Shown: in pieces, positions 1-64,000 of the stretch | Numbering within the stretch: the stretch's first letter is position 1 | Layout of the letters: the number at the start of each line of letters is the position of its first letter | NCBI GenBank assembly: GCA_001789695.1 | Contig: MGAI01000035.1 | Location: 2,274-66,273 of the forward strand | Source of the DNA: Candidatus Roizmanbacteria bacterium RIFCSPLOWO2_01_FULL_37_16 | GTDB taxonomy: Bacteria; Patescibacteriota; Microgenomatia; UBA1406; GWC2-37-13 | Length of the DNA stretch: 64,000 nt | Reading direction: 5' to 3' | Program-made: the position numbers and the translations under genes | Notes under the pieces: generated by a model | Databases searched by the model: none | The model's input: only the letters and a program-made list of their open reading frames with translations | Told to the model about the DNA's origin: nothing

Positions 1-1
1 A

Positions 2-2254
2 ATCAGTAAAAAAGGTTATGCCACTTATTTTTTAATTGTCCAAGATTTTGTCAATTGGGCAAAAGCTATGAATGTTGCGGTTGGCCCGGGTAGAGGTTCG
101 GTAGCCGGATCACTGGTGGCCTATGTTTTAGGCATTACCGATATAAATCCGTTGGAGTATAATCTGCCATTTGAGAGATTTTTGAATCCAGATAGGCCTA
201 CTCCTCCTGATATAGATATTGATTTTGCCGATGTCAGACGAGACGAGGTTTTACGCTACGTAACCAAAAAATACGGCGAAGAGAAAGTGGCCCAAATCAT
301 AACCTTTGGCTCCATGGAGGCTCGCCTGGCTGTTCGCGATGTAGTCCGCGCTTTGGGTATGTCTTACTCTCAAGGAGACAGATTAGCTAAAATGATTCCT
401 CCGGGAAAACAGGGTTTTTCCATGTCTATCTCACAGGCCTTAGAAGATTCAGCAGCTCTTAAGTTTGCTTACCAATCCGAACCAGACACAAAAAAAGCCT
501 TAGATATTGCCAGAAAAGTTGAAGGTCTGCCACGCCATGCGTCCGTGCATGCGGCTGGAGTTGTGATAGCCGACAAAGAACTCACCGAATATGTGCCACT
601 TCAGCGTGATAATAAGGAAAATCGAGTTATTACTCAATATGATATGTACTGTCTTGATTTAAACGCAGTATCAGATAATAAAGCCATAGGACTTCTTAAA
701 GTTGACTTTTTGGGACTTCGTAATCTGACAACCCTTGAGAAGTCAATTGACTATGTGCAAAAGTCGACCGGAGAAAAAATTGATATCCATAAAATTCCGC
801 TTGACGAGAAAAAGACATTTGAGCTGATGGGAAAAGGAGAAACAGTTGGAGTTTTTCAACTTGAGTCAGCTGGTATGAGGAGACTGGCTAAGGACCTAAG
901 TCCGACAAAAATTACAGATATTTCCGCCATGGTCGCTTTATATCGTCCAGGCCCGATGGATCTTATTCCGTCATTTCTGGAAAATAAAAAAAATCCAAAA
1001 TTAATTAGATATTTACACCCAGATTTAAAACCAATTCTTGAGGAAACTTACGGAATCTTAGTCTATCAAGAACAGGTGATGGAAATTGCCCATAAGATGG
1101 CTGGTTACTCCATGAACAAGGCTGATAACCTGAGGATGGCAATGGGTAAGAAGAAGAAAGAAATGATGAAAAAAGAAAAGGAAAAATTTATCGAAGGTTG
1201 TATAAATAACGGCTATAAAAAAAGCTTGGCAGAGAAAATTTTTAATTTTATCGAAAAGTTTGCAGCTTACGGTTTCAATAAACCCCATTCAGCCTCTTAT
1301 GGTCTAATTGCCTACTGGACAGCCTATATGAAAGCTAACTATCCGGTGGAATTTATGACGGCGCTTCTTTCTGCCGAACTTCAGGGAATTGCCGGTACGC
1401 AGCGTGAAATAAAGATGGCTCAGGCAATAGAAGAATGTAGGAGGATGGAGATTCAAGTACTTCCTCCTGACATTAATAAATCTAATCACAGTTTCACCAT
1501 TGAAGGTCGAGCAATTCGATTTGGACTATCAGCGATTAAAAACGTAGGAGAAGCGGCAATTGAGGCAATTTTATCAGCGCGAAAAGTCGGAACAATCAAT
1601 TCTTTTAAAGATTTCCTTTATAAAGTTGATCTTAGGAAAGTAAATAAAAAAACAGTTGAAAGCCTAATTAAAGCCGGCGCTTTTTCACATTTTTCAAATC
1701 GAGCCACTCTTTTAGCTTACTACCCCAAAATAGTTGGGGAAATAGCAGATTCTAAGCAAGAAGCAGAAAAAGGGCAATTCAGTCTTTTTCTAGGAGAAAA
1801 CTCAAGCACAAATTTAACCGATAACTTTACCAAAGTTGAGGATTTTAACGAAGACGAGATTCTCCAGATGGAAAAAGAAGTGATTGGCTTTTTAATAACG
1901 AAAAATCCGCTGATAAAATATCAGGGATTAATCATAAAAAAAACGACTAAAAAGATAGGTGATTTACATTATAATGATGTAGGTAAGTCACACATTTTGG
2001 CAGGTATAATAAGCGTCAGAAAGATCATTAAAACCAAAAGAGATAACTCAGAGATGGCATTTATAAATATTTTCGATGAAACAGGATCGATTGAATGTGT
2101 ATTTTTTCCCAAGCTTTACGAAAGGATAAAGGGCTATTTAAGAATAAATAAAGTCATCATGCTTAAGGGCAAAGTAAACGACAGGGATGGAAGGCTTGGC
2201 GTTTTGGTGGATAATGCCGTGGATTTGGACACGGTTATCTTGTCAGGCAGCTAG
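2..2254 (+). CDS. dnaE: DNA polymerase III alpha subunit, C-terminal ~750 aa (5' end outside window)
   Basis: The frame is open from nt 2 (ISKKGYATYFLIVQDFVNWAK precedes the first Met at 68). The translation shows C-family polymerase motifs (GPGRGS, PDIDIDF, HAAGVVI, FNKPHSASYG) and an OB-fold-like tail. Confidence 0.9.
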   Translation: MSKKGYATYFLIVQDFVNWAKAMNVAVGPGRGSVAGSLVAYVLGITDINPLEYNLPFERFLNPDRPTPPDIDIDFADVRRDEVLRYVTKKYGEEKVAQIITFGSMEARLAVRDVVRALGMSYSQGDRLAKMIPPGKQGFSMSISQALEDSAALKFAYQSEPDTKKALDIARKVEGLPRHASVHAAGVVIADKELTEYVPLQRDNKENRVITQYDMYCLDLNAVSDNKAIGLLKVDFLGLRNLTTLEKSIDYVQKSTGEKIDIHKIPLDEKKTFELMGKGETVGVFQLESAGMRRLAKDLSPTKITDISAMVALYRPGPMDLIPSFLENKKNPKLIRYLHPDLKPILEETYGILVYQEQVMEIAHKMAGYSMNKADNLRMAMGKKKKEMMKKEKEKFIEGCINNGYKKSLAEKIFNFIEKFAAYGFNKPHSASYGLIAYWTAYMKANYPVEFMTALLSAELQGIAGTQREIKMAQAIEECRRMEIQVLPPDINKSNHSFTIEGRAIRFGLSAIKNVGEAAIEAILSARKVGTINSFKDFLYKVDLRKVNKKTVESLIKAGAFSHFSNRATLLAYYPKIVGEIADSKQEAEKGQFSLFLGENSSTNLTDNFTKVEDFNEDEILQMEKEVIGFLITKNPLIKYQGLIIKKTTKKIGDLHYNDVGKSHILAGIISVRKIIKTKRDNSEMAFINIFDETGSIECVFFPKLYERIKGYLRINKVIMLKGKVNDRDGRLGVLVDNAVDLDTVILSGS

Positions 2255-2334
2255 CAATTTGCACAAGAATAATGTTTGATATTTTTTTATTTTTATATAG
2301 TCATTTTAGTAAAGTAGATTCTGCCAGATTTTTT

Positions 2335-2426
2335 CCCTCGACTTTTGCTCGGGACTGTAGCCTTCCCGCAAGTGCTCGAACCAGCGGCAGGCTGGAAAAA
2401 TTCTGCGCGCTTGCGGGATCCCTTCC
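2335..2426. repeat. GC-rich structured island upstream of the atp operon
   Basis: About 90 nt of high GC in an AT-rich spacer. It contains nested inverted repeats CCCGCAAG(2365-2372)/CTTGCGGG(2410-2417) and CCAGC-ggcag-GCTGG. The 5' part CGACTTTTGCTCGGGACTGTAGCC resembles 37714-37736 and 54006-54020. Confidence 0.4.
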
Positions 2427-2460
2427 AAATCTGTCACCTACTTTAGCTATTAGTTTTTAT

Positions 2461-2868
2461 ATGAAATTTTCCAATTTAATTCGACACAAGCGGCGAAAAT
2501 TTCATCACGAAGACAAAGAAATTTATCAGGATGTAACAGCAAGCTTTTTTAATGACTTGACGTCGACTAAAGTCACTGATAGAATTAAAGCAGATAAACA
2601 GGTTTATAAGGTTGACGAGGAAGGAAACATTAAGGAGATACCAACAGATAAAACCAAGAAGATTAAGTTAGCTAAAAATAGAAAATCGTTTGACTTGGTA
2701 AATCTTGGACTTAGCTATTATCTTGTCACTCCGCTTATCTTTGGAGTTTTTTCGGGCTTGGCCTTGGATTATTGGTTAAAAACAAAACCTTTATTTTTTA
2801 TTTTTTTTCTTTTTTTAGGTACCTTAGCAAGTTTTTATAACATATTTAAGATTTTGAAAGAAAGATGA
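2461..2868 (+). CDS. AtpZ/AtpI-like small membrane protein of the ATP synthase operon
   Basis: The C-terminal two-TM segment (LGLSYYLVTPLIFGVFSGLALDYWL...LFFIFFLFLGTLASFYNIF) resembles the AtpZ/ATPase_gene1 family. Its stop overlaps the atpB start (ATGA). Start placed at the ATG at 2461 because the ORF-track N-terminus (2272-2460) runs through the GC-rich non-coding element. Confidence 0.55.
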   Translation: MKFSNLIRHKRRKFHHEDKEIYQDVTASFFNDLTSTKVTDRIKADKQVYKVDEEGNIKEIPTDKTKKIKLAKNRKSFDLVNLGLSYYLVTPLIFGVFSGLALDYWLKTKPLFFIFFLFLGTLASFYNIFKILKER

Positions 2869-3641
2869 GTAATAAGCCTCATATTAGCATTAAACCGGAC
2901 GTTTTGTTTCAATTTTTAGGTTTTCCCGTAACTAATTCATATCTAACGGCGATCATAGTCATCGCCATTTTTTTCTTAATCGCAAAATACTATAGAGCAA
3001 ATATAGAAAAAGTCAAAAGATCCAATTTCTTTTATTTACTTCAATTCATCTTTAGAGGAATATATAATTTTTTTCGCAATACAATAGGCGATAAAATTGT
3101 CATGCTTTTTCCTATTTTAGGTTCGCTTTTTATTTATATTCTGCTTTTGAATTGGTTTGGTTTGTTGCCTGGTGTAGGTAGCATTCTGATTCGAATTATA
3201 AAGGCAAACCACGTTCCCGCGGTTGGCGCGATCGAACCGGAATATGAATTTGTTCCACTTCTTCGGGCTAATACGACCGATTTAAATACTACACTGGCTT
3301 TGGCGATTATAGCCTTTTTTTCTATCCAATATTTCGGAATGAAAGAACTGGGAATTTCCGCTTATCTTAAGAAATTCTTTAACTTTTCCAATCCGATTTC
3401 GTTTTTTGTTGGATTTTTGGAAGTTGTCTCTGAATTCTCTAAAGTTTTATCTTTTTCATTTCGATTATTTGGCAATATCTTTGCGGGGGAAGTACTACTG
3501 ACGATAATTGCCTTTTTAATGCCGGTATTAGCTTCTTTCCCCTTTCTTTTGCTGGAAACTTTTGTTGGTTTAATACAAGCTTTGGTGTTTTCAACTTTGA
3601 CCGCGGTTTTTATTTTAAACGCAACAGCCAAAAGCCATTAA
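2865..3641 (+). CDS. atpB: F0F1 ATP synthase subunit a
   Basis: Multi-TM protein with the conserved subunit-a C-terminal motif (SFSFRLFGNIFAGEVLL, essential Arg). Position in the atp operon fits. Confidence 0.9.
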   Translation: MSNKPHISIKPDVLFQFLGFPVTNSYLTAIIVIAIFFLIAKYYRANIEKVKRSNFFYLLQFIFRGIYNFFRNTIGDKIVMLFPILGSLFIYILLLNWFGLLPGVGSILIRIIKANHVPAVGAIEPEYEFVPLLRANTTDLNTTLALAIIAFFSIQYFGMKELGISAYLKKFFNFSNPISFFVGFLEVVSEFSKVLSFSFRLFGNIFAGEVLLTIIAFLMPVLASFPFLLLETFVGLIQALVFSTLTAVFILNATAKSH

Positions 3642-3819
3642 TATGATGTTAATGATGCAAATCACTATACTAATCTATAAATATGCTAATTCAGATTATA
3701 AATGATATATATTTATCGTAAACGTTCGCTTGAAACTTAAATAGCTTGCGATACAAATTGGGGAAAATCGTTGGGAAAAAACCGCTGGGTTTTGTCCCAA
3801 ATCGAAAGTGAGGTGATAA

Positions 3820-4050
<231 letters not shown>

Positions 4051-4059
4051 AAAAAATCT

Positions 4060-4569
4060 ATGGGACAATTAGGTTTGGACATAAAACAGATTGTTGCTCA
4101 AGTTTTGAATTTTATCTTATTTTTTCTAATTTTCAAAAAATTCATTGCTTCGCCTTTTGCTAATTTTTTAAATCAGGAGCAAAGGAAAGAGAAGGAAGCG
4201 CAAGATATTTTAACCAAGTTAAAGCAGGATGAGGAATCTTTGCTGCAAAAACAGGTACGGTTGAAACAAGAAATGAAGAAAGAGATGGATAAAGCTTTAA
4301 AAGAAGCCAAAAAAGAAGCAGAACTCATTAAAAATCAGTTAATAACCGAGGCCAAAAAAGAAGCAGACGAAATAAAAAAAAGAGCAAAAATACAACTTGA
4401 AGATGAAAGAGAAAAACTCGACCGATCGGTAAAAGAAAAGCTGGTAGATTTGAGTGTAGCTATCGTCAATCGTGCCTTTAAAGAATATCTTGATGATGAG
4501 ACAAAGAAAAAGATAACACAATATATTCTCGCTAATTTGACGAAAGATATAATTTATTATGAAAATTGA
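4060..4569 (+). CDS. atpF: F0F1 ATP synthase subunit b
   Basis: One N-terminal TM helix followed by a long K/E-rich coiled coil. Operon position fits. Confidence 0.8.
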   Translation: MGQLGLDIKQIVAQVLNFILFFLIFKKFIASPFANFLNQEQRKEKEAQDILTKLKQDEESLLQKQVRLKQEMKKEMDKALKEAKKEAELIKNQLITEAKKEADEIKKRAKIQLEDEREKLDRSVKEKLVDLSVAIVNRAFKEYLDDETKKKITQYILANLTKDIIYYEN

Positions 4570-4846
4570 TAAAAGTATAAAAGAGAGTCTCAAAAAATAC
4601 CTGGCTGAGTTACTCAAGAAAGAAAAAGAAAAAATTACTTTGATTTCGGCATATCCTCTTGATAATACTGAGTTATCTCCATTATATGAATATATTCCAG
4701 ACTTAAAAGAATCTCAAATCAGTTTCGTCATTGATAAAAAAATTTTAGCCGGCGTAGTCATAAAAATTGGCAGCAAAGTTATTGATTTAAGCCTAAGTGA
4801 TAGATTAAACCAGTTGAGAAACAAAATATATGAAATTGATCGATGA
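4559..4846 (+). CDS. atpH: F0F1 ATP synthase subunit delta, short form (95 aa)
   Basis: The C-terminal OSCP/delta signature (ILAGVVIKIGSKVIDLSLSDRLNQL) is present, but the protein is roughly half the usual length. It overlaps atpF by 11 nt and atpA by 17 nt. Confidence 0.6.
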   Translation: MKIDKSIKESLKKYLAELLKKEKEKITLISAYPLDNTELSPLYEYIPDLKESQISFVIDKKILAGVVIKIGSKVIDLSLSDRLNQLRNKIYEIDR

Positions 4847-6326
4847 ATATCTAGAAAAGATAGAGAGAGAGCTGCAATCTGGCAAAACAAAAATAAAAGC
4901 AGAAGAGACCGGCACTGTGATAGAAGTAAAAGACGGTGTGGTATTTTTAGAAGGTTTGGACGAGGTTAGCTTTGGAGAGTTGATTCAATTTGAGCAAAAA
5001 CAGACAGGTTATGTCATCGACATTAGCGAATACAGCGTAGGCGCTATTATTTTAGGCGATTATTTATCAATCAAGACGGGAAACAAAGCATCAGCTTTGG
5101 GATTTACTTTATCAATCCCTGTTTCAAACGACCTTTTGGGAAGAGTTTTTGATCCCCTAATCAATCCTTTAGATGAACAAAAGAAAATTGAGACAAAAGA
5201 GTTTTATCCCGTAGAAAAAGTCGCCCCAAACGTGGTGAAACGAATACCTGTTAACCTGCCAATTCAAACAGGCATAAAAGCTATTGATGCTTTGATTCCC
5301 ATAGGTAGAGGACAAAGAGAGCTTATAATTGGCGACAGAGGAACAGGCAAGACGACCCTGGCTGTTGATACAATCCTAAATCAAAAAAACGAAAATGTGA
5401 TCTGTATTTATTGTGCAATAGGACAAAAGAACTCAAAGGTGGCATCGCTTATTGATCTTTTTAAAATACAAAACGTAATGGATTATACGATCGTGGTGAA
5501 TGCTTCCTCGTCTGATTCGGCGGCAATGCAGTATCTGGCACCGTATTCAGCCTGCGCTATCGGTGAATATTTTATGGATAAGGGTAAAGATGTTTTAATT
5601 ATTTATGACGATTTAACCAAACACGCCTGGGCACATAGGGAAATTTCTCTGATCTTACGAAGACCGGCAGGACGCGAGGCATACCCGGGTGATATTTTTT
5701 ATCTTCACTCAAGACTCTTGGAGAGATCATGTCGACTAAATAAGAAGTATGGGGGTGGGTCCTTGACCGCGCTTCCTATTATCGAAACTTTGGAGGGAGA
5801 TCTTTCTTCCTATATTCCCACCAACGTCATCTCGATTACAGACGGACAGATATATTTAGAAACAGATCTTTTTAATGCCGGTATCAGGCCAGCTATAAAC
5901 GTAGGTTTATCGGTGTCACGGGTTGGAGGAAATGCTCAAACTAAAGCCATTAAGTCTGTTTCCGGCAGGTTAAAACTAGATTTAGCTCAATATCGTGAGA
6001 TGGCAGCCTTTTCCCAATTTGAATCAGAGTTAGACGAGGAAACGAAAAAATTTTTAAATAGAGGTGCCCGAATCACACAAGTTCTTAAACAAAAGAAAAA
6101 TAATCCATACTCTTTGGCCCAAGAAGTAGCAATTATTTGGACGGCAGCTAATGGTTATCTTGATGATCTTTCTCTTGAGAGAGTTGAAAATTTTGAGGCC
6201 AAACTGCTGGCTGATTTAAATACCAGAGGAAGACCGCTTTTGGCAAGAATCAACAAGAATAAAATATTAGAGAAAAAAGACGAGGAGGTGTTGAAAAGAT
6301 TCGTAAGAGAGAATCTTAGTATCTAG
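4830..6326 (+). CDS. atpA: F0F1 ATP synthase subunit alpha
   Basis: Walker A GDRGTGKT and typical alpha motifs (IYDDLTKHA, PGREAYPGDIFYLHSRLLER). Confidence 0.95.
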   Translation: MKLIDEYLEKIERELQSGKTKIKAEETGTVIEVKDGVVFLEGLDEVSFGELIQFEQKQTGYVIDISEYSVGAIILGDYLSIKTGNKASALGFTLSIPVSNDLLGRVFDPLINPLDEQKKIETKEFYPVEKVAPNVVKRIPVNLPIQTGIKAIDALIPIGRGQRELIIGDRGTGKTTLAVDTILNQKNENVICIYCAIGQKNSKVASLIDLFKIQNVMDYTIVVNASSSDSAAMQYLAPYSACAIGEYFMDKGKDVLIIYDDLTKHAWAHREISLILRRPAGREAYPGDIFYLHSRLLERSCRLNKKYGGGSLTALPIIETLEGDLSSYIPTNVISITDGQIYLETDLFNAGIRPAINVGLSVSRVGGNAQTKAIKSVSGRLKLDLAQYREMAAFSQFESELDEETKKFLNRGARITQVLKQKKNNPYSLAQEVAIIWTAANGYLDDLSLERVENFEAKLLADLNTRGRPLLARINKNKILEKKDEEVLKRFVRENLSI

Positions 6327-6405
6327 TATAAAGTATTTAGTATTACGTATAAAAATATTTAATAAAAATACTAGATACTTGATACTTTATACCTAATACT
6401 TTTTG
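6315..6405. repeat. Heptamer-built palindrome (AGTATNN)n ... (NNATACT)n followed by a T-run
   Basis: Left arm cttAGTATctAGTATaaAGTATttAGTATta (includes the atpA TAG stop). Right arm aATACTagATACTtgATACTttATACctaATACT, then TTTTT. The arms are imperfectly complementary, with a 12-bp core containing one mismatch flanked by two 5-bp blocks. Confidence 0.6.
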
Positions 6406-6407
6406 AT

Positions 6408-7268
6408 ATGAACCTTAGGCAGGTGAGAAAAAAAATTAAATCGATAAGTAACGTTAAAAAAATCACTAAAGCCATGCAGCTGGTTTCAGCTGTTAAAATG
6501 CGAAAAGCACAGCAATTTGAAATAGACGGAAGACCATATCGAAGCACTCTTGAAAGGATAATTGAAAAAATCTTACCAACAGTCAACAAAAAATTGTCTA
6601 GGTTAATGCAACAAAGTCAAGGCAAGAGCGATAAAAAACTGGTGATTTTGATTAGCTCAAATAAAGGTTTAAGCGGAGCCTTTCTCATAAATTTGTATAG
6701 ATTTATGCAACAGTCTAAGATAGATTTTTCCAAGACAGATTTTGTGACGGTCGGATCCAAAGGAGCCCAATTAGTCTCAAGAATCGGTGCTAAAGTTTTA
6801 GCTGATTATTCAAAGGCGAAATTCTTAAGTCAGGTTTCTTCGCTATTCTCATTTGTTCTTGAGAGATTTTTAAAGGAAGAGTACTATACTATTTCAATCA
6901 TCTACAACCGCTATATCTCGGCTTTCAGATCAGAGCCGGTAGAGGATATATTATTACCTTTTGAGTGGAGAGAAGAAGAAGAGGAAGAAGAAAAATTTCA
7001 GATATTTGAATATACGATCGAACCCTCGGTGCAAGAGTTGATTGAGCCACTTTTAAAAAACTTTTTAGAAGAAAAAATCAGGGGAGCTATAATCAGTAGT
7101 GAAGCTGTCGAACACGCCCAGCGTATGATGGCAATGAAAAACGCAACCGATAATGCTTCGGATATTATCTATGATTTGACTTTGCTGGGTAATAAATTGA
7201 GGCAAGAGAAAATAACCAATGAGCTTTTAGATATGATAACGGCTAAAGAATCAGTAGAAGCTAGTTAA
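6408..7268 (+). CDS. atpG: F0F1 ATP synthase subunit gamma
   Basis: N-terminal motif (IKSISNVKKITKAMQLVSAVKMRKAQ) and C-terminal motif (ITNELLDMITAKES) of gamma. Contains an acidic run REEEEEEE. Confidence 0.9.
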   Translation: MNLRQVRKKIKSISNVKKITKAMQLVSAVKMRKAQQFEIDGRPYRSTLERIIEKILPTVNKKLSRLMQQSQGKSDKKLVILISSNKGLSGAFLINLYRFMQQSKIDFSKTDFVTVGSKGAQLVSRIGAKVLADYSKAKFLSQVSSLFSFVLERFLKEEYYTISIIYNRYISAFRSEPVEDILLPFEWREEEEEEEKFQIFEYTIEPSVQELIEPLLKNFLEEKIRGAIISSEAVEHAQRMMAMKNATDNASDIIYDLTLLGNKLRQEKITNELLDMITAKESVEAS

Positions 7269-7302
7269 GCAAATTAAATAAGTTAAAAGTAGTTTAAATT
7301 AG

Positions 7303-8679
<1,377 letters not shown>

Positions 8680-8698
8680 CTCACATAATTCAATAAAT

Positions 8699-8779
8699 TG
8701 TGAGTCACCCCCGGGAGCTAAACGACGAGAGATCCCGTTACAATAAATTCAGATGCTGAAACGAGTTCAGGATGACAAT
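8699..8779 (+). repeat. GC-rich intergenic element, copy 1 (atpD-atpC spacer)
   Basis: TGTGAGTCAC...GGGAGCTAAACGACGAG...CTGAAACgagTTCAGGATGACAAT. About 75-80% identical by eye to the reverse complement of 53978-54085. It is preceded by a perfect 10-bp hairpin GTGACTCACA/TGTGAGTCAC (8675-8708) that includes the atpD stop. Confidence 0.6.
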
Positions 8780-8785
8780 ACTAAT

Positions 8786-9193
8786 ATGTCGACTATTCAT
8801 CTTAAAATTATTACACCGCAAAAAATTACCCTGGAAGCCGATGTATTATCGGTAACTGTGCCATCCGCAGAGGGAGAAATAACAATTCTACCGCACCACA
8901 TAAACCTATTTAGTCTTCTCTACGAAGGAATTATCAAGATAAAACCTGAAAAATATTTAGCTATTGGTGGCGGATATGTAGAAACTGATGGAGATGAAGT
9001 CAATATTTTAGTCTCTCGAGCTTATGGTCAAGACAAGATAGATGCCAAAGCGACAGAAAGGGCAATCGAAGAAGCAAAGCAGATTTTAGAGAAAACAAAA
9101 AATGAATCAGAGCGTCAAAAGGCTATATTAACTCTCCGCCGGTCGTTGATCGACATGAAATTAATCAAAAGACGCAAAAGACAATCTCCATAA
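8786..9193 (+). CDS. atpC: F0F1 ATP synthase subunit epsilon
   Basis: MSTIHLKIITPQK...VTVPSAEGEITILPHH is a typical epsilon N-terminus. Start moved to the ATG at 8786 because the 11 upstream codons of the ORF track lie inside the repeat element. Confidence 0.85.
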   Translation: MSTIHLKIITPQKITLEADVLSVTVPSAEGEITILPHHINLFSLLYEGIIKIKPEKYLAIGGGYVETDGDEVNILVSRAYGQDKIDAKATERAIEEAKQILEKTKNESERQKAILTLRRSLIDMKLIKRRKRQSP

Positions 9194-9218
9194 TGAGCTA
9201 TAATAGCAAATAGTATCT

Positions 9219-9295
9219 AGTATTTAGTATAAAGTATCCAGTATCAAGAAGCTTTCTTTTTTTTAGATTAAATACTTTATACTTAATACTTTTTT
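9219..9295 (+). terminator. Long AT hairpin plus T-run after atpC (heptamer-palindrome family)
   Basis: AGTATTTAGTATAAAGTAT (9219-9237) pairs with ATACTTTATACTTAATACT (9272-9290), 18 of 19 bp, followed by T5-6. The loop holds an inner hairpin AAGAA-gct-TTCTT. Confidence 0.55.
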
Positions 9296-9302
9296 AAGCA
9301 AT

Positions 9303-11348
9303 ATGGCTTTAATTATTGTTGAATCACCCACAAAAGCGAGAACGTTTAACCGTATCATCAAGGATAATAAGAACTTTGTCTTTGCGACGATGGGTCATAT
9401 CCGTGATTTGCCCCCCAAAAGAATCTCTATTGATTATAAGAATAAATTCAAACCGACCTATGAAATTATTGCCAAAAAAAGAAAAGTAGTAGCCGAACTA
9501 AAAAAACTTGCCAAGGAAAATAAGGAGATTATTCTGGCAACGGATCCTGATCGAGAAGGAGAATCAATAGCCTACCATGCTGCTTATTTGACCGGCCATA
9601 TCAAAGAAAAATGGCCCAACGCCGAAATAATTAAGAACGGTCTAAACCTAAATCTGCAAAGAATAATATTTCACGAAATCACGCCTAGAGCGCTTAAGGA
9701 AGCTCTTGAAAAGCCTGAAAAGTTACGTTTGGATCTTGTTTATGCACAGCAGGCACGAAGGATTCTCGATAGGATAGTAGGGTACGAACTCTCACCGCTT
9801 TTATGGAAAAAAATAGGGAAAAACTGGCTATCAGCAGGACGCGTGCAGACTGTCGTTTTAAGATTAATCGTCGAGAGAGAAAAGGAAATAAAGAATTTTA
9901 AAATAGAAGATTACTATCAGATTTTCGGTTTTTTTGAAAGGGAAAAAAGGGAAAAAGATGTTGCTATAAAGGCAAAATTAATCAGCAAGGACGATATTCT
10001 CTATGAGCAAAAGTTCAGCCTGAGCCTTTTTGCTGGAGATTACCAGTATTCAAAAACAACCATCAATGGACAGAACGTCGATAAAATCAAAAAAGATTTA
10101 GAAGCAGGTGGGTATGACGTATCCGAAATTAAGGAAGAAATTCAACATAGATACCCGCCGCCACCATTTACAACTTCTTTGCTTTCACAAGACTCATTTT
10201 ATAAATTCGGTTTTTCTTCGAAGATGACAATGAGATTAGCGCAGGATCTTTACGAACGGGGATTGATAACTTACCACCGTACGGATTCCTTCAATCTTTC
10301 AACGCAGTTTGTTTTTAAAGCCAAGGATTATATTTTAGAAAACTTCGGCAAAGATTATGCTTTGGACAAGCCAAGGGGATATAAAACCAGGTCTAAAATG
10401 GCTCAAGAAGCTCACGAAGCCATCCGGCCGACTAAATTAGATCCTAGCGCAGCCGAATCTGGAAAAGATCAAAAAATAACAATAAATCACAAAAAACTTT
10501 ATAAACTGATATTTAATCGGGCTATTGCCACTCAGATGAAAGAGGCGTCGATAAAGCATCACACCATAACAATTCTCAGTAGTAAAGCTTATCTTTTCGA
10601 ATCGGAACTTCAATTGGTGATATTTGACGGATTTTTAAAAATTCTCAACCCGGAATTTGTCAAGAGAAATAAAGTTCTACCTGATATTAAAAAAGATGAT
10701 TCATTGCGATTAATCTCGCTTGACACTGTCGAAAACCAAACCAAACCGCCTCCTCGTTATAATGAAGCAACTCTTATCAAAACACTGGAAGAAAAAGGCA
10801 TTGGCAGGCCATCGACTTATGCACCGATTATTTCACTGATTCAGGAAAAAAATTATGTAGAAAAAGAAAACAGATATTTTATGCCGACGCGCCTTGGTGA
10901 AACCATATCGGAATATTTGGCTAAATCCTTTCCTAATATTTTCGATCTTAACTTCACTGCCAAAATGGAGGAGGAATTGGACCTGGTTGCCGATGGAAAA
11001 ATAGATACAGTTCGCTTATTGCAGGAGTTTAATTCTCCTTTCCAAAAAGACCTCTCACAAAAAAAGAAAGATGATACAAAAATTGACGTCGAAGAGGAGA
11101 TAAAAGAGATCTGTCCAAGTTGTGGTTCGCCGTTAGTGGTAAGATATTCAAAGTTTGGAAAATTCATAGGTTGTAGCAATTATCCAAAATGTAAATTCAC
11201 CAAACCATATCTTAAATTTATTCCAAATAAGATTTGTCCCGAAGACGGAGGAAGAGTAGTATTGAAATTTTCTAAAAAAAGAAAACGATTTTTCGGTTGC
11301 GAGAATTATCCAAAATGCACTTGGTCGGCGTGGAAGTTAACTAAATAG
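9303..11348 (+). CDS. topA: DNA topoisomerase I
   Basis: TOPRIM N-terminus (LIIVESPTKA, DPDREGE), the active-site region (ITYHRTDS), and two C-terminal C4 zinc ribbons (CPSCGSPL...CSNYPKC; CPEDGG...CENYPKC). Confidence 0.9.
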   Translation: MALIIVESPTKARTFNRIIKDNKNFVFATMGHIRDLPPKRISIDYKNKFKPTYEIIAKKRKVVAELKKLAKENKEIILATDPDREGESIAYHAAYLTGHIKEKWPNAEIIKNGLNLNLQRIIFHEITPRALKEALEKPEKLRLDLVYAQQARRILDRIVGYELSPLLWKKIGKNWLSAGRVQTVVLRLIVEREKEIKNFKIEDYYQIFGFFEREKREKDVAIKAKLISKDDILYEQKFSLSLFAGDYQYSKTTINGQNVDKIKKDLEAGGYDVSEIKEEIQHRYPPPPFTTSLLSQDSFYKFGFSSKMTMRLAQDLYERGLITYHRTDSFNLSTQFVFKAKDYILENFGKDYALDKPRGYKTRSKMAQEAHEAIRPTKLDPSAAESGKDQKITINHKKLYKLIFNRAIATQMKEASIKHHTITILSSKAYLFESELQLVIFDGFLKILNPEFVKRNKVLPDIKKDDSLRLISLDTVENQTKPPPRYNEATLIKTLEEKGIGRPSTYAPIISLIQEKNYVEKENRYFMPTRLGETISEYLAKSFPNIFDLNFTAKMEEELDLVADGKIDTVRLLQEFNSPFQKDLSQKKKDDTKIDVEEEIKEICPSCGSPLVVRYSKFGKFIGCSNYPKCKFTKPYLKFIPNKICPEDGGRVVLKFSKKRKRFFGCENYPKCTWSAWKLTK

Positions 11349-11378
11349 TATCTAGTATTAAGTATTTAGTATTTAGTA
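11346..11378. repeat. Left arm of heptamer palindrome flanking the four-helix-bundle gene
   Basis: TAGTATCTAGTATTAAGTATTTAGTATTTAGTA. It begins with the topA TAG stop and ends in the ATG of the next ORF. Confidence 0.55.
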
Positions 11379-11752
11379 TGAATACAAAAATCAGATCTTT
11401 TACCCAATTAAATGCATGGAAAAAAGCACATAGGTTTGTGCTTTTCATATATAAAATAACCAAAACATTTCCAAAAGAAGAATTATACGGTTTAGTCAAC
11501 CAGATGAGAAGAGCTGCTGTTTCTATCACGAGTAATATTGCAGAGGGGTTTTATAGAAGAACATCAGAGGATAAAAATCATTTTTATTACACTTCATTAA
11601 CATCGCTAGCAGAAATTCAGAATCAGTTAATTATTTCAAGAGATTTAAATTATATTTCTAATACTGTATTTCAAGAAGCTGCTAAATATTCTATCGAAGT
11701 TCAAAAGTTAATAAATGGTCTTATTAAATCTTCTAGTACGAAGAGTTTTTAA
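11378..11752 (+). CDS. Four-helix-bundle protein of the '23S rRNA intervening-sequence protein' family
   Basis: 124 aa with the family hallmarks recognisable by eye (F..L.AWKKAH.F...IYKITK.FPKEE.YGL..QMRRAAVSI.SNIAEG). Confidence 0.75.
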   Translation: MNTKIRSFTQLNAWKKAHRFVLFIYKITKTFPKEELYGLVNQMRRAAVSITSNIAEGFYRRTSEDKNHFYYTSLTSLAEIQNQLIISRDLNYISNTVFQEAAKYSIEVQKLINGLIKSSSTKSF

Positions 11753-11753
11753 A

Positions 11754-11784
11754 ACTAGATACTTTATACTTAATACTAAATACT
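11754..11784. repeat. Right arm of heptamer palindrome flanking the four-helix-bundle gene
   Basis: ACTAGATACTTTATACTTAATACTAAATACT. About 80% complementary to the left arm, with a shared core ATACTTAATACTA. Confidence 0.55.
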
Positions 11785-11791
11785 TATTTCT

Positions 11792-12373
11792 ATGATTGGA
11801 AAAATTAAAGGAGAACTTGTTGAAATTGATGGAAATCTGGGACTGATTATGACATCGGGAGGGGTTTTTTATCAGGTCTATCTTACGCCGTCGATTTTAA
11901 AAAATTATAAAAAAAAGATCGAAGTTGAAGTCTATACCTATTTACAGGTAAGAGAAGATGCTCTGGTTTTATTTGGCTTTGAGAGCAAGGCAGAATATGA
12001 TTTTTTTAAATTACTCCTGGGAGTTTCTGGCGTAGGCCCAAAAACAGCCTTTTCCATCATCTCTTTTTCTCGGATAGACGACATAACTGAGGCAGTAAAA
12101 AAAAATAGTACGGATTATTTTAGTAGAATTCCTGGATTAGGTAAAAAGACTGCGCTTAAGATAATTTTAGAGCTTTCAGAGAAACTTGATGCCGAGTTTA
12201 AATTGGAAAAGATGTACTTATCAGAAGATGATAAAACCGTTGTCGATGCTTTGGTTTCATTAGGTTTTAAATCAAATGAAGCTAAAAAAATTCTTGGCCA
12301 ACTACCTAATAAAATCTCCATCGAGAATAAAATCAAAGAGGCTATCAGATTGGCAACCAATCCTAAAAATTAA
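11792..12373 (+). CDS. ruvA: Holliday junction helicase subunit RuvA
   Basis: MIGKIKGELVE... N-terminal OB domain and HhH motifs (LLGVSGVGPKTA, IPGLGKKTA). Confidence 0.9.
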   Translation: MIGKIKGELVEIDGNLGLIMTSGGVFYQVYLTPSILKNYKKKIEVEVYTYLQVREDALVLFGFESKAEYDFFKLLLGVSGVGPKTAFSIISFSRIDDITEAVKKNSTDYFSRIPGLGKKTALKIILELSEKLDAEFKLEKMYLSEDDKTVVDALVSLGFKSNEAKKILGQLPNKISIENKIKEAIRLATNPKN

Positions 12374-12389
12374 TATATATTTTTAACCT

Positions 12390-13397
12390 ATGAAAGAGCA
12401 AAAAGTCTGGCGGGGTGAATCAGATTTAAGACCGCAGAAACTTTCCGATTATATCGGCCACAAAAACGTCGTAAAGACGCTTCGCTTATTTATCGATGCA
12501 GTAAAAAACCGTGGCGCATCAACAGAGCATTTACTTCTTTACGGGCCGCCTGGGATCGGTAAAACTACCTTAGCCTATATCATAGCACGGGAACTTGGTG
12601 GCGAAATTAAAATTACCTCAGGTGCAGCTATTACTAAAACAGGGGATTTGGCTGCAATTTTAACCAACTTAAATAAAAACGACGTTTTTTTTATTGATGA
12701 AATCCATAGGCTACCTAAACCAGTTGAGGAGCTTTTGTATCCTGTGATGGAAGATTTCTCGCTTGATCTAATAATTGGCAAAGGTCCTGCGGCAAGAACC
12801 GTTCGTTTGCCTATAGCTAGTATCACACTTGTTGGCGCAACCACAAAACTAGCTTTGCTTTCGGCGCCACTAAGAGACAGGTTTGGATTGATATTGAGAA
12901 TTGATTATTATTCCCATGATGAGATTGTTGACATTGTCAAGCGATCAAGCCAAATACTAAAATTGCCAATCACAGACAATGCAGCTTCTGAGATTGCTAA
13001 AAGATCAAGAAGGATTCCCCGAGTAGCCAACAGAATATTAAAACGAGCCAGAGACATGTTTGAGGTAGATAAACACAAAATAATTGACGATTTGATGCTG
13101 AAGCAGCTTTTTGCTCTTTTGGAGATTGACGAACGTGGACTAATGTCGGTTGATAGAAAGTACCTCCTTTTATTAATAAAAAAATTCCAAAATGCTCCAG
13201 TTGGATTAGACACTATTGCCTTGTCTTTATCAGAAGATAAAAGGACAATAGAGGAGTTTATTGAACCATATCTGATGCAGATTGGTTTTATTAAAAAAAC
13301 TGCCCGGGGAAGAGTAGTTACTGGTCAGGCTTTTGAGCATCTGGGACTTAAATTGTCATTGTCTTCACCAGCTATGAGACAGGAGAAACTGGTATAA
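12390..13397 (+). CDS. ruvB: Holliday junction helicase subunit RuvB
   Basis: LRPQKLSDYIGH, Walker A GPPGIGKTT, Walker B FIDEIHRL. Confidence 0.95.
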   Translation: MKEQKVWRGESDLRPQKLSDYIGHKNVVKTLRLFIDAVKNRGASTEHLLLYGPPGIGKTTLAYIIARELGGEIKITSGAAITKTGDLAAILTNLNKNDVFFIDEIHRLPKPVEELLYPVMEDFSLDLIIGKGPAARTVRLPIASITLVGATTKLALLSAPLRDRFGLILRIDYYSHDEIVDIVKRSSQILKLPITDNAASEIAKRSRRIPRVANRILKRARDMFEVDKHKIIDDLMLKQLFALLEIDERGLMSVDRKYLLLLIKKFQNAPVGLDTIALSLSEDKRTIEEFIEPYLMQIGFIKKTARGRVVTGQAFEHLGLKLSLSSPAMRQEKLV

Positions 13398-13408
13398 TTT
13401 AAAGATTA

Positions 13409-13505
13409 GCCTGGGTGGCGGAATTGGTATACGCGCAGGACTTACCCAGAACCACATAGGGTTCTGGGTACCCCAAACCCAGCGTGGTTTGGGGTAAAAT
13501 CTTGT
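13409..13505 (+). pseudogene. tRNA-Leu(UAA) pseudo-fragment (nt 1-45) interrupted by a 52-nt twin-hairpin insert
   Basis: 13409-13444 is identical to nt 1-36 of the intact tRNA at 13752. Two perfect 9-bp hairpins follow. AAAATCTTGT (13496-13505) then mimics the 3' side of the anticodon loop and stem. No variable arm, T arm or acceptor 3' strand follows. Confidence 0.6.
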
Positions 13506-13506
13506 T

Positions 13507-13752
13507 ATGAACTACGTATACGTTTTGAAATCATCAACAAGAATTTATATTGGTAGAACGAGTAAGCTTAAGGAGAGAATAAATGAACATTTTAAAAGAA
13601 AAACATGGACTACTAGACGATTTAAAAAGTTAGAATTAATTTTTTATGAGGCATTTAAAGATAAAATAGATAGTATAAGAAGAGAGAGATATTTTAAAAC
13701 ATCAAAAGGTAAGTCGTCATTAAAACAGATAATAAGAGAGTCTTTAAAATAG
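13507..13752 (+). CDS. Small GIY-YIG nuclease-family protein (YhbQ/COG2827-like, 81 aa)
   Basis: The N-terminus YVYVLKSSTRIYIGRTSKLKERINEH carries the GIY...YIG motifs and conserved Arg; RRERYFK supplies the conserved Glu. The stop codon TAG overlaps nt 1 of the tRNA. Confidence 0.8.
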   Translation: MNYVYVLKSSTRIYIGRTSKLKERINEHFKRKTWTTRRFKKLELIFYEAFKDKIDSIRRERYFKTSKGKSSLKQIIRESLK

Positions 13753-13839
13753 CCTGGGTGGCGGAATTGGTATACGCGCAGGACTTAAAATCCTGTAGCT
13801 GCATAAGCTGTGAGGGTTCGAGTCCCTCCTCAGGCACCA
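13752..13839 (+). tRNA. tRNA-Leu(UAA), class II, CCA encoded
   Basis: Cloverleaf folded by hand: acceptor GCCTGGG/CTCAGGC, anticodon arm CAGGA-CTTAAAA-TCCTG, long variable arm (AGCT-gcata-AGCT), T arm GAGGG-TTCGAGT-CCCTC, then A-CCA. Confidence 0.9.
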
Positions 13840-13999
13840 TTTGGGAAATTGCGAAATCATTGGGTACGACGCTCGCAACGCCGCCGCCCGATGCGAGCGC
13901 CGCAATGTGAAGGAAAAAAGAAAATTGATCAGGAGGTGGCGGGGTGTTTCAGTGAGTGGGAGTTAGTCTAAACTTGACAGGCTGATAAAATAGAGATGA

Positions 14000-14113
14000 T
14001 TGAGTAATTTGAACACTCTTATCAAGGCACTCGGTGAAAACAGAGCCAAAAGGGACGAGAGCCTGTCGCACCATACAACATTGGGAATCGGAGGGAAGGC
14101 AGATGTATTTTTC
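14000..14113 (+). pseudogene. murB: N-terminal stub of murB (UDP-N-acetylenolpyruvoylglucosamine reductase)
   Basis: LIKALGENRAKRDESLSHHTTLGIGGKADVFF matches the conserved MurB N-terminus (..L.EN.pL..HTT..IGGpAD.f.). Similarity stops after ~38 codons, and the frame runs on into the fucosidase ORF. Confidence 0.55.
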
Positions 14114-14152
14114 AAAAGAGGTATTAAAATAATTACAAAAAAAACTTTTTAT

Positions 14153-15154
14153 ATGTCCCTATCTTCCAAAAGAAATATTACCCTTAGCGAAAATAAATTG
14201 ACATGGTGGAAAAAAGCGAAATTTGGAATGTTTATTCATTGGGGACTTTATTCTTATTTAGGGGGAATCTGGAAGAGTAAAAAAACAAACTATTACAGTG
14301 AGTGGATAATGAACACTTTAGATATTCCCGATTCCGAATATTCAAAAGTTGCTGATAAATTTAACCCTATAAAATTTGATCCCTATAAATGGGTTAAAAC
14401 AGCAAAATTAGGAGGTATGAAATATCTCATTTTTACGGCAAAACATCATGAAGGATTTTCTATGTTTGATTCCAAATTAACTGACTACAATATAGTTAAG
14501 GCATCTCCCTACAAACACGACGTCGTATCAGAACTATCCCAAGCCTGTAAAAAGGAAGGGTTAAAATTTGGTGTTTATTATTCTTTATTAGATTGGCATC
14601 GGACTAAATCTCCCGGCACTTTTGGTTCACTTTTTGAGAAATCAGATAAATATTTTAAGTTTGTTAAGGGTCAAATTAGAGAACTTTTGACAAACTACGG
14701 AGATATATCAGTATTATTTTTTGACGGAGACTGGATGCTTACTTGGAATAAAAACAAAGGTAGAGAACTGGAAAAATTAATTAGAAAATTACAACCAAAT
14801 ATAATCATTAACGACAGAATTGGTAAAAGGCCTTATACATACTACGTTCCGATTATTAAATCCATATTCTTGCAAAAACCAAACATCGGCGACTACTCTA
14901 CTATCGAACAGGCTGTTCCTTTTTTCAAACAAAGTTTTAACTGGGAAAGTAATATAACTATAAATGATTCTTGGGGTTATAAAAAATTTGATAACAACTG
15001 GAAATCTGCATCAAAGATAATTTCAATTTATGAAAAAGCATTACGGTTTAAAGGCAATCTGCTTTTAAATATTGGACCTGATGGAGATGGTAATATTCCC
15101 GTTTCCTCGATTAAAATTCTAAAAGAGATAGGAAAAAGGATGTCAGAGAGTTAA
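14153..15154 (+). CDS. Alpha-L-fucosidase (GH29-like)
   Basis: WWKKAKFGMFIHWGLYS, KYLIFTAKHHEGFSMFDS and VLFFDGDW are GH29 signatures. Start taken at the Met at 14153, after the murB stub. Confidence 0.8.
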   Translation: MSLSSKRNITLSENKLTWWKKAKFGMFIHWGLYSYLGGIWKSKKTNYYSEWIMNTLDIPDSEYSKVADKFNPIKFDPYKWVKTAKLGGMKYLIFTAKHHEGFSMFDSKLTDYNIVKASPYKHDVVSELSQACKKEGLKFGVYYSLLDWHRTKSPGTFGSLFEKSDKYFKFVKGQIRELLTNYGDISVLFFDGDWMLTWNKNKGRELEKLIRKLQPNIIINDRIGKRPYTYYVPIIKSIFLQKPNIGDYSTIEQAVPFFKQSFNWESNITINDSWGYKKFDNNWKSASKIISIYEKALRFKGNLLLNIGPDGDGNIPVSSIKILKEIGKRMSES

Positions 15155-15188
15155 ATATTTAAGTATAGTTGTCAAATAATACGGCTAT

Positions 15189-15698
15189 TTATCTGACTAT
15201 AAGATATTCAATCAGTTTTGCTTTCCGATGAAGTTTTAACCCTCGATGAGTCCTAACGGCGTCATTTAAATGACCAAAAAACCCATCTTAAGAAAGATTG
15301 GTATCTCTCGTACCAGAAGTCCAAAAGAAACTCAAAAACATCTGACTTGCCTCTGTTTTTGGTTTGTTTGTGAGGTAGCGACGGACAATCTGTTTCTGGT
15401 GGAACTGGCACATTTGGACTGGATATTTATCTGATAGAGCCTCAAATACTCCTTTTCTTCCATCAACAACAATCCCGTCAATGATAAATCCGCGGACTTC
15501 AAGGAAATCTATAGCCAAAACGTAATCGTCTATGGTTTCATAGGGAATACGTTTGAAGTAGATATTTTTCTTCAGGTACCAGTCGCGGATCACAAGATAA
15601 ACGCATACACGCCTAAAGTAAACACAGTCCATAATAACCATGATGTGACTTTGTTTGTTTTGAAAAGACCGTAAGCAGCTTAAACATTTGATGGACAT
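15189..15698 (-). pseudogene. Degenerate DDE transposase remnant (IS256/ISL3-like motifs)
   Basis: VVDGRKGVFEALSDKYPVQMCQFHQKQIVRRYL resembles the D-x3-G...P...Q.C..H block of Mutator/IS256-type transposases. An in-frame TAA at 15288-15290 is followed by 32 more open codons (DGFFGHLNDAVRTHRGLKL...). The N-terminus is cut off by a stop at 15708-15710. No terminal inverted repeats seen. Confidence 0.5.
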
Positions 15699-15748
15699 TT
15701 TTAACCATTAGTGGCACAATCGGACAACGAAAACAGAGCATAAAAGCA

Positions 15749-16846
15749 TTAGGAGAATAATTTTAAAATATATTTTTTGATTAATTTCGTATCGAGATTA
15801 ACTAGATCATCACCAAGGAATTTCAGACCATCAGCCTCTTTAATTAAATTCAGAAGTCTATAAATCTGACTTTCGTTTAAACCGTATGATCTATCGCAAA
15901 TAAATACGTCAGGGTCTAATTGCCAAAATTTTTTCGTCTCTTTTCTTAATTTGAGGTTTTGTTCGAGTTGACCAAGAGTTTTTTTATGAATAAAGGAATT
16001 TAAAATAGGGATATTTCTTAAATAAGGGATGACTATATCTTCGCTGATGCGCATTGCATCTGTACTGCCTAGAGCAGGAGCCAGCGGACAGCCGCAGGCA
16101 ATAAAATAGACTCTTGGGTAAGTTTTTTTAATTCGCTTTAAAAAATCGGCCAGCAATTTGTCAGGAAATTCGGCATCTGAAAAGTCGGGATTAAAATGTT
16201 GAGCGTAGAGAAAATCAAGCTTTAGAAGCTGATAACCCCAATCGTTTATTAAAGTATCTATAACATTTACTAGATAGTCTTGTACATCTTTTAAGCCTAG
16301 GTTTAAAACCCAGTTTTTTCTAGGAAGTAAATTATCGATTGGTATGAGTTTGTTGCCATCAAGAAAGGAACCGTCTTTGTTTTTTATTAACCAGTCAGCA
16401 TGCTTTTGGGCAAAGATCGAGTTTGAACTTACAAGAAATGGGGAAATCCATAAGCCAGGTTTTAAGCCGAGTTTTTTGATTTTTTGAGCCAAAATTTTCA
16501 TGCCTTGAGGAAACTTACTTAGGTTTGGCTTTAACCAATCACCCCTGCTTGTCCAACCCTCGTCTATAATGACATAATCTAAGGGAAGAAGATTCTTATT
16601 TTTAGCAATCCATTCTGCCTGATTTATAATAATATTGGAGTTAATGTTTTGACCAAAAGCGTACCAAGAGCACCAACCTGTTGGCGCTGGTTTTAATTTA
16701 ATTTTGATTTTAGTTAGATAGGCTGAGTCTGCTTTGGCAAAAGGCGAGAAATTTCTTATTGGGATTTTAATTTTTGTTGGATAAGCAGGGCTCCAAGATT
16801 GCCAACCCTTTATTTCTATTTTAGATAAATTTTTTTTATTATTCAC
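15749..16846 (-). CDS. Alpha-galactosidase-like glycoside hydrolase (GH27/GH36 clan)
   Basis: GWCSWYAF, DYVIIDEGW, LKPGLWISPF and LLKLDFLY match melibiase-family catalytic-domain motifs. No signal peptide. Confidence 0.7.
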   Translation of the reverse strand: MNNKKNLSKIEIKGWQSWSPAYPTKIKIPIRNFSPFAKADSAYLTKIKIKLKPAPTGWCSWYAFGQNINSNIIINQAEWIAKNKNLLPLDYVIIDEGWTSRGDWLKPNLSKFPQGMKILAQKIKKLGLKPGLWISPFLVSSNSIFAQKHADWLIKNKDGSFLDGNKLIPIDNLLPRKNWVLNLGLKDVQDYLVNVIDTLINDWGYQLLKLDFLYAQHFNPDFSDAEFPDKLLADFLKRIKKTYPRVYFIACGCPLAPALGSTDAMRISEDIVIPYLRNIPILNSFIHKKTLGQLEQNLKLRKETKKFWQLDPDVFICDRSYGLNESQIYRLLNLIKEADGLKFLGDDLVNLDTKLIKKYILKLFS

Positions 16847-17984
16847 TGGTTTTACTTACTAATTTTTCAAATAAATTTTCTAGATCATCAATAGACTTTT
16901 TAAGCGAGTATTTTTGAGAGGAAAGTAGTGCTTCTTTGCCCATTTGCATTCGTATTTTTGTATTTAACATAAGCTTTTTTAGTTGCTGGTTAAATTGTAA
17001 ATCGCTATTTGCCAAAAGACCATTTTTTTCATGGCTGATAAAATCTTTAGGACCAGGAACGTTAAAACTAACTACGGGTAAACCAGCTGATAATGCCTCC
17101 AAGATTACGCAGGCTTGTGTATCTAATTTCGAAGGATAGGCAAAAATATCTGCCAGAGTGTAGAACTCTGCTATTTTATTGTGTTCGATTGCACCTAAAA
17201 ATTGACAGGACTCGCTTATTTTTAAGAATGAAGCTAAATTTCTTAAATATTGTTCTTCTGGACCTTCACCAACCAGACAAAGAGTAAAGGGAATTTTTAA
17301 ATTAATCTTGCCTATAATTTTTAATAATGAGTCTAGGTTTTTTTCTCTGGATAAACGCGCTACGCAAAGAATAATTAGTTTGTCTTGGCTGAGACCGTAT
17401 TTTTTACGTAATTTGCTTTTGCTTTGATTTTGCATAAACATCGATTCCCTTACTGAGGGGATTACACTAAAAGGAGTAAATATTCCTTGAAGGGTAAGAA
17501 TTTTTTTTACCGAGTCTGTTTCAACGATAAGGTGGTTTGATTTGGTAATAGTATTGTAAACGCTTTTTGAAACTTGATCCGAAACTAAATTTAAAGGAAA
17601 AGCGGAGGAAAAAGTTGTAATATAGCGGGAATAATGGGAATGGTAAAAAAAAACAGCAGGAGATTTATAGCGTCTGGCCAGGTAAAGAGATATATCCCCT
17701 AGGTAAAAAGGGTGATGAAAAAATACTAAATCAAACTCTTCTCTTAAGATTAAATAAATTAATAGACTTGGAAGAGGCAGCATAAGGGGGTAGTCTTTAT
17801 ATATTGGATTAGAAAATGACAACAGCCTGATTACTCCTTTCTCCTTTTTTTGTTTCGGGTGTCTGGGCGCAATTAGTTTAACGCTATGGCCCCTTTTTTC
17901 CAGCTCTCGCTTTTGTAAAGCCGCTGTTACGGCTACACCATTGATGCTGGGCGTATATGTAGCTGTTAAAATAAGAATTCGCAT
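16839..17984 (-). CDS. Glycosyltransferase family 4 (GT-B, group 1)
   Basis: MRILILT...SINGVA N-terminus and the C-terminal E-x7-E region (YPSKLDTQACVILEALSAGLPVV). Overlaps the downstream gene by 8 nt. Confidence 0.85.
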   Translation of the reverse strand: MRILILTATYTPSINGVAVTAALQKRELEKRGHSVKLIAPRHPKQKKEKGVIRLLSFSNPIYKDYPLMLPLPSLLIYLILREEFDLVFFHHPFYLGDISLYLARRYKSPAVFFYHSHYSRYITTFSSAFPLNLVSDQVSKSVYNTITKSNHLIVETDSVKKILTLQGIFTPFSVIPSVRESMFMQNQSKSKLRKKYGLSQDKLIILCVARLSREKNLDSLLKIIGKINLKIPFTLCLVGEGPEEQYLRNLASFLKISESCQFLGAIEHNKIAEFYTLADIFAYPSKLDTQACVILEALSAGLPVVSFNVPGPKDFISHEKNGLLANSDLQFNQQLKKLMLNTKIRMQMGKEALLSSQKYSLKKSIDDLENLFEKLVSKTSE

Positions 17985-18098
17985 AGATAATTTAATAAAA
18001 TATTATAGCTTTATCTGATAAAATAATCAGTATGACCTTACTATCTAGCGAATTTGATAAAATTTGCTTATACGAACGGGTTCCGTAGTACTTGGCTT

Positions 18099-18169
18099 GC
18101 CTCCTTAGCTTAGTGGTAAAGCAGCGGTTTTGTAAACCGTCGATCGCAGTTCGATTCTGCGAGGAGGCT
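18099..18169 (+). tRNA. tRNA-Thr(UGU)
   Basis: Hand-folded cloverleaf: acceptor GCCTCCT/AGGAGGC, anticodon arm GCGGT-TTTGTAA-ACCGT, T arm CGCAG-TTCGATT-CTGCG. Confidence 0.85.
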
Positions 18170-18214
18170 CAAAAAAGCAAGGCAAGCTAGTTACTAAGAG
18201 TGTAATTAATATTA

Positions 18215-18287
18215 GCGCTCGTAGCTTAATGGATAGAGCAATTCCCTTCTAAGGAATAGGTTGAGCGTTCGACTCGCTCCGAGCGCA
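18215..18287 (+). tRNA. tRNA-Arg(UCU)
   Basis: Acceptor GCGCTCG/CGAGCGC, anticodon arm ATTCC-CTTCTAA-GGAAT, T arm GAGCG-TTCGACT-CGCTC. Confidence 0.85.
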
Positions 18288-18330
18288 CTTCGATCTCGAT
18301 TTATACGTGTCTGTCTGGGGAGTACTTAAA

Positions 18331-18756
18331 ATGAAGAAAAAAGAAAAAAAGATCATCCCAGTTATTGTAGCGGTGATACGAAAAAACCAGAGATATCTTC
18401 TTACCAAGAGAAGACATAACGATGGCAGGTTTAATAACAAATGGCAGTTTCCCGGTGGAGAGTTAGAGTATGGCGAGAAAATCTATACCTGTTTAAAGCG
18501 AGAAGTCAAAGAAGAACTAAACCTAGATATAAAAAAAGCCAAATTAATACCAATTATTTATGAAGCTAAACGATATGATTGGCACGGATTACTTTTTCCC
18601 TATCTTTGTCAGTTGAATAAAGGCGAACAAAATATTAAATTAGACGACGAAGCTTCCGATTATAGGTGGTTTTTAGCCAGCGAAATTAAGAAGTTAAAAC
18701 AGTATCTTCCAGGATTAAAAGAGATTTTAAAAGAAGTGGATAAGGTTAATTTTTGA
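18331..18756 (+). CDS. Nudix hydrolase (MutT-like)
   Basis: Nudix box GGELEYGEKIYTCLKREVKEELNL. Start placed at the ATG at 18331, because the GTG at 18307 in the track abuts the tRNA. Confidence 0.8.
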   Translation: MKKKEKKIIPVIVAVIRKNQRYLLTKRRHNDGRFNNKWQFPGGELEYGEKIYTCLKREVKEELNLDIKKAKLIPIIYEAKRYDWHGLLFPYLCQLNKGEQNIKLDDEASDYRWFLASEIKKLKQYLPGLKEILKEVDKVNF

Positions 18757-18761
18757 AATCT

Positions 18762-18846
18762 TGGTGGGTCGGAGAGGACTTGAACCTCCACGCCTTGCGG
18801 CACAGCCTCCTCAAGACTGCGCGTATACCAATTCCGCCACCGACCC
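18762..18846 (-). tRNA. tRNA-Leu(GAG), class II, CCA encoded
   Basis: The reverse complement reads GGGTCGGTGGCGGAATTGGTATACGCGCAGTCTTGAGGAGGCTG...GGAGGTTCAAGTCCTCTCCGACCCACCA. Anticodon loop TTGAGGA. Confidence 0.85.
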
Positions 18847-18887
18847 AAACACCAGATAAATCAGAAGAGATCGTCTGAATTATTATA

Positions 18888-20249
18888 TCACTTCCTTTTG
18901 ATCGTGTAAACGTAGGGAAAATAGAAGAAGATTGCTGGCATATCGTCAACTACAACTCTTTGAAACTCTTGATAATAGGTTTTTCTTTCTGCGAGTGAAT
19001 TGGTATTTCTTCCGTCTTCCAAGAGTTTGTCGATTTTTACATTTTTGTAACCTCCAATGTTGCCCTGTGTTTGAGTCGAGTGCCAAAAAAAATATTGATC
19101 GGGATCTTGTGGCACATTCCAAAAAGCCAAAAAAAGATCAAAGTTATCAGGCTTTTCCGAAGAGGCCAGATTTAAATTAATCCTAAGACCCGTATCTTTG
19201 AGAGCTTTGACAATAATATCTGCGTCATTTAAATAATCGTAATAAGTAAAGAAATTTAATTCCGAAGCACCACTGGCAGTAACGGCTTTTTTAAGAACTT
19301 TTTCTGCCGAAAATTGATCAAAAACCGGATTTTTCTGATTAAGGTTGTACGCCCAGGAAATTGGCGCAATAGGACTCAAAGCGACCTCGCCAGAATCTTT
19401 AAATTTTAATTTGTCTACGGCCATATTTAGCGCTTGTCTTACTTCTTTTTGTTTTAAGAGGGGACTAGTAAAATTAAAAAATAAAGTTAGAAGCCTATTG
19501 TAGTCTGTTGATTTACTGATAGTTGAGTTTTTCCATTTTTGAAATATATCGGCGAAACTTTTTTTGCTAAGAGTCATTTGGTTTATTTCTCCTAGTTTAT
19601 AAGCATTAATAAGATCTGATTCTGTTCGATAAAATTTATAGATTATAAACGGTATATTTTTTTTATTTGGACTTAAGGTAAGTTCAACAATAGATCCATA
19701 GCGAGATTTGATCCTATCGACTCTATATAGTCCGGCAACGCCAATCAGCGGAAAGCGAAGAATGGGTTTTTTAAGAAAGGTGGGAAAGATAGGAAGAGGT
19801 TTTTTTAATCTAAAATAAATTGTCTTATCATCAAGGACTTTTGTTTCTACGTCTTTGAATTGAAAGTCGATATCATGCGCGCTAAATTTTTTTCCATCTG
19901 ACCAGATAAGACCGTCTCGTATGTGGAAGCGGTATTCTTTTTGTCCATTTGCTACTTCCCAAGTTGAAGCAATAGTAGGAATAAATTCACCTTTTTCATT
20001 GATGAAAAGAAGGCCGTTGGAGATTTTACTGATAATGTCGTCGGGCAATGAATTAAATTGATATTCTCCAACCACTCCTATAATTTCTTTTTTGGCAAGA
20101 AAAATTGTCTGGATATAGGGAGAAAAAGATATAAAGCTGACAATCAGAATAAAACTTAAGAAAAAGCTAAGCAAAATAATTTTAAGCTGTTTTTTTACAA
20201 ACTCAATGGATAACCAATAATAATAGCGAAATGTTTTCTTTAAAAGCAT
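18888..20249 (-). CDS. ABC-transporter substrate-binding protein, family 5 (peptide/nickel type), membrane anchored
   Basis: N-terminal TM anchor followed by SBP_bac_5-like sequence (IASTWEV...YRFHIRDGLIWSDGKKFSAHDI). No permease or ATPase genes adjacent. Confidence 0.7.
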   Translation of the reverse strand: MLLKKTFRYYYWLSIEFVKKQLKIILLSFFLSFILIVSFISFSPYIQTIFLAKKEIIGVVGEYQFNSLPDDIISKISNGLLFINEKGEFIPTIASTWEVANGQKEYRFHIRDGLIWSDGKKFSAHDIDFQFKDVETKVLDDKTIYFRLKKPLPIFPTFLKKPILRFPLIGVAGLYRVDRIKSRYGSIVELTLSPNKKNIPFIIYKFYRTESDLINAYKLGEINQMTLSKKSFADIFQKWKNSTISKSTDYNRLLTLFFNFTSPLLKQKEVRQALNMAVDKLKFKDSGEVALSPIAPISWAYNLNQKNPVFDQFSAEKVLKKAVTASGASELNFFTYYDYLNDADIIVKALKDTGLRINLNLASSEKPDNFDLFLAFWNVPQDPDQYFFWHSTQTQGNIGGYKNVKIDKLLEDGRNTNSLAERKTYYQEFQRVVVDDMPAIFFYFPYVYTIKRK

Positions 20250-20301
20250 AGAAAAAAAGAATTACCGCGTTAGTGAAAATTCGCTTTAATTTGTGGTAAT
20301 T

Positions 20302-20520
20302 CTATTTCACAAATAAATTAATTAAAGAAATTACGAAGAATATTATAATTAAAAACACAGTAAGCCGCAATGTAAGCTTCTCAATACCTCTTCTGGTTTG
20401 AAATAACTCACCACCACCGCCCCAGGCGCTGCCTAATCCTGCTCCTCTTCCCTGGATTAAAATAAGGATGACGACCAAGATGCTTAAGGCAATATTGACT
20501 AGCAATAAGATATTTCTCAT
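20302..20520 (-). CDS. secG: Preprotein translocase subunit SecG
   Basis: 72 aa, two TM helices with the central G-rich loop (LIQGRGAGLGSAWGGGG). Confidence 0.8.
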   Translation of the reverse strand: MRNILLLVNIALSILVVILILIQGRGAGLGSAWGGGGELFQTRRGIEKLTLRLTVFLIIIFFVISLINLFVK

Positions 20521-20915
20521 AGAATTAGTTCTAAAATATTAATTATTAATGATAAGGAGAAAGAAGATAAGAAAACGTTGGTTATATAATTTATCTCAAC
20601 AGGTTTTACTACTAGACCACCAAATGTTAATCCTAAAAATTTCCAGGCTTTTATCTCAACCAAAGAGAAATGGGAAATAAAAACATAAAATAAAATAAAA
20701 TAAATAAGCGAGGAGAGAAGGCCGAGAGTAATGAAGTTGACGGGCAACAAGATTATTTTGCTGATGGGTAAAACTAGATAATAAAATAAGGCTATTAAAA
20801 GGATAGTCCTAATGAAGATATAAGGTGTAAAGTTGACTTTAAATCCTTGATTCCAAAGCGAAGTTAGATATAGAGCCAGCGCTGAGAAAATTAGCATTCT
20901 AGTTATTTTTTTCAT
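20517..20915 (-). CDS. Four-TM membrane protein (PF04020 / holin-4-like family resemblance)
   Basis: Four hydrophobic helices. LLPVNFITLGLLSSLIYFILFYV resembles the lP..ilTLGLF motif of that family. 4-nt overlap with secG. Confidence 0.45.
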   Translation of the reverse strand: MKKITRMLIFSALALYLTSLWNQGFKVNFTPYIFIRTILLIALFYYLVLPISKIILLPVNFITLGLLSSLIYFILFYVFISHFSLVEIKAWKFLGLTFGGLVVKPVEINYITNVFLSSFSLSLIINILELIL

Positions 20916-20921
20916 AATTTA

Positions 20922-22268
20922 TTATAGCATCATCCTTTTAGTTCTTAAGAGTAAGTGGTATTTTCTAGCAAAGCGATGGGCTTCGTCGCGTAGAGACCTG
21001 ATTAAGTTGAAACCAAGATCATGGGGACTGGGTCGTAGGGTAACAAGTTTGTCTGTTGCGCTTATTACAATTCGGTCAGGCTGTTTGGCAATACCAATAA
21101 GCTTGGGATTCCAGGTTCTATTTCCTCCTAAAACAGCCATTTCCTCTGTTGTCTTTGCCAGCAAGGTTTTGACTTTAAGCACTTGTGGCGTTCCGCCGTC
21201 GACTACGATAAGATCGGGTTTATCCCAATTTTGTTTAAATCTTCTGAGGAAAACTTCTTCCAACATCTCCAAATCGGACTTGGCAGTATGGCTTTTAATT
21301 CTAAAGCGTTTATATTGGGATTTATCTGGTAATCCATTTATAAAAACAATCATTGAGGCGGTTGCGTCTTTTTGAAACAAATTACTGATATCATAACACT
21401 CAATACGATGAAGCTTTTCTAATCTTCTAAAATACACCTTTAAGGTGTTAAGTAGATTGTCGAGAGCCTCTGAAGATCTATTAAAATGGGTAGATATATC
21501 AGCTGAAAAATGGGTTTGATAAATTAATCGTTCAAACCTTTGAATTTTGTTTCTAAGTAGCAAGGCTTGTTCGTATTGTTGATTTTTTGTTAGATTTTTA
21601 AGTATTTTAAATGAATTTTGTAAAACTAGTAGGACGTCTCCTTGGAGGATTCGAATAACTTGTTTGATATTATTACGATATTGTCGTTTTAAAATTATTC
21701 TGGTTTTTTTATCCGAAAGGGAGATGATTTGATTTGGGCAGGGCTTGCATAAACCGATTTTTGCATAAAAACAAGACCTTTGGCTAATAATTTTTTGCTG
21801 GCAAAAAGGAAAGATTTTTCTAATGCTTCCTAAAATATCCTCGACATCTTTTTTCGAGGGAAAAGGACCGAAATAGAGTGATTTACGGTCATTCTCGCGT
21901 CTAGTAGATAAGACCTTAGGAAAGTCAGCTTTAGAGGTAATTTTGATATAAAGATAGCTTTTGTCATCTTTCCAGCGGCTATTGTATTTTGGATGATATT
22001 TTTGGATTAGCGAAGATTCCAAAAGAAGCGCTTTGAACTCAGAATCGGTAATTTGATAGCCGATTTTATCGCAATTTTTAATGATGAGTGCTTCTTTCGG
22101 GTCAAGTTTAGCATTTTCCAAGTGTGAACGAATTCTTGCCCTCAGTGAAATAGCTTTACCAATATAGAGAGGTTTATCTCCTTTTTTAAAAAGATATACG
22201 CCGGTTAGGTTGGGGACAGAGGAGAAACTGAGATTTTTAAAGGGTAATAATTGCATAGTTATTGGCAA
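20922..22268 (-). CDS. uvrC: Excinuclease ABC subunit C, short form (448 aa)
   Basis: N-terminal GIY-YIG domain (GVYLFKKGDKPLYIGKAISLRARIRSH), a UVR-like helix and an Endo-V-like domain (DISNL...VVDGG...RDEAHRFA). The C-terminal (HhH)2 domain appears absent. Confidence 0.85.
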   Translation of the reverse strand: MPITMQLLPFKNLSFSSVPNLTGVYLFKKGDKPLYIGKAISLRARIRSHLENAKLDPKEALIIKNCDKIGYQITDSEFKALLLESSLIQKYHPKYNSRWKDDKSYLYIKITSKADFPKVLSTRRENDRKSLYFGPFPSKKDVEDILGSIRKIFPFCQQKIISQRSCFYAKIGLCKPCPNQIISLSDKKTRIILKRQYRNNIKQVIRILQGDVLLVLQNSFKILKNLTKNQQYEQALLLRNKIQRFERLIYQTHFSADISTHFNRSSEALDNLLNTLKVYFRRLEKLHRIECYDISNLFQKDATASMIVFINGLPDKSQYKRFRIKSHTAKSDLEMLEEVFLRRFKQNWDKPDLIVVDGGTPQVLKVKTLLAKTTEEMAVLGGNRTWNPKLIGIAKQPDRIVISATDKLVTLRPSPHDLGFNLIRSLRDEAHRFARKYHLLLRTKRMML

Positions 22269-22273
22269 CTGGT

Positions 22274-24106
22274 TTATTTTACACTTCGTTTCTTAAGGGT
22301 GAAGATGATTAATATCAACCCGGAAATTAGCAGAAGGCTATATGAGATTTTTACTGCCAATTCATAATAAAAAGGTACAATCTTAAACTTGGCAACTATT
22401 GACTGGTTTTGGGGAAAGTTTATAGTGAAATCTCCTTCAGTTTTTTTCTTTCTTTCTTTTGCGCTTATCGAAAAAGACAAGGTTTTTTTTTCAAAAGGGG
22501 CCAGAGGAGGCAAAATTAAGGAGGGAGGATCAACTTTAAGATTGACGCTACGAATTGGGAAGCCATTTGAACTAAAATAGGTATTGCCTTTGTTTTGGAT
22601 AGTTAGCTTAAACTGATAGGTTTGAGAGCTATTTATTTGTTTGGGGAAAGAATCAGACTGTATAGCTAATTTTTGTAATTCTTTAGGAATTTTGTTGGTT
22701 GGAGAGATGGAAACATCACGAGAATCTTCAATTTTATAAGTGCCTGCTGGTAGAGGATTTTCAGGGTCTTTTCCATGAATGGCAAAGGTGATATGGTTTA
22801 AATCAAAGGAGGAGAAGTAGTCTATGCCTGAGGTGTTTTCCCAGGTTGGATCAACCGGCTGCCAAATTTCTAATTCTGTATCAAAATACTCCGGCCAGGA
22901 ATGAAGAATGTCAGAGACAAGAGAAAGTGGTCTAATTGATGGATCCTGTGAGAAGCCATAGCCTTGAATTTCTCTAGCATATATTCCTTTTCGGCGAGCA
23001 ATCGCTATGAAAAGGTCGGTAAACTCCATGCAGACTGCTTTATCGGGATTTGTTAAGACCGAATCAGCGCCAAGCCTGATATTTTCTGTTTTTACTTTAT
23101 CATAATCATAGTTTAATTTGTTGGTAACATAAGAATAGATTTCTTTCGGGTTGGCAGAAATTTCGTTGATTGCTTCAGCCTGAGAAATCTTCCAATATTT
23201 AGATTCAGATAAAAGATATTTTTTTTGATCTAAAAATTTTTTTCTTTCGTGTTCGATGAAATTTTCTCTCCTTTTTGAGAAAACTGAAATAGTACCTTTA
23301 AATGAAATTGTTTTTAATTCTTGCGGTTTTAAGAAATACCTGCCAAGAAAGTTGCCATCTGAGTCAGTTGATACCGAAACAGGTTCGGGGTCGATTTCAT
23401 CGAGATATATTTTTTGATAGAGAGTATCTGGTGGAAAGGCTACCTCGGTATAAACCGGTACTAGTTTCGGATTTTTTAAGTGGTAGGCGAGTTCGGTTTG
23501 ATAATATTGGATATCGCCAAATACGGCATAAACTGTCTTGGTTGAAGGATTATTCCAGGTTATGGTATTTCCGTTAATACTATCTGGCTTAGGTTTGGCA
23601 ATTGAAATGCTTTTTTGGGAATTTTGCGGCAGATGAACAAGAATTTTATAGTTGTTATCTTTTCTATCTTCAACGGTAGGAATAATAACTTCCCAGATAT
23701 TGCCATTTAGATTAAAAAGATTATCTTGATAAAATTCTAAGTAGAGATTATTTACAGAACCTTTGCCAGTTTTTGGCTGGGAAAATTCTAAAGCTATTTT
23801 CGTATAACCATCGGATGGAGAAATTTGGGGTGAGAGTAGGGTGTAATCATCATAGGCTTTTATCTCTCTGATGCTGAATGATTTAGGAAATCCAATAGAG
23901 AATTGCTTTACATAAACGTCTGCTCTGAAATTGGTTATAGCTATAGAAAATCTTACTTTGCTATTTAATCTATTTTCTTTCTCGCTTAAAAAATATTCGA
24001 CTTGGTAGTCGTTGCGAAAATCTTGAGAATAAGACCTGGTAGCAAGAAGTAAGTAGAAAGTAGTAACTAGAAATATATATAGACATTTTAAAAAAAATTG
24101 TTTCAT
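22274..24106 (-). CDS. Transglutaminase-like (Cys-His-Asp) protein with N-terminal signal/TM and C-terminal TM anchor
   Basis: Core motifs AVCMEFTDLFIAIARRKGIYAREIQGYG (Cys), LHSWPEYF (His) and WQPVDPTW (Asp). Hydrophobic N- and C-termini. ATGA overlap with the uvrA stop, and 5 nt from the uvrC start. Confidence 0.6.
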   Translation of the reverse strand: MKQFFLKCLYIFLVTTFYLLLATRSYSQDFRNDYQVEYFLSEKENRLNSKVRFSIAITNFRADVYVKQFSIGFPKSFSIREIKAYDDYTLLSPQISPSDGYTKIALEFSQPKTGKGSVNNLYLEFYQDNLFNLNGNIWEVIIPTVEDRKDNNYKILVHLPQNSQKSISIAKPKPDSINGNTITWNNPSTKTVYAVFGDIQYYQTELAYHLKNPKLVPVYTEVAFPPDTLYQKIYLDEIDPEPVSVSTDSDGNFLGRYFLKPQELKTISFKGTISVFSKRRENFIEHERKKFLDQKKYLLSESKYWKISQAEAINEISANPKEIYSYVTNKLNYDYDKVKTENIRLGADSVLTNPDKAVCMEFTDLFIAIARRKGIYAREIQGYGFSQDPSIRPLSLVSDILHSWPEYFDTELEIWQPVDPTWENTSGIDYFSSFDLNHITFAIHGKDPENPLPAGTYKIEDSRDVSISPTNKIPKELQKLAIQSDSFPKQINSSQTYQFKLTIQNKGNTYFSSNGFPIRSVNLKVDPPSLILPPLAPFEKKTLSFSISAKERKKKTEGDFTINFPQNQSIVAKFKIVPFYYELAVKISYSLLLISGLILIIFTLKKRSVK

Positions 24107-26976
24107 CTTGATATTTTGCTTAAATATTGGCCAGTAAAAGATTTCTTTTCTTTTAGGATACCATTAATTTCTCCCTGGTAGACAATGTTTCCACCCTTAT
24201 CACCGCCTTCTGGGCCAAGATCAATGATGTATTGACAATTTTTGATTACATCGAGGTTATGCTCAATAATTATGACCGTATTGCCAAGATTGACCAATTG
24301 ACGCAATGTATTGAGGAGTTTTTCTATATCATAGAAATGGAGCCCTGTCGTTGGTTCGTCTAAGATATATAAGGTGTTGCCGGTTGTTTTTTTAGATAAT
24401 TCATGCGCCAGTTTAATTCTTTGTGCTTCACCTCCTGAGAAGGTTGGGGCTGGTTGACCCAGTTCAACATAATCAAGTCCAACATTTTTCAAAAAAATTA
24501 GTTTTTGCTGAATATGAGGATGATTGCTAAAAAAATCTGAAGCTTCCTCAACGGTCATTTTTAAAATTTCAAAGATGTTTTTACCTTTGAATTTCACTTC
24601 CAACGTCTCTTGGTTATACCTTTTGCCAGAGCAGATATCACACTTTACATAGACATCAGGCAAAAACTGCATCTCAATTTTAACCACTCCAGCGCCTTGA
24701 CATTTTTCACAACGTCCACCTTTTAAATTAAAAGAAAATCTGCCTTTTTTATAACCTTTGATCTTGGCATCGGTAGTTTGGGCAAAGATCTCTCTCACTT
24801 CGTCAAAAAATCCAACATAGGTTGCAGGATTTGAACGGGGAGTTCGGCCGATTGGGGACTGATCAACCAGGTAAATTCGATCTAAATAATGATAACCTTC
24901 AAGATGTTTATATTTACCTATTTTTTCTTGATAATATCCCTCGAGATAATATTTTAAAGCAGAATAAAGTGTCTTAACGATAAGAGTTGATTTACCTGAA
25001 CCTGAAACTCCGGTTATGGCAACCATGTTTCCCAAAGGAAAGCGAGCAGTAATTTTTTTTAAATTGTATTCTGATGCACCGGATAAAACCAATTGACCTT
25101 TATTTTTATTCAGTCCATTTATTTTTGTTTGGATTTTTCGTTTACCAGACAAAAATTGAGCAGTGAGTGAGAGAGTGGATTTCTGTTTGGTCAGAGAGGT
25201 GAGGGGGCCGCTAAAAATGAGCTTGCCTCCGTGTTTGCCAGCATAGGGTCCAAGTTCTATGATGTGTTCTGCCGCCTCGATTGTTTCTTTATCGTGTTCA
25301 ACAACTAAGATAGTATTGCCAAGTTGTTTAAGCTTGTAAAGCGTTTGAATAAGAGCCGAGACGTCTTTGGGATGAAGTCCAATTGAAGGTTCGTCAAGCA
25401 CATAAAGAACACCGGTGAGACCTGTGCCAATTTGGGAAGCTAGACGTATACGCTGAAGTTCGCCACCAGCCAGAGTTTTGGCAGGACGACCAATCGATAA
25501 ATAGGATAAGCCGACATTGTTTAAAAATCTTAGTCTGGAGAGAATCTCCTTGAAGATTGACGCAGCAACCTCTTTTTCATACGGATTATCTAGGCTAAGA
25601 GCGTAAGTAAGATAATAATCCATAAGAGCGTCAACAGACATTTTTGAAATTTCTGCAATATTTTTTTTATCAATAGTTATTGACAAAACTTCTGGTTTTA
25701 ATTTATCGCCCTGACACGAAGGACAAATTTCCTCTCTCAGATATTTTTGAATTTCCGCGACAGTATAGTCTCCTTCTGATTCAAAATACCTTCTTTCAAG
25801 TTCTGCCGTAACACCAGTGAATTTTTCATAGATGGCTGTTTGCTTTCCAAAACGGTTTGTTCCAACAACACGGTAGACTTTATCTGTACCGTAAAGAAGA
25901 ATGTCCAGTTTTTCTTTGGCTAGTTTATTGATAGGAATATCTAGATCTATATTTTCCTCATGGGCGACTTGTTTTACTAGTCTGATATACCAGGTTTCAG
26001 CCAAAAAAAATTTAGAAAAAGGGATAACGCCTCCTTCGTTGATGGAAAGAGTTTTGCTTAAAATAAGCTCAGGATCTACTCTATATAGAGTTCCTATACC
26101 TTTACATTTTTCACAGGCACCCAAGGGTGAATTAAAGGAAAACATCCGTGGTTCAATCTCAGGTAGAGATAAATTACAATTAGGGCAGGCAAATTTTTCT
26201 GAATAGAGATGTTGGTTAAATATAACCAAACCATCAGAAAGATTTGTCGCTTGTTCTATAGTCTGGTTTAAGGAAGAGCGAAGGTTGGACTGATAGATCG
26301 GATCTTTAAAATCTTTGTAGCCAATTGAGAGATGTTGAATTAAGACATTTATAGTATGCTTGTTGGTCTTAGCTAAGGAAAGATCAGAACTGATTTCAAT
26401 CTCTTGATTGTCAACTTGAGCTTTAGTGAATCCTTTGGAAAGCAAGTTGGCAAACAAATCTTTAAATTGGCCTTTTTGACTTCTCACAACCGGCGAATAG
26501 ATGAAATATGAGTGCGGTTTGATTTTATCTGAAGAAACGGCTTTTGCAATTTCTTTAAATACTTTGGTTACTATCTCGTCAACCGACTGTTTAGATATTT
26601 CTCTACCACAATTTGGGCAGTGGGGATGACCGATACGTGCAAAAAGCAACCTCAAGTAATCATAAATTTCTGTGATCGTCCCGACTGTAGACCTTGGATT
26701 GTGTGAAACGGTTTTTTGATCAATAGAAATAGAAGGTGAGAGTCCTTCGATGAGATCAACGTCAGGTTTATCCATCACGCCCAAAAATTGTCTGGCATAA
26801 GTTGAAAGCGACTCGACATATCTTCTTTGTCCCTCGGCATAGATTGTGTCAAAAGCTAAAGAAGATTTGCCCGATCCGGAAACACCGGTAATAACGATGA
26901 ATTTGTTTTTTGGTATATCAAGATTTATGTTTTGCAGGTTATGTTGACGGGCGCCTCTTATTTTTATGAAATCCAT
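24103..26976 (-). CDS. uvrA: Excinuclease ABC subunit A
   Basis: Two ABC modules ([12 protein letters not shown], twice), zinc-finger cysteines and LSGGE signatures. Confidence 0.95.
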
Positions 26977-27002
26977 AATTTTTTTTTGGATTAATAAATT
27001 TA

Positions 27003-29150
27003 TTAACTCGTTAACCCTTTTAAATCATTAACCTTATTTCTTATTTTTATAGCCAATTCAAAATTCAGATCGTCAGCCTGTTTTTTCATCTCTTTTTCTA
27101 AGTTTTTAATAACTCTTTTTTTATCATAGGGTGTTAAAGACTCAGGTTTTATTTCCTGTAAAAGTTTTTCACCGTATTGTTTGATTGATTTGTCCAAAAA
27201 AAGGAAGGTTTCTTTTGGGTTGATAATTTTTTCGCGTACAGGTTTATATACAGAGTAGGGTATTATCTTGTGGAGTAAATTATATTCTATTTGATATTTT
27301 CTTCTTCTTTGGATTTCTCTAACCGCCTCTTTAATCGAGCGGGTAATCTGGTCTGCATAGATAATAACTTCTCCTGTTTTATTTCTGGCTGCTCTTCCCA
27401 TAGTTTGAATAAGAGCGGTTTTTGACCTCAAGAAGCCTTCTTTGTCGGCGTCAAAGATGGCAACCAAAGAGACCTCTGGAAGATCTAAGCCTTCACGCAA
27501 TAGATTTACCCCAATTAGTACATCAAACGCATTTTTTCTTAAGTTGTCGAGTATATCAGATCGCTCCAGTGTCTGAATATCCGAGTGTAGATAGGATGCT
27601 CTTATTTTTTTCTCTTTTAAATATTCGCTAAGGTCTTCGGCTATTTTTTTCGTGAGTGTGGTGACAAGGATTTTTTGACCTGTTTTGATACGTTTAGCTG
27701 CCTCAGCTAATAGATCGGTTACTTCTCTTTTTGCAGGTCGGATGAATACTTTAGGGTCAATAATTCCGGTTGGACGAACAAGTTGTTCTGCTATAGCGTT
27801 TTCTTGATTCACAAAAATTTTTTTAAATTTATTAATATTTTTTACATTTGCTAGTTGATTTTTGATATTTGATATTTTTTGTTCCCACTGATTCGGGGTC
27901 GCTGAAACATAAATGATCTGGGGAGGAATTCGATAAAATTCGTCAAACTTAAGCGGTCTATTATCAAAAGCGGCTTTTAATCTAAAGCCAAAGTCAATCA
28001 AAGTCTTTTTTCGTGAATGGTCGCCGTTGTACATACCATGAAGTTGCGGAACGGTCATATGAGATTCATCAATAAAAACTAAAAATTTGTCAGCGTAAGC
28101 TTTTTTAAAATAATCAAGTAGGGTATAGGGGGGTTCCCCAGGTTGCCTGTCATCAAAATAACGCGAATAGTTTTCTATACCATTGACATAGCCAACCTCT
28201 TTAATCATCTCAAGATCGTAGTTTACCCGACGAATGAGTCGTTCAGCTTCTGCAATTTTAGCTTGTGATTTAAGTAAATTTGCTTCTTGTTTAAGATCGT
28301 TTCGTATTTCCTGTTCTGAATCCTTAAAAATAAGAGGGTCGGTAAGGTAATGCTTAGCAGGATAGATAATTATTTTATCGATTTGGGCTGTCTTATCAGC
28401 ATCTTTAACCTCGGGAGTTAAAGATGGTCTTGGGACAGTATCATTTTTATTTTTCAGTAAATTTTTTCCTGTTAATGGTTCAAATTTTGTAATCTTCGAA
28501 ATTAGGTTATCTTTAGAATGGAGCCGATATCCATAATCTTCATAAGCTGGATATATATCCAGGTAATCCCCTCGAATTCTAAAAGTTCCCCTTTTAAATT
28601 CAAATTCTGACCGGTCATATAACAATTCAACCAGACGCTTACTAATTTTATACCAATCTGCTTGATCGCTAATTTTTATTTCAGCTGTGAATTTGCTATA
28701 TTCGACAGATGAACCGATATTATAGATGCAAGATACCGATGCTATGACAATAACGTCATTTCTGGTTAAAATATTGGTCGTAGCCTGAAGTCTAAGTTTA
28801 TCGATAAGTTCGTTAATTTCGGCTTCTTTTTCGATATAGGTATCGGTTTGAGGAATATAGGCTTCTGGTTGATAAAAATCGTAATAAGAGACAAAGTAAG
28901 AGACTGCATTTTGGGGGAAAAAGTCTCGCATTTCCTGATATAGTTGGCCTGCCAAAGTTTTATTATGTGAAATAACTAGAGCCGGTCGATTAAGTTTTTC
29001 AATAATATTTGCCATCGTAAAGGTTTTCCCCGATCCCGTTACTCCAAGTAATACCTGGTTTTTTAGACCTAATTTGATGCCTTGGCTTAACTTTTCTATG
29101 GCTTGCGGTTGGTCACCGGTGGGTTTAAAGGTTGAGGTAAGTTTAAACAT
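27003..29150 (-). CDS. uvrB: Excinuclease ABC subunit B
   Basis: FKPTGDQPQAI, Walker A GVTGSGKT, DESH box, and a C-terminal UVR domain (ELAIKIRNKVNDL). Confidence 0.95.
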   Translation of the reverse strand: MFKLTSTFKPTGDQPQAIEKLSQGIKLGLKNQVLLGVTGSGKTFTMANIIEKLNRPALVISHNKTLAGQLYQEMRDFFPQNAVSYFVSYYDFYQPEAYIPQTDTYIEKEAEINELIDKLRLQATTNILTRNDVIVIASVSCIYNIGSSVEYSKFTAEIKISDQADWYKISKRLVELLYDRSEFEFKRGTFRIRGDYLDIYPAYEDYGYRLHSKDNLISKITKFEPLTGKNLLKNKNDTVPRPSLTPEVKDADKTAQIDKIIIYPAKHYLTDPLIFKDSEQEIRNDLKQEANLLKSQAKIAEAERLIRRVNYDLEMIKEVGYVNGIENYSRYFDDRQPGEPPYTLLDYFKKAYADKFLVFIDESHMTVPQLHGMYNGDHSRKKTLIDFGFRLKAAFDNRPLKFDEFYRIPPQIIYVSATPNQWEQKISNIKNQLANVKNINKFKKIFVNQENAIAEQLVRPTGIIDPKVFIRPAKREVTDLLAEAAKRIKTGQKILVTTLTKKIAEDLSEYLKEKKIRASYLHSDIQTLERSDILDNLRKNAFDVLIGVNLLREGLDLPEVSLVAIFDADKEGFLRSKTALIQTMGRAARNKTGEVIIYADQITRSIKEAVREIQRRRKYQIEYNLLHKIIPYSVYKPVREKIINPKETFLFLDKSIKQYGEKLLQEIKPESLTPYDKKRVIKNLEKEMKKQADDLNFELAIKIRNKVNDLKGLTS

Positions 29151-29312
29151 AATAATCTGTGAACAATTTATTTAAATTCGCAGCTTTAAGTTAAATATGA
29201 TTCTAGAAATTTATCTTGGGGATAAATTATAGTCAACCAATCATTTTAGCAGGTTTTGCAATAAAAATCGAGGGTTAAAAGTTGTATTTAAAGAGTACAA
29301 GAAGGGATCAAA

Positions 29313-29355
29313 TCGAAAAAAGTAACCTATACGATACGGCCGTGGTCGGATAGGT
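29313..29355 (-). terminator. Rho-independent terminator candidate after dedA
   Basis: Hairpin ACCTAT..CGGCCG..ATAGGT (29325-29355). On the minus strand it is followed by TTACTTTTTTCG. Confidence 0.5.
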
Positions 29356-29370
29356 AACTGAGGCATTGAC

Positions 29371-30006
29371 TCACTTGGGCTTAAATGGCTTAAAAAGAAT
29401 AGCCAGGAGTTGTTTGCGGTGGTTGGGATCTTTGAGGATATGAAAAGCTGTTGGAGCGATAGAGACGATGATTATCGCTGCAATAATTGGTAATAAATAT
29501 TTATCAACATCGGGTACTAGATTACCAAGAAAATAACCGGCAATTGTGATGCCTATTCCCCAAAGTAAACCACCAATAATATTATAGGCGAGAAAAGATT
29601 TATATTCCATATTCCCCACTCCGGCTACAATCGGAGCAAAAGTTCGAATCATTGGCATAAACCTGGCTATGACTATAGTTTTTTTTCCGTGCTTTTCATA
29701 AAACCTTTCTGCTTTGATGAGATTATCTCGATGAAAAAGCAGAGAATCCTTTTTATGGAATAATCTTCTACCTACTTTATGTCCAAAGGCATAACCAATA
29801 CTGTCTCCTAAGACTGCTCCTGTAAAACAAAGAAAGGCTAGGATTCTTATATCAAAAACTCCTTGCGAAGCCAGAAATCCAGCTGTAAACAAAAGACTGT
29901 CACCAGGGAGAAAAAAACCAACCAGTAGTCCTGATTCTGCAAAGACAATAGCAAAAATTCCGAAATAACCGATGGTTGGGAGAATTTTTATTAAATCAAA
30001 ACTCAT
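29371..30006 (-). CDS. DedA/SNARE-associated family membrane protein
   Basis: The signature FAESGLLVGFFLPGDSLLFTAG and the overall TM layout. Confidence 0.85.
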   Translation of the reverse strand: MSFDLIKILPTIGYFGIFAIVFAESGLLVGFFLPGDSLLFTAGFLASQGVFDIRILAFLCFTGAVLGDSIGYAFGHKVGRRLFHKKDSLLFHRDNLIKAERFYEKHGKKTIVIARFMPMIRTFAPIVAGVGNMEYKSFLAYNIIGGLLWGIGITIAGYFLGNLVPDVDKYLLPIIAAIIIVSIAPTAFHILKDPNHRKQLLAILFKPFKPK

Positions 30007-30200
30007 ATGAAGACTAGATTATAATGAAATTTGTTATTATTATCTATAATATTAACATTGAAGTCGAGCTAGAATCTGTTAAAATATTTTCTAGGCTATG
30101 GCTGGCCCCATTGTCGAGTCAAACTCGACTGATGGTCTACAAGCGATTTTTAAAAATTGGATAAAGTTAGAGATTAATCTTGAAAAGCCAAGTCTGACTT

Positions 30201-30273
30201 GGCCCCATCGTCTAGCGGCCTAGGACGTTAGGTTTTCAGCCTAACTACAGCGGTTCGAATCCGCTTGGGGTCA
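30201..30273 (+). tRNA. tRNA-Glu(UUC)
   Basis: Acceptor GGCCCCA/TGGGGTC, anticodon arm TTAGG-TTTTCAG-CCTAA, T arm AGCGG-TTCGAAT-CCGCT. Confidence 0.85.
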
Positions 30274-30288
30274 CACTGCTAAACCTAT

Positions 30289-30978
30289 TTACTTAAATTT
30301 ATTTTTTAATTCCTCCAGAATTCCTTTAGCTATGTCTTTCCCACCTAAGCCGAAGGCTAATCCACCAGCTAAGGAGATCATTATTACGATTCCGGTAAAA
30401 AGTATCCTGACCAAATCTTGAGCTACGCCAAGCTGATTCAGAATAATTAAGATCGTGAAAAAAATTATTATCCATTTGGCAAAAGTAGACAGAGTATTTG
30501 CAGATGTAGCTCCTACTGTTTTTACGCTATGTTTTACCAGATCGTAGCCCAGATTTGCAGAAATTATACCGACAAAGGCAATAATTACAGCAATAATTAC
30601 ATTTGGCAAATATAGAAGAAACTGGTTAATCACCGTACTAGCTTTAGATAAATTCCATATCTCAAGTGTCGGGATAAGAAAGAGTATCACTACAGTCCAG
30701 CGTAAAATCTCAGCTAGCACTTCTTCCCAAATTTTAACTTCTTGTTTGGACAAGAGGTTGGTTTTTTGTAAAATTTCACCCAGTCTGGCAAAGGAAAAAA
30801 TTGTAGATAAAAGCCTTCTAAGAAGACCTGCCAAAATTATTCCTATTATTAAAATAAATAGACCTCCAAAAAATTCAGGTAGAAAGCTAGTAAACCTATC
30901 CCAGAATTTAAAAAGAACTTCGTTGACTATCTCGATCATATTAAATTTCACCTCCGTTTCGTTTTGGGACAAAACCAA
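30289..30978 (-). CDS. Multi-pass membrane protein, function unknown
   Basis: Repeated TM helices with basic linkers. The true start may be the internal Met (MIEIVNEV, about 30939). Confidence 0.45.
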   Translation of the reverse strand: MVLSQNETEVKFNMIEIVNEVLFKFWDRFTSFLPEFFGGLFILIIGIILAGLLRRLLSTIFSFARLGEILQKTNLLSKQEVKIWEEVLAEILRWTVVILFLIPTLEIWNLSKASTVINQFLLYLPNVIIAVIIAFVGIISANLGYDLVKHSVKTVGATSANTLSTFAKWIIIFFTILIILNQLGVAQDLVRILFTGIVIMISLAGGLAFGLGGKDIAKGILEELKNKFK

Positions 30979-31001
30979 GTTTAGACTTGATTTTTTGCCG
31001 A

Positions 31002-31367
31002 TTAATTATCTATATTCTCAAAATAGTCTAATTTTTTAACACTCGAGTCCTCATTTAAGATTATTGATATCAAATCTAAGGAAAGTTTATAGCCATTTAA
31101 TCTATTTTGCAATATATAATAATTTACGGCTCTTTTTAAACCACGAAGTTTATAAAAATTAATTGCTTCATAGGGTTTGCCTTTTTTATCACTAATTCTG
31201 GTTTTTACTTCAATGAAAAAAACTTTGTTATCTTTTTTAGCAATAATATCGATTTCACCCCAGTGCGAGTGAAAATTCTTTTCCAGTATTGAGAATCTCG
31301 CTTTTTTTAAATATTGCAATGCCAAGTTTTCCCCCAGTTTACCAATATCTTTGCTTTTAAACATCAT
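31002..31367 (-). CDS. yraN: YraN-family (UPF0102) endonuclease-like protein
   Basis: GENLALQYLKKARFSILEKNF...GEIDIIAKKDNKVFFIEVKTR matches the YraN pattern. Confidence 0.8.
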   Translation of the reverse strand: MMFKSKDIGKLGENLALQYLKKARFSILEKNFHSHWGEIDIIAKKDNKVFFIEVKTRISDKKGKPYEAINFYKLRGLKRAVNYYILQNRLNGYKLSLDLISIILNEDSSVKKLDYFENIDN

Positions 31368-31402
31368 TATTTTTGCTGTGTGATTAATTTAATCTATTTG
31401 AG

Positions 31403-31738
31403 TTACTTTTTGGTTCGATAGAGTTTATGACGGAGTTCCTGTTGGGATAGTCCTCTTATAAAGTTGGCTTTGGCTTTAGTGTAAGATGATTTTTTAACAA
31501 GTTTGATATCGTCGAGAAATGGTGAGGCTAAAGGAATAATTCTTTCTACACCGATACCAGAGTTAGATACTTTTCTAAGAGTAAACATTTTAGTATAGGG
31601 GGTGCTACCTTTAATTTTCATTAGAATTCCTTTAAAGATTTGTTTATGTTCTTTTTGTCCCTCTTTAAATTTGTAGGTCACATTGACTGTACTTCCTATG
31701 GAAAAAGATTTATTTTTATAAATAAATGAGTTAGCCAT
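31403..31738 (-). CDS. rplS: 50S ribosomal protein L19
   Basis: Typical L19 core (FTLRKVSNSGIGVERIIPLASPFLDDIKLV). Confidence 0.9.
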   Translation of the reverse strand: MANSFIYKNKSFSIGSTVNVTYKFKEGQKEHKQIFKGILMKIKGSTPYTKMFTLRKVSNSGIGVERIIPLASPFLDDIKLVKKSSYTKAKANFIRGLSQQELRHKLYRTKK

Positions 31739-31842
31739 AAATTATGATTTCAATCTACAAATAATACCAATTGAAAAACAAATCTGATTTACAAAGCACC
31801 CATTAGTAGATTCCTATTATATTTTAGCAGCTTAATTTTTAA

Positions 31843-31871
31843 TTGACAACATGAAACTCATCGATTAAACT
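31843..31871 (+). promoter_or_regulatory. Candidate sigma70-type promoter for pyrG
   Basis: TTGACA (31843-31848), 17-nt spacer, TAAACT (31866-31871), 9 nt upstream of the GTG start. The AT-rich context makes chance matches likely. Confidence 0.3.
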
Positions 31872-31879
31872 TAAAAGGC

Positions 31880-33547
31880 GTGAGAACAAAGTACGTATTT
31901 ATTTCAGGTGGTGTAATTTCAGGTATTGGGAAAGGGACAATCGCCTCTTCAATAGCATTTCTTCTTCAGCGTATCGGCTTTAAAGTAACTCCGGTTAAAT
32001 GCGAGAACTATCTGAATATTGATGCAGGAACTATAAATCCGATTGAACATGGAGATCCTTTCTTATGTGAAGACGGTACAGAGGCAGATATGGACCTTGG
32101 TTCTTACGAAAAATTTCTTGATATTGAGGTGGGAAAAACTAATTTTATTACTATGGGCCAAATATATCAAACGGTTATTCAAAAAGAACGCAGATTTGAA
32201 TATAACGGTGAAGACGTCGAAGCCATTCCTCATATCACAGATGAGATTCAAAGGAGAATTATTGAAGCGGGCAAAAAGGCCAGCTCAGAGATAGTAGTAG
32301 TCGAATTAGGAGGTACTACTGGCGAATATCAAAATATCTTTTACTATGAAGCTTCTCGGATTTTATCTTTTAAAAATCCAGGTGACGTAATTCATATTCA
32401 TGTAGGTTATATGCCAACTCCTTCACATCTTGGTGAACCAAAAACTAAACCAACGCAACTTTCGGTGAGAACTTTAAACAGTCTGGGCATTCATCCTGAT
32501 TTTATCATCACGCGATCAGAAAAACTTATGGATGAGCGAAGGAAGAATCGGTTTGCACTTTTTTGTAACGTCCACCCAGAAGATATATTTTCTGCTCCCG
32601 ATACCAAAATAATCTATGAGATTCCCATATTCTTAAAAAATCAGGGTTTGCTTGACAGATTATTAGAGAAATTCCACTTAAAGAAAATAAAAAAAGATTT
32701 TCGCGCTTGGGAATCTTTTGTTAATCGAGTGAAATCGATTGAAAGATCGAACAAAGAAGTAATTATTGCCATAGTTGGAAAATATTTTACTACCGGGCAA
32801 TATCAGCTTAGAGACTCGTATGCTGCCCTGTTTGATGCTTTACAGCACGCTGCTTGGCATCATGGTGTCAAAGTTAAAACGCTTTGGATTGATGCAGAAA
32901 AAGTCGAAAAACAGGGAATTGAAATTTTAAAAAGTAATTGCGCTGGATTAATTGTACCAATTGGCTGGGGCCCAAGGGGTGCCGAAGGAATGATTACTGC
33001 TTCGGGATATGCCAGAGATAAGAAGATTCCGTATCTGGGACTTTGCTATGGAATGCAGTTAGCATCGGTTTCCTTTGGGCGAAATATAGTTGGGTTGAAA
33101 GACGCTAATTCAACCGAAGTAAATCCCAAAACTAAAAATCCTATCATCCACCTAAATCCTATGCAAAAAGAAAATGTTAAAAGAAGAGCTTACGGCGGAA
33201 CAATGAGACTAGGTGCCTGGAATGCGATTGTTAGAAAAGGAACAATTGCCTGGAAAGCTTATAAGAAATATAACGGTTTTCTTAACAAACAAACCGGACT
33301 GACCAGTGAACGGCATAGACATAGATACGAATTTAATAATAGATATATTCGAGAATTTGAAAAAAAAGGAATGATCTTTTCCACTCGATCAACCGTAGAA
33401 AATTTGGTTGAGATTGTTGAACTTCCAGAAAATATTCATCCGTTTTACCTTGGAACGCAAGGACACCCAGAATATAAGTCAAGACCTTTAAGACCACATC
33501 CGATATTTTTAGAGTTTATTGAAGCTTGTATCAATAATAGAAAGTAG
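31880..33547 (+). CDS. pyrG: CTP synthase
   Basis: KYVFISGGVISGIGKG N-terminus and the glutamine amidotransferase domain (GLCYGMQ, HRHRYE). GTG start. Confidence 0.95.
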   Translation: MRTKYVFISGGVISGIGKGTIASSIAFLLQRIGFKVTPVKCENYLNIDAGTINPIEHGDPFLCEDGTEADMDLGSYEKFLDIEVGKTNFITMGQIYQTVIQKERRFEYNGEDVEAIPHITDEIQRRIIEAGKKASSEIVVVELGGTTGEYQNIFYYEASRILSFKNPGDVIHIHVGYMPTPSHLGEPKTKPTQLSVRTLNSLGIHPDFIITRSEKLMDERRKNRFALFCNVHPEDIFSAPDTKIIYEIPIFLKNQGLLDRLLEKFHLKKIKKDFRAWESFVNRVKSIERSNKEVIIAIVGKYFTTGQYQLRDSYAALFDALQHAAWHHGVKVKTLWIDAEKVEKQGIEILKSNCAGLIVPIGWGPRGAEGMITASGYARDKKIPYLGLCYGMQLASVSFGRNIVGLKDANSTEVNPKTKNPIIHLNPMQKENVKRRAYGGTMRLGAWNAIVRKGTIAWKAYKKYNGFLNKQTGLTSERHRHRYEFNNRYIREFEKKGMIFSTRSTVENLVEIVELPENIHPFYLGTQGHPEYKSRPLRPHPIFLEFIEACINNRK

Positions 33548-33588
33548 GTAGTAGGTAGTAGCTCGCAGTTAAGGAATAAAGCATGTAT

Positions 33589-34860
33589 CTACTTTTTAAG
33601 TTCTTCCCTCTCAATCTGCCACAGCCTGTTATATTTAGCCAAGCGTTCACCTCTTGCCGAGGCTCCAAATTTAACAAAATCAGATTGTACTGCTACAGCA
33701 AAATCCGCGATAAAACTGTCATTGGTTTCGCCGGACCTATGAGAAACAATATAATTGAAGTTATTTTTTCTTGCTAAATCAATCACTTCAAGCGTTTCTG
33801 TAATTGTACCGATCTGATTTGGTTTAATTAGGACGGTGGTGCAGGTTTTTTCACGTATCGCTTTCTCTAATCTTTCTTTGTTGGTGGTTAAAAGGTCATC
33901 GCCCACCAGGTAAACGTTTTTGGGAATTTTTTGATTTAATTTAGCCCAGCTTTGCCAGTCGTCTTCATAGAGAGGATCCTCTAAAACTAAAATAGGATAA
34001 CTTGTTATCAGTTTTAAGATAAAGTCAAAGTATTCGTCTGAGTTGAGTGGATGTGGTTTATCCTTGATCTGATATTTGCCATCATGATAAAAATGAGATG
34101 CGGCAACATCTAGTCCTAGAAAAACATCTAGACCTATTTTTAAATTCTTTTGTGCAATTGTTTCGATTAGGATTTCAACCGCATCAAGATTGGTAGGGAA
34201 ATCAGGGGCAAATCCCCCTTCTTCGCCAACAGTAATATTGGCATTTCTGTAAGCCAGGACACGTTGAAGCTCATGATATATTTCAACGCCGATTCTATAA
34301 GCATCGGTGAAAGAATAGGAAGAAGAAGGAATTACTTGAAATTCTTGAATTTCTAAGTTGTTATTGGCGTGTTTGCCGCCATTGATGATATTAAAAATCG
34401 GAGCAGGCAACTTTTCAATTGTGATAGCGGATTTGAATAAAGACTGATATAAGCTGTTGATATAACGAAATAATTCTACTTTAAGATCTAAAGCCGCCGC
34501 TTTAACCATCAGTTGGGAAATAGTAAGAATTGTGTTACCGCCGAGTTTGCTTTTGTTTTTTGTTCCGTCGGCTTTAATAAGCCACATATCAATTTCTTGT
34601 TGTTTAAGCGGTGAAACGCCGATGAGTTTTGGTCCGATAAGATCATTGATATACGATACGGCTTTAGTAACTCCCATAGCATCAAATCGCATTTTATCGT
34701 TATCTCTTAACTCATGGGCTTCACTTTTGCCAATTGAAGTACCAGCCGGAATAGAGGTGGTAACATCAAGGCCATTATCTAAAATAAGTCTGCCTTCGAT
34801 AGTAGGATAACCTCGCGAATCAATTATTTCGTAGGCGTAAATGCGCTTGATCTTAGTCAT
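33589..34860 (-). CDS. eno: Enolase
   Basis: IIDSRGYPT, SHRSGET and IKPNQIGT motifs. Confidence 0.95.
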   Translation of the reverse strand: MTKIKRIYAYEIIDSRGYPTIEGRLILDNGLDVTTSIPAGTSIGKSEAHELRDNDKMRFDAMGVTKAVSYINDLIGPKLIGVSPLKQQEIDMWLIKADGTKNKSKLGGNTILTISQLMVKAAALDLKVELFRYINSLYQSLFKSAITIEKLPAPIFNIINGGKHANNNLEIQEFQVIPSSSYSFTDAYRIGVEIYHELQRVLAYRNANITVGEEGGFAPDFPTNLDAVEILIETIAQKNLKIGLDVFLGLDVAASHFYHDGKYQIKDKPHPLNSDEYFDFILKLITSYPILVLEDPLYEDDWQSWAKLNQKIPKNVYLVGDDLLTTNKERLEKAIREKTCTTVLIKPNQIGTITETLEVIDLARKNNFNYIVSHRSGETNDSFIADFAVAVQSDFVKFGASARGERLAKYNRLWQIEREELKK

Positions 34861-34899
34861 TTTTTAGTCTTAATTAGTTTTAGATTGTATTTACTATTT

Positions 34900-37266
34900 T
34901 CAACGATTTGTGACAAACATCTTTTTCTCAATATTATGTATCAATTCTCGAGTTCTATAAATAGCATCGGGATTGACTGATACACTAGTTATTCCTGCCT
35001 TTACTAGTTCCGAAACCAACTCAGGATAATCAGAAGCGGCCTGTCCACAGATTGAAGAGGTAATCCCATGTTGGCTCGCGGTTGAGACAACTTCTTTTAG
35101 CACTTCGACTACAATCGGATGCCTTTCATCGTAAATTTGTGCTACTTCTTCATTATCCCTATCTACACCTAAAAGCATCATGGTTAAATCGTTAGTGCCT
35201 ATTGAAATACCATCTATTCCGATTTTAATAAATTCTTCTAAATTTAAAGCACAGGAGGGAACCTCAACCATAATCAAGAGTTCAAACGCTGGGAAATCAG
35301 TCAGACCGGAATTTTTAATCAATTCTTTTATTTTGATTAATTCCCAGGGCACTCTTAAAAAAGGAATCATCAGATGGAGATTCCGATAGCCTAATAGGTA
35401 AACCTTTTTTATTGCCTCAAGTTCAAGCTGAAAAACATCAGGATTAGCAATATAGCGATAAGCTCCTCTAAATCCTAACATTGGGTTCTCTTCGCGAGGC
35501 TCATAGGTTGCACCTCCTTTTAGATTTCGATATTCATTGGTTTTAAAATCGGTTGCTCTATAAGTTACGAGTCTTGGAGAAAATGCCTTGACAAAGGTTA
35601 TGAGATCTTTAGCTAATCGATTAATAAATAGATGTTGTTTCTTTTGGCGGATAAATTCCTTAGGGTGCATGCCAATTTGAGCGATCATAAATTCTGCTCT
35701 TAAAAGTCCCACACCATCAACATTCAATTTCGCAATTTTAGTAGCTTGATCAGGCTCTGCCAGGTTAACATAAACACGAGTTTTAGTTTTCAGTACACGA
35801 TTGTCATTAATCAGTTTATTTTTTGACTGACTACCAACTAGCGAAGAGTGAGAACTGATTTTGCCTTTAAAGATTTCACCGGTGGCACCGTTTACACTTA
35901 TAATCATTCCATCTTTGAAAATTTTGGTAGCTTTTTCCGTGCCAACGACTGCTGGTACTCCAAGTTCCCTAGAAACTATAGCTGCGTGGGAAGTGCGGCC
36001 GCCTTTATCGGTTACAATAGCTGCAGCTTTTTTCATGGCCGGAACATAATCTGGATTTGTTTGGGGTGCAACCAGCACGTCACCATGATGAATTCTATCG
36101 ATTTCCTTAGGTGAAAAGATAATATTTACTGGCCCAATACCAATACCTGGAGAAGCAGGACTTCCAGTTAGAATCGGTTGTCGGTTTTCAGCAGTCTGTC
36201 CTCGGTTATCAGATATCAGTTTTTCGCTTTTTGACTGATTACTAATTGTAGTAATAGGTCTAGATTGAACAATATAGACACGATCATCCTCAATGGCCCA
36301 CTCAATATCTTGAGGAAAAAAATAATGGTTTTCAATATCTTTAACAAGCAAAGCAATTTTTATAATTTCTTCATCATTAACTTTTTGTTTGGATCCAATA
36401 GACTTACTAAGATGAAACTCTTTATTACTGCCTCCAGATTTTTTAAGTTCTATTCTTTGTTCTTTGATTTCTTTTTTTAAAATAATAAAGGATCTTTTTT
36501 CTACTTCATAGTGGTCGGGTGTAACTTTACCACCTACAATATATTCTCCTAAACCGTAAATTGCCTCAATAATTATTTTTTCTTTATTGTTAGATACTGG
36601 ATCGATACTAAAAGCTATTCCAGATCTTTGAGATTGCACCATACGTTGGACAACAACAGCTAAACCAACTTTCTTATCACTAAATCCTTGTTGGAATCGG
36701 TAATATATCGCTCGGGGAGTATATAGAGACGCCCAACAATCTTTGACTTTGTTTAATAAACGAGTATCTCCTTGAACATTTAAGTAGGTTTCTTGTTGTC
36801 CTGCAAATGAAGCAGTAGGAAGATCTTCTGCTGTTGCTGAAGATCTGACAGCTACAACAGGCTCCCGATATAATTGCTTTACAGTTAGGATACTTTCCTT
36901 CAGAGTAGAGTTTACTTTAAAATATTTTTGTTCTCGAATGTTTAGATGCTCATAATAATTGATAATGTTATGAACAAGGGTATTTGGAATTTCTGCCTTC
37001 AAAACAAGTTCTTTGATATGGGTTGATGCCTGTTGAAGCTCGCTTGGATTATCAAAGTTTATCAGGGAGAGAACATCTTTAATTTTTTTTTCAAGTTTGG
37101 ATTGGGTTATGAAGTCAAAATAGGCAGTTGAAGTCACTATGAATCCGTAGGGAATGGGAAGTTTTGCATTAGTCATTTCACCGAGGTTTGCACCTTTTCC
37201 GCCAACCAAACCAATATCACCTTTTCCTACTTCATCAAACCAGACAATAGCCTTTTTTTTATTCAT
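34900..37266 (-). CDS. ppsA: Phosphoenolpyruvate synthase (pyruvate, water dikinase)
   Basis: N-terminal ATP-grasp (GGKGANLGEM), phospho-His domain (GGRTSHAAIVSRELGVPAVVG) and a C-terminal PEP-utilising TIM barrel. 788 aa. Confidence 0.85.
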   Translation of the reverse strand: MNKKKAIVWFDEVGKGDIGLVGGKGANLGEMTNAKLPIPYGFIVTSTAYFDFITQSKLEKKIKDVLSLINFDNPSELQQASTHIKELVLKAEIPNTLVHNIINYYEHLNIREQKYFKVNSTLKESILTVKQLYREPVVAVRSSATAEDLPTASFAGQQETYLNVQGDTRLLNKVKDCWASLYTPRAIYYRFQQGFSDKKVGLAVVVQRMVQSQRSGIAFSIDPVSNNKEKIIIEAIYGLGEYIVGGKVTPDHYEVEKRSFIILKKEIKEQRIELKKSGGSNKEFHLSKSIGSKQKVNDEEIIKIALLVKDIENHYFFPQDIEWAIEDDRVYIVQSRPITTISNQSKSEKLISDNRGQTAENRQPILTGSPASPGIGIGPVNIIFSPKEIDRIHHGDVLVAPQTNPDYVPAMKKAAAIVTDKGGRTSHAAIVSRELGVPAVVGTEKATKIFKDGMIISVNGATGEIFKGKISSHSSLVGSQSKNKLINDNRVLKTKTRVYVNLAEPDQATKIAKLNVDGVGLLRAEFMIAQIGMHPKEFIRQKKQHLFINRLAKDLITFVKAFSPRLVTYRATDFKTNEYRNLKGGATYEPREENPMLGFRGAYRYIANPDVFQLELEAIKKVYLLGYRNLHLMIPFLRVPWELIKIKELIKNSGLTDFPAFELLIMVEVPSCALNLEEFIKIGIDGISIGTNDLTMMLLGVDRDNEEVAQIYDERHPIVVEVLKEVVSTASQHGITSSICGQAASDYPELVSELVKAGITSVSVNPDAIYRTRELIHNIEKKMFVTNR

Positions 37267-37444
37267 ATAAATAACTATACAGTAAAAAAATGTAGAAATT
37301 CAACAATGACTAAAAGAAATAAGGGAGAAAAAATTTACTTTAAAACGAATTTTTTGCTATCAGCCGAAATTATTTAAATAGCAAGCTATAAATAATAAGC
37401 TGATATTTACTTTATCGATATATTAATTTTAGAGTGAATAACTA

Positions 37445-37473
37445 TTGACTTTAATAATTAGCTTTGTTAATAT
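37445..37473 (+). promoter_or_regulatory. Candidate upstream promoter of the tRNA-Ala/23S unit
   Basis: TTGACT, 17 nt, TAATAT. By-eye match only. Confidence 0.25.
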
Positions 37474-37590
37474 AATTAGTACAAATGAAAATTTTTCTTT
37501 CCTAAAGGCAAGATTGGAGACTACAAAAAACTCTCCTAACAGCCTTCATTAATTAAATCTAAATTTAAAAAGCCAAAAACCAAATGTTTT

Positions 37591-37619
37591 TTGACCTATT
37601 GATGTTTGAGCTTTGATAT
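37591..37619 (+). promoter_or_regulatory. Candidate proximal promoter of the tRNA-Ala/23S unit
   Basis: TTGACC, 17 nt, TGATAT, ending 17 nt before tRNA-Ala. Confidence 0.3.
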
Positions 37620-37635
37620 TTGAAATTATCTGATT

Positions 37636-37709
37636 GGGCCTATAGCTCAATTGGCCAGAGCATCGGATTTGCATTCCGAAGGTTTGGGGTTCAACTCCCC
37701 ATAGGTCCA
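37636..37709 (+). tRNA. tRNA-Ala(UGC)
   Basis: Acceptor GGGCCTA/TAGGTCC with the G3:U70 identity pair, anticodon arm TCGGA-TTTGCAT-TCCGA, T arm TGGGG-TTCAACT-CCCCA. Confidence 0.9.
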
Positions 37710-37710
37710 C

Positions 37711-37752
37711 CCTTCGACTTTTCTCAGGGCTATAGCCTTGAGCGAGCGAAGG
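37711..37752 (+). repeat. GC-rich hairpin between tRNA-Ala and 23S (related to 2338-2362)
   Basis: CCTTCG-ACTTTTCTCAGGGCTATAGCCTTGAGCGAG-CGAAGG with nested stems. CGACTTTTCTCAGGGCTATAGCC resembles CGACTTTTGCTCGGGACTGTAGCC at 2339-2362. Confidence 0.4.
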
Positions 37753-38278
37753 CAAATCGAAATGCACTTTAACAATTAAAGGTAGGTCAAAATAACTAAT
37801 AGAAAAGATGGGAGAAATAAAGCTAATGGTGGATGCCTAGGTAACTTAAGCCGAAGAAGGACGCGTGAATGAGCGCGATAACAACGGTGAGTCCTCTATC
37901 AGACGATATCAACCGTTGGTTTCCGAATGGGGCAACCCGATCCTGCGTAAGTAGGATGATACTACGCTTCGCGTAGTAAGGAGACCTAATGAACTGAAAC
38001 ATCTCAGTAACTAGAGGAAAAGAAAACAATAGTGATTTCGTTAGTAGCGGCGAGCGAAAGCGAAATAGCCCAAAGTCTGGAGTAATCCAGGCAGTTGCAG
38101 GGCCCGCCACAACAGGATCAGTTAAGAATAGAAGAATATCTTGGAAAAGATAGCCATAGAGGGTGATAGCCCTGTATTCTAAATTCGAGACTGCTTGGGT
38201 GGGTACCTAAGTACCACGAGTCACGGCAAACCTTGTGGGAATCTGGGTCGGTCACGATCCAAGGCTAAATACTTAAGT

Positions 38279-38319
<41 letters not shown>

Positions 38320-38395
38320 TCCCCCGAAAGGGGAGTGAAATAGAACCTGAAATCATTAGCTAACAAACAGACAGAGCTTGTGCGTAGCACAAGGC

Positions 38396-38495
38396 AGTTT
38401 AGAAAGTTCTTAAAGTGAAAAGTTTGTAAAGATATGTTGTATTAAAGCAATTATCTTTATTAAATTTAAAAACCTTATAACTTTGTAACTTCCTC
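38396..38495 (+). other. AT-rich intervening-sequence-like block in the 23S helix-25 region
   Basis: About 100 nt of very low GC lie between the hairpin CTTGTGCgtaGCACAAGG (38377-38394) and the conserved ...GTCGTGCCTATTGAAGAATGAGCCAGCGAG. The E. coli sequence has no counterpart. It contains a stem TAAAGATA/TATCTTTA. Confidence 0.5.
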
Positions 38496-39161
38496 GTGCT
38501 GCGCGCGAGTAATGTCGTGCCTATTGAAGAATGAGCCAGCGAGTCTCCGATAAGAACTTCGTTTAATCCCTTTTTGGGAAAAGGCAAAGCGAAAGCGAGT
38601 CTTAATAGGGCGAATTTTAGTTCTATCGAAGGACCCGAAACTGGGTGAGCTAACCATGAACAGGGTGAACTCCGCCTACAGGCGGAGGGAGGCCCGAACC
38701 CGTTGTCGGTGAAATGGCATGGGAAGATTTGTGGTTAGGGGTAATATGCCTATCGAACCCAGAGATAGCTGGTTCTCCCCGAAATATATTTTGGTATAGC
38801 CCTCGACTTTATTTATGAAGGGGTAGAGCTACTGGATGGTTATGAGAGCGTAAGCGATCACAATCAACCAAACTCCAAATACTTTGTAAAAATAGCGAGG
38901 AGTCAGTCTCGCCGGGATAAGCCGGTGTAGGCAAAAGAGAAACATCTCAGATTTCCGTCTAAGGTTCCTAAATGATTTTTAAGTGGTTAAGGCCGTTGGT
39001 TGTCCAACACAGTAGGAAGGTTGGCTCAGAAGCAGCCATCCTTTAAAGAGTGCGTAACAGCTCACCTAAATATTCTACGCCAATGGCGTAGGGATAATCT
39101 GCGCCGAAAATGATCGGAGCTAAAAATCTGCCGAAGACGAAAATCTTGTGCTTCGCACAAG

Positions 39162-39235
39162 GGTTTAAGGTTAATTACTTTTTGGTCATAATTGACTAAA
39201 AATAATCACAACTTTACTCTTGTGTGAAGCACAAG
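39162..39235 (+). other. Intervening-sequence-like block in the 23S helix-45 region (AT-rich spacer plus duplicated hairpin)
   Basis: CTTGTGCTTCGCACAAG (39145-39161) and CTTGTGTGAAGCACAAG (39219-39235) flank a 57-nt AT-rich spacer, just before the conserved GGTAGGGGAGCG. The two 17-mers are mutually complementary in 16 of 17 positions plus one G-U. Confidence 0.5.
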
Positions 39236-40434
39236 GTGGTAGGGGAGCGCCCGCCAGGCAGTGAAGCAAAATTGCAAGATTTTGTGGAGCGTGGCGGGGT
39301 GAGAATGCTGGCATAAGTAGTGTATCTCCCGATGAAAACTCGGGATGCCGAAAATCCAAGGTTTCCTCAGCAATGTCAATCAACTGAGGGTTAGTCGGAT
39401 CTAAGGGAGTCCTGTTTGGTACTTCCGATGTTCAAACAGTTAATATTCTGTTACTTTAACACTCTTGTTATTACTTAAAAATTGACGAAATTTGATACTC
39501 TGTCCCTTCTATATGGGGGGTTAAGTTATAAACTGTATCGTAAGATGCAGCAAGTAACAAATACAACCCTGACGTAATGTCGGGGGAGATAGAGGACTTA
39601 AGTTCCCAAGAAAAGATTTTTAAGGAAAGAGTGTTGAATCCGTACCGATAACCGACACAGGTGGATTGGTGTAGAACACTAAGGCATACGGGTAATGATG
39701 ATTCAAGGAACTCGGCAAAAAAGCTGGACGTAAGCTTTGCGATATGTCCTGTCCCGCCTCTGGCGGGATTGCAACAAATGTTTGTCAACCGACTGTTTAG
39801 CAAAAACACAGGTTCCTGCTAACCCTAAAAGGGGATGTATAGGAGCTGAAACCTGTCCAGTACTGGTAAGTTAATCATTTCGGGTGATTCCGACGAGCAA
39901 TCTTCGGAAAAGCTTGAGATGCAAGCTCCAGTGAACGACAGCTCTAACCCTGAGAGTTCTAAGGTAGCGTAACCCCTTGCCGGGTAAGTTCCGGCCCGCA
40001 TGAAAGGTCTAACGAGTTGACAACTGTCTTGAATCACTGCCCGACGAATTTGAAATGGCTGTGAAGATGCGGCCTACCTACACCTGGACAAGAAGACCCC
40101 GGGAGCTTAACTGAAACTAGGCATTGGTGGGAAGAAATAAATTGTTGAGCGTAGGAGGGAGTCCCGAGTTTATCGGGACAACGATGAAACACCTCTCTCT
40201 TGTTTTTTTTCACCTTATCCCGCTTAGCGGGAGACAGTACTTGGTGGTCAGTTTAACTGGGGCGGTTTCCTCCAAAAGAGTAACGGAGGAGCGCAAAGGT
40301 CAGCTAGCTGCGCATAGAAATCGCAGTGTTAGTGCAAACGCATAAGCTGGCTTAACTGTGAGGCATACAAGCCGATCAGATGCGAAAGCAGGCGTTAGTG
40401 ATCCTCGATCCCGATGTGATATCGGGACGGGCTT

Positions 40435-40467
<33 letters not shown>

Positions 40468-40571
40468 GGTCGCCTCCGAGAGTTCATATCGACGAGGCGG
40501 TTCGGCACCTCGATGTCGGCTCACCGCATCCTGGGGCTGAAGTCGGTCCCAATGGTCGGGCTGTTCGCCCG

Positions 40572-40618
<47 letters not shown>

Positions 40619-40926
40619 ACTCTATCCGGTGTAGGCGCATGGAATTTTGAGGAGGGACTCCTACAGTACGAGAGGACCTAGGATGTGGAGATCCCTGGTG
40701 TACCGGTTATCTTATAAGGGTAATGCCGGGTAGCTATATCTCTATTCGATAAACACTGAATGCATATCAAGTGTGAAGCGAGCTCCAAGATAAGAATTCC
40801 TTTTAGCTTTCCTGAAGATTACAGGATTAATAGACGTCAGGTGTAAGTTCTGTAAAGAATTTAGCCAAGACGTACTAAGTAGCAATCTCCCATCTTTTTT
40901 ATTAGTTAAAATAGAAATAATCAAAC

Positions 40927-42090
40927 CTACTCGTTAAGCAGTTCGCTGCCAAGGACACGATATATCTCTTCAATTGATGTTATTCCGCCATAAACTTTAT
41001 TCAAGGCCGATGTTTTTAATGAATGAATTTGCTTTTTTTTAAGTAATTGATTAAGGTATGAAACTGGTTGATTTTCTACAATAGCTGTTTTAATATCATT
41101 GTCAAAATAGGTAATTTCATAAATTCCTGTTCTGCCAAGATAGCCTGTCGCTTTACAAAGATGACATCCTTTTGCTTTAAATAAGGTCGCCACATTTTCT
41201 CCTACTAGTTTTTTTTCATCACTATTAGGTACAAAAGCACTTCTGCAAGAAGTACAGATTTTTCTTACCAATCTGGATGTTATTACAGCTTTTATTGTTT
41301 GGGCAACAACAACATGTGTTATTCCCATTTCTAAAAGTCTGGTTACCAGAGCAGGAACGTCAAATGTATGAAAAGTAGAAAGAACTAAAGTACCAATCAG
41401 AGCAGCTTGAATGGCCATTCGCGTAGTATCAGCGTCACGTATTTCTCCCAGCATGATTATATCTGGATCTTGACGGATAACTGAACGCATAGCTTTTGCA
41501 AAAGTAAAACCTATACTTTCATTGACTTGGCTTTGTCGGATACCTTCTATTCTATATTCTATCGGGTCCTCTAAAGTTATAATATTTCTAAAAGGTCTAT
41601 TAAGAAAGTCTAAAATTGAATAAAGCAGGTTAGTTTTTCCAGAAGAAGTCGGACCAGTAATCAGTATCATACCCGAAGTACTTAAGAGAAGTTTATGTAT
41701 CATAAGGAGCTGATCACGTTCTAAACCAGTATTATTTAATTTCAAAAGCATGTCTTCTCTGTTTAGAATACGAATAACAATATTTTCTCCAAATAAAGCA
41801 GGCAAGATAGAAACCCTGAAGTTATAAAGTACACTTTTATACAAGAATTCAAAATGACCATCTTGGGGTTGTCTGCGTTCGGCAATATTCATGTTAGAAA
41901 GTACTTTAATTTTGCTTATTGTGTTTTCTTTCAAATATTTATCTACCTTATTAAAAAGATGTAATATTCCATCAATTCGGAAGCGAATATTTAAGTGATC
42001 TCTTTCTGGTTCAATATGAATATCACTGGCTCTATAATCCAAAGCATTTTGCAAGATAGATGTAACAATCTCATCTGCCGTATCTGCCAT
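40927..42090 (-). CDS. GspE/PilB-family type II/IV secretion ATPase (core ATPase only, 387 aa)
   Basis: DIHIEP, Walker A GPTSSGKTN, Asp/His boxes (IMLGEIRD, LVLSTFHT) and the tetracysteine cluster (CTSC...CHLC). No N-terminal GSPII_E_N domain. Confidence 0.85.
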   Translation of the reverse strand: MADTADEIVTSILQNALDYRASDIHIEPERDHLNIRFRIDGILHLFNKVDKYLKENTISKIKVLSNMNIAERRQPQDGHFEFLYKSVLYNFRVSILPALFGENIVIRILNREDMLLKLNNTGLERDQLLMIHKLLLSTSGMILITGPTSSGKTNLLYSILDFLNRPFRNIITLEDPIEYRIEGIRQSQVNESIGFTFAKAMRSVIRQDPDIIMLGEIRDADTTRMAIQAALIGTLVLSTFHTFDVPALVTRLLEMGITHVVVAQTIKAVITSRLVRKICTSCRSAFVPNSDEKKLVGENVATLFKAKGCHLCKATGYLGRTGIYEITYFDNDIKTAIVENQPVSYLNQLLKKKQIHSLKTSALNKVYGGITSIEEIYRVLGSELLNE

Positions 42091-42148
42091 AAGAAGATAA
42101 TTATTAACTACAAGTCATCATATAATATTTTGTTATAATTTTACAAGC

Positions 42149-42619
42149 ATGAAAATACTTGCAATTGATTCTGGCGTAGAGAAGACCGGTTTTTCAATCT
42201 TTACTAAGGAAAGTAAAAACTTCAAGTACATAGATTCTGGTTTGATTAAGACAAATAAAGACGAATCTTATGAAATAAGAGTCTATCAAATCTATAAAAA
42301 ATTAAACGACGTCATAAAAATATTTAAGCCTAAAAAAATTATTCTTGAACGATTATTTTTTTTTCAAAACCAAAAAACAGCTATACAGGTCGGTCAAACA
42401 CAAGGAGTAATCATTCTTCTAGCGGCTCAAAATAATATTTCTTTAGAATATTTAACACCCCTTCAAATAAAACAGACAGTCACAGGTTATGGGCTTTCAG
42501 ATAAAAAATCTGTTCGAAAAATGATTGATCTTACGTTAAAACCCCAAAAAAAAATTAAAGAGGATGATGAGATAGACGCTATTGCCTGTGGGCTTGCCTA
42601 TTGTTACCTTTTTCACTAG
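42149..42619 (+). CDS. ruvC: Crossover junction endodeoxyribonuclease RuvC
   Basis: MKILAIDSGVEKTGFSIF (catalytic Asp), the IILERLFF region, and C-terminal DEIDAIACGL. Confidence 0.85.
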   Translation: MKILAIDSGVEKTGFSIFTKESKNFKYIDSGLIKTNKDESYEIRVYQIYKKLNDVIKIFKPKKIILERLFFFQNQKTAIQVGQTQGVIILLAAQNNISLEYLTPLQIKQTVTGYGLSDKKSVRKMIDLTLKPQKKIKEDDEIDAIACGLAYCYLFH

Positions 42620-42651
42620 ATAGTTTATATTAAATTTTTTATACTAATTTA

Positions 42652-44286
42652 ATGACACCAGTTATTTTGATAGTACTTGATGGATTTGGTCTAGCCTCAC
42701 ATTTGCCAGGAAACGCAATCTATCTGGCAAACCCTCAAAATATAAACTCTTTACTTTATAGCTATCCAAATACTACTCTTAAAGCCTCAGGACAGGCTGT
42801 TGGACTTCCTGCTGATGAGGTTGGCAATACCGAAGTTGGGCATTTAAATCTGGGGGCAGGAAGAATTGTTTATCAAGATCTTCCCAGGATTAATATGGCC
42901 ATAGCTGATGGAAGTTTTTACAAAAATAGTGTTTTTCAGGAAGCTCTTTCTCACGCGAAAAAAAATAAAAGTAATCTTCATCTTATTGGACTCGTCGGTG
43001 AAGGTTCGGTTCATTCAAGCGTAGATCACCTTTATGCCTTGCTTTATTTAATGAAAGAGCAAAATCTTGAAAAAGTTTATTTACATCTAATTACCGACGG
43101 TCGGGATTCTCCACCTAAATCGGCATTAGGATCGGTTAAAAGCCTGAAAGAAAAACTAGATAGTCTTAAAATCGGAATAATTGCCTCAATTATGGGCAGA
43201 TATTATGCTATGGATAGAGATAGGCGCTGGGAAAGAACAGAAAAGGCTTACGAATGTCTGATAAAAGGATCAGTAAATAAAACACAATCAGTAATCTCAA
43301 CGATTGAAGATTCCTATAGGCAGGGTAGAACAGACGAATTTATTGAACCAACTAATATAGTTAATCCTAACGGTGAACCAATAGTCTTAATTAAAGAAAA
43401 TGACGCGATTATCTTTTTTAATTATCGCATCGATCGACCTCGTCAATTAACTAAAGCCTTTGTCCTCGAAAATTTTGAGCAGGATGCAAATAAGACGCTG
43501 TCTTTCGATCCCTATGCGATTAAATATTATAAATCCCATCTTCATCAGGAAGAAATCCTCACTCCACCGTTTCAAAGGAGTCCTAAATTAAACAATTTAT
43601 ATTTTGTTACTATGACAGAATATGAAAAAAATTTAGCAGTTAAAGTAGCTTTTCCTCCAATTCGAGTTCACACTCCGTTGGGAAAAGTCATATCTGAAGC
43701 GGGATTTAGCCAACTTAGGATGGCAGAATCTGAAAAGGAAAGATTTGTAACATTTTATTTTAATGGTCAAAACGAAGCATCTTTTGCCCAAGAAGAACGA
43801 CTTATTATTCCCTCTCCCAAAGTCCCCACTTACGATACTAAACCAGAAATGTCCGCTCATGAACTAACAAATGTATTGATTAGTAAGCTAAGAGAAAAAA
43901 AATATCACTTTATTTTAGTAAATTTTGCCAATCCTGACATGGTAGGTCATACAGGTAACATCGAAGCTACTACAAAAGCTATAAAGGTAATTGATGAGTG
44001 TTTGGGTAAAATAGTGAGGGAAGCACTTATTTTAAATTATTATTTACTTATTACCGCTGATCACGGTAATGCTGAACAAAAAATTAATCCTCAAACCGGC
44101 GAAATTTCTACAGAACACACGAATAATCCTGTTCCTTTTGTAGCTGTAGGTAATAAATTTCTAGGTCGTTTCATAAAATTACAGACTGGAATTCTGGCTG
44201 ATGTTGCACCAACTATTCTATCACTTTTGGAACTTCCCAAGCCTCAAGACATGACAGGTAGAAATTTATTAGAAGAGATTTCTTAG
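42652..44286 (+). CDS. gpmI: 2,3-bisphosphoglycerate-independent phosphoglycerate mutase
   Basis: VILIVLDGFG, GNTEVGHLNLGAGR, NFANPDMVGHTG and ITADHGNAE. Confidence 0.9.
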   Translation: MTPVILIVLDGFGLASHLPGNAIYLANPQNINSLLYSYPNTTLKASGQAVGLPADEVGNTEVGHLNLGAGRIVYQDLPRINMAIADGSFYKNSVFQEALSHAKKNKSNLHLIGLVGEGSVHSSVDHLYALLYLMKEQNLEKVYLHLITDGRDSPPKSALGSVKSLKEKLDSLKIGIIASIMGRYYAMDRDRRWERTEKAYECLIKGSVNKTQSVISTIEDSYRQGRTDEFIEPTNIVNPNGEPIVLIKENDAIIFFNYRIDRPRQLTKAFVLENFEQDANKTLSFDPYAIKYYKSHLHQEEILTPPFQRSPKLNNLYFVTMTEYEKNLAVKVAFPPIRVHTPLGKVISEAGFSQLRMAESEKERFVTFYFNGQNEASFAQEERLIIPSPKVPTYDTKPEMSAHELTNVLISKLREKKYHFILVNFANPDMVGHTGNIEATTKAIKVIDECLGKIVREALILNYYLLITADHGNAEQKINPQTGEISTEHTNNPVPFVAVGNKFLGRFIKLQTGILADVAPTILSLLELPKPQDMTGRNLLEEIS

Positions 44287-44307
44287 TCCGCAAATAAGTA
44301 TTATATT

Positions 44308-45213
44308 TTAGTTAGCGCCAATTTTAGTAAGTATTTTTGCTGCGTATCTTGCACCATTATTCATTGCTTTTTTTATATTCTTTGTTTTGAAATATTCCGC
44401 GATAAATCCAGCTGTATATCCGTCACCGGCACCGGTTGTATCTAAAATTTTTTCAGGCATTAGCGCAGGCTGAAAAAAAACTTGCTTTTTAATATACCCA
44501 TGGCTACCTTTTTCTGCATCCGTTATTATGAGTATTTTACTTTGAATTTCTGGTAATAATTCTAATAAATTATTGTTAAAATTTAGAAGTTGGTAATCTT
44601 TTTTAACTAAATCGGCAAATTCATGACTGTTGACTATCAATATATCTAGACTGTCGAAAATAACATTTAATTCAACCTTTTGTCGTTGACAATCAGTAGA
44701 AGCCAAGTTAACAATTGTTAAAACTTTATCTCCCTTGAAATGGTTGACAATTTTATTTTTTTCCTTGATATCTACGTGAGGAAGAGGACCAAGATAAACA
44801 TTTTCAGCTTTCTTAATATCTTCGTTTAATTCAAATCCCTGCCAAAGTTTGTTAGGTGTTTCATAATTAACTATAGTTCTTTCTCCATTAGTAGATAATA
44901 AAATTGTCGAAATTTTAAAGTAATTGTTTTGATATTGACATAACTGCGAGGAAATATTTTTATCTTTAAGTTTTTTTAAAATTAATTCACGAAAAGGATT
45001 GTTGCCTATTTTGGCAAAAACGGCAACCTTATATCCGTGCTTTGTTAAACCAGCTGCAACATTGCATCCTCCTCCACCAATGTCCTCATAAAATTCATCA
45101 GCAAAATATTTGCCACCGATGGCTAGCTGGAATCGATTATCTTTATAAGTTAAAGATTCACCTTTAAAATAAAGATCTATACTAATATTTCCAATACAGA
45201 TAAAATCGTACAT
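44308..45213 (-). CDS. PfkB-family carbohydrate kinase
   Basis: N-terminal GG motif (IGGGGCNVA) and C-terminal DTTGAGDGYTAGF. Substrate not inferable. Confidence 0.8.
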   Translation of the reverse strand: MYDFICIGNISIDLYFKGESLTYKDNRFQLAIGGKYFADEFYEDIGGGGCNVAAGLTKHGYKVAVFAKIGNNPFRELILKKLKDKNISSQLCQYQNNYFKISTILLSTNGERTIVNYETPNKLWQGFELNEDIKKAENVYLGPLPHVDIKEKNKIVNHFKGDKVLTIVNLASTDCQRQKVELNVIFDSLDILIVNSHEFADLVKKDYQLLNFNNNLLELLPEIQSKILIITDAEKGSHGYIKKQVFFQPALMPEKILDTTGAGDGYTAGFIAEYFKTKNIKKAMNNGARYAAKILTKIGAN

Positions 45214-45262
45214 TTATTTATGATAAATAAAATAATAGATGATAAGCAAATGTTTTTGACTA

Positions 45263-47371
45263 TCAGTCTCTTGTTATTTGTTTAATATTATATTCCTTGA
45301 TTCGTCTTTTTATTTCGAAAAAACTATCTAATCGATGATTTGCTAAAAAATAATTAACTGCCTTTTTAGATTTATCAATCAGTTGATAATCAGAAAGTGA
45401 GGCAACTTTTAGATCGACAACTCCGTGCTGACGAACACCATATATTTCTCCGGGACCTCTTATTTTAAGATCATATTCTGCTACTTCCATTCCAGATTGA
45501 GTTTTGGCAAAAAATTTTAATCGTTCAATCACCACATCATCTTTTGACCCAGTATATAAAATACAATAAGATTGTTTTTTTCCTCTTCCGACTCTGCCTC
45601 TGAGCTGATGGAGTTGGGCAAGGCCAAATCTTTCTGCAGCTTCGATTAACATGATTGTCGCATTGGGAATATCTATGCCTACTTCTACCACCGGCGTCGC
45701 AACCAAAATATCAATTTTTTTTTCTTTGAAATTTTTCATAATTAGATCTTTGTCATTAGATTTTATTTTTCCATGTAGAAGTTCTAATTTGTATTCGTTA
45801 AAAATTTCTTTCTTTAATCTTTCGTATTCTTTTGTCGCTGCTTTTATTGATTTCATTGTTTCAATTTCTGACTCTTCAATTAGCGGGCAGATAATAAAGA
45901 CCTGTATTTTCTCTTCCTTTATTTTTTTCTTGATCCATACGTAACCTGATTCTCTTTTATCCTGGGGTACCAAATAAGTTTTTATTGGAGTTCGACCTTT
46001 TGGCATCTCATCAATTATAGAAAGATCCAGTTCACCATAAAGGGTTAGTGCAACAGTTCGGGGAATAGGAGTTGCTGTCATTGTCAAAAGATGCGGATTT
46101 AAGCCTTTTTCTTTTAATTTTGCTCTTTGAACTACACCAAATCTATGTTGTTCATCGATTATTACCAGTCCAATCCTATCAAACTGTAATTTTTTATCAA
46201 TAAGCGCATGGGTTCCAACAATTATGTCATAATCAATCGATTTAATAAGCTTTTCTAATTTTTGCTTATGCTTGCGAATTATTTTTTTAGAACCTGTTTG
46301 CAATCCAATTTTTAGGTTTAATTTAGTAAAAGTTTCTTTCAGGGTTTGATAATGCTGAGAAGCTAATATTTCTGTCGGAGCCATAAAAAGGGATTGATAG
46401 CCATTGAGATAGCTAAAATAGCAGGCAATTGCGGCAACCACAGTTTTTCCCGATCCTACATCACCCTCCAAGAATCTATTCATCGGTCTGGATTTTACTA
46501 AATCGCCAATTATTTCTTTTACAGATCGGTTTTGTGCATTAGTTAATTGAAAGGGAAGATTTTGACTAAAATTTTGTAGTGATATTTTAAACGACGGTTC
46601 TAGTTTGAATGATTTTTTAACTTGTTCCTTATCCCATTCTTTTCTGATTAAAGCAGCTGATAACTGGATAGTGAATAATTCATCAAAAGCTAGGCGTTCG
46701 CGCGCTTTTTTCGCGTCGACTTGATTCTGAGGAAAATGGATAGATTGATATGCATTAAGTTCCCCAAATAAATTGTTGTATTTAACAATCTCTGCCGGAA
46801 AAATTTCAGCTATACCATCTTGATCCCACCTAGATCCGAGATGGTTGATAAGATAAAATATTTTTTCTCTTAATAATCTTGATGAAAGACCATTTTTTTC
46901 TGGATAGATAGGAACCAATCTGCCAGTATGCACGGTTGGAGAATTTAATTTTTCGAGTAGTTCGTATTCTTTTGGCTCAAAAGAAATTTTATTAAAAAAA
47001 CCTTTAATTTCCCCTGCTAGGGCAACATAACTGCCAATTCGCAATATTCGGAGTAAATATGGTTGATTGTACCAAACAGCATCGATTTTACCCGATTCAT
47101 CTGCAAGGGTGAGTTTTTGTATTTTTAAGCCTTTCTTGCTAGTAAGGTTGAACACTTTAATTATTTTACCTTTTATAGAGACGGTTTCTCCGCTTTGCAC
47201 TTTGGCAATAGGTGATATAACCAGGTAGTTTTCATAACGAAACGGAAAATAATTAAGAAGGTTCCAAACTGTTATAATTCCAACCGATTTTAACCGTTTA
47301 ATAGTTGTGGAACTGGTAGCCGGAAGATTTTCGATCGGAATTGAAATTAACTTATTGTTTAATTTACCCAT
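45263..47371 (-). CDS. recG: ATP-dependent DNA helicase RecG
   Basis: Wedge/OB N-terminus, Walker A GDVGSGKT, DEQHRFGV, and helicase C motifs (QLHQLRGRVGRG). Confidence 0.9.
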   Translation of the reverse strand: MGKLNNKLISIPIENLPATSSTTIKRLKSVGIITVWNLLNYFPFRYENYLVISPIAKVQSGETVSIKGKIIKVFNLTSKKGLKIQKLTLADESGKIDAVWYNQPYLLRILRIGSYVALAGEIKGFFNKISFEPKEYELLEKLNSPTVHTGRLVPIYPEKNGLSSRLLREKIFYLINHLGSRWDQDGIAEIFPAEIVKYNNLFGELNAYQSIHFPQNQVDAKKARERLAFDELFTIQLSAALIRKEWDKEQVKKSFKLEPSFKISLQNFSQNLPFQLTNAQNRSVKEIIGDLVKSRPMNRFLEGDVGSGKTVVAAIACYFSYLNGYQSLFMAPTEILASQHYQTLKETFTKLNLKIGLQTGSKKIIRKHKQKLEKLIKSIDYDIIVGTHALIDKKLQFDRIGLVIIDEQHRFGVVQRAKLKEKGLNPHLLTMTATPIPRTVALTLYGELDLSIIDEMPKGRTPIKTYLVPQDKRESGYVWIKKKIKEEKIQVFIICPLIEESEIETMKSIKAATKEYERLKKEIFNEYKLELLHGKIKSNDKDLIMKNFKEKKIDILVATPVVEVGIDIPNATIMLIEAAERFGLAQLHQLRGRVGRGKKQSYCILYTGSKDDVVIERLKFFAKTQSGMEVAEYDLKIRGPGEIYGVRQHGVVDLKVASLSDYQLIDKSKKAVNYFLANHRLDSFFEIKRRIKEYNIKQITRD

Positions 47372-47381
47372 TGTTGCTTTA

Positions 47382-47498
47382 TTATCTCACAAATAAAAGC
47401 GGCGCAAGAGAAGAGGCAATAAGGAGTAAAGACGAGATTATAATTATTATTTTCCAGATAGCTTCTTTTTTTATTTTGAAAAATTTTTTAATACTCAT
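47382..47498 (-). CDS. Possible 38-aa single-TM peptide upstream of recG
   Basis: The ORF MSIKKFFKIKKEAIWKIIIIISSLLLIASSLAPLLFVR was found by hand below the track cutoff. It ends 10 nt before the recG start. No homology evidence. Confidence 0.2.
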   Translation of the reverse strand: MSIKKFFKIKKEAIWKIIIIISSLLLIASSLAPLLFVR

Positions 47499-47557
47499 AT
47501 CTATTAATTTTACCGATTAAAAATGAGTTTTTATACCTATTTTGCTATACTATATTA

Positions 47558-50116
47558 ATGTATTTCCCTCGTGTATTTTCAAGGAAACGTCAATATATAA
47601 GACAAAGAGTGATCATTTTTACTTTAATTATCATAACCGGATTGATTATTTTTGTTTTTCTTTTTGCCTTTTTTTTGTTTGCTTGGTATGCTCGTGACCT
47701 CCCATCCCCTGGTAAACTTACCCAAATATCAGGCAGCTCTACAGTATTTTACGATCGAGATGAGAAGATACTTTTTGAAATGTATAAAGATAAAAACCGC
47801 GTTCCCATAAGTCTCGATAAAATTTCCGAGGACTTTAAAAAAGCTACAATTTCAATTGAAGATAAAAACTTTTATCAACATCAAGGAGTCTCTCAGTTAG
47901 GTATCTTGAGAGCTTTTTTAAATATTATCTTAGGGAGAGGTCTCCAAGGAGGATCTACTATCACACAACAACTTATAAAAAATGTTCTGCTTGATCCGCG
48001 AAGAACCCTACCTAGAAAAATTAAGGAAATAATATTAGCCTTTGAGGTAGAAAGAAGATATTCTAAAGATCAAATCTTGGAGATGTATTTAAATGAAGCG
48101 CCTTATGGTGGAAGTTACTGGGGAATAGGATCAGCTGCAAAGGGTTACTTTGGCAAAGAACCTAAAGATTTAAATCTGTTGGAGTCTGCAATATTAGCGG
48201 GACTGCCTCAAAGTCCCAGTATTTATTCTCCTTTTATTGGAAAAAATGACGCTTGGAAAAAAAGAACAAAAGACGTATTAAGGCGTATGAGGGAAGACGG
48301 GGAAATAAACAGAAACCAAGAAAGTGTTGCATCCAAAACGCTAGAAAAGATTAAATTTACATCGCCAAAACTATCTATTGCAGCTCCTCATTTTGTCTTT
48401 TATGTTAGAGATCAAATTGAAAAAGAATTTGGCGGTAAACTTTTGGATAAAGGAGTAAAAATAAAAACAACTTTATCATTAGATACTCAAGAAATTGCAG
48501 AAAAAATAGTCAATGAGGAAATTAAGAAACTTAAAAGTTTTAATCTAACAAATAGTGCTGTCGTTATACTAAATTCTGAAACAAATGAAATTCTGGCCAT
48601 GGTTGGATCTTACGATTTTAATGATGAAAAATTCGGAAAATTTAATGCCGCCTTAGGCTTGCGTCAGCCTGGATCTGCAATTAAGCCTGTTACCTATGCA
48701 CTGGCTTTCGAGAAAGGATATACACCAGCTACACTTTTACTGGATGTTAAAACGAATTTTCCTCAAATTGGACAAGATGATTATGTCCCGGTCAATTACG
48801 ATGGAAAATTTAGAGGTCCGATGCAGCTTAGATTCACTTTAGGAAATTCGATAAATATTCCCGCCGTTAAACTGCTGGCTATGGTAGGGATTCGCGATTT
48901 TTTACAAAAAGCGTCAGATATGGGAATGGAATCTTTTGCACCGACGGAGAAAAACCTAAGACGATTTGGCCTATCTATAACTCTTGGAGGTGGTGAAACC
49001 AGGTTGCTTGATATCACCTCTGCCTTTTCTATTTTTGCCAGAGGCGGAATTAAAAAAGAATTGAGTTCTGTTTGGGAAATCTCTGATTTTACTGGTAAGA
49101 CAATATTCAAAAAATCAAAAACTAAGGAACAAAGAATTTTTTCTCCTGAAGTTTCTTTTCTTATATCACATATATTATCTGATAATAATGCAAGAATTGA
49201 AGAATTTGGAGCTAACTCTTACTTAAATATTCCCGGCAAAACAGTGGCAGTAAAAACAGGAACATCTAACGACAAGCGTGATAACTGGGCAATTGGATTT
49301 AGCAAAGGGATTACGATTGGGATATGGTCTGGCAATAATGATAATTCACCCATGAATCAAAAGATTGCCTCAGGGGCAACTGGGGCCTCACAAATTTTTT
49401 ACCGATTGATGATCGAACTTTTAAAATCCTATAAAGATGGAATTATGGAAAAACCTGATAAGGTAAAAGCTGTAACAATAGATTCTTTTTTAGGAGGATT
49501 ACCTCATGAAGCTGTTCCGACCAGATCCGAATATTTCCTAGATGGATCAGAACCGAAAGATCTCTCGTCGTTTTACAAAAAATTAAAAATTTCCAAATCA
49601 ACAGGTAAATTAGCAAACGACGTTGAGATAAGAACAGGAAACTATGATGAGAAAGAATATATAGTAATTAGGGAAAATGACCCTATATCAACCGATGGAA
49701 AAAATCGTTGGCAAGAATCTATCGATGCCTGGGTGAAAGAAATTAACGATGACAAATATCATCCACCTACTGAAATATCAGAGTCTTCCTCTGAACTTGT
49801 AATTGTACAGATAAAATCTCCATCTGACAAAGAAACCATAAGTTCAAATGAAATCGTAATTAAAGGGAAGATTGCTAGCATTTATCCAATTAAATTTACT
49901 AAATTTTATATAAACGGAAGTGAAGTACGTATTCTTGATGGAAATATCAGTGAATTTAACGAAAGCTTTAATCTGTCTGATGGGGTTTATGAAATCAAAG
50001 TTATGTCCTGGAACGAAAAAGATAAAAATGGTGACTCTGTGGTAAAAATAGGGGTTAATAAAGCGTGGGATTCTTTTAATCCTACGCCAACTATAGTCAT
50101 AACTCCAACTCCTTGA
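47558..50116 (+). CDS. Class A penicillin-binding protein (glycosyltransferase GT51 + transpeptidase)
   Basis: TM anchor, GT51 motifs (EDKNFYQHQGV, GGSTITQQL, RKIKE), transpeptidase motifs SAIKP and KTGTS, and an extra C-terminal beta-rich domain. Confidence 0.85.
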   Translation: MYFPRVFSRKRQYIRQRVIIFTLIIITGLIIFVFLFAFFLFAWYARDLPSPGKLTQISGSSTVFYDRDEKILFEMYKDKNRVPISLDKISEDFKKATISIEDKNFYQHQGVSQLGILRAFLNIILGRGLQGGSTITQQLIKNVLLDPRRTLPRKIKEIILAFEVERRYSKDQILEMYLNEAPYGGSYWGIGSAAKGYFGKEPKDLNLLESAILAGLPQSPSIYSPFIGKNDAWKKRTKDVLRRMREDGEINRNQESVASKTLEKIKFTSPKLSIAAPHFVFYVRDQIEKEFGGKLLDKGVKIKTTLSLDTQEIAEKIVNEEIKKLKSFNLTNSAVVILNSETNEILAMVGSYDFNDEKFGKFNAALGLRQPGSAIKPVTYALAFEKGYTPATLLLDVKTNFPQIGQDDYVPVNYDGKFRGPMQLRFTLGNSINIPAVKLLAMVGIRDFLQKASDMGMESFAPTEKNLRRFGLSITLGGGETRLLDITSAFSIFARGGIKKELSSVWEISDFTGKTIFKKSKTKEQRIFSPEVSFLISHILSDNNARIEEFGANSYLNIPGKTVAVKTGTSNDKRDNWAIGFSKGITIGIWSGNNDNSPMNQKIASGATGASQIFYRLMIELLKSYKDGIMEKPDKVKAVTIDSFLGGLPHEAVPTRSEYFLDGSEPKDLSSFYKKLKISKSTGKLANDVEIRTGNYDEKEYIVIRENDPISTDGKNRWQESIDAWVKEINDDKYHPPTEISESSSELVIVQIKSPSDKETISSNEIVIKGKIASIYPIKFTKFYINGSEVRILDGNISEFNESFNLSDGVYEIKVMSWNEKDKNGDSVVKIGVNKAWDSFNPTPTIVITPTP

Positions 50117-50170
50117 TTAATACTGGGTTGATTTTTCCTGTAACGATCGTTTCAATTTTTGTCAATCTTC

Positions 50171-52207
50171 CTATAGTAGTTTTGATTGAATTTTCTCTAA
50201 TTCAATTTTTGCTTCCTGTTCTGTAATGTTTTTTCGATTTGAAGAGAAATAAAATCGTAAGGTGATTTTATTTTTAAAAGTATCAATTAATTCTATTTTT
50301 TCTAATAGATATGAAGTTTTGAATGCTAATTCTTTAATTAAAGAATAAGGCTGGTTTTTATTTTGCGCAAGTGTTAAATCTAACTTTATTTGAGCAAAGG
50401 GATTTATCGCTTTATATATACCTATAGGTAAATAATATTTCATCAACACTTCAAGCTCAAAGGATGCCAAATAAACGTTATTTTTCAAACCAAATCTGTC
50501 TTTTATCAAATAGTTTAACTGTCCAAATTTCCCTATCCAATCTTTGTCGATAGTAATTTCAGCTTGTAATCCTTTTTCGAAAATAAGGAACTTACTTTGA
50601 CTAATTTTATATTTCTCAATTTTCAGCTCAGTAAAAAGAGAGTCAATAATTCCTTTAAGATCATCAATATTTGTGTTTACTACTATAGCTAATTGATATT
50701 TTTCAATAGGTAAATTTCCCTTTTTGGGAATATAACTTTTGGCAATTTCAAAAAATTTAAGCACATCTGCTTTTCCTTCATTATTTTTAATATTCATAAT
50801 TAGAGAGGGGAAGATATGTGTTCGCATAAACTTGATTTCCTCAGAAATCGAATTTTTTATTGCCAGGTGATCTTCTATTATTAAATCGGACTTCTTTATC
50901 ATTTTTTCAGAGATCATAGAGTAATTCATAACTTCATTGAGACCTAAGTGTTTCAAAAAATACTTAATTTTTGATTGAAGATTAAACATAAGTTCTGCTT
51001 CTTTTGGTTGCTTTATATAAACAGACGATTGAATATTATTGGGAAGATTATGATAACCGTAAATTCTGGCAATTTCTTCAATCAGGTCTTCCTTAATCAA
51101 AACATCCCGACTTCGATACGAAGGTATTTGTACAGTTACCAATTCATCACGGCCGTGGTCAACATGGTTATTAAATCCGAGGTTTGATAAAATTTTTATA
51201 ATCTTATCTTTACTTACTTGAACGCCAATAATCCTTTGAATATCAGTGATTGAGACAGTTAAAGATTTGGATTTATAGGGATTTGGGTAAATATCATAGA
51301 TTTGCGAAGCAATTTTTGCTCCTGCGTATTTTTCGAGTAGCTCAACTCCGTAAACTGTTGTCGGTTCGACTCTTTCTTCGTCCAGTCCTTTTTCAAAATA
51401 GGTCGCGGCAACAGTGCGTTGACCAGTTGTCATTGACGCTCTTCGAATCTTTTTTGGATTGTATGTCTGAACAAAAAAAATTATGTTGTTTGTTTTGTCG
51501 TTTACTGCAGAATTAGAGCCTCCCATAATTCCGCAAAGATCAATTAGCCTTTTGTTGCCATCTTCAATTACAATATCTCCTCCTGGTAGAACAATTTGTT
51601 TTCCATCTAAGGTTACGATTTTTTCTCCTTCTTTACTTTCGCGCATAATCATTGTGGCTTTCCCTATCGAATCATAATCAAATATATGTACGGGTTGTCC
51701 AAAAGCAAGCATAAGATAATTTGATATATCAATGACGTTATTTATAGATTTTATTCCGCAAAATTGAAGTCGTTCTCTAACAAAATCAGGAGGTTTTGAA
51801 ATTTTCACATTTTCTAAAACGATAGCTGTAAATCGGGAGCATAAATTGTCGGATTTAATTTTAATATCTAAATTTTTGTTACGATCGCTACTTTTTTTGA
51901 GAAAATTAAATTTATATTTTTCTAAGGGATTAACCTTTAGCCTTGCTTTTTTACCAAAATAAGGGAGAATTGCTAAGGCTTCCTGGGCTATGCCGAAAAC
52001 TGAAGCGATATCTACGCGATTTGAGGTTATTTCAATATCGTAAACATAGTCATTTGTCCCTCGTAGCTTTAGCGGAGTGGAATCAGCCATTTTAGTAACA
52101 CTCTCTATGGAAGGACCACAAAGAGACAAGTATTTTTGGATTTCCTGAGGCGTTGCATCAGTATCCAAATAGTCCAAAAGCCAATTGTGGGTGATTTTTA
52201 TATTCAC
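50171..52207 (-). CDS. pheT: Phenylalanine--tRNA ligase beta subunit (no N-terminal tRNA-binding OB domain evident)
   Basis: B3/4 and B5 domain sequences (ITSNRVDIASVFGIAQE, GIMGG) and an anticodon-binding-like C-terminus. Directly downstream of pheS. Confidence 0.9.
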   Translation of the reverse strand: MNIKITHNWLLDYLDTDATPQEIQKYLSLCGPSIESVTKMADSTPLKLRGTNDYVYDIEITSNRVDIASVFGIAQEALAILPYFGKKARLKVNPLEKYKFNFLKKSSDRNKNLDIKIKSDNLCSRFTAIVLENVKISKPPDFVRERLQFCGIKSINNVIDISNYLMLAFGQPVHIFDYDSIGKATMIMRESKEGEKIVTLDGKQIVLPGGDIVIEDGNKRLIDLCGIMGGSNSAVNDKTNNIIFFVQTYNPKKIRRASMTTGQRTVAATYFEKGLDEERVEPTTVYGVELLEKYAGAKIASQIYDIYPNPYKSKSLTVSITDIQRIIGVQVSKDKIIKILSNLGFNNHVDHGRDELVTVQIPSYRSRDVLIKEDLIEEIARIYGYHNLPNNIQSSVYIKQPKEAELMFNLQSKIKYFLKHLGLNEVMNYSMISEKMIKKSDLIIEDHLAIKNSISEEIKFMRTHIFPSLIMNIKNNEGKADVLKFFEIAKSYIPKKGNLPIEKYQLAIVVNTNIDDLKGIIDSLFTELKIEKYKISQSKFLIFEKGLQAEITIDKDWIGKFGQLNYLIKDRFGLKNNVYLASFELEVLMKYYLPIGIYKAINPFAQIKLDLTLAQNKNQPYSLIKELAFKTSYLLEKIELIDTFKNKITLRFYFSSNRKNITEQEAKIELEKIQSKLL

Positions 52208-52211
52208 AATA

Positions 52212-52290
52212 GTTCATAACGTTCATAAAGTGAAAAGTTCATAAAGATATTGCTTTACAAACTTTAAAAACTTTATAAACTTTCTAACTT
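52212..52290. repeat. AT-rich repeat element in the pheS-pheT spacer, related to the 23S helix-25 insertion
   Basis: Three GTTCATAA units on the left and TTTNNAAAC units on the right; AAGTTCATAAAG pairs with CTTTATAAACTT. By eye, 52221-52250 matches 38406-38435 at 27/30, and 52253-52290 matches 38455-38491 at 32/38. Confidence 0.5.
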
Positions 52291-52294
52291 TTAA

Positions 52295-53335
52295 TCAGAA
52301 TTCTTTTAAAAATCTAATATCTCCATCGTATAAAATTCTAATATTATCCATTTTTGTTTGAATTATAATCAATCGTTCAATGCCAAAAGCAAATGCCCAA
52401 CCGGTATATTTACTTGGATCAATTTTACCGGCTTTTAAAACGTTTGGGTGAACCATGCCAGCCCCGGCTAATTCTAACCAACCAGATTTACAAACTTTAC
52501 ACTGTTGCCCTGATATTTCACCCTTACCCAAACAAACAGCACAGGTAATGTCAATTTCAAACGATGGTTCGGTAAATTGAAAGTGAAAGGGTCTGAGTCT
52601 AGCTTCAAATTCTTCACCAAAGTATTCCTTAACAAAGTAATCTATTGTACCTTTGAGATTTGTGATATTGATGTTTTTATCAACACACAACGATTCAAAT
52701 TGATGGAACATAGGCGTATGAGTTACATCCCAGTTAGGACGGTAACATTTAGCGATATTAATCATTCGTATAGGTGGTTTTCCCACTCGCATCATCTCAC
52801 GAACCTGACATGAAGATGTATGTGGTGACAAAATCATCTTTCCGTATTTTTTACTTTCTGCTGCATCAATGAAAAGAGTTTCAAAGTCGTCACGAGCAGG
52901 GTGACCTTTCGGCATGTTAAGAGAATCGAAGGAAAAATATTCCCACTCAACTTCTGGGTACGTCATGCGAATAAAACCTATTTTTTTAAAAATATCACTA
53001 ATTTTTTCAATAGCGTTAGAAATAAGATGAAGACTGCCTTTAGGATATTGCTTTCCAGGAAGAGTAATATCAAAATAGGAAGCTGTATCGGGTTTTTTTA
53101 TAAGTTGCTGACGCTTTACTCCAATTAATTGATTAATTGAAGTTTTAAGTTTATTGACTTTTAGACCAAAATCTTTTTTCTCTTCGGATTTTAAGTTGGT
53201 AATAGATTGAAGTAAATGATTAATTAAGCCTTTGCGACCGAGGTAAATGATTTGAATAGTTTCTAGATCATGAATCGTGTCTAGGTTCTTAATTTTTTTT
53301 TTGAATTCCAAAAGAAGTTTTTCAACGTTATTCAT
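52295..53335 (-). CDS. pheS: Phenylalanine--tRNA ligase alpha subunit
   Basis: Class II motifs (HPARD, RPNWDVTHTPMFHQFE, GWAFAFGIERL). Contains a C4 cluster (CAVCLGKG...CKVCKSG). Confidence 0.95.
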   Translation of the reverse strand: MNNVEKLLLEFKKKIKNLDTIHDLETIQIIYLGRKGLINHLLQSITNLKSEEKKDFGLKVNKLKTSINQLIGVKRQQLIKKPDTASYFDITLPGKQYPKGSLHLISNAIEKISDIFKKIGFIRMTYPEVEWEYFSFDSLNMPKGHPARDDFETLFIDAAESKKYGKMILSPHTSSCQVREMMRVGKPPIRMINIAKCYRPNWDVTHTPMFHQFESLCVDKNINITNLKGTIDYFVKEYFGEEFEARLRPFHFQFTEPSFEIDITCAVCLGKGEISGQQCKVCKSGWLELAGAGMVHPNVLKAGKIDPSKYTGWAFAFGIERLIIIQTKMDNIRILYDGDIRFLKEF

Positions 53336-53365
53336 TATATTCTTACATTAATTGAATTATTTGCG

Positions 53366-53716
53366 TCATTTTATTTTCTCCACAATCTTTTCAAAAATCT
53401 TAGGATATTCGACGGCAATTTTCGCCAAGATTTTTCTGTCTAATTCAACTTTATTAGTTTTTAGTTTATTAATAAATTTATTGTAGTTTAATCCAAGCAA
53501 TCGAAGAGCAGCATTGATGCGGATAATCCAGAGTCTACGAAAATCTCTTTTTCTATTTTTTCTCCCGGAAAAGGCATACTGGCCAGCATGAAGAACAGCC
53601 TCCTTTGCTTTTTTAAATTGTTTGTGCCTGGTCATCCAATATCCTTTTGCAAGCTTCAAGACCTTTTTATGTTTTTTTTTAGTTAATATCCCTGATTTAA
53701 CCCTGACCATAATCAA
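53366..53716 (-). CDS. rplT: 50S ribosomal protein L20
   Basis: Typical L20 sequence ([23 protein letters not shown]..., LAKIAV). Confidence 0.9.
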
Positions 53717-53718
53717 AA

Positions 53719-53781
53719 AGTATTAAGTATTAAATATCTAGTATTTTAATTTTATGCTTAGTATTTTATACTGGATACTAG
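53719..53781. repeat. Heptamer (AGTATNN/ATACT) repeat block in the rpmI-rplT spacer
   Basis: AAGTATTAAGTATTAAATATCTAGTATT...CTTAGTATTTTATACTGGATACTAG. Same unit composition as 6315-6400, 9211-9290 and 11346-11784, but with weaker arm complementarity. Confidence 0.4.
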
Positions 53782-53972
53782 ACTCCTAGCATTTTTTTTA
53801 TTTTCTTTTTATAATTCCCTTTTACCTGTTTTAAAAGTTTCAATCTTCTAATCTGCCTCTTAGATTTTTTTGATCTAAGATGTCGTAAATAATGAGATCT
53901 ATGTAAGAGTTTTCCTTTTTTAGTGATTTTAAAACGCTTGGCTGCTGATTTGTGAGTTTTTTGCTTAGGCAT
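53778..53972 (-). CDS. rpmI: 50S ribosomal protein L35
   Basis: MPKQKTHKSAAKRFKITKKGKLLHR is the canonical L35 N-terminus. Confidence 0.85.
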   Translation of the reverse strand: MPKQKTHKSAAKRFKITKKGKLLHRSHYLRHLRSKKSKRQIRRLKLLKQVKGNYKKKIKKMLGV

Positions 53973-53977
53973 TTATG

Positions 53978-54085
53978 ATTTGTCATCCTGAATCCATTTG
54001 CTATCGCTCAGGACTATAGCTTGTTTCAGGATATGATTAAATTGTAAAGGGATTCCTCGTCGTTTAGCTCCTCGAGATGACACAT
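53978..54085 (-). repeat. GC-rich intergenic element, copy 2 (infC-rpmI spacer)
   Basis: Read on the minus strand: TGTGTCATC..GAGGAGCTAAACGACGAGGAATCCCTTTACAAT...TCCTGAAAC[28-30 nt insert]GATTCAGGATGACAAATC. It aligns with 8699-8779. The ends are inverted repeats TGTCATC/GATGACA. Confidence 0.6.
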
Positions 54086-54105
54086 TAATCAATGTATTTT
54101 ATGTG

Positions 54106-54639
54106 TCACTTTTTCCTGGATACTACTGTACTTATGACTCTTCCCATTAACCGAGGTTCTTTTGATATATTAACGTCTTCCAGATTTGAAATGATCCGTT
54201 TAATTAAATCAAAACCCATGTTTTTTTTACTTATTTCGCGTCCTCGCAAGCTTAAATTAAGTCTAACCTGATTACCGTCATTTAAAAATTCCTTTGCTCT
54301 TCCAATTAGCCTCTCACGGTCAGCCTGTGCGATAAAAAGTGATAGCTTTATATCCTTAACGATACTTTTTTTAATACCCTTTTTTGCTTCTTTATCTTTT
54401 TTTTCCTCTTGGTAAAGAAATTTTTTGAAATCAATGAGTTTGGCAACTGGTGGACTAGCAGAAGGCGCAATCAAAACTAGATCTTGCTCTTGTTTCTGAG
54501 CTAATTGTATAGCCTCAAACTTGCTTATAATTCCCACCTGTTTTCCATCTTTATCAATCACCCTCAGGGTCGGTGCTTCTATTCTGTAATTTATATAATA
54601 AAATTTTTTTTTCTCTTTCGGTCTAAAGAAATGTCTCAA
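54106..54639 (-). CDS. infC: Translation initiation factor IF-3
   Basis: INYRIEAPTLRVIDKDGKQVGI and the C-terminal domain pattern. The true (possibly non-ATG) start is uncertain. Confidence 0.85.
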   Translation of the reverse strand: MRHFFRPKEKKKFYYINYRIEAPTLRVIDKDGKQVGIISKFEAIQLAQKQEQDLVLIAPSASPPVAKLIDFKKFLYQEEKKDKEAKKGIKKSIVKDIKLSLFIAQADRERLIGRAKEFLNDGNQVRLNLSLRGREISKKNMGFDLIKRIISNLEDVNISKEPRLMGRVISTVVSRKK

Positions 54640-54643
54640 TTTT

Positions 54644-56422
54644 TTAAGAAAAATTTTTTATCTGATCTTTTAATATTTTAATAAATTTTTCTAGACTTAT
54701 CATTCTTAAATCTTTACCTTCTCTGGTCCTAACTGAAACAAATACTGTTTTTTCTAATAGCAGATTGCTGATATTCGATTTACTTGCTTCCTTATCACCA
54801 ATTATAGCCATATAGGGAATCTTTTGCAAGGTGGCTTCACGGATTTTTGCATTTATCGTTTTATTCTCACTATATAACTCTGATCGGATATCGTAATTCT
54901 CAAGAATATCTTTTATTTTTTGTGAATAATTAATCTGCTTAACTGAAATAGGCAAAACAGCAACCTGAATAGGGGATAGCCACAAGGGAAAAGCTCCAGC
55001 ATGATGCTCCAAGAGTATCCCCATCAGCCTTTCTGATGAACCTAAAATCGCTCTATGCAACATTACTGGTGTTTGTTCTTTTCCTTTATCGTCAACATAA
55101 GATAATTTAAATCTGCGGGGCATAAAATAATCAATTTGAAGTGTCGACAATTGCCATTCTCGATCTAAGGAATCCTTAGCTATTAGGTCTAATTTAGGTG
55201 CGTAAAAGGCTGCTTCTCCTAGGCCAACAAAATATTCTATTTTTCGGTTTTTAAGTATTTCTTCCGATATTTTTTCTGATTTTTTCCAAGTGTTTTCATC
55301 ACCTATATATTTTTCCGAATGATGAGGATCTCTTACCGAAAGCCTATATTTATAGGCAAACCCAAATGCATCCATAATTTGCTTTGTCATATCAAGGGCT
55401 TTATTCATTTCTTCAACTACTTGATCTTCGCGGCAAAAAATATGACAGTCATCTTGCGAGAAAGATCTTGATCTAACAAGTCCTAATAATTCACCCGGTT
55501 TTTCATCACGATATAACATAGCAAAATCAGCTAACCTTATTGGAAGATCTTTATAGCTGCGAGGTTTTGAAGCATAAATTTGCGTATGCTGAGGACAATT
55601 CATTGGTTTCAAATAGAACTCTTCCTTGGAATAGTTTGAATGGACCTTAAACATATTTTCCCTATATTTGTCATAGTGACCGGATAATTTAAATAATTCA
55701 GCTTTATTAAATTGCGGTGTCCACACTTGATTTATTCCTTGTTTTACTTGTAAGTCTTCTACAAATTTATTTATCAAATTTCTGACTAAAGCACCTTTAG
55801 GAGTGAATAATGGTAAGCCTGATCCAACCAAATCAGAAAACGTCCACAAATCAAGAATTTTCCCTAATTTCCTATGATCGCGTTTTTTTGCTTCTTCCTG
55901 TTGCCAAAGATACTTATCCAATTCTTCCTTGGTTGGAAAGCAGGTTCCATAGATGCGAGTCAGCATTTTATTCTTTTCGTCACCTCGCCAATAAGCGCCG
56001 GCAATTGATAAGAGCTTGAAATGCTTAAGTCCACCCGCAGGGTGGTCGATGTGACCTCCGCGGCATAAATCCCAATAATCACCGGATTTATAAAAGATCA
56101 ACTTTTCTCCTTTTTGACTAAATTCATCGATCAATTCCTGCTTGAAGGGATTATTTGGATATTGTTTTTTAGCCTGCTCTTTATTTAATTCATGTCGTTC
56201 AAATGATTTCCAACGCGTTACGATTTCGTGCATTTTTTGTTCAATCTTGGGAAAATCAGATTCTGAAATTGGATTTTTAAATTCGAAATCAAAATAAAAT
56301 CCATTTTCTATAGCAGGTCCTATTGCTCTTTTGGTATCAGGCCACAATTCTATTACTGCAGCAGCCAAAAGATGAGCGCAGGAATGGCGAAGATTATTGA
56401 GATATTCTCTCTGTTTGTCCAT
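54644..56422 (-). CDS. thrS: Threonine--tRNA ligase lacking the N-terminal TGS domain
   Basis: Starts in the editing domain (RHSCAHLLAAAV), followed by class II motifs (FRDE...GLVRSRSFSQDD, GAFYAPKLD) and the anticodon-binding domain. Confidence 0.9.
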   Translation of the reverse strand: MDKQREYLNNLRHSCAHLLAAAVIELWPDTKRAIGPAIENGFYFDFEFKNPISESDFPKIEQKMHEIVTRWKSFERHELNKEQAKKQYPNNPFKQELIDEFSQKGEKLIFYKSGDYWDLCRGGHIDHPAGGLKHFKLLSIAGAYWRGDEKNKMLTRIYGTCFPTKEELDKYLWQQEEAKKRDHRKLGKILDLWTFSDLVGSGLPLFTPKGALVRNLINKFVEDLQVKQGINQVWTPQFNKAELFKLSGHYDKYRENMFKVHSNYSKEEFYLKPMNCPQHTQIYASKPRSYKDLPIRLADFAMLYRDEKPGELLGLVRSRSFSQDDCHIFCREDQVVEEMNKALDMTKQIMDAFGFAYKYRLSVRDPHHSEKYIGDENTWKKSEKISEEILKNRKIEYFVGLGEAAFYAPKLDLIAKDSLDREWQLSTLQIDYFMPRRFKLSYVDDKGKEQTPVMLHRAILGSSERLMGILLEHHAGAFPLWLSPIQVAVLPISVKQINYSQKIKDILENYDIRSELYSENKTINAKIREATLQKIPYMAIIGDKEASKSNISNLLLEKTVFVSVRTREGKDLRMISLEKFIKILKDQIKNFS

Positions 56423-56428
56423 AACATT

Positions 56429-56460
56429 GATTATACAAAATATCCCTCCTTTCGGAGGGA
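56429..56460 (-). terminator. Attenuator-type hairpin plus U-run in the thrS leader
   Basis: The minus strand reads TCCCTCC-GAAA-GGAGGGA followed by TATTTTGTATAAT, ending 7 nt before the thrS ATG. Confidence 0.35.
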
Positions 56461-56488
56461 ATATATTTACACAACATACTCCCTCCTT

Positions 56489-56536
56489 TTAGGAGAAAGC
56501 GTTGGTGGTGCAATTTAATAATTTTTCAAGCTTCAT
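56489..56536 (-). CDS. Hypothetical 15-codon leader ORF (MKLEKLLNCTTNAFS)
   Basis: Hand-translated: ATG AAG CTT GAA AAA TTA TTA AAT TGC ACC ACC AAC GCT TTC TCC TAA. It has tandem Thr codons and no clear SD. The ATG lies only ~7 nt after the candidate -10. Confidence 0.2.
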   Translation of the reverse strand: MKLEKLLNCTTNAFS

Positions 56537-56543
56537 AAATGCA

Positions 56544-56572
56544 ATCTTACCTTATGTTATTTAGTTGTCAAT
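56544..56572 (-). promoter_or_regulatory. Candidate promoter of the thrS-infC-rpmI-rplT-pheST operon
   Basis: Minus strand: TTGACA, 17 nt, TAAGAT. Confidence 0.35.
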
Positions 56573-56612
56573 AGTTTCAATTATCCTTTCACATCGACAG
56601 ACTTAGTCTTTG

Positions 56613-56686
56613 TGAGCCCAGGTGGACTTGAACCACCGACCTTTACAATGTCAATGTAACGCTCTAGCCAACTGAGCTATGGGCTC
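56613..56686 (-). tRNA. tRNA-Val(GAC)
   Basis: Reverse complement: acceptor GAGCCCA/TGGGCTC, anticodon arm TTACA-TTGACAT-TGTAA, T arm GGTGG-TTCAAGT-CCACC. Confidence 0.85.
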
Positions 56687-56772
56687 AAATTCTATATTTT
56701 GTGTTAGGTTGAACAAGGCTAAATATTCTTTATAATTATATCTTTTTAATTAAATTTCTCAACTATAAGCAA

Positions 56773-56801
56773 TTGACAAACCTATAGCAATCTGCTATAA
56801 T
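56773..56801 (+). promoter_or_regulatory. Consensus sigma70-type promoter
   Basis: Perfect TTGACA (56773-56778), 17-nt spacer, TATAAT (56796-56801), 60 nt upstream of the ATG at 56861. Confidence 0.5.
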
Positions 56802-56860
56802 TCTGAGCTAGATCCTAAGGTTTTTCTAGCTCCACTAGAAAATGCTTTAGGATTTTTTAA

Positions 56861-57427
56861 ATGAAAAAAACCATAACATCTTCGCTATTTATATCAATTT
56901 TGTTATTTCTGCCAAGCTTTTTTCCGTCTATGGCCTATGCTCAAAAAACAGCAGAGAACTCTGCTGAACTTATAAATTATCAAGTTCAAGAGAATAGTAC
57001 TATAAGATTTATTAAAACAAAAATAGTGATTAAAAAAGTTTTAGACAAATACAATTCACCTCTGGCTAATTCAGCAGAAACCTTTACCTCAACTTGTATA
57101 GCTTTAGATTTTGACTGTTATTTGCTACCAGCAATAGCCGGATTAGAATCGTCATTTGGTTTATATGTTTATTCAAACTCTAATAACCCTTTTGGTTGGG
57201 GACGAGGACATACGCTCTTTCCTAACTGGAGTATAGCTATAAAAACAGTTGGAAAAAAACTAAAAGAAGACTATATAGATAAGGGAGCTAATTCTATCGA
57301 GAAAATCGCACCTATCTATGCAGAAAGCCCTACCTGGGCTTTAAGAGTAAGTTATTTTCGCCAGATTTTTGAAAAAGAAGAAACTAATATCAATTTCATT
57401 CTGACTGAAAAAGGAGTAAAATTATAA
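56861..57427 (+). CDS. Secreted glucosaminidase-domain-like protein (cell-wall hydrolase candidate)
   Basis: Signal peptide. LLPAIAGLESSFG...NNPFGWG resembles the LytD/FlgJ glucosaminidase motif (..AQ..lESgwG...nNlFGi). Paralogous to 58982-59578. Confidence 0.5.
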   Translation: MKKTITSSLFISILLFLPSFFPSMAYAQKTAENSAELINYQVQENSTIRFIKTKIVIKKVLDKYNSPLANSAETFTSTCIALDFDCYLLPAIAGLESSFGLYVYSNSNNPFGWGRGHTLFPNWSIAIKTVGKKLKEDYIDKGANSIEKIAPIYAESPTWALRVSYFRQIFEKEETNINFILTEKGVKL

Positions 57428-57476
57428 TTAATCTTCCTAAATTAGTTAACGGATTAAATATTTTTTTACCTGACTT

Positions 57477-58364
57477 ATGTATAGCTATAAATTAAATCGA
57501 TTAGCTAAAAACACAATCGAAATCGTCGTAGATGTTCCTAAAAACACAATTGAAGAAAAATATAAGACGGCATTTTCCAATCTTCTACAAAATTTGCAAG
57601 TTCAAGGATTTAGAAAAGGAAAAGTTCCTGCCAAAATAGCTGAAAAACATATTAAAAAGGAAAAGATTTATGAGGAATTGATACGAATATATTTTCCACA
57701 AATATACGAAGATATTATAAGAAAAGAAAGCCTTAAACCAATCATTTCGCCTAAAATTGAACTTGTCAACGCTAAGGAGATGGAGGACTGGCAGATTAAA
57801 ATATCAGTCGCGGAAAAACCAACCATAACCTTAGGTGAATATAAAGATATTGTTAAGAAGATAAAAGCTGAGCAAAAAAAGTCTGATATCTGGACCCCTG
57901 GTCAACAATCCTTAACTGATCAAACACAACAAATATCTGAAAAAGAAAAAGCTCGCAGACAACAGGAACTTCTTAATCAAATTCTTTCAGCCATACTTAA
58001 ATCAGTTAAATGTGAAATATCAGATCTGGTAATCGACGAAGAACTCAATCACAGACTAAGTAATTTACTCACTGATATCCAAAAAATCGGTCTTAATGTA
58101 GATTCATATCTGAAATCTAAAAATTTAACCCAAGAGCAACTCAAAAAACAATATAAAGAAGAGATTGAACAAACTTATAAGTTAGAGTTTATTCTTTCTG
58201 AATTAGCCGACAAAGAAAGTATAAAAGTGGAACAGTCCGATCTCGATAAATTATTTGCTTCGATTTCTGATCCAAAAGAAAAAGAATTAGCCAAATCTAA
58301 TTCATATTTCTATGCATCCGTCCTCAGGAAGCAAAAAACAATTGATTATCTTTTATCAATCTAG
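57477..58364 (+). CDS. tig: Trigger factor without a PPIase domain (295 aa)
   Basis: Ribosome-binding N domain with GFRKGKVP, then sequence resembling the helical C domain. No FKBP-type segment in between. Confidence 0.75.
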   Translation: MYSYKLNRLAKNTIEIVVDVPKNTIEEKYKTAFSNLLQNLQVQGFRKGKVPAKIAEKHIKKEKIYEELIRIYFPQIYEDIIRKESLKPIISPKIELVNAKEMEDWQIKISVAEKPTITLGEYKDIVKKIKAEQKKSDIWTPGQQSLTDQTQQISEKEKARRQQELLNQILSAILKSVKCEISDLVIDEELNHRLSNLLTDIQKIGLNVDSYLKSKNLTQEQLKKQYKEEIEQTYKLEFILSELADKESIKVEQSDLDKLFASISDPKEKELAKSNSYFYASVLRKQKTIDYLLSI

Positions 58365-58378
58365 TATAATATAGGCTA

Positions 58379-58942
58379 ATGACAAATACTATAGGTTCTA
58401 AATTTCAACATCCCAAACTTAAAAAAAATCAAAACAACCTCGAAGCTATTAAAGGTTTGGATCAATTCTTTGAGGATTATGATTCTGATTACAAGAAACA
58501 AGAGGATTATTTTTGGTCTTCCAGAGAAGAAAAAAAACCTATTTCGAAGTCAAGAAAAGAATTTTCTCTTTTTAACTACCAAAATTACTATGAACAAGAA
58601 ATTGTTAAAAAAGAGATTAAACAGCTTACAGAAGAAATAAGAAAAGAAATAGAACTTATCAAAAAAGCCGATAAATCATTGCTGCAAGAAGTCAAAGACA
58701 TCCATAAACTTACCCTTGACCAACTACCAGAAAAACCGGGTGTTTATCATATTCGTTTCTTTGAGATTGTTTTGAGTATTTTACGCTCACTCAGAGCTAA
58801 AATAGGTGAATCTCGCACCTGGCTGCAGGCGATGATTTCCAAAAAAAAGAAAAGAGGTTCGCTATTTGCCATAAGAAGTAAAAAACAAGGAACTCTATAT
58901 TCACTCTCTCAAGAACTTCAGTCTGCCAGAAGCGTACAATAA
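58379..58942 (+). CDS. Hypothetical protein (K/E-rich, coiled-coil-like)
   Basis: ORF with coding-like composition, 14 nt downstream of tig. No family recognised by eye. Confidence 0.4.
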   Translation: MTNTIGSKFQHPKLKKNQNNLEAIKGLDQFFEDYDSDYKKQEDYFWSSREEKKPISKSRKEFSLFNYQNYYEQEIVKKEIKQLTEEIRKEIELIKKADKSLLQEVKDIHKLTLDQLPEKPGVYHIRFFEIVLSILRSLRAKIGESRTWLQAMISKKKKRGSLFAIRSKKQGTLYSLSQELQSARSVQ

Positions 58943-58981
58943 AAGAATATCTAAGTAATTAATTAACTAAAAACTAACTAA

Positions 58982-59578
58982 CTATTCCAGATCCCTCAAA
59001 AACATATTAACCGCATACGCCCAGCTACCTTTTGAAGATGGAGTATACTTGGCCATAATTTTACTGGCAGTTGTTAAACCTTTATCTAAATATTCCTTTT
59101 TAATACCTGCCGCTACTGTTTTTATGGCATCCTGGTATGTTGGGAATCTTATTACGCTATTTCCATATATACCCCATCCCCAGCAATTGTGAGATTCAGT
59201 TGGAATAGCTCGACAAAGTGTAGATTCCTGCATAGCTATAGCTGGTAATAGTCTATAATCAAAGCCGTTTTTATCAGATTCTTGAACAATAAGTTCAGCA
59301 AAGTCATATAAAGGAGAGCCGTGTCTTCTAAAAAATGCTTTCAGATTAGCTGCTCTACCGTCAGTTAGTTTTGTTTCAATCGGAAGACTACTTGTATCAA
59401 ATGGTGCATTTGAATAGTTAAAATTTTTGGCTAGATTATAATCTTCTTCAATTTCAGATAATATTTTTCTAATGGCTTCTTCTTTTTTATTTTGTACGGA
59501 GAGGTTAATCAGTAATGTAATGTTTAATAGAATTAAGACAATGAAGGCAAAAAAATAAATCGTCAACTTCTTTCCCAT
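58982..59578 (-). CDS. Membrane-anchored glucosaminidase-domain-like protein (paralog of 56861-57427)
   Basis: N-terminal TM. LLPAIAMQESTLC...HNCWGWG...AIKTVAAGIKKEYLDKG parallels LLPAIAGLESSFG...NNPFGWG...AIKTVGKKLKEDYIDKG. Confidence 0.5.
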   Translation of the reverse strand: MGKKLTIYFFAFIVLILLNITLLINLSVQNKKEEAIRKILSEIEEDYNLAKNFNYSNAPFDTSSLPIETKLTDGRAANLKAFFRRHGSPLYDFAELIVQESDKNGFDYRLLPAIAMQESTLCRAIPTESHNCWGWGIYGNSVIRFPTYQDAIKTVAAGIKKEYLDKGLTTASKIMAKYTPSSKGSWAYAVNMFLRDLE

Positions 59579-59638
59579 ATTTTAAATATAAGAGAAATAG
59601 CGTTTATTGTCAACTGCGAGTCTTATAAATAACAACTA

Positions 59639-60187
59639 TTATTTTTGATAAAAGTAAGTTGGAAAAGGTTTCTGACTAATTTTTTTTCTAAGCTTATTTG
59701 CCCATTTGACGATTTTAAAACCGTGAGATATGACTAAAGTTTGTTGTTTTAATTCTTTATCAAATTTTGGTAGAAGTTGATCTATCATTTTTGGCATAAG
59801 AAACAGATAAACCACATTTGCCTTCGAGAGATCTACATTGAATATATTTTGAATTATAAACTGCGATTTAGTATCTCCTTTAATTTTTGCTAATAACCTT
59901 GCATACCAGATTAAGATTGGATTTACATCTATTCCTAGAGCATTTACTTTATATAAATTTGTAGCCTCTCGACAGACTCTTCCATCACCACAGCCTAGTT
60001 CAAAAAAGTTCAAATTTTTTTTTAAATTTGCTTGTTTTAATATCTGATTTATCACTTTTTGTTTAGTTGGAACGTAGGGTGAGCCCTTAATACTAGAATA
60101 GATAAACGAAATTGTTACTACCGCAAATCCGAATGCAAAAGCAAGTTCTGCAAAGATGGCGAGAAAGTACAAAAATAAAGCAAACAT
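59639..60187 (-). CDS. Class I SAM-dependent methyltransferase with N-terminal TM helix
   Basis: Motif I FFELGCGDGRV, followed by an acidic post-I residue (LGIDVN). Confidence 0.7.
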   Translation of the reverse strand: MFALFLYFLAIFAELAFAFGFAVVTISFIYSSIKGSPYVPTKQKVINQILKQANLKKNLNFFELGCGDGRVCREATNLYKVNALGIDVNPILIWYARLLAKIKGDTKSQFIIQNIFNVDLSKANVVYLFLMPKMIDQLLPKFDKELKQQTLVISHGFKIVKWANKLRKKISQKPFPTYFYQK

Positions 60188-60235
60188 ATATTTAGTATAA
60201 TATAATTAAGTCTTTTTTCAGCCTGCTAATCCTAA

Positions 60236-60309
60236 GCGTCCGTAGCTTAATTGGATAGAGCGTGTGGCTTCGGACCACAAGGTTGCGGGTTCGAGTCCTG
60301 CCGGACGCG
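60236..60309 (+). tRNA. tRNA-Arg(UCG)
   Basis: Acceptor GCGTCCG/CGGACGC, anticodon arm TGTGG-CTTCGGA-CCACA, T arm GCGGG-TTCGAGT-CCTGC. Confidence 0.85.
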
Positions 60310-60367
60310 CTTAGCGAGGTTCGCTTCCTTTTGGAGGCAAAAAATTGGCAAAATCTCGTAATCTAAA

Positions 60368-60440
60368 GGGTCACTAGCTCAACTGGTAGAGCAGCGCCCT
60401 CTTAAGGCGCGGGTTCAGGGTTCGAGTCCCTGGTGACTCA
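60368..60440 (+). tRNA. tRNA-Lys(CUU)
   Basis: Acceptor GGGTCAC/GTGACTC, anticodon arm GCGCC-CTCTTAA-GGCGC, T arm CAGGG-TTCGAGT-CCCTG. Confidence 0.85.
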
Positions 60441-60444
60441 CATT

Positions 60445-60527
60445 AGAACCTCTTGACGAGCTAAAGCGAGTTTTAGAGGTTCTTATGTCCTTCCGAAGCT
60501 CGAAAGAGCGAAGGGGGACTTTTCTTA
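60445..60527 (+). terminator. Two GC-rich hairpins plus T-run after tRNA-Lys
   Basis: AGAACCTCT...AGAGGTTCT (60445-60483). Then CCTTC-cgaa-GCTC-gaaa-GAGC-GAAGG (60489-60514), followed by GGGACTTTTCTT. The first loop contains GAGCTAAAGCGAG, reminiscent of GAGCTAAACGACGAG in the 8699/53978 elements. Confidence 0.4.
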
Positions 60528-60618
60528 AAAAAACTTCAGAGACAAGGCTAATTTTTTAAAAATTGAAGCTAAAAGTGTTCCACTCATCTCTAGCTAACGA
60601 TTTTGATAAAATCATTTT

Positions 60619-61215
60619 ATGTATAAAGCAATTCTTTTTGATTTAGGTGGTGTTTTGTTTACTAATGGAACAACAAAATTCATTGAGTCAGTAAGTTCAC
60701 GTTATTCTTTGCCAAAACAGCAAGTAAAAGAAGTAATAGACGGCAGGATAGGCACTTTATACAGGGAAACAAAGATAAGTCGGAATGAGTTTTGGGAAAG
60801 TGTTAAAAGAAACTTGAATCTTAAAGAAACCGCAGACCAATTAGAAAAAGAGTGGATAGACGCTTATGAGTTAATATCTGAAACCAAACAAATCATTCAA
60901 CATTTAAGTCGTCAATACAGCCTTTATTACTTATCGGATAATGTTAAAGAACGAGTTAACAGTCTAAATGCCAAGTTTAACTTCATTCAACTTTTTAAGG
61001 GTGGAATTTTCTCACATGAGGTTGGAGTCAGAAAACCAAATCCTTTAATCTACGAATACGCCATAAAGAAGGCAGGATGTAATTCTAATGAAATAATTTT
61101 TATTGACTATAAACCTTCGGCTTTATTACCAGCTGATAAAATGGGGATTACTACAATTTTTTTCCAATCATCTCAACAATTAAAGGAATCGTTGGTTAAG
61201 CTTGGAGTTTATTGA
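60619..61215 (+). CDS. HAD-superfamily hydrolase (subfamily IA-like)
   Basis: Motif I ILFDLGGVL, motif II LSDN-type, and the K...IDY region. Confidence 0.8.
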   Translation: MYKAILFDLGGVLFTNGTTKFIESVSSRYSLPKQQVKEVIDGRIGTLYRETKISRNEFWESVKRNLNLKETADQLEKEWIDAYELISETKQIIQHLSRQYSLYYLSDNVKERVNSLNAKFNFIQLFKGGIFSHEVGVRKPNPLIYEYAIKKAGCNSNEIIFIDYKPSALLPADKMGITTIFFQSSQQLKESLVKLGVY

Positions 61216-61315
61216 ATTTCAATCTGTAATTGACTGAAAGTATTATAAATTTTATACATATAAGCCTCTAATGAGTTCCATTCTGGGATGTCTTAACTCA
61301 CACCTATTTGTCTAA

Positions 61316-61510
61316 ATGGTAGAAAAAAATGAACGTTCTCGATTAGGTCGAATATATGATGCTATACGGCCATGGGCTATTGCATTTAGTATCGGTTTAT
61401 TAGCTATTGGAGTAACAGCTGCTGCACTAGATATTGCCGGAGATCAATTGATAGAGGCTTATCGTAGAGACAGAAAGCAGGGAAAACAAAAAAATCAAAA
61501 TAAATCTTAA
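61316..61510 (+). CDS. Small single-TM protein, hypothetical
   Basis: 64-aa ORF with one hydrophobic helix (WAIAFSIGLLAIGVTAAAL) and a basic tail. Its 3' end overlaps the convergent gene by 4 nt. Confidence 0.35.
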   Translation: MVEKNERSRLGRIYDAIRPWAIAFSIGLLAIGVTAAALDIAGDQLIEAYRRDRKQGKQKNQNKS

Positions 61511-63141
61511 ACTATTTCTTCTTTTCTTTGTCTGACAAAACTAATCCATTCCTCAACAATCTCAAACACAAGTTTAAAAGGAGCTTCAATCAGAAAATCA
61601 AAGATAAAGATAAAAAAGTTTAAGCGTGCTATCTCGGTACTGAGAAATTTTCCGATTGACAAAATCGGCATAAAGAAAAAATCCACCACCGGCGTTAAAA
61701 TACTCTCTTTTTCTTGTAGTCGATATTCGTTTACAATTTGTTTTATTCGGTAAGAAAAAAAAGTAACTAAGCTGACAAAAAAAATAAAAATTGCCTGACT
61801 AATTAAATTGAAATTAAGTAATGTCAGTAATTCATAAATGAGTAAAAGTGTAACAAAAAACGTGAAAGAGTAAAAAATGGTAAAGCCAAAAATTAAAACA
61901 GGTTTTTTTATTCGAGGTTGTTTAGGAATATAAGAAATTAGTGTTTCAAAAGATTTATCTTTATCGATGATATCGACTATTCTTTGAAAAATATTTTTTG
62001 TGTTCTCATCACCAGGAGTTCTGAAAAAAAGCACAATAACTGCCATCAGTATTGGCGGAAAGATGCTATTTATGATAATCGCAGCAGTGTTAACTTCGTT
62101 GTAAAAATATAAAGAGGCAGGATATTCAAGGATAAGCGCCAAAACCATTTTGGTTAAAAAAATATAGACAAAAGCTTTGATAGCAAGGTTTCTTAATCTT
62201 AGGCTAATCTGTTGATATTTTTCCCTACAAGTATGATCAACCTCAACCCAAAGTTTTTTTCGGTTTTGTATGATGTCTACCGCTTCAAGCTGTTTCTTTT
62301 TTATTATTTCAAATAGAATTAAAAAGGGAGGCATTTGTTTTTTGCTGAATTTGGCTAAATTATCAACGTAAGGACTGGTAATAATCGCATCTATTTTTTT
62401 AAAGATTTCTGGTAATTTAGTAGACAAACTATGCAGTTCTTCATCGCTAAACTCTTTAATCGTTTTATAAAAGGTTACAAAAAGATGATATCTTTTATAG
62501 GCGTTGTCACTTTTTCGATAAGATTTCTCGATTGAGACAAGGAAAAATGCGTCTTTTTGTTGTTCTGATAATCCATCTAGTTTTATTTTGTTATGTAGCA
62601 CTTGGTAGATATAAAAAGTAAAGCTTGAATTTCTAAGTGTAGCCTCTGGTTTTAAAGTTTCTTCTATCTCGCAAGTTGCTAGATCAAATAAAAATTGGGT
62701 TAAAAAATGTTGTTCTGATAAAACTCTTCCTGTTGAAATCAATTTTTTAAGAAGAATAAGTCTTTTTATAATGACCTGAATTTTTTTAATATCTATAGAT
62801 CCAAGGCTTTCGTTATCAAAATAACGAGCCCATAAAAGTTCTCTAAGTAAATTTTCTGCTTCATCAATGCCTTCAGGATTAATTGCCAATCTTCGCTTTA
62901 AGATTCTTTCAATTGCAGCCCGAAGTATCAGATGCTCTTCGCGGAACTCTACAGCATTTCTAACTCGTTCGTAGACAAGCGCTAAAAAAGAGACTGTCTG
63001 GGAAACCGTCAACTTGGAAAAGTCATCGGGTAAAGGTCTGGATTTTATCGATTTTAGGCTAGCCAAAAGCGCATGAGTGTATTTTGAAAGTTGGATCAAT
63101 GACTCTGTGCTTTTAGGCTTTTCGTTCATATTGAAAGACAT
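61507..63141 (-). CDS. Large membrane protein of unknown function (soluble N-terminal half, multi-TM C-terminal half)
   Basis: 544-aa ORF. About 300 aa are helical and soluble, followed by 5-6 TM helices. No family assigned by eye. Confidence 0.5.
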   Translation of the reverse strand: MSFNMNEKPKSTESLIQLSKYTHALLASLKSIKSRPLPDDFSKLTVSQTVSFLALVYERVRNAVEFREEHLILRAAIERILKRRLAINPEGIDEAENLLRELLWARYFDNESLGSIDIKKIQVIIKRLILLKKLISTGRVLSEQHFLTQFLFDLATCEIEETLKPEATLRNSSFTFYIYQVLHNKIKLDGLSEQQKDAFFLVSIEKSYRKSDNAYKRYHLFVTFYKTIKEFSDEELHSLSTKLPEIFKKIDAIITSPYVDNLAKFSKKQMPPFLILFEIIKKKQLEAVDIIQNRKKLWVEVDHTCREKYQQISLRLRNLAIKAFVYIFLTKMVLALILEYPASLYFYNEVNTAAIIINSIFPPILMAVIVLFFRTPGDENTKNIFQRIVDIIDKDKSFETLISYIPKQPRIKKPVLIFGFTIFYSFTFFVTLLLIYELLTLLNFNLISQAIFIFFVSLVTFFSYRIKQIVNEYRLQEKESILTPVVDFFFMPILSIGKFLSTEIARLNFFIFIFDFLIEAPFKLVFEIVEEWISFVRQRKEEIV

Positions 63142-63167
63142 TATATCATTAATACGTTGACTGAATT

Positions 63168-64000
63168 TTATTTTTTTTCTTTCGCTCCAAAAAGTAGTAT
63201 TTGCTTGGTTAATTCCTGTAGTTTTTTGGCTGTAACTTTTTCTGTTTTTGCTTCAACATTTAATCTGACAAGAGGTTCGGTATTAGATGTCCGGATATTA
63301 AATCTCCAGGAAGGATAATCTACCGAAAGACCATCAAGCCAAGAAATTTTGCCATCTTTGAATTTTTTACAAATATAGTTTAAGAGATCTTTTGAGTTTA
63401 GTCTTTCTTTTAAAATAAAATTATATTCACCAGATTCACTCGAGACTTCGACTTCCTTAGCCAGTAGAGAAAGCGGTTTATTCTCCTTACTGAGTATTTT
63501 AAGTAGTCTTAAAATGGTAAGAACAGAACTTTCTGCATAGCCTGTTTCTCGGTAAAAATAATGTCCAGACGACTCACCAGAAAAGATAACTTCATCTCGT
63601 ATCATGTGTTCAGTAATAAGTGCATGACCTACCTTTCCAATTATAGGTTTTCCGTTACTTTTTTCGACTGCGTTACTAATATTTCTGATATAACGAATAT
63701 CAATTAACACTTTTTCTCCAGGATTTTGAGAGATTATATCTTTTGCTAAAATAGAAGTAATCAGACTCGCCTTAACCAAATGTCCTTTTTCGTCGACAAA
63801 AAAAACTCTATCCCCATCTCCATCTGGCGCTATACCCAAATCAGCTTTTTCTTCGATAACTTTTTTTTCTAAATCAACTAGATTTTTAAGATCCATTGGA
63901 TCTGGCTGATGAGCGGGAAATCTGCCATCAAGTTCGAAATTCATTTTTTTCAGCTGGCAAGGTAGTTTACTAAAAAGTTCTTTGAGATAAAGGATTCCCA
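63168..64000 (-). CDS. Phosphoglucomutase/phosphomannomutase-family protein, C-terminal part (5' end outside window)
   Basis: DGRFPAHQPDP, GIAPDGDGDRVFFVDE (metal-binding loop), GESSGHYF, and the C-terminal domain. The frame stays open upstream of the Met at 63944 to the window edge (..GILYLKELFSKLPCQLKK). Confidence 0.85.
   Translation of the reverse strand, partial: GILYLKELFSKLPCQLKKMNFELDGRFPAHQPDPMDLKNLVDLEKKVIEEKADLGIAPDGDGDRVFFVDEKGHLVKASLITSILAKDIISQNPGEKVLIDIRYIRNISNAVEKSNGKPIIGKVGHALITEHMIRDEVIFSGESSGHYFYRETGYAESSVLTILRLLKILSKENKPLSLLAKEVEVSSESGEYNFILKERLNSKDLLNYICKKFKDGKISWLDGLSVDYPSWRFNIRTSNTEPLVRLNVEAKTEKVTAKKLQELTKQILLFGAKEKK

Follow-up and report, generated by a model that had tools for sequence, protein, structure and literature searches.

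Inverted heptamer arrays enclose a 23S IVS-family gene between topA and ruvA, in a layout shared across the PF05635 family

Introduction

We know of no function for the '23S IVS protein' or 'four helix bundle protein' family, which has thousands of members. Its genes are usually annotated as isolated hypothetical genes; since they occur inside cas operons, such a gene has also been read as possibly cas-associated.

The family, PF05635, first came to light in inserts of ribosomal RNA; its proteins are encoded by the ORF-bearing intervening sequences (IVSs) of 23S rRNA, such as the helix-45 IVS of Coxiella burnetii with its S23p gene and the IVSs of Leptospira and Azospirillum lipoferum. In the Coxiella IVS, cleavage by RNase III within a 28-bp terminal stem has been shown experimentally, and tandem heptamers abut the S23p ATG within the stem that is cut (PMC4990558). 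The copy number of these heptamers differs among Coxiella strains, and the ORF is apparently not translated in vivo (PMC4990558). The idea that an IVS ORF is a component of mobility is that of Ralph and McClelland 1993, as cited in PMC4990558.

Tandem heptamers have also been described in intergenic spacers: GGGAATC in Xanthomonas (Rehm et al. 2015, PMC4692102), with 70 convergent pairs of arrays in X. campestris, and TAACTGA in the Beggiatoaceae (PMC4679880). Many bacteria have an excess of heptamer repeats, for which polymerase slippage has been proposed as the cause (PMC4692102). In the studies of GGGAATC, of the cyanobacterial STRR arrays and of TAACTGA, the repeats are read as quadruplex-forming or regulatory, with no tie to PF05635 genes. 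A relative of the protein itself is Avd, the nucleic-acid-binding accessory protein of diversity-generating retroelements, which is homologous to the IVS family (PMC10053308).

Here we analyse a 64-kb stretch of DNA from a Candidatus Roizmanbacteria genome, to which we refer as the window. An earlier note on this DNA had placed a gene of the IVS family in the loop of a heptamer palindrome between topA and ruvA, and had argued that the family is tied to a hairpin element and not to rRNA as such.

Results

The gene between topA and ruvA

The features of the window that concern us are as follows.

6316..6401, no strand assigned: ORF-less AGTATNN/NNATACT hairpin in the atpA-atpG spacer (z -4.0 on the plus strand, -4.9 on the minus strand)
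9211..9292, no strand assigned: ORF-less AGTATNN/NNATACT hairpin in the atpC-topA spacer (z -3.2 and -4.8, respectively)
9303..11348, plus strand: topA, the upstream host gene, which ends within the first repeat unit and is without the C-terminal tail of its relatives
11346..11381, plus strand: 5' arm, with five AGTATNN units (AGTATCT AGTATTA AGTATTT AGTATTT AGTATGA) at 11347-11381
11378..11752, plus strand: IVS-family ORF of 124 aa (PF05635, TIGR02436; four-helix-bundle / 23S_rRNA_IVP family), under purifying selection
11750..11784, plus strand: 3' arm, with one degenerate and four NNATACT units, overlapping the ORF stop TAA (11750-11752)
11792..12373, plus strand: ruvA, the downstream host gene, which starts 7 nt past the end of the 3' arm
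53718..53790, no strand assigned: weaker and more degenerate ORF-less AGTATNN/NNATACT hairpin between minus-strand genes (z -2.3 on the plus strand, -0.8 on the minus strand)

The ORF belongs to the family to which its motifs had led the earlier note to assign it. Its match to the PF05635 profile (23S_rRNA_IVP) has an E-value of 2.3e-36 and a score of 124.7 bits (cutoff 33.8), and spans positions 2-106 of the 106 in the profile; the match to TIGR02436 has an E-value of 3e-34 and a score of 117.5 bits against a cutoff of 24. The closest solved structure, by sequence homology, is 2GSC/XCC0516 (E 4.8e-18). The motif R-x3-S-x3-N-x2-E, reported as conserved among homologues of XCC0516 (PMC3936711), is present as R45, S49, N53 and E56; these four residues are invariant or nearly so in the alignment of homologues, and they align to residues of 2GSC. 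The ratio dN/dS is about 0.1 in comparison with both L107 and L006, two of the homologous loci described below. The ORF is thus under purifying selection, whereas the Coxiella ORF is reported as decaying and untranslated.

The cassette, by which we mean the ORF together with its two arms, is co-directional with topA and ruvA. It lies between these genes and not inside the 23S rRNA gene at helix 9, 25 or 45; the 23S gene of the window is found at 37806-40897, 26 kb away. No further copy of the PF05635 family was found in the 64-kb window. Profile searches found no transposase, recombinase or nuclease domain in the 124-aa protein, and no PADLOC defence model matched.

A promoter scan of positions 9000-12500 gave no promoter-like excess, the same region holds no terminator-like site, and no promoter or terminator of the cassette's own could be detected. 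The arms do not resemble intrinsic terminators, which have a short G+C-rich stem followed by a run of T: their stems are long and A+T-rich. We also considered whether the arrays are tandem -10 boxes for leaderless transcripts. This reading is rejected, since TAGTAT fits the pattern TAnnnT while the units GCGTAAC, CGTATTT and GAGAATG do not; the lack of a promoter-like excess opposes it as well. Nor is a missing Shine-Dalgarno sequence a special trait of this ORF, as only 2 of 50 ORFs in the window have one.

The arms and their pairing

Both the topA stop codon (TAG, 11346-11348) and the start codon of the ORF (ATG, 11378-11380) fall within repeat units of the 5' arm, as the earlier note had observed. 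Read as its reverse complement, the 3' arm is AGTATTT AGTATTA AGTATAA AGTATCT AGTTTTA. The best inverted pair of arms is 36 nt long, with the two arms 366 nt apart and 83% complementary, close to the figure of about 80% given in the note. A long-range stem between the arms is predicted for positions 11330-11800 by the MFE and the centroid structure alike (z -2.1).

It is important to ask what this complementarity represents. The core positions of the units pair at 24 of 25 sites and the spacer positions at 5 of 10, the level of chance; moreover, any shift by whole units pairs the 5-nt cores equally well. When the order of units in the 3' arm is permuted, complementarity is not lowered (18.2 observed, 18.7 under the null). 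In the absence of any signal of mirror order, the idea of a base-by-base palindrome was dropped. Among mismatched pairs, G:U is not significantly commoner than A:C (33 versus 24, p = 0.29), so that no RNA-specific signature is evident. The earlier note had allowed that the complementarity might be no better than that of AT-rich heptamer repeats in general. This holds for the figure of 83%, which is the level given by any two inverted arrays of one heptamer, but not for the inverted arrangement of the arms, which is far beyond chance, nor for the co-variation of their unit types. These two features, and not base-by-base mirror symmetry, are what is non-random.

ORF-less hairpins and 23S insertions in the window

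Allowing at most one mismatch, AGTATNNAGTATNNAGTAT occurs 18 times in the window and 0 times in 100 shuffles. The cargo-free palindromes reported in the earlier note are present at 6316-6401 and 9211-9292, and the weaker one at 53718-53790 can be added to them. In the hairpin of the atpA-atpG spacer, the first unit supplies the last codons of atpA together with its stop (AGT ATC TAG). The 23S gene of the window carries two insertions, of 119 nt at E. coli position ~543 in helix 25 and of 73 nt at position ~1174 in helix 45. Both are hairpins at classical IVS sites and, as the note had stated, neither contains an ORF. By analogy with such ORF-less IVSs, we propose that the hairpins at 6316-6401 and 9211-9292 may be the same kind of element without cargo.

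The site in relatives

Close relatives, at 80-94% amino acid identity, retain the cassette between topA and ruvA. Among these genomes the AGTAT cores are invariant even though synonymous sites are saturated (pS 0.77). In relatives at 67-76% RuvA identity, neither the arms nor the ORF is present at this site; in L094, for example, the topA stop overlaps the ruvA ATG. A cargo-free version of the hairpin at topA-ruvA, for which the note had suggested a search, was seen in none of the relatives: where the cassette is missing, there is no element at all. A metagenome scan with RuvA yielded 4 loci, which show the empty site and are too few to date the insertion.

Since the cassette is absent from relatives at topA-ruvA, the arms and the ORF represent an insertion, and arrived together. 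The closest homologues of the ORF, at 72-76% amino acid identity (L006-L011), are likewise found with the same AGTAT arms elsewhere, in three different gene neighbourhoods. Thus, the arms and the ORF travel together. From one relative to another, solo AGTAT hairpins are found in different spacers of this operon; L094 and L106 have one between ruvA and ruvB, where the window has none. Reading of the junctions against L094, L106 and L107 showed no target-site duplication. Inverted arms are present; their ends are not sharply defined.

The family at large

The family was sampled in 86 homologous copies, mostly from Patescibacteria. The flanks of these ORFs have a lag-7 autocorrelation of 0.55/0.58, where other lags give about 0.26. 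Upstream and downstream units match as reverse complements, with at most one mismatch, in 50 of 67 loci, across 17 unit families; pairs formed by permutation do so in 19% of cases (p = 7e-22). Altogether, about 80 genome loci carry flanking heptamer palindromes whose two arms co-vary, and this supports the note's claim that the family is tied to a hairpin element and not to rRNA as such. The arrays have a fixed polarity: the G-rich array comes first in 67 of the 86 copies, and the order is reversed in 1. Most copies (61 of 73) point the same way as both neighbouring genes, from which they are separated by median gaps of 32 and 31 nt.

The arrays are about five-fold enriched at the flanks of IVS genes: 35-38% of these flanks reach the periodicity threshold, as against 6-8% for other genes of the same loci. 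There are 224 arrays of period 7, and no more than 27 of any other period. Heptamer arrays also occur away from IVS-family genes, at 0.25 per kb; only 29% of these solo arrays match the unit of the local cassette and 71% differ from it, although they are nearer to that unit than expected (p = 4e-5). Proteins that are ~55-65% identical lie between very different units, and several unit types can be found in one genome (L032, L068), L068 having four copies of the family within 5 kb.

Outside Patescibacteria, the inverted-array layout is found at 11 of 13 sites. One of these is accB-XCC0516-accC of Xanthomonas, with 26/30 mirror identity between the arms; here the XCC0516 orthologue is flanked by exactly the GGGAATC type of array. 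In Pseudanabaena (7-mers) and Gemmatirosa (8-mers) the arrays are direct rather than inverted, so that no stem is possible. A blastn search of the window's 23S against the loci gathered before L111 gave no rRNA-embedded copy; L111, from Azospirillum lipoferum and another of the 11 sites, was recognised from its flanks as rRNA-embedded and then confirmed with Rfam. We conclude that the array-ORF-array layout, present in most of the sampled copies from several phyla of bacteria, is a conserved hallmark of the PF05635 family, true 23S IVSs included.

Comparison with described systems

L111 is a true ORF-bearing 23S IVS, with its ATG inside a unit. Its arms are 36 nt long, made of five heptamers, 86% complementary and 397 nt apart, and their stem is likewise predicted by MFE and centroid folding (z -9.3). 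The cassette of the window (36 nt, 83%, 366 nt) has nearly the same geometry. This likeness, together with the stem of the Coxiella IVS (PMC4990558), supports the note's view of a gene in the loop of a hairpin that mirrors the IVSs of rRNA. The window cassette and the ORF-bearing IVSs have in common an ORF of ~120-130 aa, terminal inverted repeats of ~28-36 nt that are made of tandem heptamers and can form an extended stem adjoining the ORF start, and an ATG inside or adjoining the last unit. They differ in host site, which in the window is the mRNA spacer of topA-ruvA, and in the unit, which is AGTATNN in place of GACAGAT or GGACAGA.

Like the GGGAATC, STRR and TAACTGA arrays, the arms consist of tandem 7-nt units in a spacer, often convergent and often ending beside a start codon; unlike the window cassette, most of those arrays enclose no ORF. 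With REP/BIME elements and MITEs the elements of the window share short palindromes in co-directional spacers, a presumed transcription with the operon, and presence or absence among relatives. They are unlike these in that the arms are tandem heptamer arrays instead of a unique palindrome, and in that one class has a conserved ORF in its loop; furthermore, reading of the window and of the homologous loci revealed neither a RAYT nor any other transposase. Avd, to judge by sequence, has a homologous four-helix-bundle fold, and both Avd and the IVS family are small, form pentamers and are implicated in, or suspected of, nucleic-acid binding. Nevertheless, the window ORF falls short of the Avd models NF033474 and PF22296 (scores of 31.1 with a cutoff of 80, and of 29.7 with a cutoff of 40), and the stretch between topA and ruvA has neither a reverse transcriptase nor a template or variable repeat.

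Discussion

By analogy with the Coxiella IVS, we consider it probable that an IVS-type cassette has been inserted not into an rRNA helix but into the spacer of an operon, and that its arms pair in the transcript to form a stem that RNase III cuts. The cassette comprises a PF05635 gene and two inverted 7-nt arrays that adjoin the start and stop codons of this gene and in part provide them, and it would be transcribed within the atp-topA-ruvAB message. Pairing of the G-containing 5' array with the C-containing 3' array would loop the ORF off on an imperfect stem of ~35 bp. Cleavage of this stem, if it proceeds as in Coxiella, would free an ORF RNA whose new 5' end lies at the AUG or close to it, and would split the flanking host messages, much as an IVS leaves 23S rRNA without damage to the ribosome. 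A stem of tandem units would be tolerant of register, in that the gain or loss of units by slippage would leave a stem that still pairs; such tolerance would explain why the order of units and the spacers vary freely but the 5-nt core does not. A search of the 64-kb window gave no RNase III signature, and so cleavage of this cassette is proposed by analogy only. Several observations count against pairing as the function of the arrays: the spacers pair at the level of chance and unit order has no effect, the direct arrays of Pseudanabaena and Gemmatirosa can form no stem, and heptamer arrays are abundant away from genes of the family and mostly differ from the local unit. In addition, pairing alone does not explain a constant period of 7, and the Coxiella ORF is apparently untranslated in vivo.

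The strictly kept period, maintained while the sequence changes, would instead be expected if the arrays were not primarily a stem but binding sites on DNA or RNA, for the family's own pentameric protein or for a host factor, with one unit bound per 7 nt on each side. The held core with free spacers and an order of units that is not mirrored, the fixed polarity, and the presence of arrays on both sides even in the direct-array exceptions all fit such sites, which would serve autoregulation or the propagation of the element; ORF-less arrays would be further sites, or non-autonomous partners, and their nearness to the local cassette unit agrees with this. The homology to Avd points the same way, by weak profile matches. 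We nevertheless regard binding sites as possible but unlikely: proteins of ~55-65% identity lie between very different units, several unit types coexist in one genome, 71% of solo arrays do not have the unit of the local cassette, and it is the cutting of such a stem by RNase III, not the binding of a protein, for which there is experimental evidence.

Mobility could also be a property of the DNA itself. If the cassette were a transposon- or MITE-like element, with the arrays as terminal inverted repeats, the ORF-bearing copy as the autonomous form, the ORF-less hairpins as its non-autonomous derivatives and the RNA stem as a by-product, then we would understand why arms and ORF occur together at unrelated sites and are absent from orthologous ones, why solo hairpins turn up in differing spacers of the operon, as between ruvA and ruvB in L094 and L106, and why L068 holds four copies in 5 kb; the proposal of Ralph and McClelland 1993 (as cited in PMC4990558) is of this kind. 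We think it improbable, however, given a 124-aa protein without a transposase, recombinase or nuclease domain, blurred arm ends and no target-site duplication at the junctions that were read, and given that recombination between arrays could equally produce mobility. Finally, the arrays might have no function, being slippage-prone simple repeats that build up by mutation in spacers and are tolerated by small genes. The excess of heptamers in many bacteria, for which slippage has been proposed (PMC4692102), the frequency of arrays away from the IVS-family gene and the variable copy number among Coxiella strains (PMC4990558) are in keeping with such a build-up. It is already disfavoured, and to our minds very improbable, in view of the enrichment of arrays at IVS-gene flanks relative to other genes, the co-variation of the two arms, their fixed polarity and the invariance of AGTAT cores where synonymous sites are saturated.

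No published link between PF05635 genes in general and heptamer arrays was found in the searchable literature. The family-wide association shows that a conserved hairpin of 7-nt repeats encloses the gene both in rRNA and between housekeeping genes, and thereby recasts the IVS of rRNA as one of the places where a general cassette can land. Such packaging could account in a simple way for the presence of the gene within essential operons such as accB-accC, cmr2-cmr3 and topA-ruvA without visible disruption, and it connects the gene with the heptameric repeats whose excess in Xanthomonas and cyanobacteria has been reported but not explained. Tractable systems for a test are the accBC locus of Xanthomonas and E. 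coli with or without rnc.

A broader reading, which we offer as a distinctly unlikely one, is that PF05635 proteins are the trans-acting partner that recognises, maintains or spreads 7-nt arrays, with ORF cassettes as the autonomous members and ORF-less arrays as their dependants; the class, very widespread and with members not connected before, may then take in 23S IVSs, the GGGAATC pairs of Xanthomonas, the heptanucleotide arrays of cyanobacteria and the spacer hairpins of Patescibacteria. If true, this would define a novel type of element, mobile or self-maintaining, without a known recombinase, and would account for the excess of heptameric repeats that has long been noted in the genomes of bacteria.

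A PF05635 gene between topA and ruvA

The ORF that separates topA from ruvA matches PF05635 (23S_rRNA_IVP) over the whole profile (E = 2.3e-36) and TIGR02436, 'four helix bundle protein' (E = 3e-34), and so belongs to the 23S IVS protein family to which the earlier note had assigned it. Its scores against models of Avd, the accessory protein of diversity-generating retroelements, fall below the model cutoffs. Among solved structures it comes closest to that of Xanthomonas campestris XCC0516 (2GSC; E = 4.8e-18). The gene lies outside the rRNA, in the co-directional run atpA-atpG-atpD-atpC-topA-ORF-ruvA-ruvB, on an A+T-rich stretch (about 35% G+C) from a member of the Patescibacteria (candidate phyla radiation). 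GCA_001789895.1 and several groundwater metagenomes contain an identical ORF in an identical neighbourhood. No second PF05635 gene was found in the 64-kb window.

Genes and AGTATNN hairpins of the window
9303..11348, + strand: topA, ending 29 nt before the ORF
11378..11752, + strand: ORF, 124 aa, PF05635 / TIGR02436
11792..12373, + strand: ruvA, beginning 39 nt past the ORF
6316-6401: ORF-less hairpin, inverted arrays, atpA-atpG spacer
9211-9292: ORF-less hairpin, inverted arrays, atpC-topA spacer
53718-53790: degenerate ORF-less hairpin, inverted arrays

Purifying selection acts on the ORF, with dN/dS of about 0.1 in comparison with related copies. Around the cassette made up of the ORF and its flanking arrays there is no excess of promoter-like or terminator-like sequence. 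Shine-Dalgarno-like 4-mers occur at -20 to -4 in only 2 of the 50 window ORFs of at least 100 aa, which suggests that translation in the source organism is not initiated from SD sequences. Downstream, an 81-aa GIY-YIG ORF (13507-13752) ends exactly at the start of a tRNA gene (13752-13836).

The flanking arrays and their pairing

The 5' arm consists of the 29 nt upstream and the first ORF codons, that is, five tandem units (AGTATCT AGTATTA AGTATTT AGTATTT AGTATGA). The 3' arm, formed by the ORF stop codon and the next 32 nt, reads in reverse complement AGTATTT AGTATTA AGTATAA AGTATCT AGTTTTA. As the earlier note had described, the topA stop TAG and the ORF ATG each lie within an AGTATNN unit, and cargo-free palindromes of the same unit occupy other spacers. 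The three-unit AGTAT pattern occurs 18 times in the window and not once in 100 shuffles. The solo hairpins, that is, those with no ORF between their arrays, are predicted to fold stably on either strand. Since TAG is present in the frames read, AGTAT arrays cap any ORF they invade; at 6318-6326 a solo hairpin gives atpA its last codons and stop (AGT ATC TAG, ...S I *).

A repeat search returns arms of 36 nt each, 83% complementary (about 80% had been claimed) and 366 nt apart, and the folds predicted for 11330-11800, MFE and centroid alike, contain a long-range arm-arm stem. Within the arms, 24 of 25 core positions pair, as do 5 of the 10 spacer positions (two per unit), which is the chance level because the spacers are T/A-rich. 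When the arms are shifted by whole units the cores pair equally well, and shuffling the order of 3'-arm units in 49 homologous loci did not lower the match (18.2 versus 18.7). Base by base, therefore, the complementarity is no more than chance, and the reservation that it might not exceed that of AT-rich heptamer repeats proves literally correct. The arrangement is nevertheless far from chance: an array of one unit upstream, an array of its reverse complement downstream, and both touching the ends of the ORF.

Conservation of the layout across the family

The nearest homologues elsewhere (72-76% identity), whose neighbours are glycosyltransferase or ABC-transporter genes, also have AGTAT arms touching ATG and stop. 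A broader sample, for which protein similarity was the sole criterion, comprised 80 genome loci at 53-65% identity, spread over many lineages of the Patescibacteria and a few phyla besides; with earlier loci added, this gave 86 distinct copies. In the 42 nt adjoining the ORF, self-match at lag 7 is 0.55 upstream and 0.58 downstream, compared with about 0.26 at other lags, and the best 24-nt complementarity is 19.1 for true upstream/downstream pairs versus 15.8 for pairs permuted between loci. Arrays stand on both sides of the ORF in 67 loci; in 50 of these (75%, against 19% when permuted; p = 7e-22) the downstream unit equals the upstream unit in reverse complement, with at most one mismatch. 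There are 17 unit families, among them AGTATNN, GTAGTAN, TGAATTA, CGTATTT, CGAATCA, AGAATGT, GCGTAAC and GAGAATG. The earlier note had proposed to check other copies for flanking palindromes, and most of the sampled ones have them, built of heptamers. Polarity is fixed, with the G-containing array first in 67 of 86 copies and the reverse in one.

The cassette gene is co-directional with both neighbours in 61 of 73 cases, at median gaps of 32 and 31 nt, so that the arms make up essentially the whole spacer. Flanks reach the periodicity threshold for 35-38% of PF05635 genes versus 6-8% of other genes at the same loci. By period, the sampled loci hold 224 tandem arrays at 7 and at most 27 at any other. 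Heptamer arrays are also abundant away from the PF05635 gene, at 0.25 per kb in these genomes, and match the local cassette unit in only 29%, yet more often than expected.

Several loci show further features. On JAQUPS010000019.1 (553-4934), four cassettes alternate with pilin-like genes in a stretch of under 5 kb; there the stop of the cassette ORF and the following ATG overlap (ATGA), and the 3' heptamer array seems to provide the translated leader of the downstream prepilin-like ORF (MKVKKIRNTRYEIRDTNPGFTLLE). At three loci (L006, L007, L009) a conserved promoter-like TTGACG-N17-T(T/A)AAGT, preceded by a conserved TTATAAGCGGTTGAC segment and absent from the window copy, lies some 30-60 nt upstream of the ORF and overlaps the start of the 5' array. 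Similar spacers hold cassettes in distant lineages: atpA-atpG, which carries a solo hairpin in the window, and those upstream of ruvA, folA and dinB (L031 and L057; L018; L012, L014 and L023; L015, L019 and L086).

Outside the Patescibacteria, 11 of 13 further sites have the layout. On cyanobacterial plasmids the arrays are TCAGGAG/CTCCTGA in Nostoc, Scytonema and Trichormus, GGAGATA in Picosynechococcus (cassette between cas10 and cmr3) and GGGTGTA/CTACACC in Calothrix, and those of Geminocystis, Anabaena sp. 90 and Stanieria are similar. In Riemerella (Bacteroidota) they are GGTTYAA/TTRAACC. In Xanthomonas, orthologues of the crystallised XCC0516 sit between accB and accC, with arms GGGAATC GGGAGTG GAGAATC GGGAATC and their mirror-ordered complement (26/30). 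At the other two sites the flanking arrays are direct and cannot form a stem: a Pseudanabaena plasmid (NZ_CP112875.1 45865-47021, cas6-cas4), with AAAAGCT x15 upstream and AAAAGCC x10 downstream, and a Gemmatirosa plasmid (L113), where direct octamers flank the ORF. Both give the impression of a single long tandem array with the ORF at its centre. Lodgings in tight operons include cas10-cmr3, cas6-cas4 and a site upstream of cas4 (L099, L100, L109), as well as accB-accC (L102-L104).

Insertion and turnover among relatives

The cassette is still present between topA and ruvA in two relatives whose proteins are 80% and 94% identical, with every AGTAT core intact; the spacers differ and the synonymous sites of the ORF are saturated (pS 0.77). 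More distant relatives in which ruvA still follows topA (RuvA 67-76% identical) have neither cassette nor AGTAT hairpin at topA-ruvA, so no cargo-free version of this site, for which the earlier note had proposed a search, was found among them. In the relative L094 the stop codon of topA and the ATG of ruvA overlap, with a gap of 7 nt between atpC and topA. The window topA, whose stop falls within the first unit, lacks the C-terminal tail found in all these relatives. The cassette is an insertion relative to related genomes.

A solo AGTAT hairpin stands in the ruvA-ruvB spacer of L094 (3572-3650) and of a second relative, L106 (3521-3555), where the window gap is 16 nt; ruvA there ends ...S I * (AGT ATC TAG) from the first hairpin unit, like the window atpA. 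The atpC-topA spacer of L106 (278-365) carries a solo hairpin of another unit, TAACATN/ATGTTAC, of opposite G/C polarity. Given this presence and absence among relatives, ORF-bearing and ORF-less forms alike are gained and lost in the spacers of a single conserved operon.

The contig of the 94% relative (L107, 2297-2316) ends in direct AGTAT units right past the stop, probably an assembly break within repeats or a second element. The topA 3' tails of the relatives L092 (about 2700-2800) and L094 (about 2960-3000) contain a palindromic repeat, GTCATTCCCGCGAAGGCGGGAATCCAG, in frame VIPAKAGIQ, seemingly a palindromic element of another kind that has entered a coding sequence.

Comparison with rRNA intervening sequences

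Two insertions interrupt the 23S gene of the window, both at classical IVS sites and both predicted to fold very stably; as had been noted, neither has an ORF.

Insertions in the window 23S gene
38381-38499: ORF-less hairpin insertion, helix 25, 119 nt, z -7
39154-39226: ORF-less hairpin insertion, helix 45, 73 nt, z -11

The helix-25 insert seems to consist of short, irregular repeats of the AAAGTTN type that are inverted relative to one another. Some few 23S_rRNA_IVP ORFs are known within rRNA insertions of these bacteria (PMC11270868).

A true 23S IVS was met in a plasmid match, Azospirillum lipoferum AZO_p2 14092-15030, where positions 969 to 1449 of the Rfam LSU model align over sequence that includes an ORF and arms (about 470 nt) as well. 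Its arms, each 36 nt long and made of five GGACAGA/GGACGGA units, are 86% complementary and 397 nt apart, its ATG lies within the second unit, and the arm stem appears in MFE and centroid folds (z -9.3). The geometry is that of the window's cassette in another unit sequence, which bears out the proposed mirroring of ORF-bearing rRNA IVSs. According to Warrier et al. 2016 (PMC4990558), the helix-45 IVS of Coxiella burnetii has a 28-bp terminal stem, inside which RNase III cuts in vitro; the resulting ends were mapped by RACE. Three tandem GACAGAT and one degenerate heptamer directly precede the S23p ATG, their copy number differs among strains, and the 5' cut falls at the start of the first repeat (PMC4990558).

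The window cassette is built like an ORF-bearing 23S IVS but lies outside 23S rRNA, the location that defines such elements; we therefore class it as a variant.

Models of cassette function

The architecture of the cassette, its conservation and the arm-arm co-variation of unit type are directly observed. How it works we infer by analogy with ORF-bearing 23S IVSs. The operon promoter would read through the cassette, the arms would pair, and RNase III, a well-precedented step, would cut the stem; the cut would free an ORF RNA whose AUG lies close to the newly made 5' end and would uncouple the flanking messages. A stem of tandem units would tolerate slippage, which fits the free spacers and variable copy number.

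This stem and RNase III model leaves unaccounted for the constancy of the 7-nt unit, the fixed polarity, the direct-array exceptions and the role of the encoded protein. For these reasons we keep alive the alternative that the heptamer arrays bind protein, and the broader one that the PF05635 protein is a trans-acting partner of heptamer arrays in general.

Significance

The observation reported in the earlier note is confirmed, and its interpretation, that the family is tied to a hairpin element rather than to rRNA as such, is supported. Earlier catalogues of heptameric repeats, which cover Xanthomonas (186 GGGAATC arrays, 70 convergent pairs), Nostoc and Beggiatoaceae, draw no link to PF05635 (PMC4692102, PMC4679880); in the full-text literature searched no paper states the general link, and one outside that scope is possible. 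PF05635 genes in cas loci had been noted as possible cas-associated genes (PMC3936711). Our data suggest that these are cassettes lodged between operon genes, and such lodging may explain the earlier reports. Beyond the genome of the window, a very common 'hypothetical' gene family is a heptamer-hairpin cassette in most sampled copies.

Follow-up and report, generated by a model that had tools for sequence, protein, structure and literature searches.

The Ssn nucleases consist of a GIY-YIG domain alone, bind hairpin repeats located next to their own gene and cleave single-stranded DNA exclusively (Chenal et al. 2025, PMC11893778). SsnA of N. meningitidis has 94 aa, and the authors themselves liken the hairpin-gene-hairpin layout to an insertion sequence (PMC11893778). 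Free-standing GIY-YIG homing endonucleases such as T4 SegB have their genes next to tRNA genes (PMC2330249). Mobile endonuclease ORFs that carry a replacement gene terminus are known from atp6 of Allomyces and from atp6, atp9, cox2 and nad3 of Glomus (PMC3630166). These mitochondrial ORFs insert in an essential gene, supply the cut-off part anew and leave the native part as a displaced remnant, and the displaced and working copies can be different alleles. Integrase islands and prophages target tRNA genes as well, regenerate them from an element-borne copy and leave a partial tRNA repeat. Finally, IS200/IS605 elements and REP/RAYT systems, to which PMC11893778 also refers, have hairpins that act in single-stranded DNA, insert next to a very short target, carry short internal sequences complementary to the target or cleavage site, and also exist as hairpin-only derivatives.

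We describe here a locus of Candidatus Roizmanbacteria bacterium RIFCSPLOWO2_01_FULL_37_16 (GCA_001789695.1, contig MGAI01000035.1, positions 2,274-66,273, forward strand; the window is this whole stretch of 64,000 nt), where a small GIY-YIG gene and a pair of hairpins are found between ruvB and tRNA-Leu(UAA). The locus is probably one copy of a widespread family of selfish mini-elements in tRNA genes, each consisting of an inverted hairpin pair and a minimal single-domain GIY-YIG nuclease of the UPF0213/Slx1/Ssn type. A full-text literature search, with most subscription journals outside its coverage, found no description of tRNA-linked small GIY-YIG cassettes, and the family is apparently undescribed.

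An insertion that regenerates tRNA-Leu(UAA)

The first-pass annotation had described a GIY-YIG gene cassette bracketed by a 38-nt direct repeat made of the 5′ half of the tRNA, and this layout holds up throughout (Table 1). The two repeat copies (TAGCCTGGGTGGCGGAATTGGTATACGCGCAGGACTTA) are identical at 38/38 positions, are spaced 343 nt from start to start, and give two matches in the window versus 0 in 100 shuffles. The downstream copy runs into the intact tRNA. The displaced tRNA half of the upstream copy begins, in the window, 11 nt past the ruvB stop and breaks in the anticodon loop, the repeat ending after the second anticodon base. Between the copies lie the two hairpins of 10-11 bp and the intact 81-aa ORF, whose TAG stop is formed by the first three bases of the repeat, with its G as nt 1 of the tRNA. 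The working tRNA is regenerated by a second copy of its 5′ part, joined directly to the ORF end. The extra 343 bp can be described equivalently as 13407-13749 because of the repeat.

Past hairpin 2 the tRNA sequence restarts, a detail missing from the earlier annotation: positions 13495-13505 (TAAAATCTTGT) equal 13786-13796 (TAAAATCCTGT) at 10/11, TA included. The upstream copy therefore corresponds to tRNA nt 1 to ~45, with the hairpin pair exactly in its anticodon loop.

Table 1. Features of the cassette locus (positions in the window)
Feature	Position	Strand	Remarks
ruvB	12390..13397	+	335-aa ORF; conserved upstream neighbour defining the insertion site
Direct repeat, copy 1	13407..13444	+	TA plus tRNA-Leu gene nt 1-36; displaced 5′ part; exact 38-nt repeat
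Hairpin 1	13443..13470	.	TACCCAGAACC / loop ACATAG / GGTTCTGGGTA; 11-nt perfectly complementary arms
Extra 343 bp relative to the empty site in relatives	13445..13787	+	repeat spacing and comparison with L083
Hairpin 2	13469..13496	.	TACCCCAAACC / loop CAGCGT / GGTTTGGGGTA; 11-nt perfectly complementary arms
Resumed tRNA sequence	13497..13505	+	AAATCTTGT vs tRNA AAATCCTGT; 3′ side of anticodon loop and stem, displaced copy
81-aa single-domain GIY-YIG nuclease gene	13507..13752	+	Pfam match; stop TAG 13750-13752 overlaps tRNA nt 1
Direct repeat, copy 2	13750..13787	+	2 nt preceding the tRNA, then nt 1-36 of the working tRNA
Intact tRNA-Leu(UAA), CCA end	13752..13839	+	ARAGORN; Rfam RF00005 60.6 bits, E=1.5e-12

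The order atpC-topA-ruvA-ruvB-tRNA-Leu(UAA) is conserved in relatives, with ruvB-tRNA-Leu(UAA) synteny in four of the contigs compared (L081-L084), and relatives whose RuvB is 76-77% identical keep this synteny without the cassette. In L083 (RuvB 76% identical) an intact tRNA lies 9 nt past the ruvB stop; in L084 and L082 the ruvB-tRNA gaps are 56 and 90 nt, with no called GIY-YIG gene. The cassette is an insertion relative to these close relatives, and the empty sites support the earlier proposal of an insertion that regenerates its tRNA target; that the 343-bp cassette is a mobile insertion is well supported. Over 13370-13960, seven contigs of different ENA, NCBI and JGI assemblies match the window without a single difference, which rules out the assembly artefact against which the first-pass annotation had cautioned. 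The RuvB of the window is also 100% identical to that of Candidatus Roizmanbacteria RIFCSPHIGHO2_02_FULL. No empty allele was seen within this population (7 assemblies), occupied and empty sites being known between species only, and given this lack of presence/absence polymorphism recent activity in the population is unproven.

Two alternatives can be weighed from the layout itself. The locus had been set apart from integrase islands, and both of the proposed differences stand. In integrase islands it is the 3′ part of the tRNA that is duplicated, and a recombinase of the tyrosine or serine type is encoded; the 343-bp cassette, on the other hand, duplicates the 5′ part (nt 1-36), and no integrase or recombinase was found in or beside it, the sole ORF between the repeats being the GIY-YIG gene and the neighbours being ruvB, a fucosidase, a melibiase and a glycosyltransferase. 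An integrase island is thus ruled out. No second GIY-YIG copy was found within the 64-kb window. The second alternative is an interrupted or split tRNA gene, with either a group I intron and its homing endonuclease or a trans-spliced 5′ half, in which the upstream half would be a functional RNA. The break falls in the anticodon loop of tRNA-Leu(UAA), where the group I intron of cyanobacteria and plastids classically resides, and the hairpins are strongly structured. We nevertheless regard a split gene as vanishingly unlikely: an Rfam scan at E<=10 gave only tRNA and chance matches, with no intron or ribozyme match in 13300-14100, which rules out a group I intron or other known RNA; the insert has just ~60 non-coding nt; G·U pairs are not enriched in the stems; and with a complete tRNA downstream, splicing is not needed.

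The nuclease and the hairpin module

The ORF matches the Pfam GIY-YIG family PF01541 over residues 1-69 (E=1.7e-12, 47.9 bits against a cut-off of 22.6), and the catalytic residues Y5 (the Tyr of GIY), Y14 and G16 (the Tyr and Gly of YIG), R24, H28 and the metal-binding E48 are invariant among 35 aligned homologues. Of the 169 ORF matches, 162 translate to at least 70 aa without an internal stop, so that the degenerate ORF considered as a counter-argument in the first-pass annotation is not what is seen. An AlphaFold model (mean pLDDT 93.9) predicts the GIY-YIG alpha/beta fold, a beta-beta-alpha-alpha-beta arrangement followed by three helices, forming one domain with no extension. Its best Foldseek matches are UPF0213 BH0048 (1zg2) and Slx1 (7cq3, rmsd 1.7 Å over 72 columns), and a profile search against the PDB gives 1zg2 at E=1.8e-10, making UPF0213 proteins the nearest solved relatives; NCBIfam has no family-level match. 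Judged from its sequence and predicted fold, the protein is a single-domain GIY-YIG enzyme closest to UPF0213 and Slx1 that resembles the hairpin-binding, single-strand-specific Ssn nucleases. No promoter-like site was found inside the cassette, and the ORF and the tRNA are therefore probably co-transcribed from upstream. A known defence system was also considered and set aside, as PADLOC yields only 30-residue motif matches (UzuA and PDC-S14).

The hairpins are closely tied to the tRNA. The outer TA pair of hairpin 1 consists of anticodon bases of the displaced tRNA part; hairpin 2 is an inverted copy of hairpin 1, has the central TA in common with it and terminates in a second anticodon TA copy. 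As single-stranded DNA they are predicted to fold at -20 kcal/mol on both strands (z about -5), and the inverted arrangement of the module means that the same pair of hairpins appears on either strand. In 22 loci the motif CCnnnnACC-6 nt-GGTnnnnGG is kept and its stems covary. The ACC/GGT at the top of the stem does not vary, and the loops show partial conservation, with ACGTAG and its reverse complement as consensus; family-wide, loop 2 agrees with the reverse-complemented loop 1 at 92/132 positions, versus 24/132 when both are read in the same orientation. Double changes occur in 13 of 19 stem pairs, and 84 compensatory cells were observed versus 25 in shuffles, the observed value being reached in 0/500 shuffles. 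Among the non-Watson-Crick stem pairs of a leniently chosen set, G·T (30) is about as common as A·C (26), so wobble is not favoured. Covarying stems with no excess of G·T point to pairing at the level of DNA and speak against the hairpins being RNA structures; they also give indirect support to the idea that the 81-aa protein may cleave single-stranded DNA specifically, near its hairpin. Transcription terminators are likewise rejected, as a terminator scan remained at chance level.

The 170-nt stretches upstream of the ORFs contain 6.9 motif hairpins per kb, versus 0.29 per kb elsewhere in the loci. Within the 64-kb window the pattern matches just the two cassette sites, which rules out a genome-wide REP-like repeat for the window. 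The hairpin pair is a conserved, integral part of the element.

We can now compare the cassette with the Ssn system. First of all, both have a protein of ~80-95 aa made of the GIY-YIG domain alone (81 aa here, about 90-100 aa being typical of Ssn), with hairpin-forming repeats right beside the gene. Second, the hairpin motif is different: a scan of both strands of the window with the degenerate SRM pattern published for Ssn gives 0 matches, and this absence of the published Ssn-related motif counts against the explanation that we favour. Third, the cassette hairpins form an inverted pair in tRNA loops and are accompanied by a tRNA duplication; tRNA is not mentioned in the description of Ssn (0 occurrences in PMC11893778).

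Cassettes in other genomes

The first-pass annotation had suggested looking for further copies next to other tRNAs, and such copies are common. Among the loci analysed, which are the 80 best matches per collection and not a random sample, a same-strand tRNA adjoins 116 of the 143 homologous ORFs with both flanks available, either starting -9 to +128 nt (median ~9) past the conserved C-terminus or ending <=450 nt upstream; an opposite-strand tRNA is nearby for only 2 of 169 ORF matches. The adjoining genes are those of Leu(UAA/CAA), Gln(CUG/UUG), Glu, Ser, Met, Asp, Asn and other tRNAs, and the hosts belong to Patescibacteria, Omnitrophota, Planctomycetota and other lineages. At E<=1e-10 the family comprises 3,828 clusters (50% identity). 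The cassette is not a one-off, then, but belongs to a large family.

The same design is found again and again: a tRNA part is followed by the inverted hairpin pair, 4-8 nt more of the tRNA, the ORF and an intact tRNA, the 4-8-nt resumption being found also in other anticodon-type loci. Upstream tRNA parts end in the D, anticodon or T loop, or at CCA; more precisely, these parts, which derive from the same tRNA, stop at nt 12/13, 35/36, 55/56 or the 3′ end, and CCnnnnACC follows. The breaks in other genomes are found only at positions that are single-stranded in the cloverleaf (nt 12/13, 35/36, 55-57 and the CCA end). The stem of hairpin 1 reaches 2-3 bp into tRNA bases in 16 of 23 parsed loci. 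In copies of the anticodon type, the linker that joins the two hairpins complements the anticodon bases flanking the module (TA for UAA, TG for CAA, CAG for CUG, CAA for UUG, and TTA in L078); D-loop-type copies are without a complementary linker.

Nuclease lineages track tRNA type, the nearest-neighbour protein having the same tRNA class in 70 of 115 cases versus 11.5 expected by shuffling. Some displaced halves are foreign tRNA alleles: those of two loci (L017 and L022) have their own compensated D stem, differing from that of the adjacent tRNA. Among recent copies, the repeat extends 3 nt or more beyond tRNA nt 1 on the upstream side in 9 of 26 loci, versus 2.7% expected, which is easier to reconcile with a duplication made on the spot than with a tRNA part that was purely imported.

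These data bear on whether the locus could be an old fixed local duplication, in which a domesticated housekeeping nuclease gene, co-transcribed with tRNAs by chance, is no longer mobile or never was. Such an origin would agree with the identity of the locus in all 7 assemblies of the organism, with the constraint on the ORF and with the missing internal promoter. It is very improbable, however, in view of the relatives that are without the cassette at the same site, the cassettes beside at least 10 tRNA species in distant phyla, the perfect repeat identity, which argues for youth or ongoing conversion, the older fragments that accumulate in L003 and L014, and the foreign origin of some halves.

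Candidate modes of cutting and copying

For the mobile element that we favour, we infer the following course of events. The hairpins would be extruded from single-stranded DNA, on either strand, and, by analogy with Ssn nucleases and NTS hairpins, may be the binding sites of the encoded nuclease. The nuclease would then nick close to the hairpins, or else in the corresponding loop of a naive tRNA gene folded as a cloverleaf. Since GIY-YIG enzymes are hydrolytic and unable to join DNA, the explanation has to call on host repair: repair or copying from the occupied allele would bring in the hairpins, the ORF and the replacement tRNA part, with the tRNA sequence on both sides providing the homology. 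Only events that rebuild the essential single-copy tRNA would survive. Of the nuclease-driven mini-cassette put forward in the first-pass annotation, the mobile insertion stands on good support, while the nuclease as its driver is something we infer. Besides the repeats that extend upstream of the tRNA and the D-loop-type copies without a complementary linker, a further point counts against this explanation: if naive anticodon loops are cut, the regenerated tRNA of the occupied allele would be a target also, and its immunity is unaccounted for.

A classical free-standing homing endonuclease would make a double-strand break in the naive duplex tRNA-Leu gene, and repair would copy the ORF and the co-converted tRNA from the occupied allele, the hairpins being incidental or regulatory. 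Enzymes of this kind are known in the GIY-YIG family, and T4 SegB, encoded within the tRNA gene cluster, cuts tRNA genes (PMC2330249); mitochondrial mobile ORFs bring a replacement gene end that displaces the native one (PMC3630166); the foreign halves of L017 and L022 and the existence of empty sites would also be expected. Like Seg and I-Tev genes, the cassette is present or absent at a conserved site and is inherited together with flanking tRNA sequence. We consider this explanation unlikely on several grounds. First, known GIY-YIG homing enzymes need a DNA-binding domain, which in Seg and I-Tev is large and C-terminal, whereas the 81-aa protein is the catalytic domain alone. Second, a hairpin pair with covarying stems is kept in nearly all copies, exactly at the break point. 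Third, breaks confined to cloverleaf loops are unexpected under duplex recognition. The known systems also differ from the cassette in other respects. Seg and I-Tev loci have no hairpin module and no partial tRNA duplication, and the mitochondrial ORFs, which encode full-size LAGLIDADG or GIY-YIG endonucleases, have no conserved hairpin pair at the junction and replace the 3′ end of protein genes, not the 5′ part of a tRNA. Seg and I-Tev enzymes are phage-borne, whereas the cassette family has no tblastn match in 50,697 phage records, and with PHROG matches that are weak and partial, a phage origin finds no support.

A small circular or hairpin-ended element could also be envisaged, either recombining in Campbell fashion through its tRNA part with the chromosomal tRNA or using a single-strand 'peel and paste' route like that of IS200/IS605 with the linker as guide, so that the 343-bp unit would excise and re-insert precisely. 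The cassette resembles IS200/IS605 and REP/RAYT in its very short target and in the hairpin-only derivatives; its hairpins would likewise act in single-stranded DNA, and short complementarity to the target or cleavage site may be a further parallel. Recombination between the repeats would restore the tRNA exactly, as had been noted from the spacing of 343 bp, which we confirm. One contig (L092) starts with the ORF 3′ end, followed by tRNA nt 1-35 and hairpin 1, a junction expected of a circle or tandem copy. The linker, moreover, complements the bases that lie 5′ of the insertion point, and these recur where the module ends; the pairing of guide and cleavage site in IS608 resembles this complementarity, although the geometry differs from that of the cassette, whose linker complements the flanking anticodon bases. 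Even so, such an element is quite improbable. IS200/IS605 elements use a Y1 HUH transposase and a covalent intermediate, whereas no HUH or tyrosine transposase/recombinase was found in the cassette, whose only gene encodes a hydrolytic GIY-YIG enzyme, a type that forms no covalent intermediate. The unit formed by the two hairpins does not include the cassette ORF, which, unlike in IS200/IS605, is accompanied by a 15-45-nt target duplication; as for the junction in L092, it could have arisen when the assembly passed through repeats.

Within the favoured reading of a hairpin-nuclease element, the hairpin pair might itself act as a nucleic-acid guide, a possibility that we put forward only tentatively and hold to be rather doubtful. 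Its central di- or trinucleotide (a codon) would pair with anticodon or other loop bases of a tRNA-gene strand folded as a single-stranded cloverleaf, thus placing an Ssn-type single-strand nuclease on exposed loops. If true, this would constitute a new class of mobile element, with hairpin-guided, GIY-YIG-dependent insertion into tRNA-gene loops and a self-repairing duplication, and target choice would be re-programmable by 2-3 nucleotide changes.

If our overall reading holds, a selfish element of ~340 bp, comprising an 81-residue nuclease and two hairpins, would have settled in the tRNA genes of several lineages of bacteria, mainly those of the Candidate Phyla Radiation and the Omnitrophota, and many of the "GIY-YIG hypothetical proteins" and partial tRNA genes in those genomes would be explained. 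Hairpin-binding single-strand nucleases would gain a concrete selfish life style and a defined natural target, and the element would be the mirror image of integrase islands and mitochondrial mobile ORFs, since here it is the 5′ part of a tRNA that is replaced. Furthermore, target choice by a few base pairs and DNA structure would be testable and could serve single-stranded DNA tools, and a source of horizontal exchange of tRNA sequence would be flagged.

Insertion and tRNA regeneration at the ruvB site

The first-pass annotation had described a 38-nt repeat made of the 5′ half of tRNA-Leu(UAA), bracketing two hairpins and an 81-aa GIY-YIG ORF, and this layout is recovered in full (see table). 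No second match to the repeat arose in shuffles of the window. The repeat comprises TA plus nucleotides 1–36 of the tRNA gene and ends after the second anticodon base; its upstream copy thus stops within the anticodon loop, as had been proposed, and the TAG stop of the ORF does share its G with tRNA nucleotide 1. Past hairpin 2, the tRNA sequence picks up again over about 9 nt (13495–13505 against 13786–13796, 10/11), and the upstream copy is therefore the 5′ part of a tRNA with the hairpin pair inside its anticodon loop. Mis-assembly is excluded because seven contigs from separate assemblies are identical base for base over 13370–13960.

Features of the cassette, its surroundings and related loci (L-numbers are fetched contigs; other positions refer to the window)
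Feature	Position	Remarks
Direct repeat, copy 1	13407-13444	38 nt, identical to copy 2; spacing 343 nt
Direct repeat, copy 2	13750-13787	
Hairpin 1	13443-13470	11-nt perfectly complementary arms
Hairpin 2	13469-13496	11-nt perfectly complementary arms
81-aa GIY-YIG ORF	13507-13752	3′ of hairpins; Pfam GIY-YIG match well over threshold
tRNA-Leu(UAA)	13752-13839	Intact, continues from repeat copy 2; ARAGORN; Rfam tRNA 60.6 bits
124-aa 23S_rRNA_IVP / bAvd four-helix-bundle ORF	11378-11752 (+)	Between topA and ruvA; Pfam E=2.3e-36
G+C-rich inverted repeat (CGACGCTCGCAACG / CGATGCGAGCGCCG)	13867-13902	Directly 3′ of the tRNA; genome 35% G+C
Fucosidase ORF	14000-15154 (+)	64 N-terminal residues beyond Alpha_L_fucos domain
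tRNA-Thr / Arg / Leu(GAG) cluster	18099-18846	
172-aa HNH_3 (PF13392) ORF	L081 4042-4560	Between ruvB and tRNA-Leu(UAA); overlaps first 48 nt of the tRNA
Two nearby family GIY-YIG ORFs	L011 3001-3706; L020 3-754; L061 3001-4123; L015 12-2263	Each ORF accompanied by separate hairpins and a tRNA, whole or fragmentary
Stacked older tRNA-Leu 5′ fragments	L003 ~2800-2985; L014 ~2850-2985	At least two upstream of one ORF, hairpins after each
ORF 3′ end joined to tRNA-Leu	L092 1-160, 352-452	First 65 nt of contig match the GIY-YIG ORF 3′ end exactly; tRNA-Leu nt 1-35 and hairpin 1 come next
Extra hairpin insertions in D loops of displaced tRNA halves	L002 2781-2908; L007 2858-2927; L010 2855-2937; L016; L045	
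Solo hairpin pairs	e.g. L061 1714-1763	3′ of the CCA end of tRNAs without nuclease gene

Four related contigs (L081–L084), found through RuvB homologues of 76–81% identity, keep the gene order atpC-topA-ruvA-ruvB-tRNA-Leu(UAA). In L083, the intact tRNA begins 9 nt past the ruvB stop, and the ruvB-to-tRNA gap is 56 nt in L084 and 90 nt in L082; neither a called GIY-YIG gene nor a hairpin pair is seen in these three gaps, which supply the empty sites. In the window, the tRNA half-copy begins 11 nt past ruvB, and removal of 343 bp, predicted earlier to leave a single intact tRNA after ruvB, would restore the L083 arrangement. By this comparison of gene order, the cassette is an insertion at the ruvB-tRNA-Leu site.

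Other differences surround this site. L081, whose RuvB is 81% identical, has it occupied by a different nuclease gene, of HNH_3 type, and neither the half-tRNA repeat nor the hairpins are seen in that gap. Between topA and ruvA, L081, L083 and L084 have no called gene, and the window's four-helix-bundle ORF appears to be another small insertion into this operon. The inverted repeat 3′ of the tRNA is not seen in the 30–45 nt 3′ of the tRNA in L083 and L084. Further downstream, gene callers place the fucosidase start differently in identical DNA (4111, 4120 and 4264 in the identical assemblies L085–L091), and the content between tRNA-Leu(UAA) and the downstream tRNA cluster varies among relatives.

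A family with loop-restricted break points

Homologues of the ORF are many (55–75% identical, 83–86 aa) and occur in Patescibacteria and other uncultured lineages, a profile search giving 3,828 clusters at E<=1e-10; far from being degenerate, they have invariant catalytic residues. Loci were sampled as the 80 best matches from reference genomes and the 80 best from metagenomes, and thus represent best-scoring matches only. Within this sample, 116 of the 143 ORFs with both flanks available have a same-strand tRNA, either starting a median of ~9 nt past the conserved C-terminus or ending at most 450 nt upstream, so that further copies beside other tRNAs do exist; a nearby tRNA on the opposite strand accompanies only 2 of all 169 ORF hits.

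If the tRNA is 3′ of the ORF, the region upstream of the ORF holds a piece of that tRNA, which stops at discrete positions: nucleotide 12/13 in the D arm, the anticodon at nucleotide 35 for Leu and 36 for Gln, or nucleotide 55/56 in the T loop. If instead an intact tRNA lies 5′, the hairpins begin at its CCA end. Every break position is single-stranded in the cloverleaf, as is the left edge of the repeat, 0–7 nt before nucleotide 1, except in two copies. Exact repeats of 33–43 nt resembling that of the window occur at ten loci (L005, L078, L019, L021, L031, L038, L046, L055, L077 and L099). In 70 of 115 cases, a protein and its nearest relative sit at the same tRNA class (shuffling gives 11.5), and the closest relatives of the window protein occur beside tRNA-Leu(UAA) genes of other lineages, in different gene contexts. 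Judged from these sequences, the window cassette is a member of a large family sharing one design. Four loci carry two nearby family ORFs each.

Selected DNA hairpins and a complementary linker

The 170 nt upstream of the ORFs are 24-fold enriched in hairpins whose stem top is ACC/GGT; directly 3′ of other tRNAs without an ORF, the enrichment is 8-fold. Covariation was assessed in 22 distinct modules with six-nucleotide loops; since these were picked for pairing, only their covariation, and not the paired percentage, counts as independent evidence. Changes on both sides occur in 13 of 19 stem pairs; there are 84 compensatory cells where shuffles give 25, the observed value being reached in 0/500. 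Under a more lenient choice of modules, the non-Watson-Crick pairs are no more often G·T (30) than A·C (26), a sign that selection acts on pairing in DNA rather than in RNA. Loop 2 matches the reverse complement of loop 1 at 92/132 positions, against 24/132 in the same orientation; the pair is thus inverted, and the same two hairpins can be extruded from each DNA strand.

In anticodon-type copies, the linker between the hairpins is complementary to the anticodon bases directly before hairpin 1, and hairpin 2 closes with the same bases before the tRNA resumes. Before hairpin 1, in the linker and at the close of hairpin 2, the bases read TA/TA/TA (UAA), CA/TG/CA (CAA), CTG/CAG/CTG, TTG/CAA/TTG or TAA/TTA/TAA, with CG/CG/CG in T-loop and GCCA/TGGC/GCCA in CCA-end copies; a complementary linker is absent from D-arm copies. 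Extra hairpin insertions and solo pairs also occur (see table), and the hairpin unit appears capable of spreading alone, like a miniature non-autonomous element.

Signs of movement, a proposed mechanism and precedents

The displaced halves in L017 (D stem GTG/CAC) and L022 (ACG/CGT) differ from the adjacent tRNAs (both GCG/CGC) yet retain their own compensated D stems and therefore come from another functional allele, a sign of horizontal movement; the foreign C-termini brought by mitochondrial mobile ORFs are a parallel (PMC3630166). Young repeats extend 3 nt or more beyond the 5′ end of the tRNA at 9 of 26 loci, where 2.7% would be expected, which speaks against a purely imported tRNA part. 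The stacked fragments in L003 and L014 suggest that a single tRNA gene was invaded repeatedly; that the cassette is a fixed relic ranks third among the rival explanations. A circular or peel-and-paste route ranks second, and the L092 junction is that expected of tandem re-invasion or an excised circle, although it could be an assembly path through repeats.

The 81-aa protein is predicted by AlphaFold to adopt a confident GIY-YIG fold (pLDDT 93.9), the nearest solved structures being those of UPF0213 proteins and of the nuclease domain of Slx1, and is without a DNA-binding domain. By analogy, its best functional precedent would be the Ssn family. These GIY-YIG proteins, 94 aa long, bind to hairpin repeats next to the genes that encode them, and their cleavage is confined to single-stranded DNA near the hairpin (PMC11893778). 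The Ssn motif has no match here, and tRNAs are unmentioned in that paper. We propose that the nuclease would bind the extruded hairpins, or the cloverleaf-folded strand of a naive tRNA gene, and nick nearby; repair or copying would then use the tRNA sequence flanking the cassette on both sides as homology, and selection would retain only events that rebuild the tRNA. Classical duplex homing is the first-ranked rival to this scheme. As no promoter-like site was found inside the cassette, the ORF and the tRNA are probably transcribed together, by read-through from ruvB.

A full-text literature search found nothing on tRNA-linked small GIY-YIG cassettes. The known kin of the cassette are homing-type selfish nuclease genes and Ssn-hairpin modules, and there is a real chance that it represents a new class of element.

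What the first reader, a model, noticed from the sequence alone, without database searches (positions are those of the whole stretch)
38377..38495. IVS-like AT-rich block at the 23S helix-25 site, homologous to an intergenic element elsewhere in the window
Directly after the hairpin CTTGTGC-gta-GCACAAGG, the 23S sequence is interrupted by about 100 nt of very AT-rich sequence before conserved sequence resumes. My manual alignment to E. coli 23S shows no counterpart. Helix 25 is one of the two classical sites of bacterial 23S intervening sequences, which RNase III excises to give fragmented 23S.

The two flanks of the block match the pheS-pheT spacer by eye:
- 38406-38435 matches 52221-52250 at 27/30;
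- 38455-38491 matches 52253-52290 at 32/38.

The rRNA copy also has about 19 extra central nt. This implies that the rRNA insertion and the intergenic element are copies of one dispersed, possibly mobile hairpin element. It gives a rare view of where an IVS comes from.
Basis: partly seen in the sequence, partly recalled or inferred. Interest (0 to 1): 0.7.

Follow-up and report, generated by a model that had tools for sequence, protein, structure and literature searches.

The report
Mobile hairpin element inside 23S rRNA
The AT-rich block in the 23S rRNA gene of this Roizmanbacteria (CPR) genome is a real insertion: one copy of a mobile, hairpin-forming element family that sits in many rRNA helices and also between ordinary genes, which gives a concrete lead on where bacterial rRNA 'intervening sequences' come from.

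Summary

- **The insert.** Rfam's LSU model places a 119-nt insert in the loop of helix 25. Comparison with relatives defines a 134-nt element at 38377-38510. It has a GC-rich clamp at each end and an AU-rich core with 20% G+C.
- **The pheS-pheT match.** It scores 37 against 12.9±2.1 for shuffles, with 0 of 2000 shuffles reaching it.
- **Relatives.** Three of six related Roizmanbacteria have a short helix 25. Three have different inserts. One carries an element 84% identical to this one, but in helix 45.
- **Empty sites.** Two relatives have a 2-nt pheS-pheT junction where the window has the 87-nt hairpin.
- **The wider family.** The arm motif occurs in at least 170 public stretches. These include at least 11 places in 16S and 23S genes, their flanks and an intron-like insert. 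One 23S gene carries four copies.
- **Link to classical intervening sequences.** The motif also forms the inverted repeats around PF05635 '23S rRNA intervening sequence protein' genes.
- **Family test.** A covariance model built without the window finds the helix-25 insert (E 8e-12), the pheS-pheT hairpin (6e-7) and a second insert in helix 45 (3e-5).

Excision by RNase III is inferred, not tested. Short inserts at these sites in CPR bacteria were already reported. I found no paper describing the family relationship.

The parts
37806..40897 (+). 23S rRNA gene (host of the element). tRNA-Ala lies upstream; there is no 16S or 5S gene next to it.
   Evidence: Rfam RF02541, 2218 bits, model positions 1-2925; tRNA-Ala at 37635-37712.
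38377..38510 (+). Composite hairpin insertion element that replaces the apical stem-loop of 23S helix 25 (the finding).
   Evidence: cmscan insert at 38381-38499. Boundaries come from relatives with a short helix 25: L072, L077, L078. Model R1 gives a full-length hit at 38379-38507, 64.1 bits, E 8e-12. The segment 38366-38515 folds at -55.9 kcal/mol, z -8.2.
38378..38395 (+). 5' GC-rich clamp module (CTTGTGC-GTA-GCACAAGG). It pairs with the 3' module to form the base of the long hairpin.
   Evidence: Conserved in rRNA-borne copies at six other rRNA sites. In the basal helix, 8 of 12 pairs show compensatory changes.
38396..38491 (+). AU-rich core (20% G+C). The left arm is built of AAAGTT-type units, then a loop, then a right arm of AACTTT-type units.
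   Evidence: Homologous to the pheS-pheT spacer and to the helix-45 insert of L073.
38492..38510 (+). 3' GC-rich clamp module (CCTCGTGC-TGC-GCGCGAGT).
39145..39235 (+). Second, more divergent member of the same family, in 23S helix 45. It adds about 74 nt and has the same kind of GC modules at both ends.
   Evidence: cmscan insert at model positions 1218/1219; inverted repeat I2; R1 full-length hit, 34.3 bits, E 3e-5.
52208..52294 (-). Core-only copy of the element. It fills the pheS-pheT spacer, between the pheS stop codon (TGA) and the pheT start codon (GTG).
   Evidence: R1 hit at 52212-52296 (-), 42.1 bits, E 6e-7, model positions 18-102. The mRNA-sense strand folds at -23.2 kcal/mol, z -4.5. 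Relatives L199 and L200 have TAA-AA-ATG at this junction.
11337..11792 (+). Related kind of element carrying a gene, in the topA-ruvA spacer. Inverted-repeat arms of AGTAT-type units (11337-11382 and 11749-11792) flank a PF05635 '23S rRNA intervening sequence protein' ORF (11378-11752).
   Evidence: Inverted repeats I1, I3 and I11; Pfam PF05635, E 2.3e-36; tblastn.
6318..6400 (+). Hairpin without an ORF, with the same AGTAT-type arms, in the atpA-atpG spacer.
   Evidence: Inverted repeat I4; blastn similarity to the arms at 11347-11382 and to 9219-9290; flanking genes identified.
9199..9296 (+). AGTAT-type hairpin without an ORF, between atpC and topA.
   Evidence: Inverted repeats I5 and I6.
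53720..53782 (.). A further AGTAT-type hairpin, just upstream of rplT in the infC-rpmI-rplT-pheST gene cluster.
   Evidence: blastn, 72% identity over 71 nt to 6318-6400, E 3e-6.

Best explanation
The block is the AU-rich core of a 134-nt composite palindromic insertion element at window 38377-38510. The element has replaced the apical stem-loop of 23S helix 25 in this Candidatus Roizmanbacteria genome.

**The family.** The element belongs to a family of oriented, hairpin-forming elements. Each has a 5' GC clamp, then CAGTT, then AAAGTT-type repeat units, a loop, AACTTT-type repeat units, GTAACTTG, and a 3' GC clamp. These elements copy themselves into the apical loops of variable rRNA helices. 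The AU-rich core alone also inserts into tight spacers inside housekeeping operons; here it sits between pheS and pheT. In other genomes the same arms are the inverted repeats around PF05635 (intervening sequence protein) genes, which is the architecture of the classical ORF-bearing intervening sequences.

**What is shown.**
- The insertion and its site.
- Membership of the family.
- Polymorphism among relatives.
- Empty sites in relatives.
- An RNA-type long hairpin with conserved G·U pairs.

**What is inferred.** The element is transcribed within pre-23S rRNA and folds on its own on the solvent side of the ribosome. Like classical helix-25 and helix-45 intervening sequences, it is cut out by RNase III, which would leave a fragmented 23S rRNA. 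The way the element is copied is unknown.
For: **Site.** cmscan places the insert in the helix-25 loop, between E. coli positions 515 and 626.

**Structure.**
- The region folds at -55.9 kcal/mol, z -8.2.
- An alignment of 10 rRNA-borne copies gives one long hairpin with 91.5% of cells paired (0 of 500 shuffles reach this) and 11 pairs with compensatory changes (1 of 500).
- A U·G pair is invariant in 10 of 10 copies and a G·U pair is present in 8 of 10, both on the rRNA-sense strand.

**Sporadic distribution among relatives**.
- L072, L077 and L078 have a short helix 25.
- L074 has the same GC clamp but an unrelated AU core.
- L073 and L076 have other inserts.

**Mobility.**
- The helix-45 insert of L073 is 84% identical (119/141) to the window's helix-25 insert, while the 23S core is about 81% identical.
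- One 23S gene (L158) has four copies, at E. coli positions 130-181, 268-304, 1143-1337 and 2396-2424. Three of them are 92-94% identical.

**Family membership.** Model R1 was built without any window sequence. In the window it hits 38379-38507 (E 8e-12), 52212-52296 (E 6e-7) and 39145-39235 (E 3e-5). The next best hit has E 0.6.

**Empty pheS-pheT junctions** in L199 and L200.

**Dispersal.** There are 54 stretches in genome contigs across several phyla and at least 119 in metagenome contigs. At least 9 of the 80 metagenome loci fetched have a copy inside an rRNA gene.

**Link to PF05635.** ORFs of this family lie between or next to the arms in L016, L011, L046 and L023 and in 7 of the 80 metagenome loci.
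Against: - There are no RNA data, so excision and fragmentation are only an analogy.
- No RNase III gene lies in the window. The rest of the genome was not searched.
- No target-site duplication and no transposase were identified, so 'mobile' rests on distribution, not on a known mechanism.
- The pheS-pheT copy lacks the GC clamps. It is therefore a relative of the core, not a copy of the whole rRNA element.
- The arms consist of short repeated units, so alignments are partly ambiguous, and some similarity could be inflated by slippage.
- The public loci were retrieved with a pattern taken from the window, so those 26 nt are shared by construction.
Confidence: 0.75

Rival explanations
1. Same origin, different fate. 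The hairpin is not excised. It stays in mature 23S rRNA as a young, lineage-specific expansion of helix 25, the site of expansion segment ES7 in eukaryotes.
For: - The structure is an autonomous, well-paired extension with conserved G·U pairs and compensatory changes, as expected for an RNA that must fold.
- rRNA tolerates insertions at helix apices (title and abstract of PMC2441807, listed).
- No RNase III gene was seen in the window.
Against: - A long, regular double-stranded stem of about 55 bp at the two classical sites is exactly what RNase III removes in other bacteria (PMC4990558).
- The AU cores are hypervariable among relatives. This fits sequence that is discarded better than sequence built into the ribosome.
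- Tsurumaki et al. 2024 also judged short inserts at these sites in CPR to be probable intervening sequences.
Confidence: 0.3
2. There is no mobility. The helix-25 block and the pheS-pheT hairpin arose independently in place, by slippage of short AT-rich units or by template switching, and they look alike through convergence.
For: - The arms are tandem 7-9-nt units that could expand by slippage.
- Template switching can create hairpins (abstract of PMC8794818).
- AU cores differ completely between close relatives that share the same clamp, as in the window against L074.
Against: - The similarity is far above shuffles and above every other window segment.
- The identity of 84% over 141 nt includes the non-repetitive GC clamps, and it links helix 25 here to helix 45 in L073.
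- Cores are identical at three sites of one gene in L158.
- The same 26-nt motif recurs across phyla and next to one subfamily of PF05635 genes, which are 61-67% identical to each other.
- The relatives have clean empty sites.
Confidence: 0.06
3. The block is a self-splicing intron (group I or II), or a degenerate remnant of one.
For: CPR 23S genes are rich in group I introns. In L035 a family hairpin sits inside an intron-like 517-nt insert at E. coli position 2500.
Against: - The block is only 134 nt and folds as a single unbranched hairpin.
- No Rfam intron family matches in the window.
- It lies at a helix apex in domain II, not at a known intron site.
- It has no ORF.
Confidence: 0.01
4. 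The block is an assembly or chimera artefact of a metagenome-assembled genome.
For: The source is a metagenome-assembled genome (GCA_001787885.1), and rRNA regions are prone to misassembly. Several contigs break inside this 23S gene.
Against: The 300 nt across the insert are identical in independent ENA and NCBI assemblies (L061, L062). The spacer is identical in six contigs from different samples.
Confidence: 0.01

Closest known systems
Classical ORF-less 23S rRNA intervening sequences in helix 25 and helix 45 (Salmonella, Proteus/Providencia, Helicobacter, Campylobacter)
   Same: - It occupies the same two sites (helix-25 and helix-45 apex).
- It is about 100 nt long and AT-rich relative to the rRNA.
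- It forms an extended stem that replaces the terminal loop.
- It is sporadic among relatives (background from PMC4990558).
   Different: - Excision by RNase III is not shown here.
- The same element family occupies both helices and many further sites in 16S and 23S rRNA.
- It has conserved GC clamps.
- It has copies outside rRNA genes. I found no such links reported for the classical intervening sequences.
ORF-bearing intervening sequences that encode the S23p / PF05635 four-helix-bundle protein (Leptospira, Coxiella burnetii helix 45, Xanthomonas, Brucella)
   Same: - The arm motif of this family forms inverted repeats directly around PF05635 ORFs in other genomes.
- The window has its own PF05635 gene between repeat-unit arms.
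- The Coxiella intervening sequence also has tandem heptamer repeats ahead of its ORF.
   Different: - The helix-25 copy has no ORF.
- The PF05635-carrying copies seen here lie between protein genes, not in rRNA.
- The window's PF05635 element has arms of a different repeat unit (AGTAT type).
Short non-intron insertion sequences at sites 23IS2 and 23IS4 of CPR 23S rRNA genes (Tsurumaki et al. 2024, PMC11270868)
   Same: It is the same kind of object in the same group of bacteria. [quoted passage not shown]
   Different: The main text of that paper never uses the words 'hairpin' or 'intergenic' and treats these inserts as uncharacterised. It does not report a shared sequence family, the GC-clamp architecture, copies at many sites within one gene, or copies between protein genes.
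REP/BIME elements, Rickettsia palindromic elements and mitochondrial repetitive hairpin-forming elements
   Same: These are short dispersed palindromes that sit in spacers inside operons. In Rickettsia and in mitochondria they also invade RNA genes (my own knowledge; PMC2800124 and PMC3733652 are listed). Here, copies lie in the atp operon, in the infC-rplT-pheST cluster and in rRNA.
   Different: There is no sequence relationship. No RAYT-type or other transposase was identified. The rRNA-borne copies keep one orientation relative to transcription and carry conserved G·U pairs, which points to constraint at the RNA level.

Membership tests
Bacterial 23S rRNA intervening sequence (IVS, excised by RNase III) | Inserted at the apex of helix 25, helix 45 or helix 9, replacing the terminal loop | tested here: met
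   cmscan puts the insert in the helix-25 loop, between E. coli positions 515 and 626. A second insert lies in the helix-45 loop.
Bacterial 23S rRNA intervening sequence (IVS, excised by RNase III) | Sporadic presence among closely related genomes | tested here: met
   Of six relatives that share the PPDK-23S gene order, three have a short helix 25. Three have inserts with different cores.
Bacterial 23S rRNA intervening sequence (IVS, excised by RNase III) | Folds into a long, largely double-stranded stem | tested here: met
   -55.9 kcal/mol, z -8.2. The consensus long hairpin has 91.5% of cells paired and 11 covarying pairs.
Bacterial 23S rRNA intervening sequence (IVS, excised by RNase III) | Lower G+C than the surrounding rRNA | tested here: met
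   The element has 33% G+C and its core 20%, against 46% for the 23S gene.
Bacterial 23S rRNA intervening sequence (IVS, excised by RNase III) | Cut out of pre-23S rRNA by RNase III without religation, giving fragmented 23S rRNA | not testable with these tools
   No RNA data are available. No rnc gene lies in the 64-kb window, and the rest of the genome was not examined.
ORF-bearing IVS (PF05635 / S23p) | A PF05635 ORF in the loop between the inverted repeats | tested here: not met
   The 134 nt hold no ORF. The same arm motif does flank PF05635 ORFs elsewhere, and a PF05635 element lies at window 11337-11792.
Lineage-specific rRNA expansion segment | Present and alignable in all relatives of the lineage | tested here: not met
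   It is absent from L072, L077 and L078. The cores of L073, L074 and L076 cannot be aligned with it.
Group I / group II intron | Matches an intron covariance model; branched catalytic fold; known intron site | tested here: not met
   No Rfam match other than LSU rRNA. It is a single unbranched hairpin of 134 nt.
Dispersed palindromic element (REP/MITE-like) | Several related copies in one genome, in non-coding spacers | tested here: met
   The window has three model hits: helix 25, helix 45 and the pheS-pheT spacer. Several other genomes have 2-4 copies each.
Dispersed palindromic element (REP/MITE-like) | Empty (uninserted) sites in relatives | tested here: met
   The pheS-pheT junction is TAA-AA-ATG in L199 and L200, against the 87-nt hairpin in the window. 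Three relatives have a short helix 25.
Dispersed palindromic element (REP/MITE-like) | Target-site duplication and/or a cognate transposase | tested here: inconclusive
   No duplication is visible at the pheS-pheT junction. No transposase was identified. A weak Y1_Tnp gene fragment at the edge of L074 was not followed up.

The most novel reading that the evidence does not exclude
Bacterial rRNA intervening sequences are not oddities of rRNA. They are the rRNA-resident copies of a widespread class of selfish hairpin elements. The autonomous form is a PF05635 gene between repeat-unit inverted repeats. Forms without an ORF derive from it.

These elements would insert into hairpin loops of highly transcribed RNA genes and into operon spacers by a mechanism not yet described. 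They are constrained at the RNA level and can jump between helices and between 16S and 23S rRNA. They would then be the raw material both for fragmented rRNAs and for new rRNA expansion segments.
Probability: 0.3. Interest if true: 0.85.

Novelty: new variant of a known kind. Interest (0 to 1): 0.7.

Why it matters
The origin of rRNA intervening sequences has been open since 1990; a 2016 study still calls their 'functionality and origin' unclear (PMC4990558). Short uncharacterised inserts are very common in CPR rRNA genes (PMC11270868).

This locus links several things in one sequence family:
- rRNA inserts at the two classical sites;
- inserts at at least eight other places in and beside 16S and 23S genes (16S h6, h17 and h39; 23S E. 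coli positions 130-181, 268-304 and 2396-2424; the 23S leader; the spacer after 16S);
- a hairpin with a clean empty site between two protein genes;
- the inverted repeats around PF05635 genes.

That turns 'where do intervening sequences come from' into a testable question. A defined element with conserved ends can be traced across genomes, assayed for RNase III cleavage and tested for mobility.

It also matters in practice. These inserts lengthen and vary the 16S V1, V3 and V7 regions of uncultured lineages, which affects primers, probes and rRNA-based classification.

Tried and rejected
- **Chance similarity in AT-rich DNA.** Rejected by shuffles and by scanning the whole window.
- **Conserved expansion segment.** Rejected by the helix-25 sequences of six relatives.
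- **Intron.** No Rfam match. An E-value-mode Rfam scan of the pheS-pheT spacer also found nothing.
- **Two local small hairpins in place of one long helix.** The 'loop' triplets of the 5' and 3' GC modules covary with each other, which favours the long helix.
- **Strain-level presence or absence.** All contigs that carry the identical flanking proteins have identical insert and spacer, so they give no information.
- **RNase III gene in the window.** None found.
- **A second rRNA-to-intergenic pair in relative L073.** Its helix-25 core against its PPDK-enolase spacer gives only 50/68 identity in A-rich, low-complexity sequence. I treat this as weak.
- **Loci L071 and L075.** These contigs end before helix 25. 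L078 has no 23S gene next to PPDK at that place, but a helix-25 segment was found elsewhere in the locus.
- **Literature.** Searches for TIGR02436, for intervening sequences 'elsewhere in the genome', and for palindromic or hairpin rRNA insertions in Patescibacteria found no description of this family. Brown et al. 2015 is not held in the library.

Full report
**Observation.**
The window holds a 23S rRNA gene at 37806-40897 (+), scoring 2218 bits against Rfam LSU_rRNA_bacteria. tRNA-Ala lies upstream. There is no 16S or 5S gene beside it. The gene is 167 nt longer than the model. The cmscan alignment leaves 119 nt (38381-38499) unaligned in the loop of the helix at model positions 574-595, which is helix 25. 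blastn against E. coli rrlB (L198) brackets the insert between E. coli positions 515 and 626.

The similarity to the pheS-pheT spacer is significant. The local score is 37, against 12.9±2.1 (maximum 23) for 2000 dinucleotide shuffles and a maximum of 17 for 4201 other window segments. The insert with its flanks folds into one long hairpin at -55.9 kcal/mol, z -8.2. The spacer folds best on the mRNA strand, at -23.2 kcal/mol, z -4.5.

**Organism and authenticity.**
Exact protein look-ups place the window in NCBI GCA_001787885.1, contig MFZC01000006.1. One source names it Candidatus Roizmanbacteria bacterium RIFCSPHIGHO2_02_FULL_37 (Microgenomates, CPR). Independent assemblies carry an identical insert and an identical spacer.

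**Relatives: sporadic and hypervariable.**
The neighbouring PPDK gene led to six related genomes that keep the 23S gene next to it. I compared the segment between two conserved flanks.

| Genome | Segment length (nt) | Helix 25 |
|---|---|---|
| window | 204 | this element |
| L072 | 86 | short; no insert |
| L077 | 93 | short; no insert |
| L078 | 93 | short; no insert |
| L074 | 186 | same GC-rich base as the window; unrelated AU-rich apex |
| L073 | 195 | different base and apex |
| L076 | 209 | different base and apex |

The native helix-25 tip, for example UCCCGC-UUAG-GCGGGA in L072, is wholly replaced in the window. This is the distribution expected of an intervening sequence, not of a conserved expansion.

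**The same element at another helix.**
The window's 23S gene has a second insert of about 74 nt in the loop of helix 45, at 39145-39235. Both of its ends carry the same kind of GC module.

Relative L073 carries in helix 45 an insert that is 84% identical (119/141) to the window's helix-25 insert. The identity covers both GC modules and the AAAGTT/AACTTT arms. The 23S cores of the two genomes are about 81% identical.

A different core shows the same pattern. The helix-45 core of L072 is 76% identical over 143 nt to an insert in L073 between E. coli positions 130 and 177.

**A widespread family.**
The left-arm pattern GTTNNTAAAGTGAAAAGTTNNTAAAG occurs in 54 stretches of species-representative genomes. 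About one match is expected by chance even in AT-rich DNA. The hosts include:
- Patescibacteria (Saccharibacteria, Berkelbacteria, Moraniibacteriota, Nomurabacteria);
- Bacteroidota;
- Ignavibacteria;
- Flexilinea;
- metagenome-assembled genomes labelled Gammaproteobacteria.

Several genomes hold 2-4 copies on different contigs. Almost all copies are intergenic. Most have the complementary arm within 70 nt, and most lie on the strand of the flanking genes.

A slightly looser pattern found at least 119 stretches in metagenome contigs. At least 9 of the 80 loci fetched have the motif inside rRNA genes. Mapped to E. coli numbering, the sites are:

| Location | Site (E. coli positions) | Loci |
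|---|---|---|
| 23S | 130-181 | L158, L117, L071 |
| 23S | 268-304 | L158, L117, L113, L072 |
| 23S | helix 25 | window, L104 |
| 23S | helix 45 | L073, L158, window |
| 23S | 2396-2424 | L158 |
| 23S | inside an intron-like 517-nt insert at 2500 | L035 |
| 16S | h6 region (63-243) | L124, L141, L150 (two copies) |
| 16S | h17 (432-507) | L116, L141 |
| 16S | h39 (1118-1174) | L111, L124 |
| Flanks | 23S leader | L117 |
| Flanks | spacer after 16S | L124 |

One 23S gene (L158) has four copies, and three of them are 92-94% identical.

**Architecture and structure.**
All rRNA-borne copies share one plan:
1. a 5' GC module of the GTGC-NNN-GCAC type;
2. CAGTT;
3. AAAGTT-type repeat units;
4. a short loop;
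5. AACTTT-type repeat units;
6. GTAACTTG;
7. a 3' GC module of the GCGC-NNN-GCGC type.

RNAalifold on ten copies predicts one long hairpin in which the two GC modules pair with each other. Counting pairs on that structure gives these results:
- 91.5% of cells are paired (0 of 500 shuffles reach this).
- 11 pairs show compensatory changes (1 of 500 shuffles).
- 8 of the 12 basal pairs covary.
- A U·G pair is invariant in 10 of 10 copies, and a G·U pair is present in 8 of 10.

Wobble pairs work only on the strand as aligned, and all ten copies were aligned in rRNA sense. The model's better-scoring strand is the rRNA sense strand in 20 of 22 rRNA-associated hits. This points to constraint on the transcribed RNA.

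**Family test that excludes the window.**
I built covariance model R1 from nine copies in other organisms. Run over the whole window with filters off, it gives:

| Window hit | Strand | Bits | E-value | Model coverage |
|---|---|---|---|---|
| 38379-38507 | + | 64.1 | 8e-12 | full length |
| 52212-52296 | - | 42.1 | 6e-7 | positions 18-102 (core without clamps) |
| 39145-39235 | + | 34.3 | 3e-5 | full length |
| next best | | | 0.6 | |

Across 88 other loci, the high-scoring full-length hits are almost all in rRNA, and the core-only hits are intergenic. One caveat applies: all loci were retrieved with a pattern taken from the window, so those 26 nt match by construction. The right arms and the clamps are independent evidence.

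**The intergenic copy is an insertion.**
Two relatives have pheS and pheT separated by TAA-AA-ATG. They are L199, whose pheS is 74% identical, and L200, from the same genome as L074. The window has TGA, then 87 nt of hairpin, then GTG, followed by the same pheT N-terminus (NIKITHNWLL). No target-site duplication is visible.

**Link to the intervening sequence protein.**
In L016 the arm motif directly precedes a 114-aa ORF that is a full-length PF05635 23S_rRNA_IVP (E 2.6e-35), followed by a repeat-unit right arm. The same arrangement occurs in L011 and in L046; in L046 the ORF is frameshifted and lies between rnc and smc. In L023 the contig ends inside the ORF, so no right arm is seen. The ORF also lies next to the motif in 7 of 80 metagenome loci, where the proteins are 61-67% identical to the L016 protein.

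The window itself has a PF05635 gene at 11378-11752 (E 2.3e-36) in the topA-ruvA spacer. It lies between inverted arms made of AGTAT-type units. Hairpins of that type without an ORF lie at three other places:
- in the atpA-atpG spacer (6318-6400);
- in the atpC-topA spacer (9199-9296);
- near rplT (53720-53782).

Inverted repeats around a PF05635 ORF are the architecture of the classical ORF-bearing intervening sequences of Leptospira and Coxiella. The Coxiella element also has tandem heptamers ahead of its ORF (PMC4990558).

**Mechanism.**
These points are shown:
- the insertion at the helix-25 apex;
- membership of the family;
- presence/absence polymorphism and empty sites;
- copies of the same element at different helices;
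- an RNA-type long hairpin.

These points are inferred:
- The hairpin projects from the ribosome surface.
- Like classical helix-25 and helix-45 intervening sequences, it is cleaved out by RNase III.

Retention as a young expansion segment cannot be excluded; I give it about 0.3. How the element is copied is unknown. No transposase was found, and the role of the PF05635 protein is unknown.

**Comparison with the literature.**
Tsurumaki et al. 2022 and 2024 report that 77-82% of CPR 23S genes have insertions of at least 100 nt. They also report that many short non-intron inserts lie at two sites that match the known intervening-sequence sites. [quoted passage not shown] They report 23S_rRNA_IVP ORFs inside CPR rRNA insertions as well.

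An intervening-sequence-like insert at helix 25 in a CPR bacterium is therefore a known kind of thing. I found no paper that describes the following:
- the shared sequence family;
- its clamp-plus-core architecture;
- its presence at many sites in 16S and 23S rRNA;
- its intergenic copies;
- its identity with the arms around PF05635 genes.

The search covers open-access papers and bioRxiv only.

**Verdict.**
I class the finding as a new variant of a known kind, with interest 0.7.

Noticed in passing
window 39145-39235: A second insert of about 74 nt lies in the loop of 23S helix 45, the other classical IVS site. It has CTTGTGC-TTC-GCACAAGG and CTTGTGT-GAA-GCACAAGG modules at its ends and is a significant hit to family model R1 (E 3e-5).
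   Followed up: yes
window 11337-11792: A PF05635 '23S rRNA intervening sequence protein' gene (11378-11752, E 2.3e-36; a weak bAvd-like match as well) lies in the topA-ruvA spacer. It is flanked by 36-nt inverted arms made of AGTAT-type repeat units.
   Followed up: partly
window 6318-6400, 9199-9296, 53720-53782: Three hairpins without ORFs carry the same AGTAT-type arms as the PF05635 element. They lie in the atpA-atpG spacer, in the atpC-topA spacer and near rplT. The first overlaps the atpA stop codon.
   Followed up: partly
window 37635-42090: The 23S gene stands alone. Only tRNA-Ala(TGC) lies upstream, and there is no 16S or 5S gene beside it. It sits between a divergent PPDK/PEP synthase gene and a convergent T2SSE-type ATPase gene. 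The PPDK-23S order is kept in several Roizmanbacteria relatives.
   Followed up: partly
window ~39073-39092: A further small insert of about 20 nt (uucuacgccaauggcguagg, a short hairpin) lies at Rfam LSU model positions 1152/1153, upstream of helix 45.
   Followed up: no
window 52205-52207: pheT starts with GTG five nucleotides after the inserted hairpin. Relatives with the empty junction start with ATG two nucleotides after the pheS stop codon. The hairpin may affect coupled translation of pheS and pheT.
   Followed up: no
L158 210-4325 (metagenome contig Ga0209542_10050320): One 23S gene carries four full-length family copies, at E. coli positions 130-181, 268-304, 1143-1337 and 2396-2424. 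Three of them have identical AU cores.
   Followed up: yes
L035 687-1204 (Saccharibacteria CAYYWQ010000001.1): A 517-nt, intron-like insert at E. coli 23S position 2500 holds two repeat-unit hairpins side by side. One is of the AAAGTT type and one is of a TTAGTGA/CCCACTA type, and their loops are similar. No Rfam intron family matched.
   Followed up: partly
L083 2044-2092: A distantly related organism (pheS 35% identical) has a half-element, the left arm only, in its own pheS-pheT spacer. It has the same orientation relative to the genes as in the window.
   Followed up: no
L046 (Nomurabacteria JAHFNO010000004.1), reverse strand 1267-1690: A frameshifted PF05635 ORF lies between family arms, inserted exactly between the RNase III gene (rnc) and smc.
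   Followed up: partly
window 13442-13497 and 13507-13752: A GC-rich 56-nt palindrome lies just upstream of an 81-aa ORF. The N-terminus of that ORF (YVYVLKS...IYIGRT) looks like a GIY-YIG nuclease domain, and tRNA-Leu lies next to it. The ORF was not scanned against Pfam.
   Followed up: no
L074 12181-12358: A gene fragment with a weak Y1_Tnp (IS200/RAYT-type transposase) Pfam hit lies at the edge of the locus from the relative that shares the window's helix-25 GC clamp. It may or may not be relevant to how the hairpins move.
   Followed up: no
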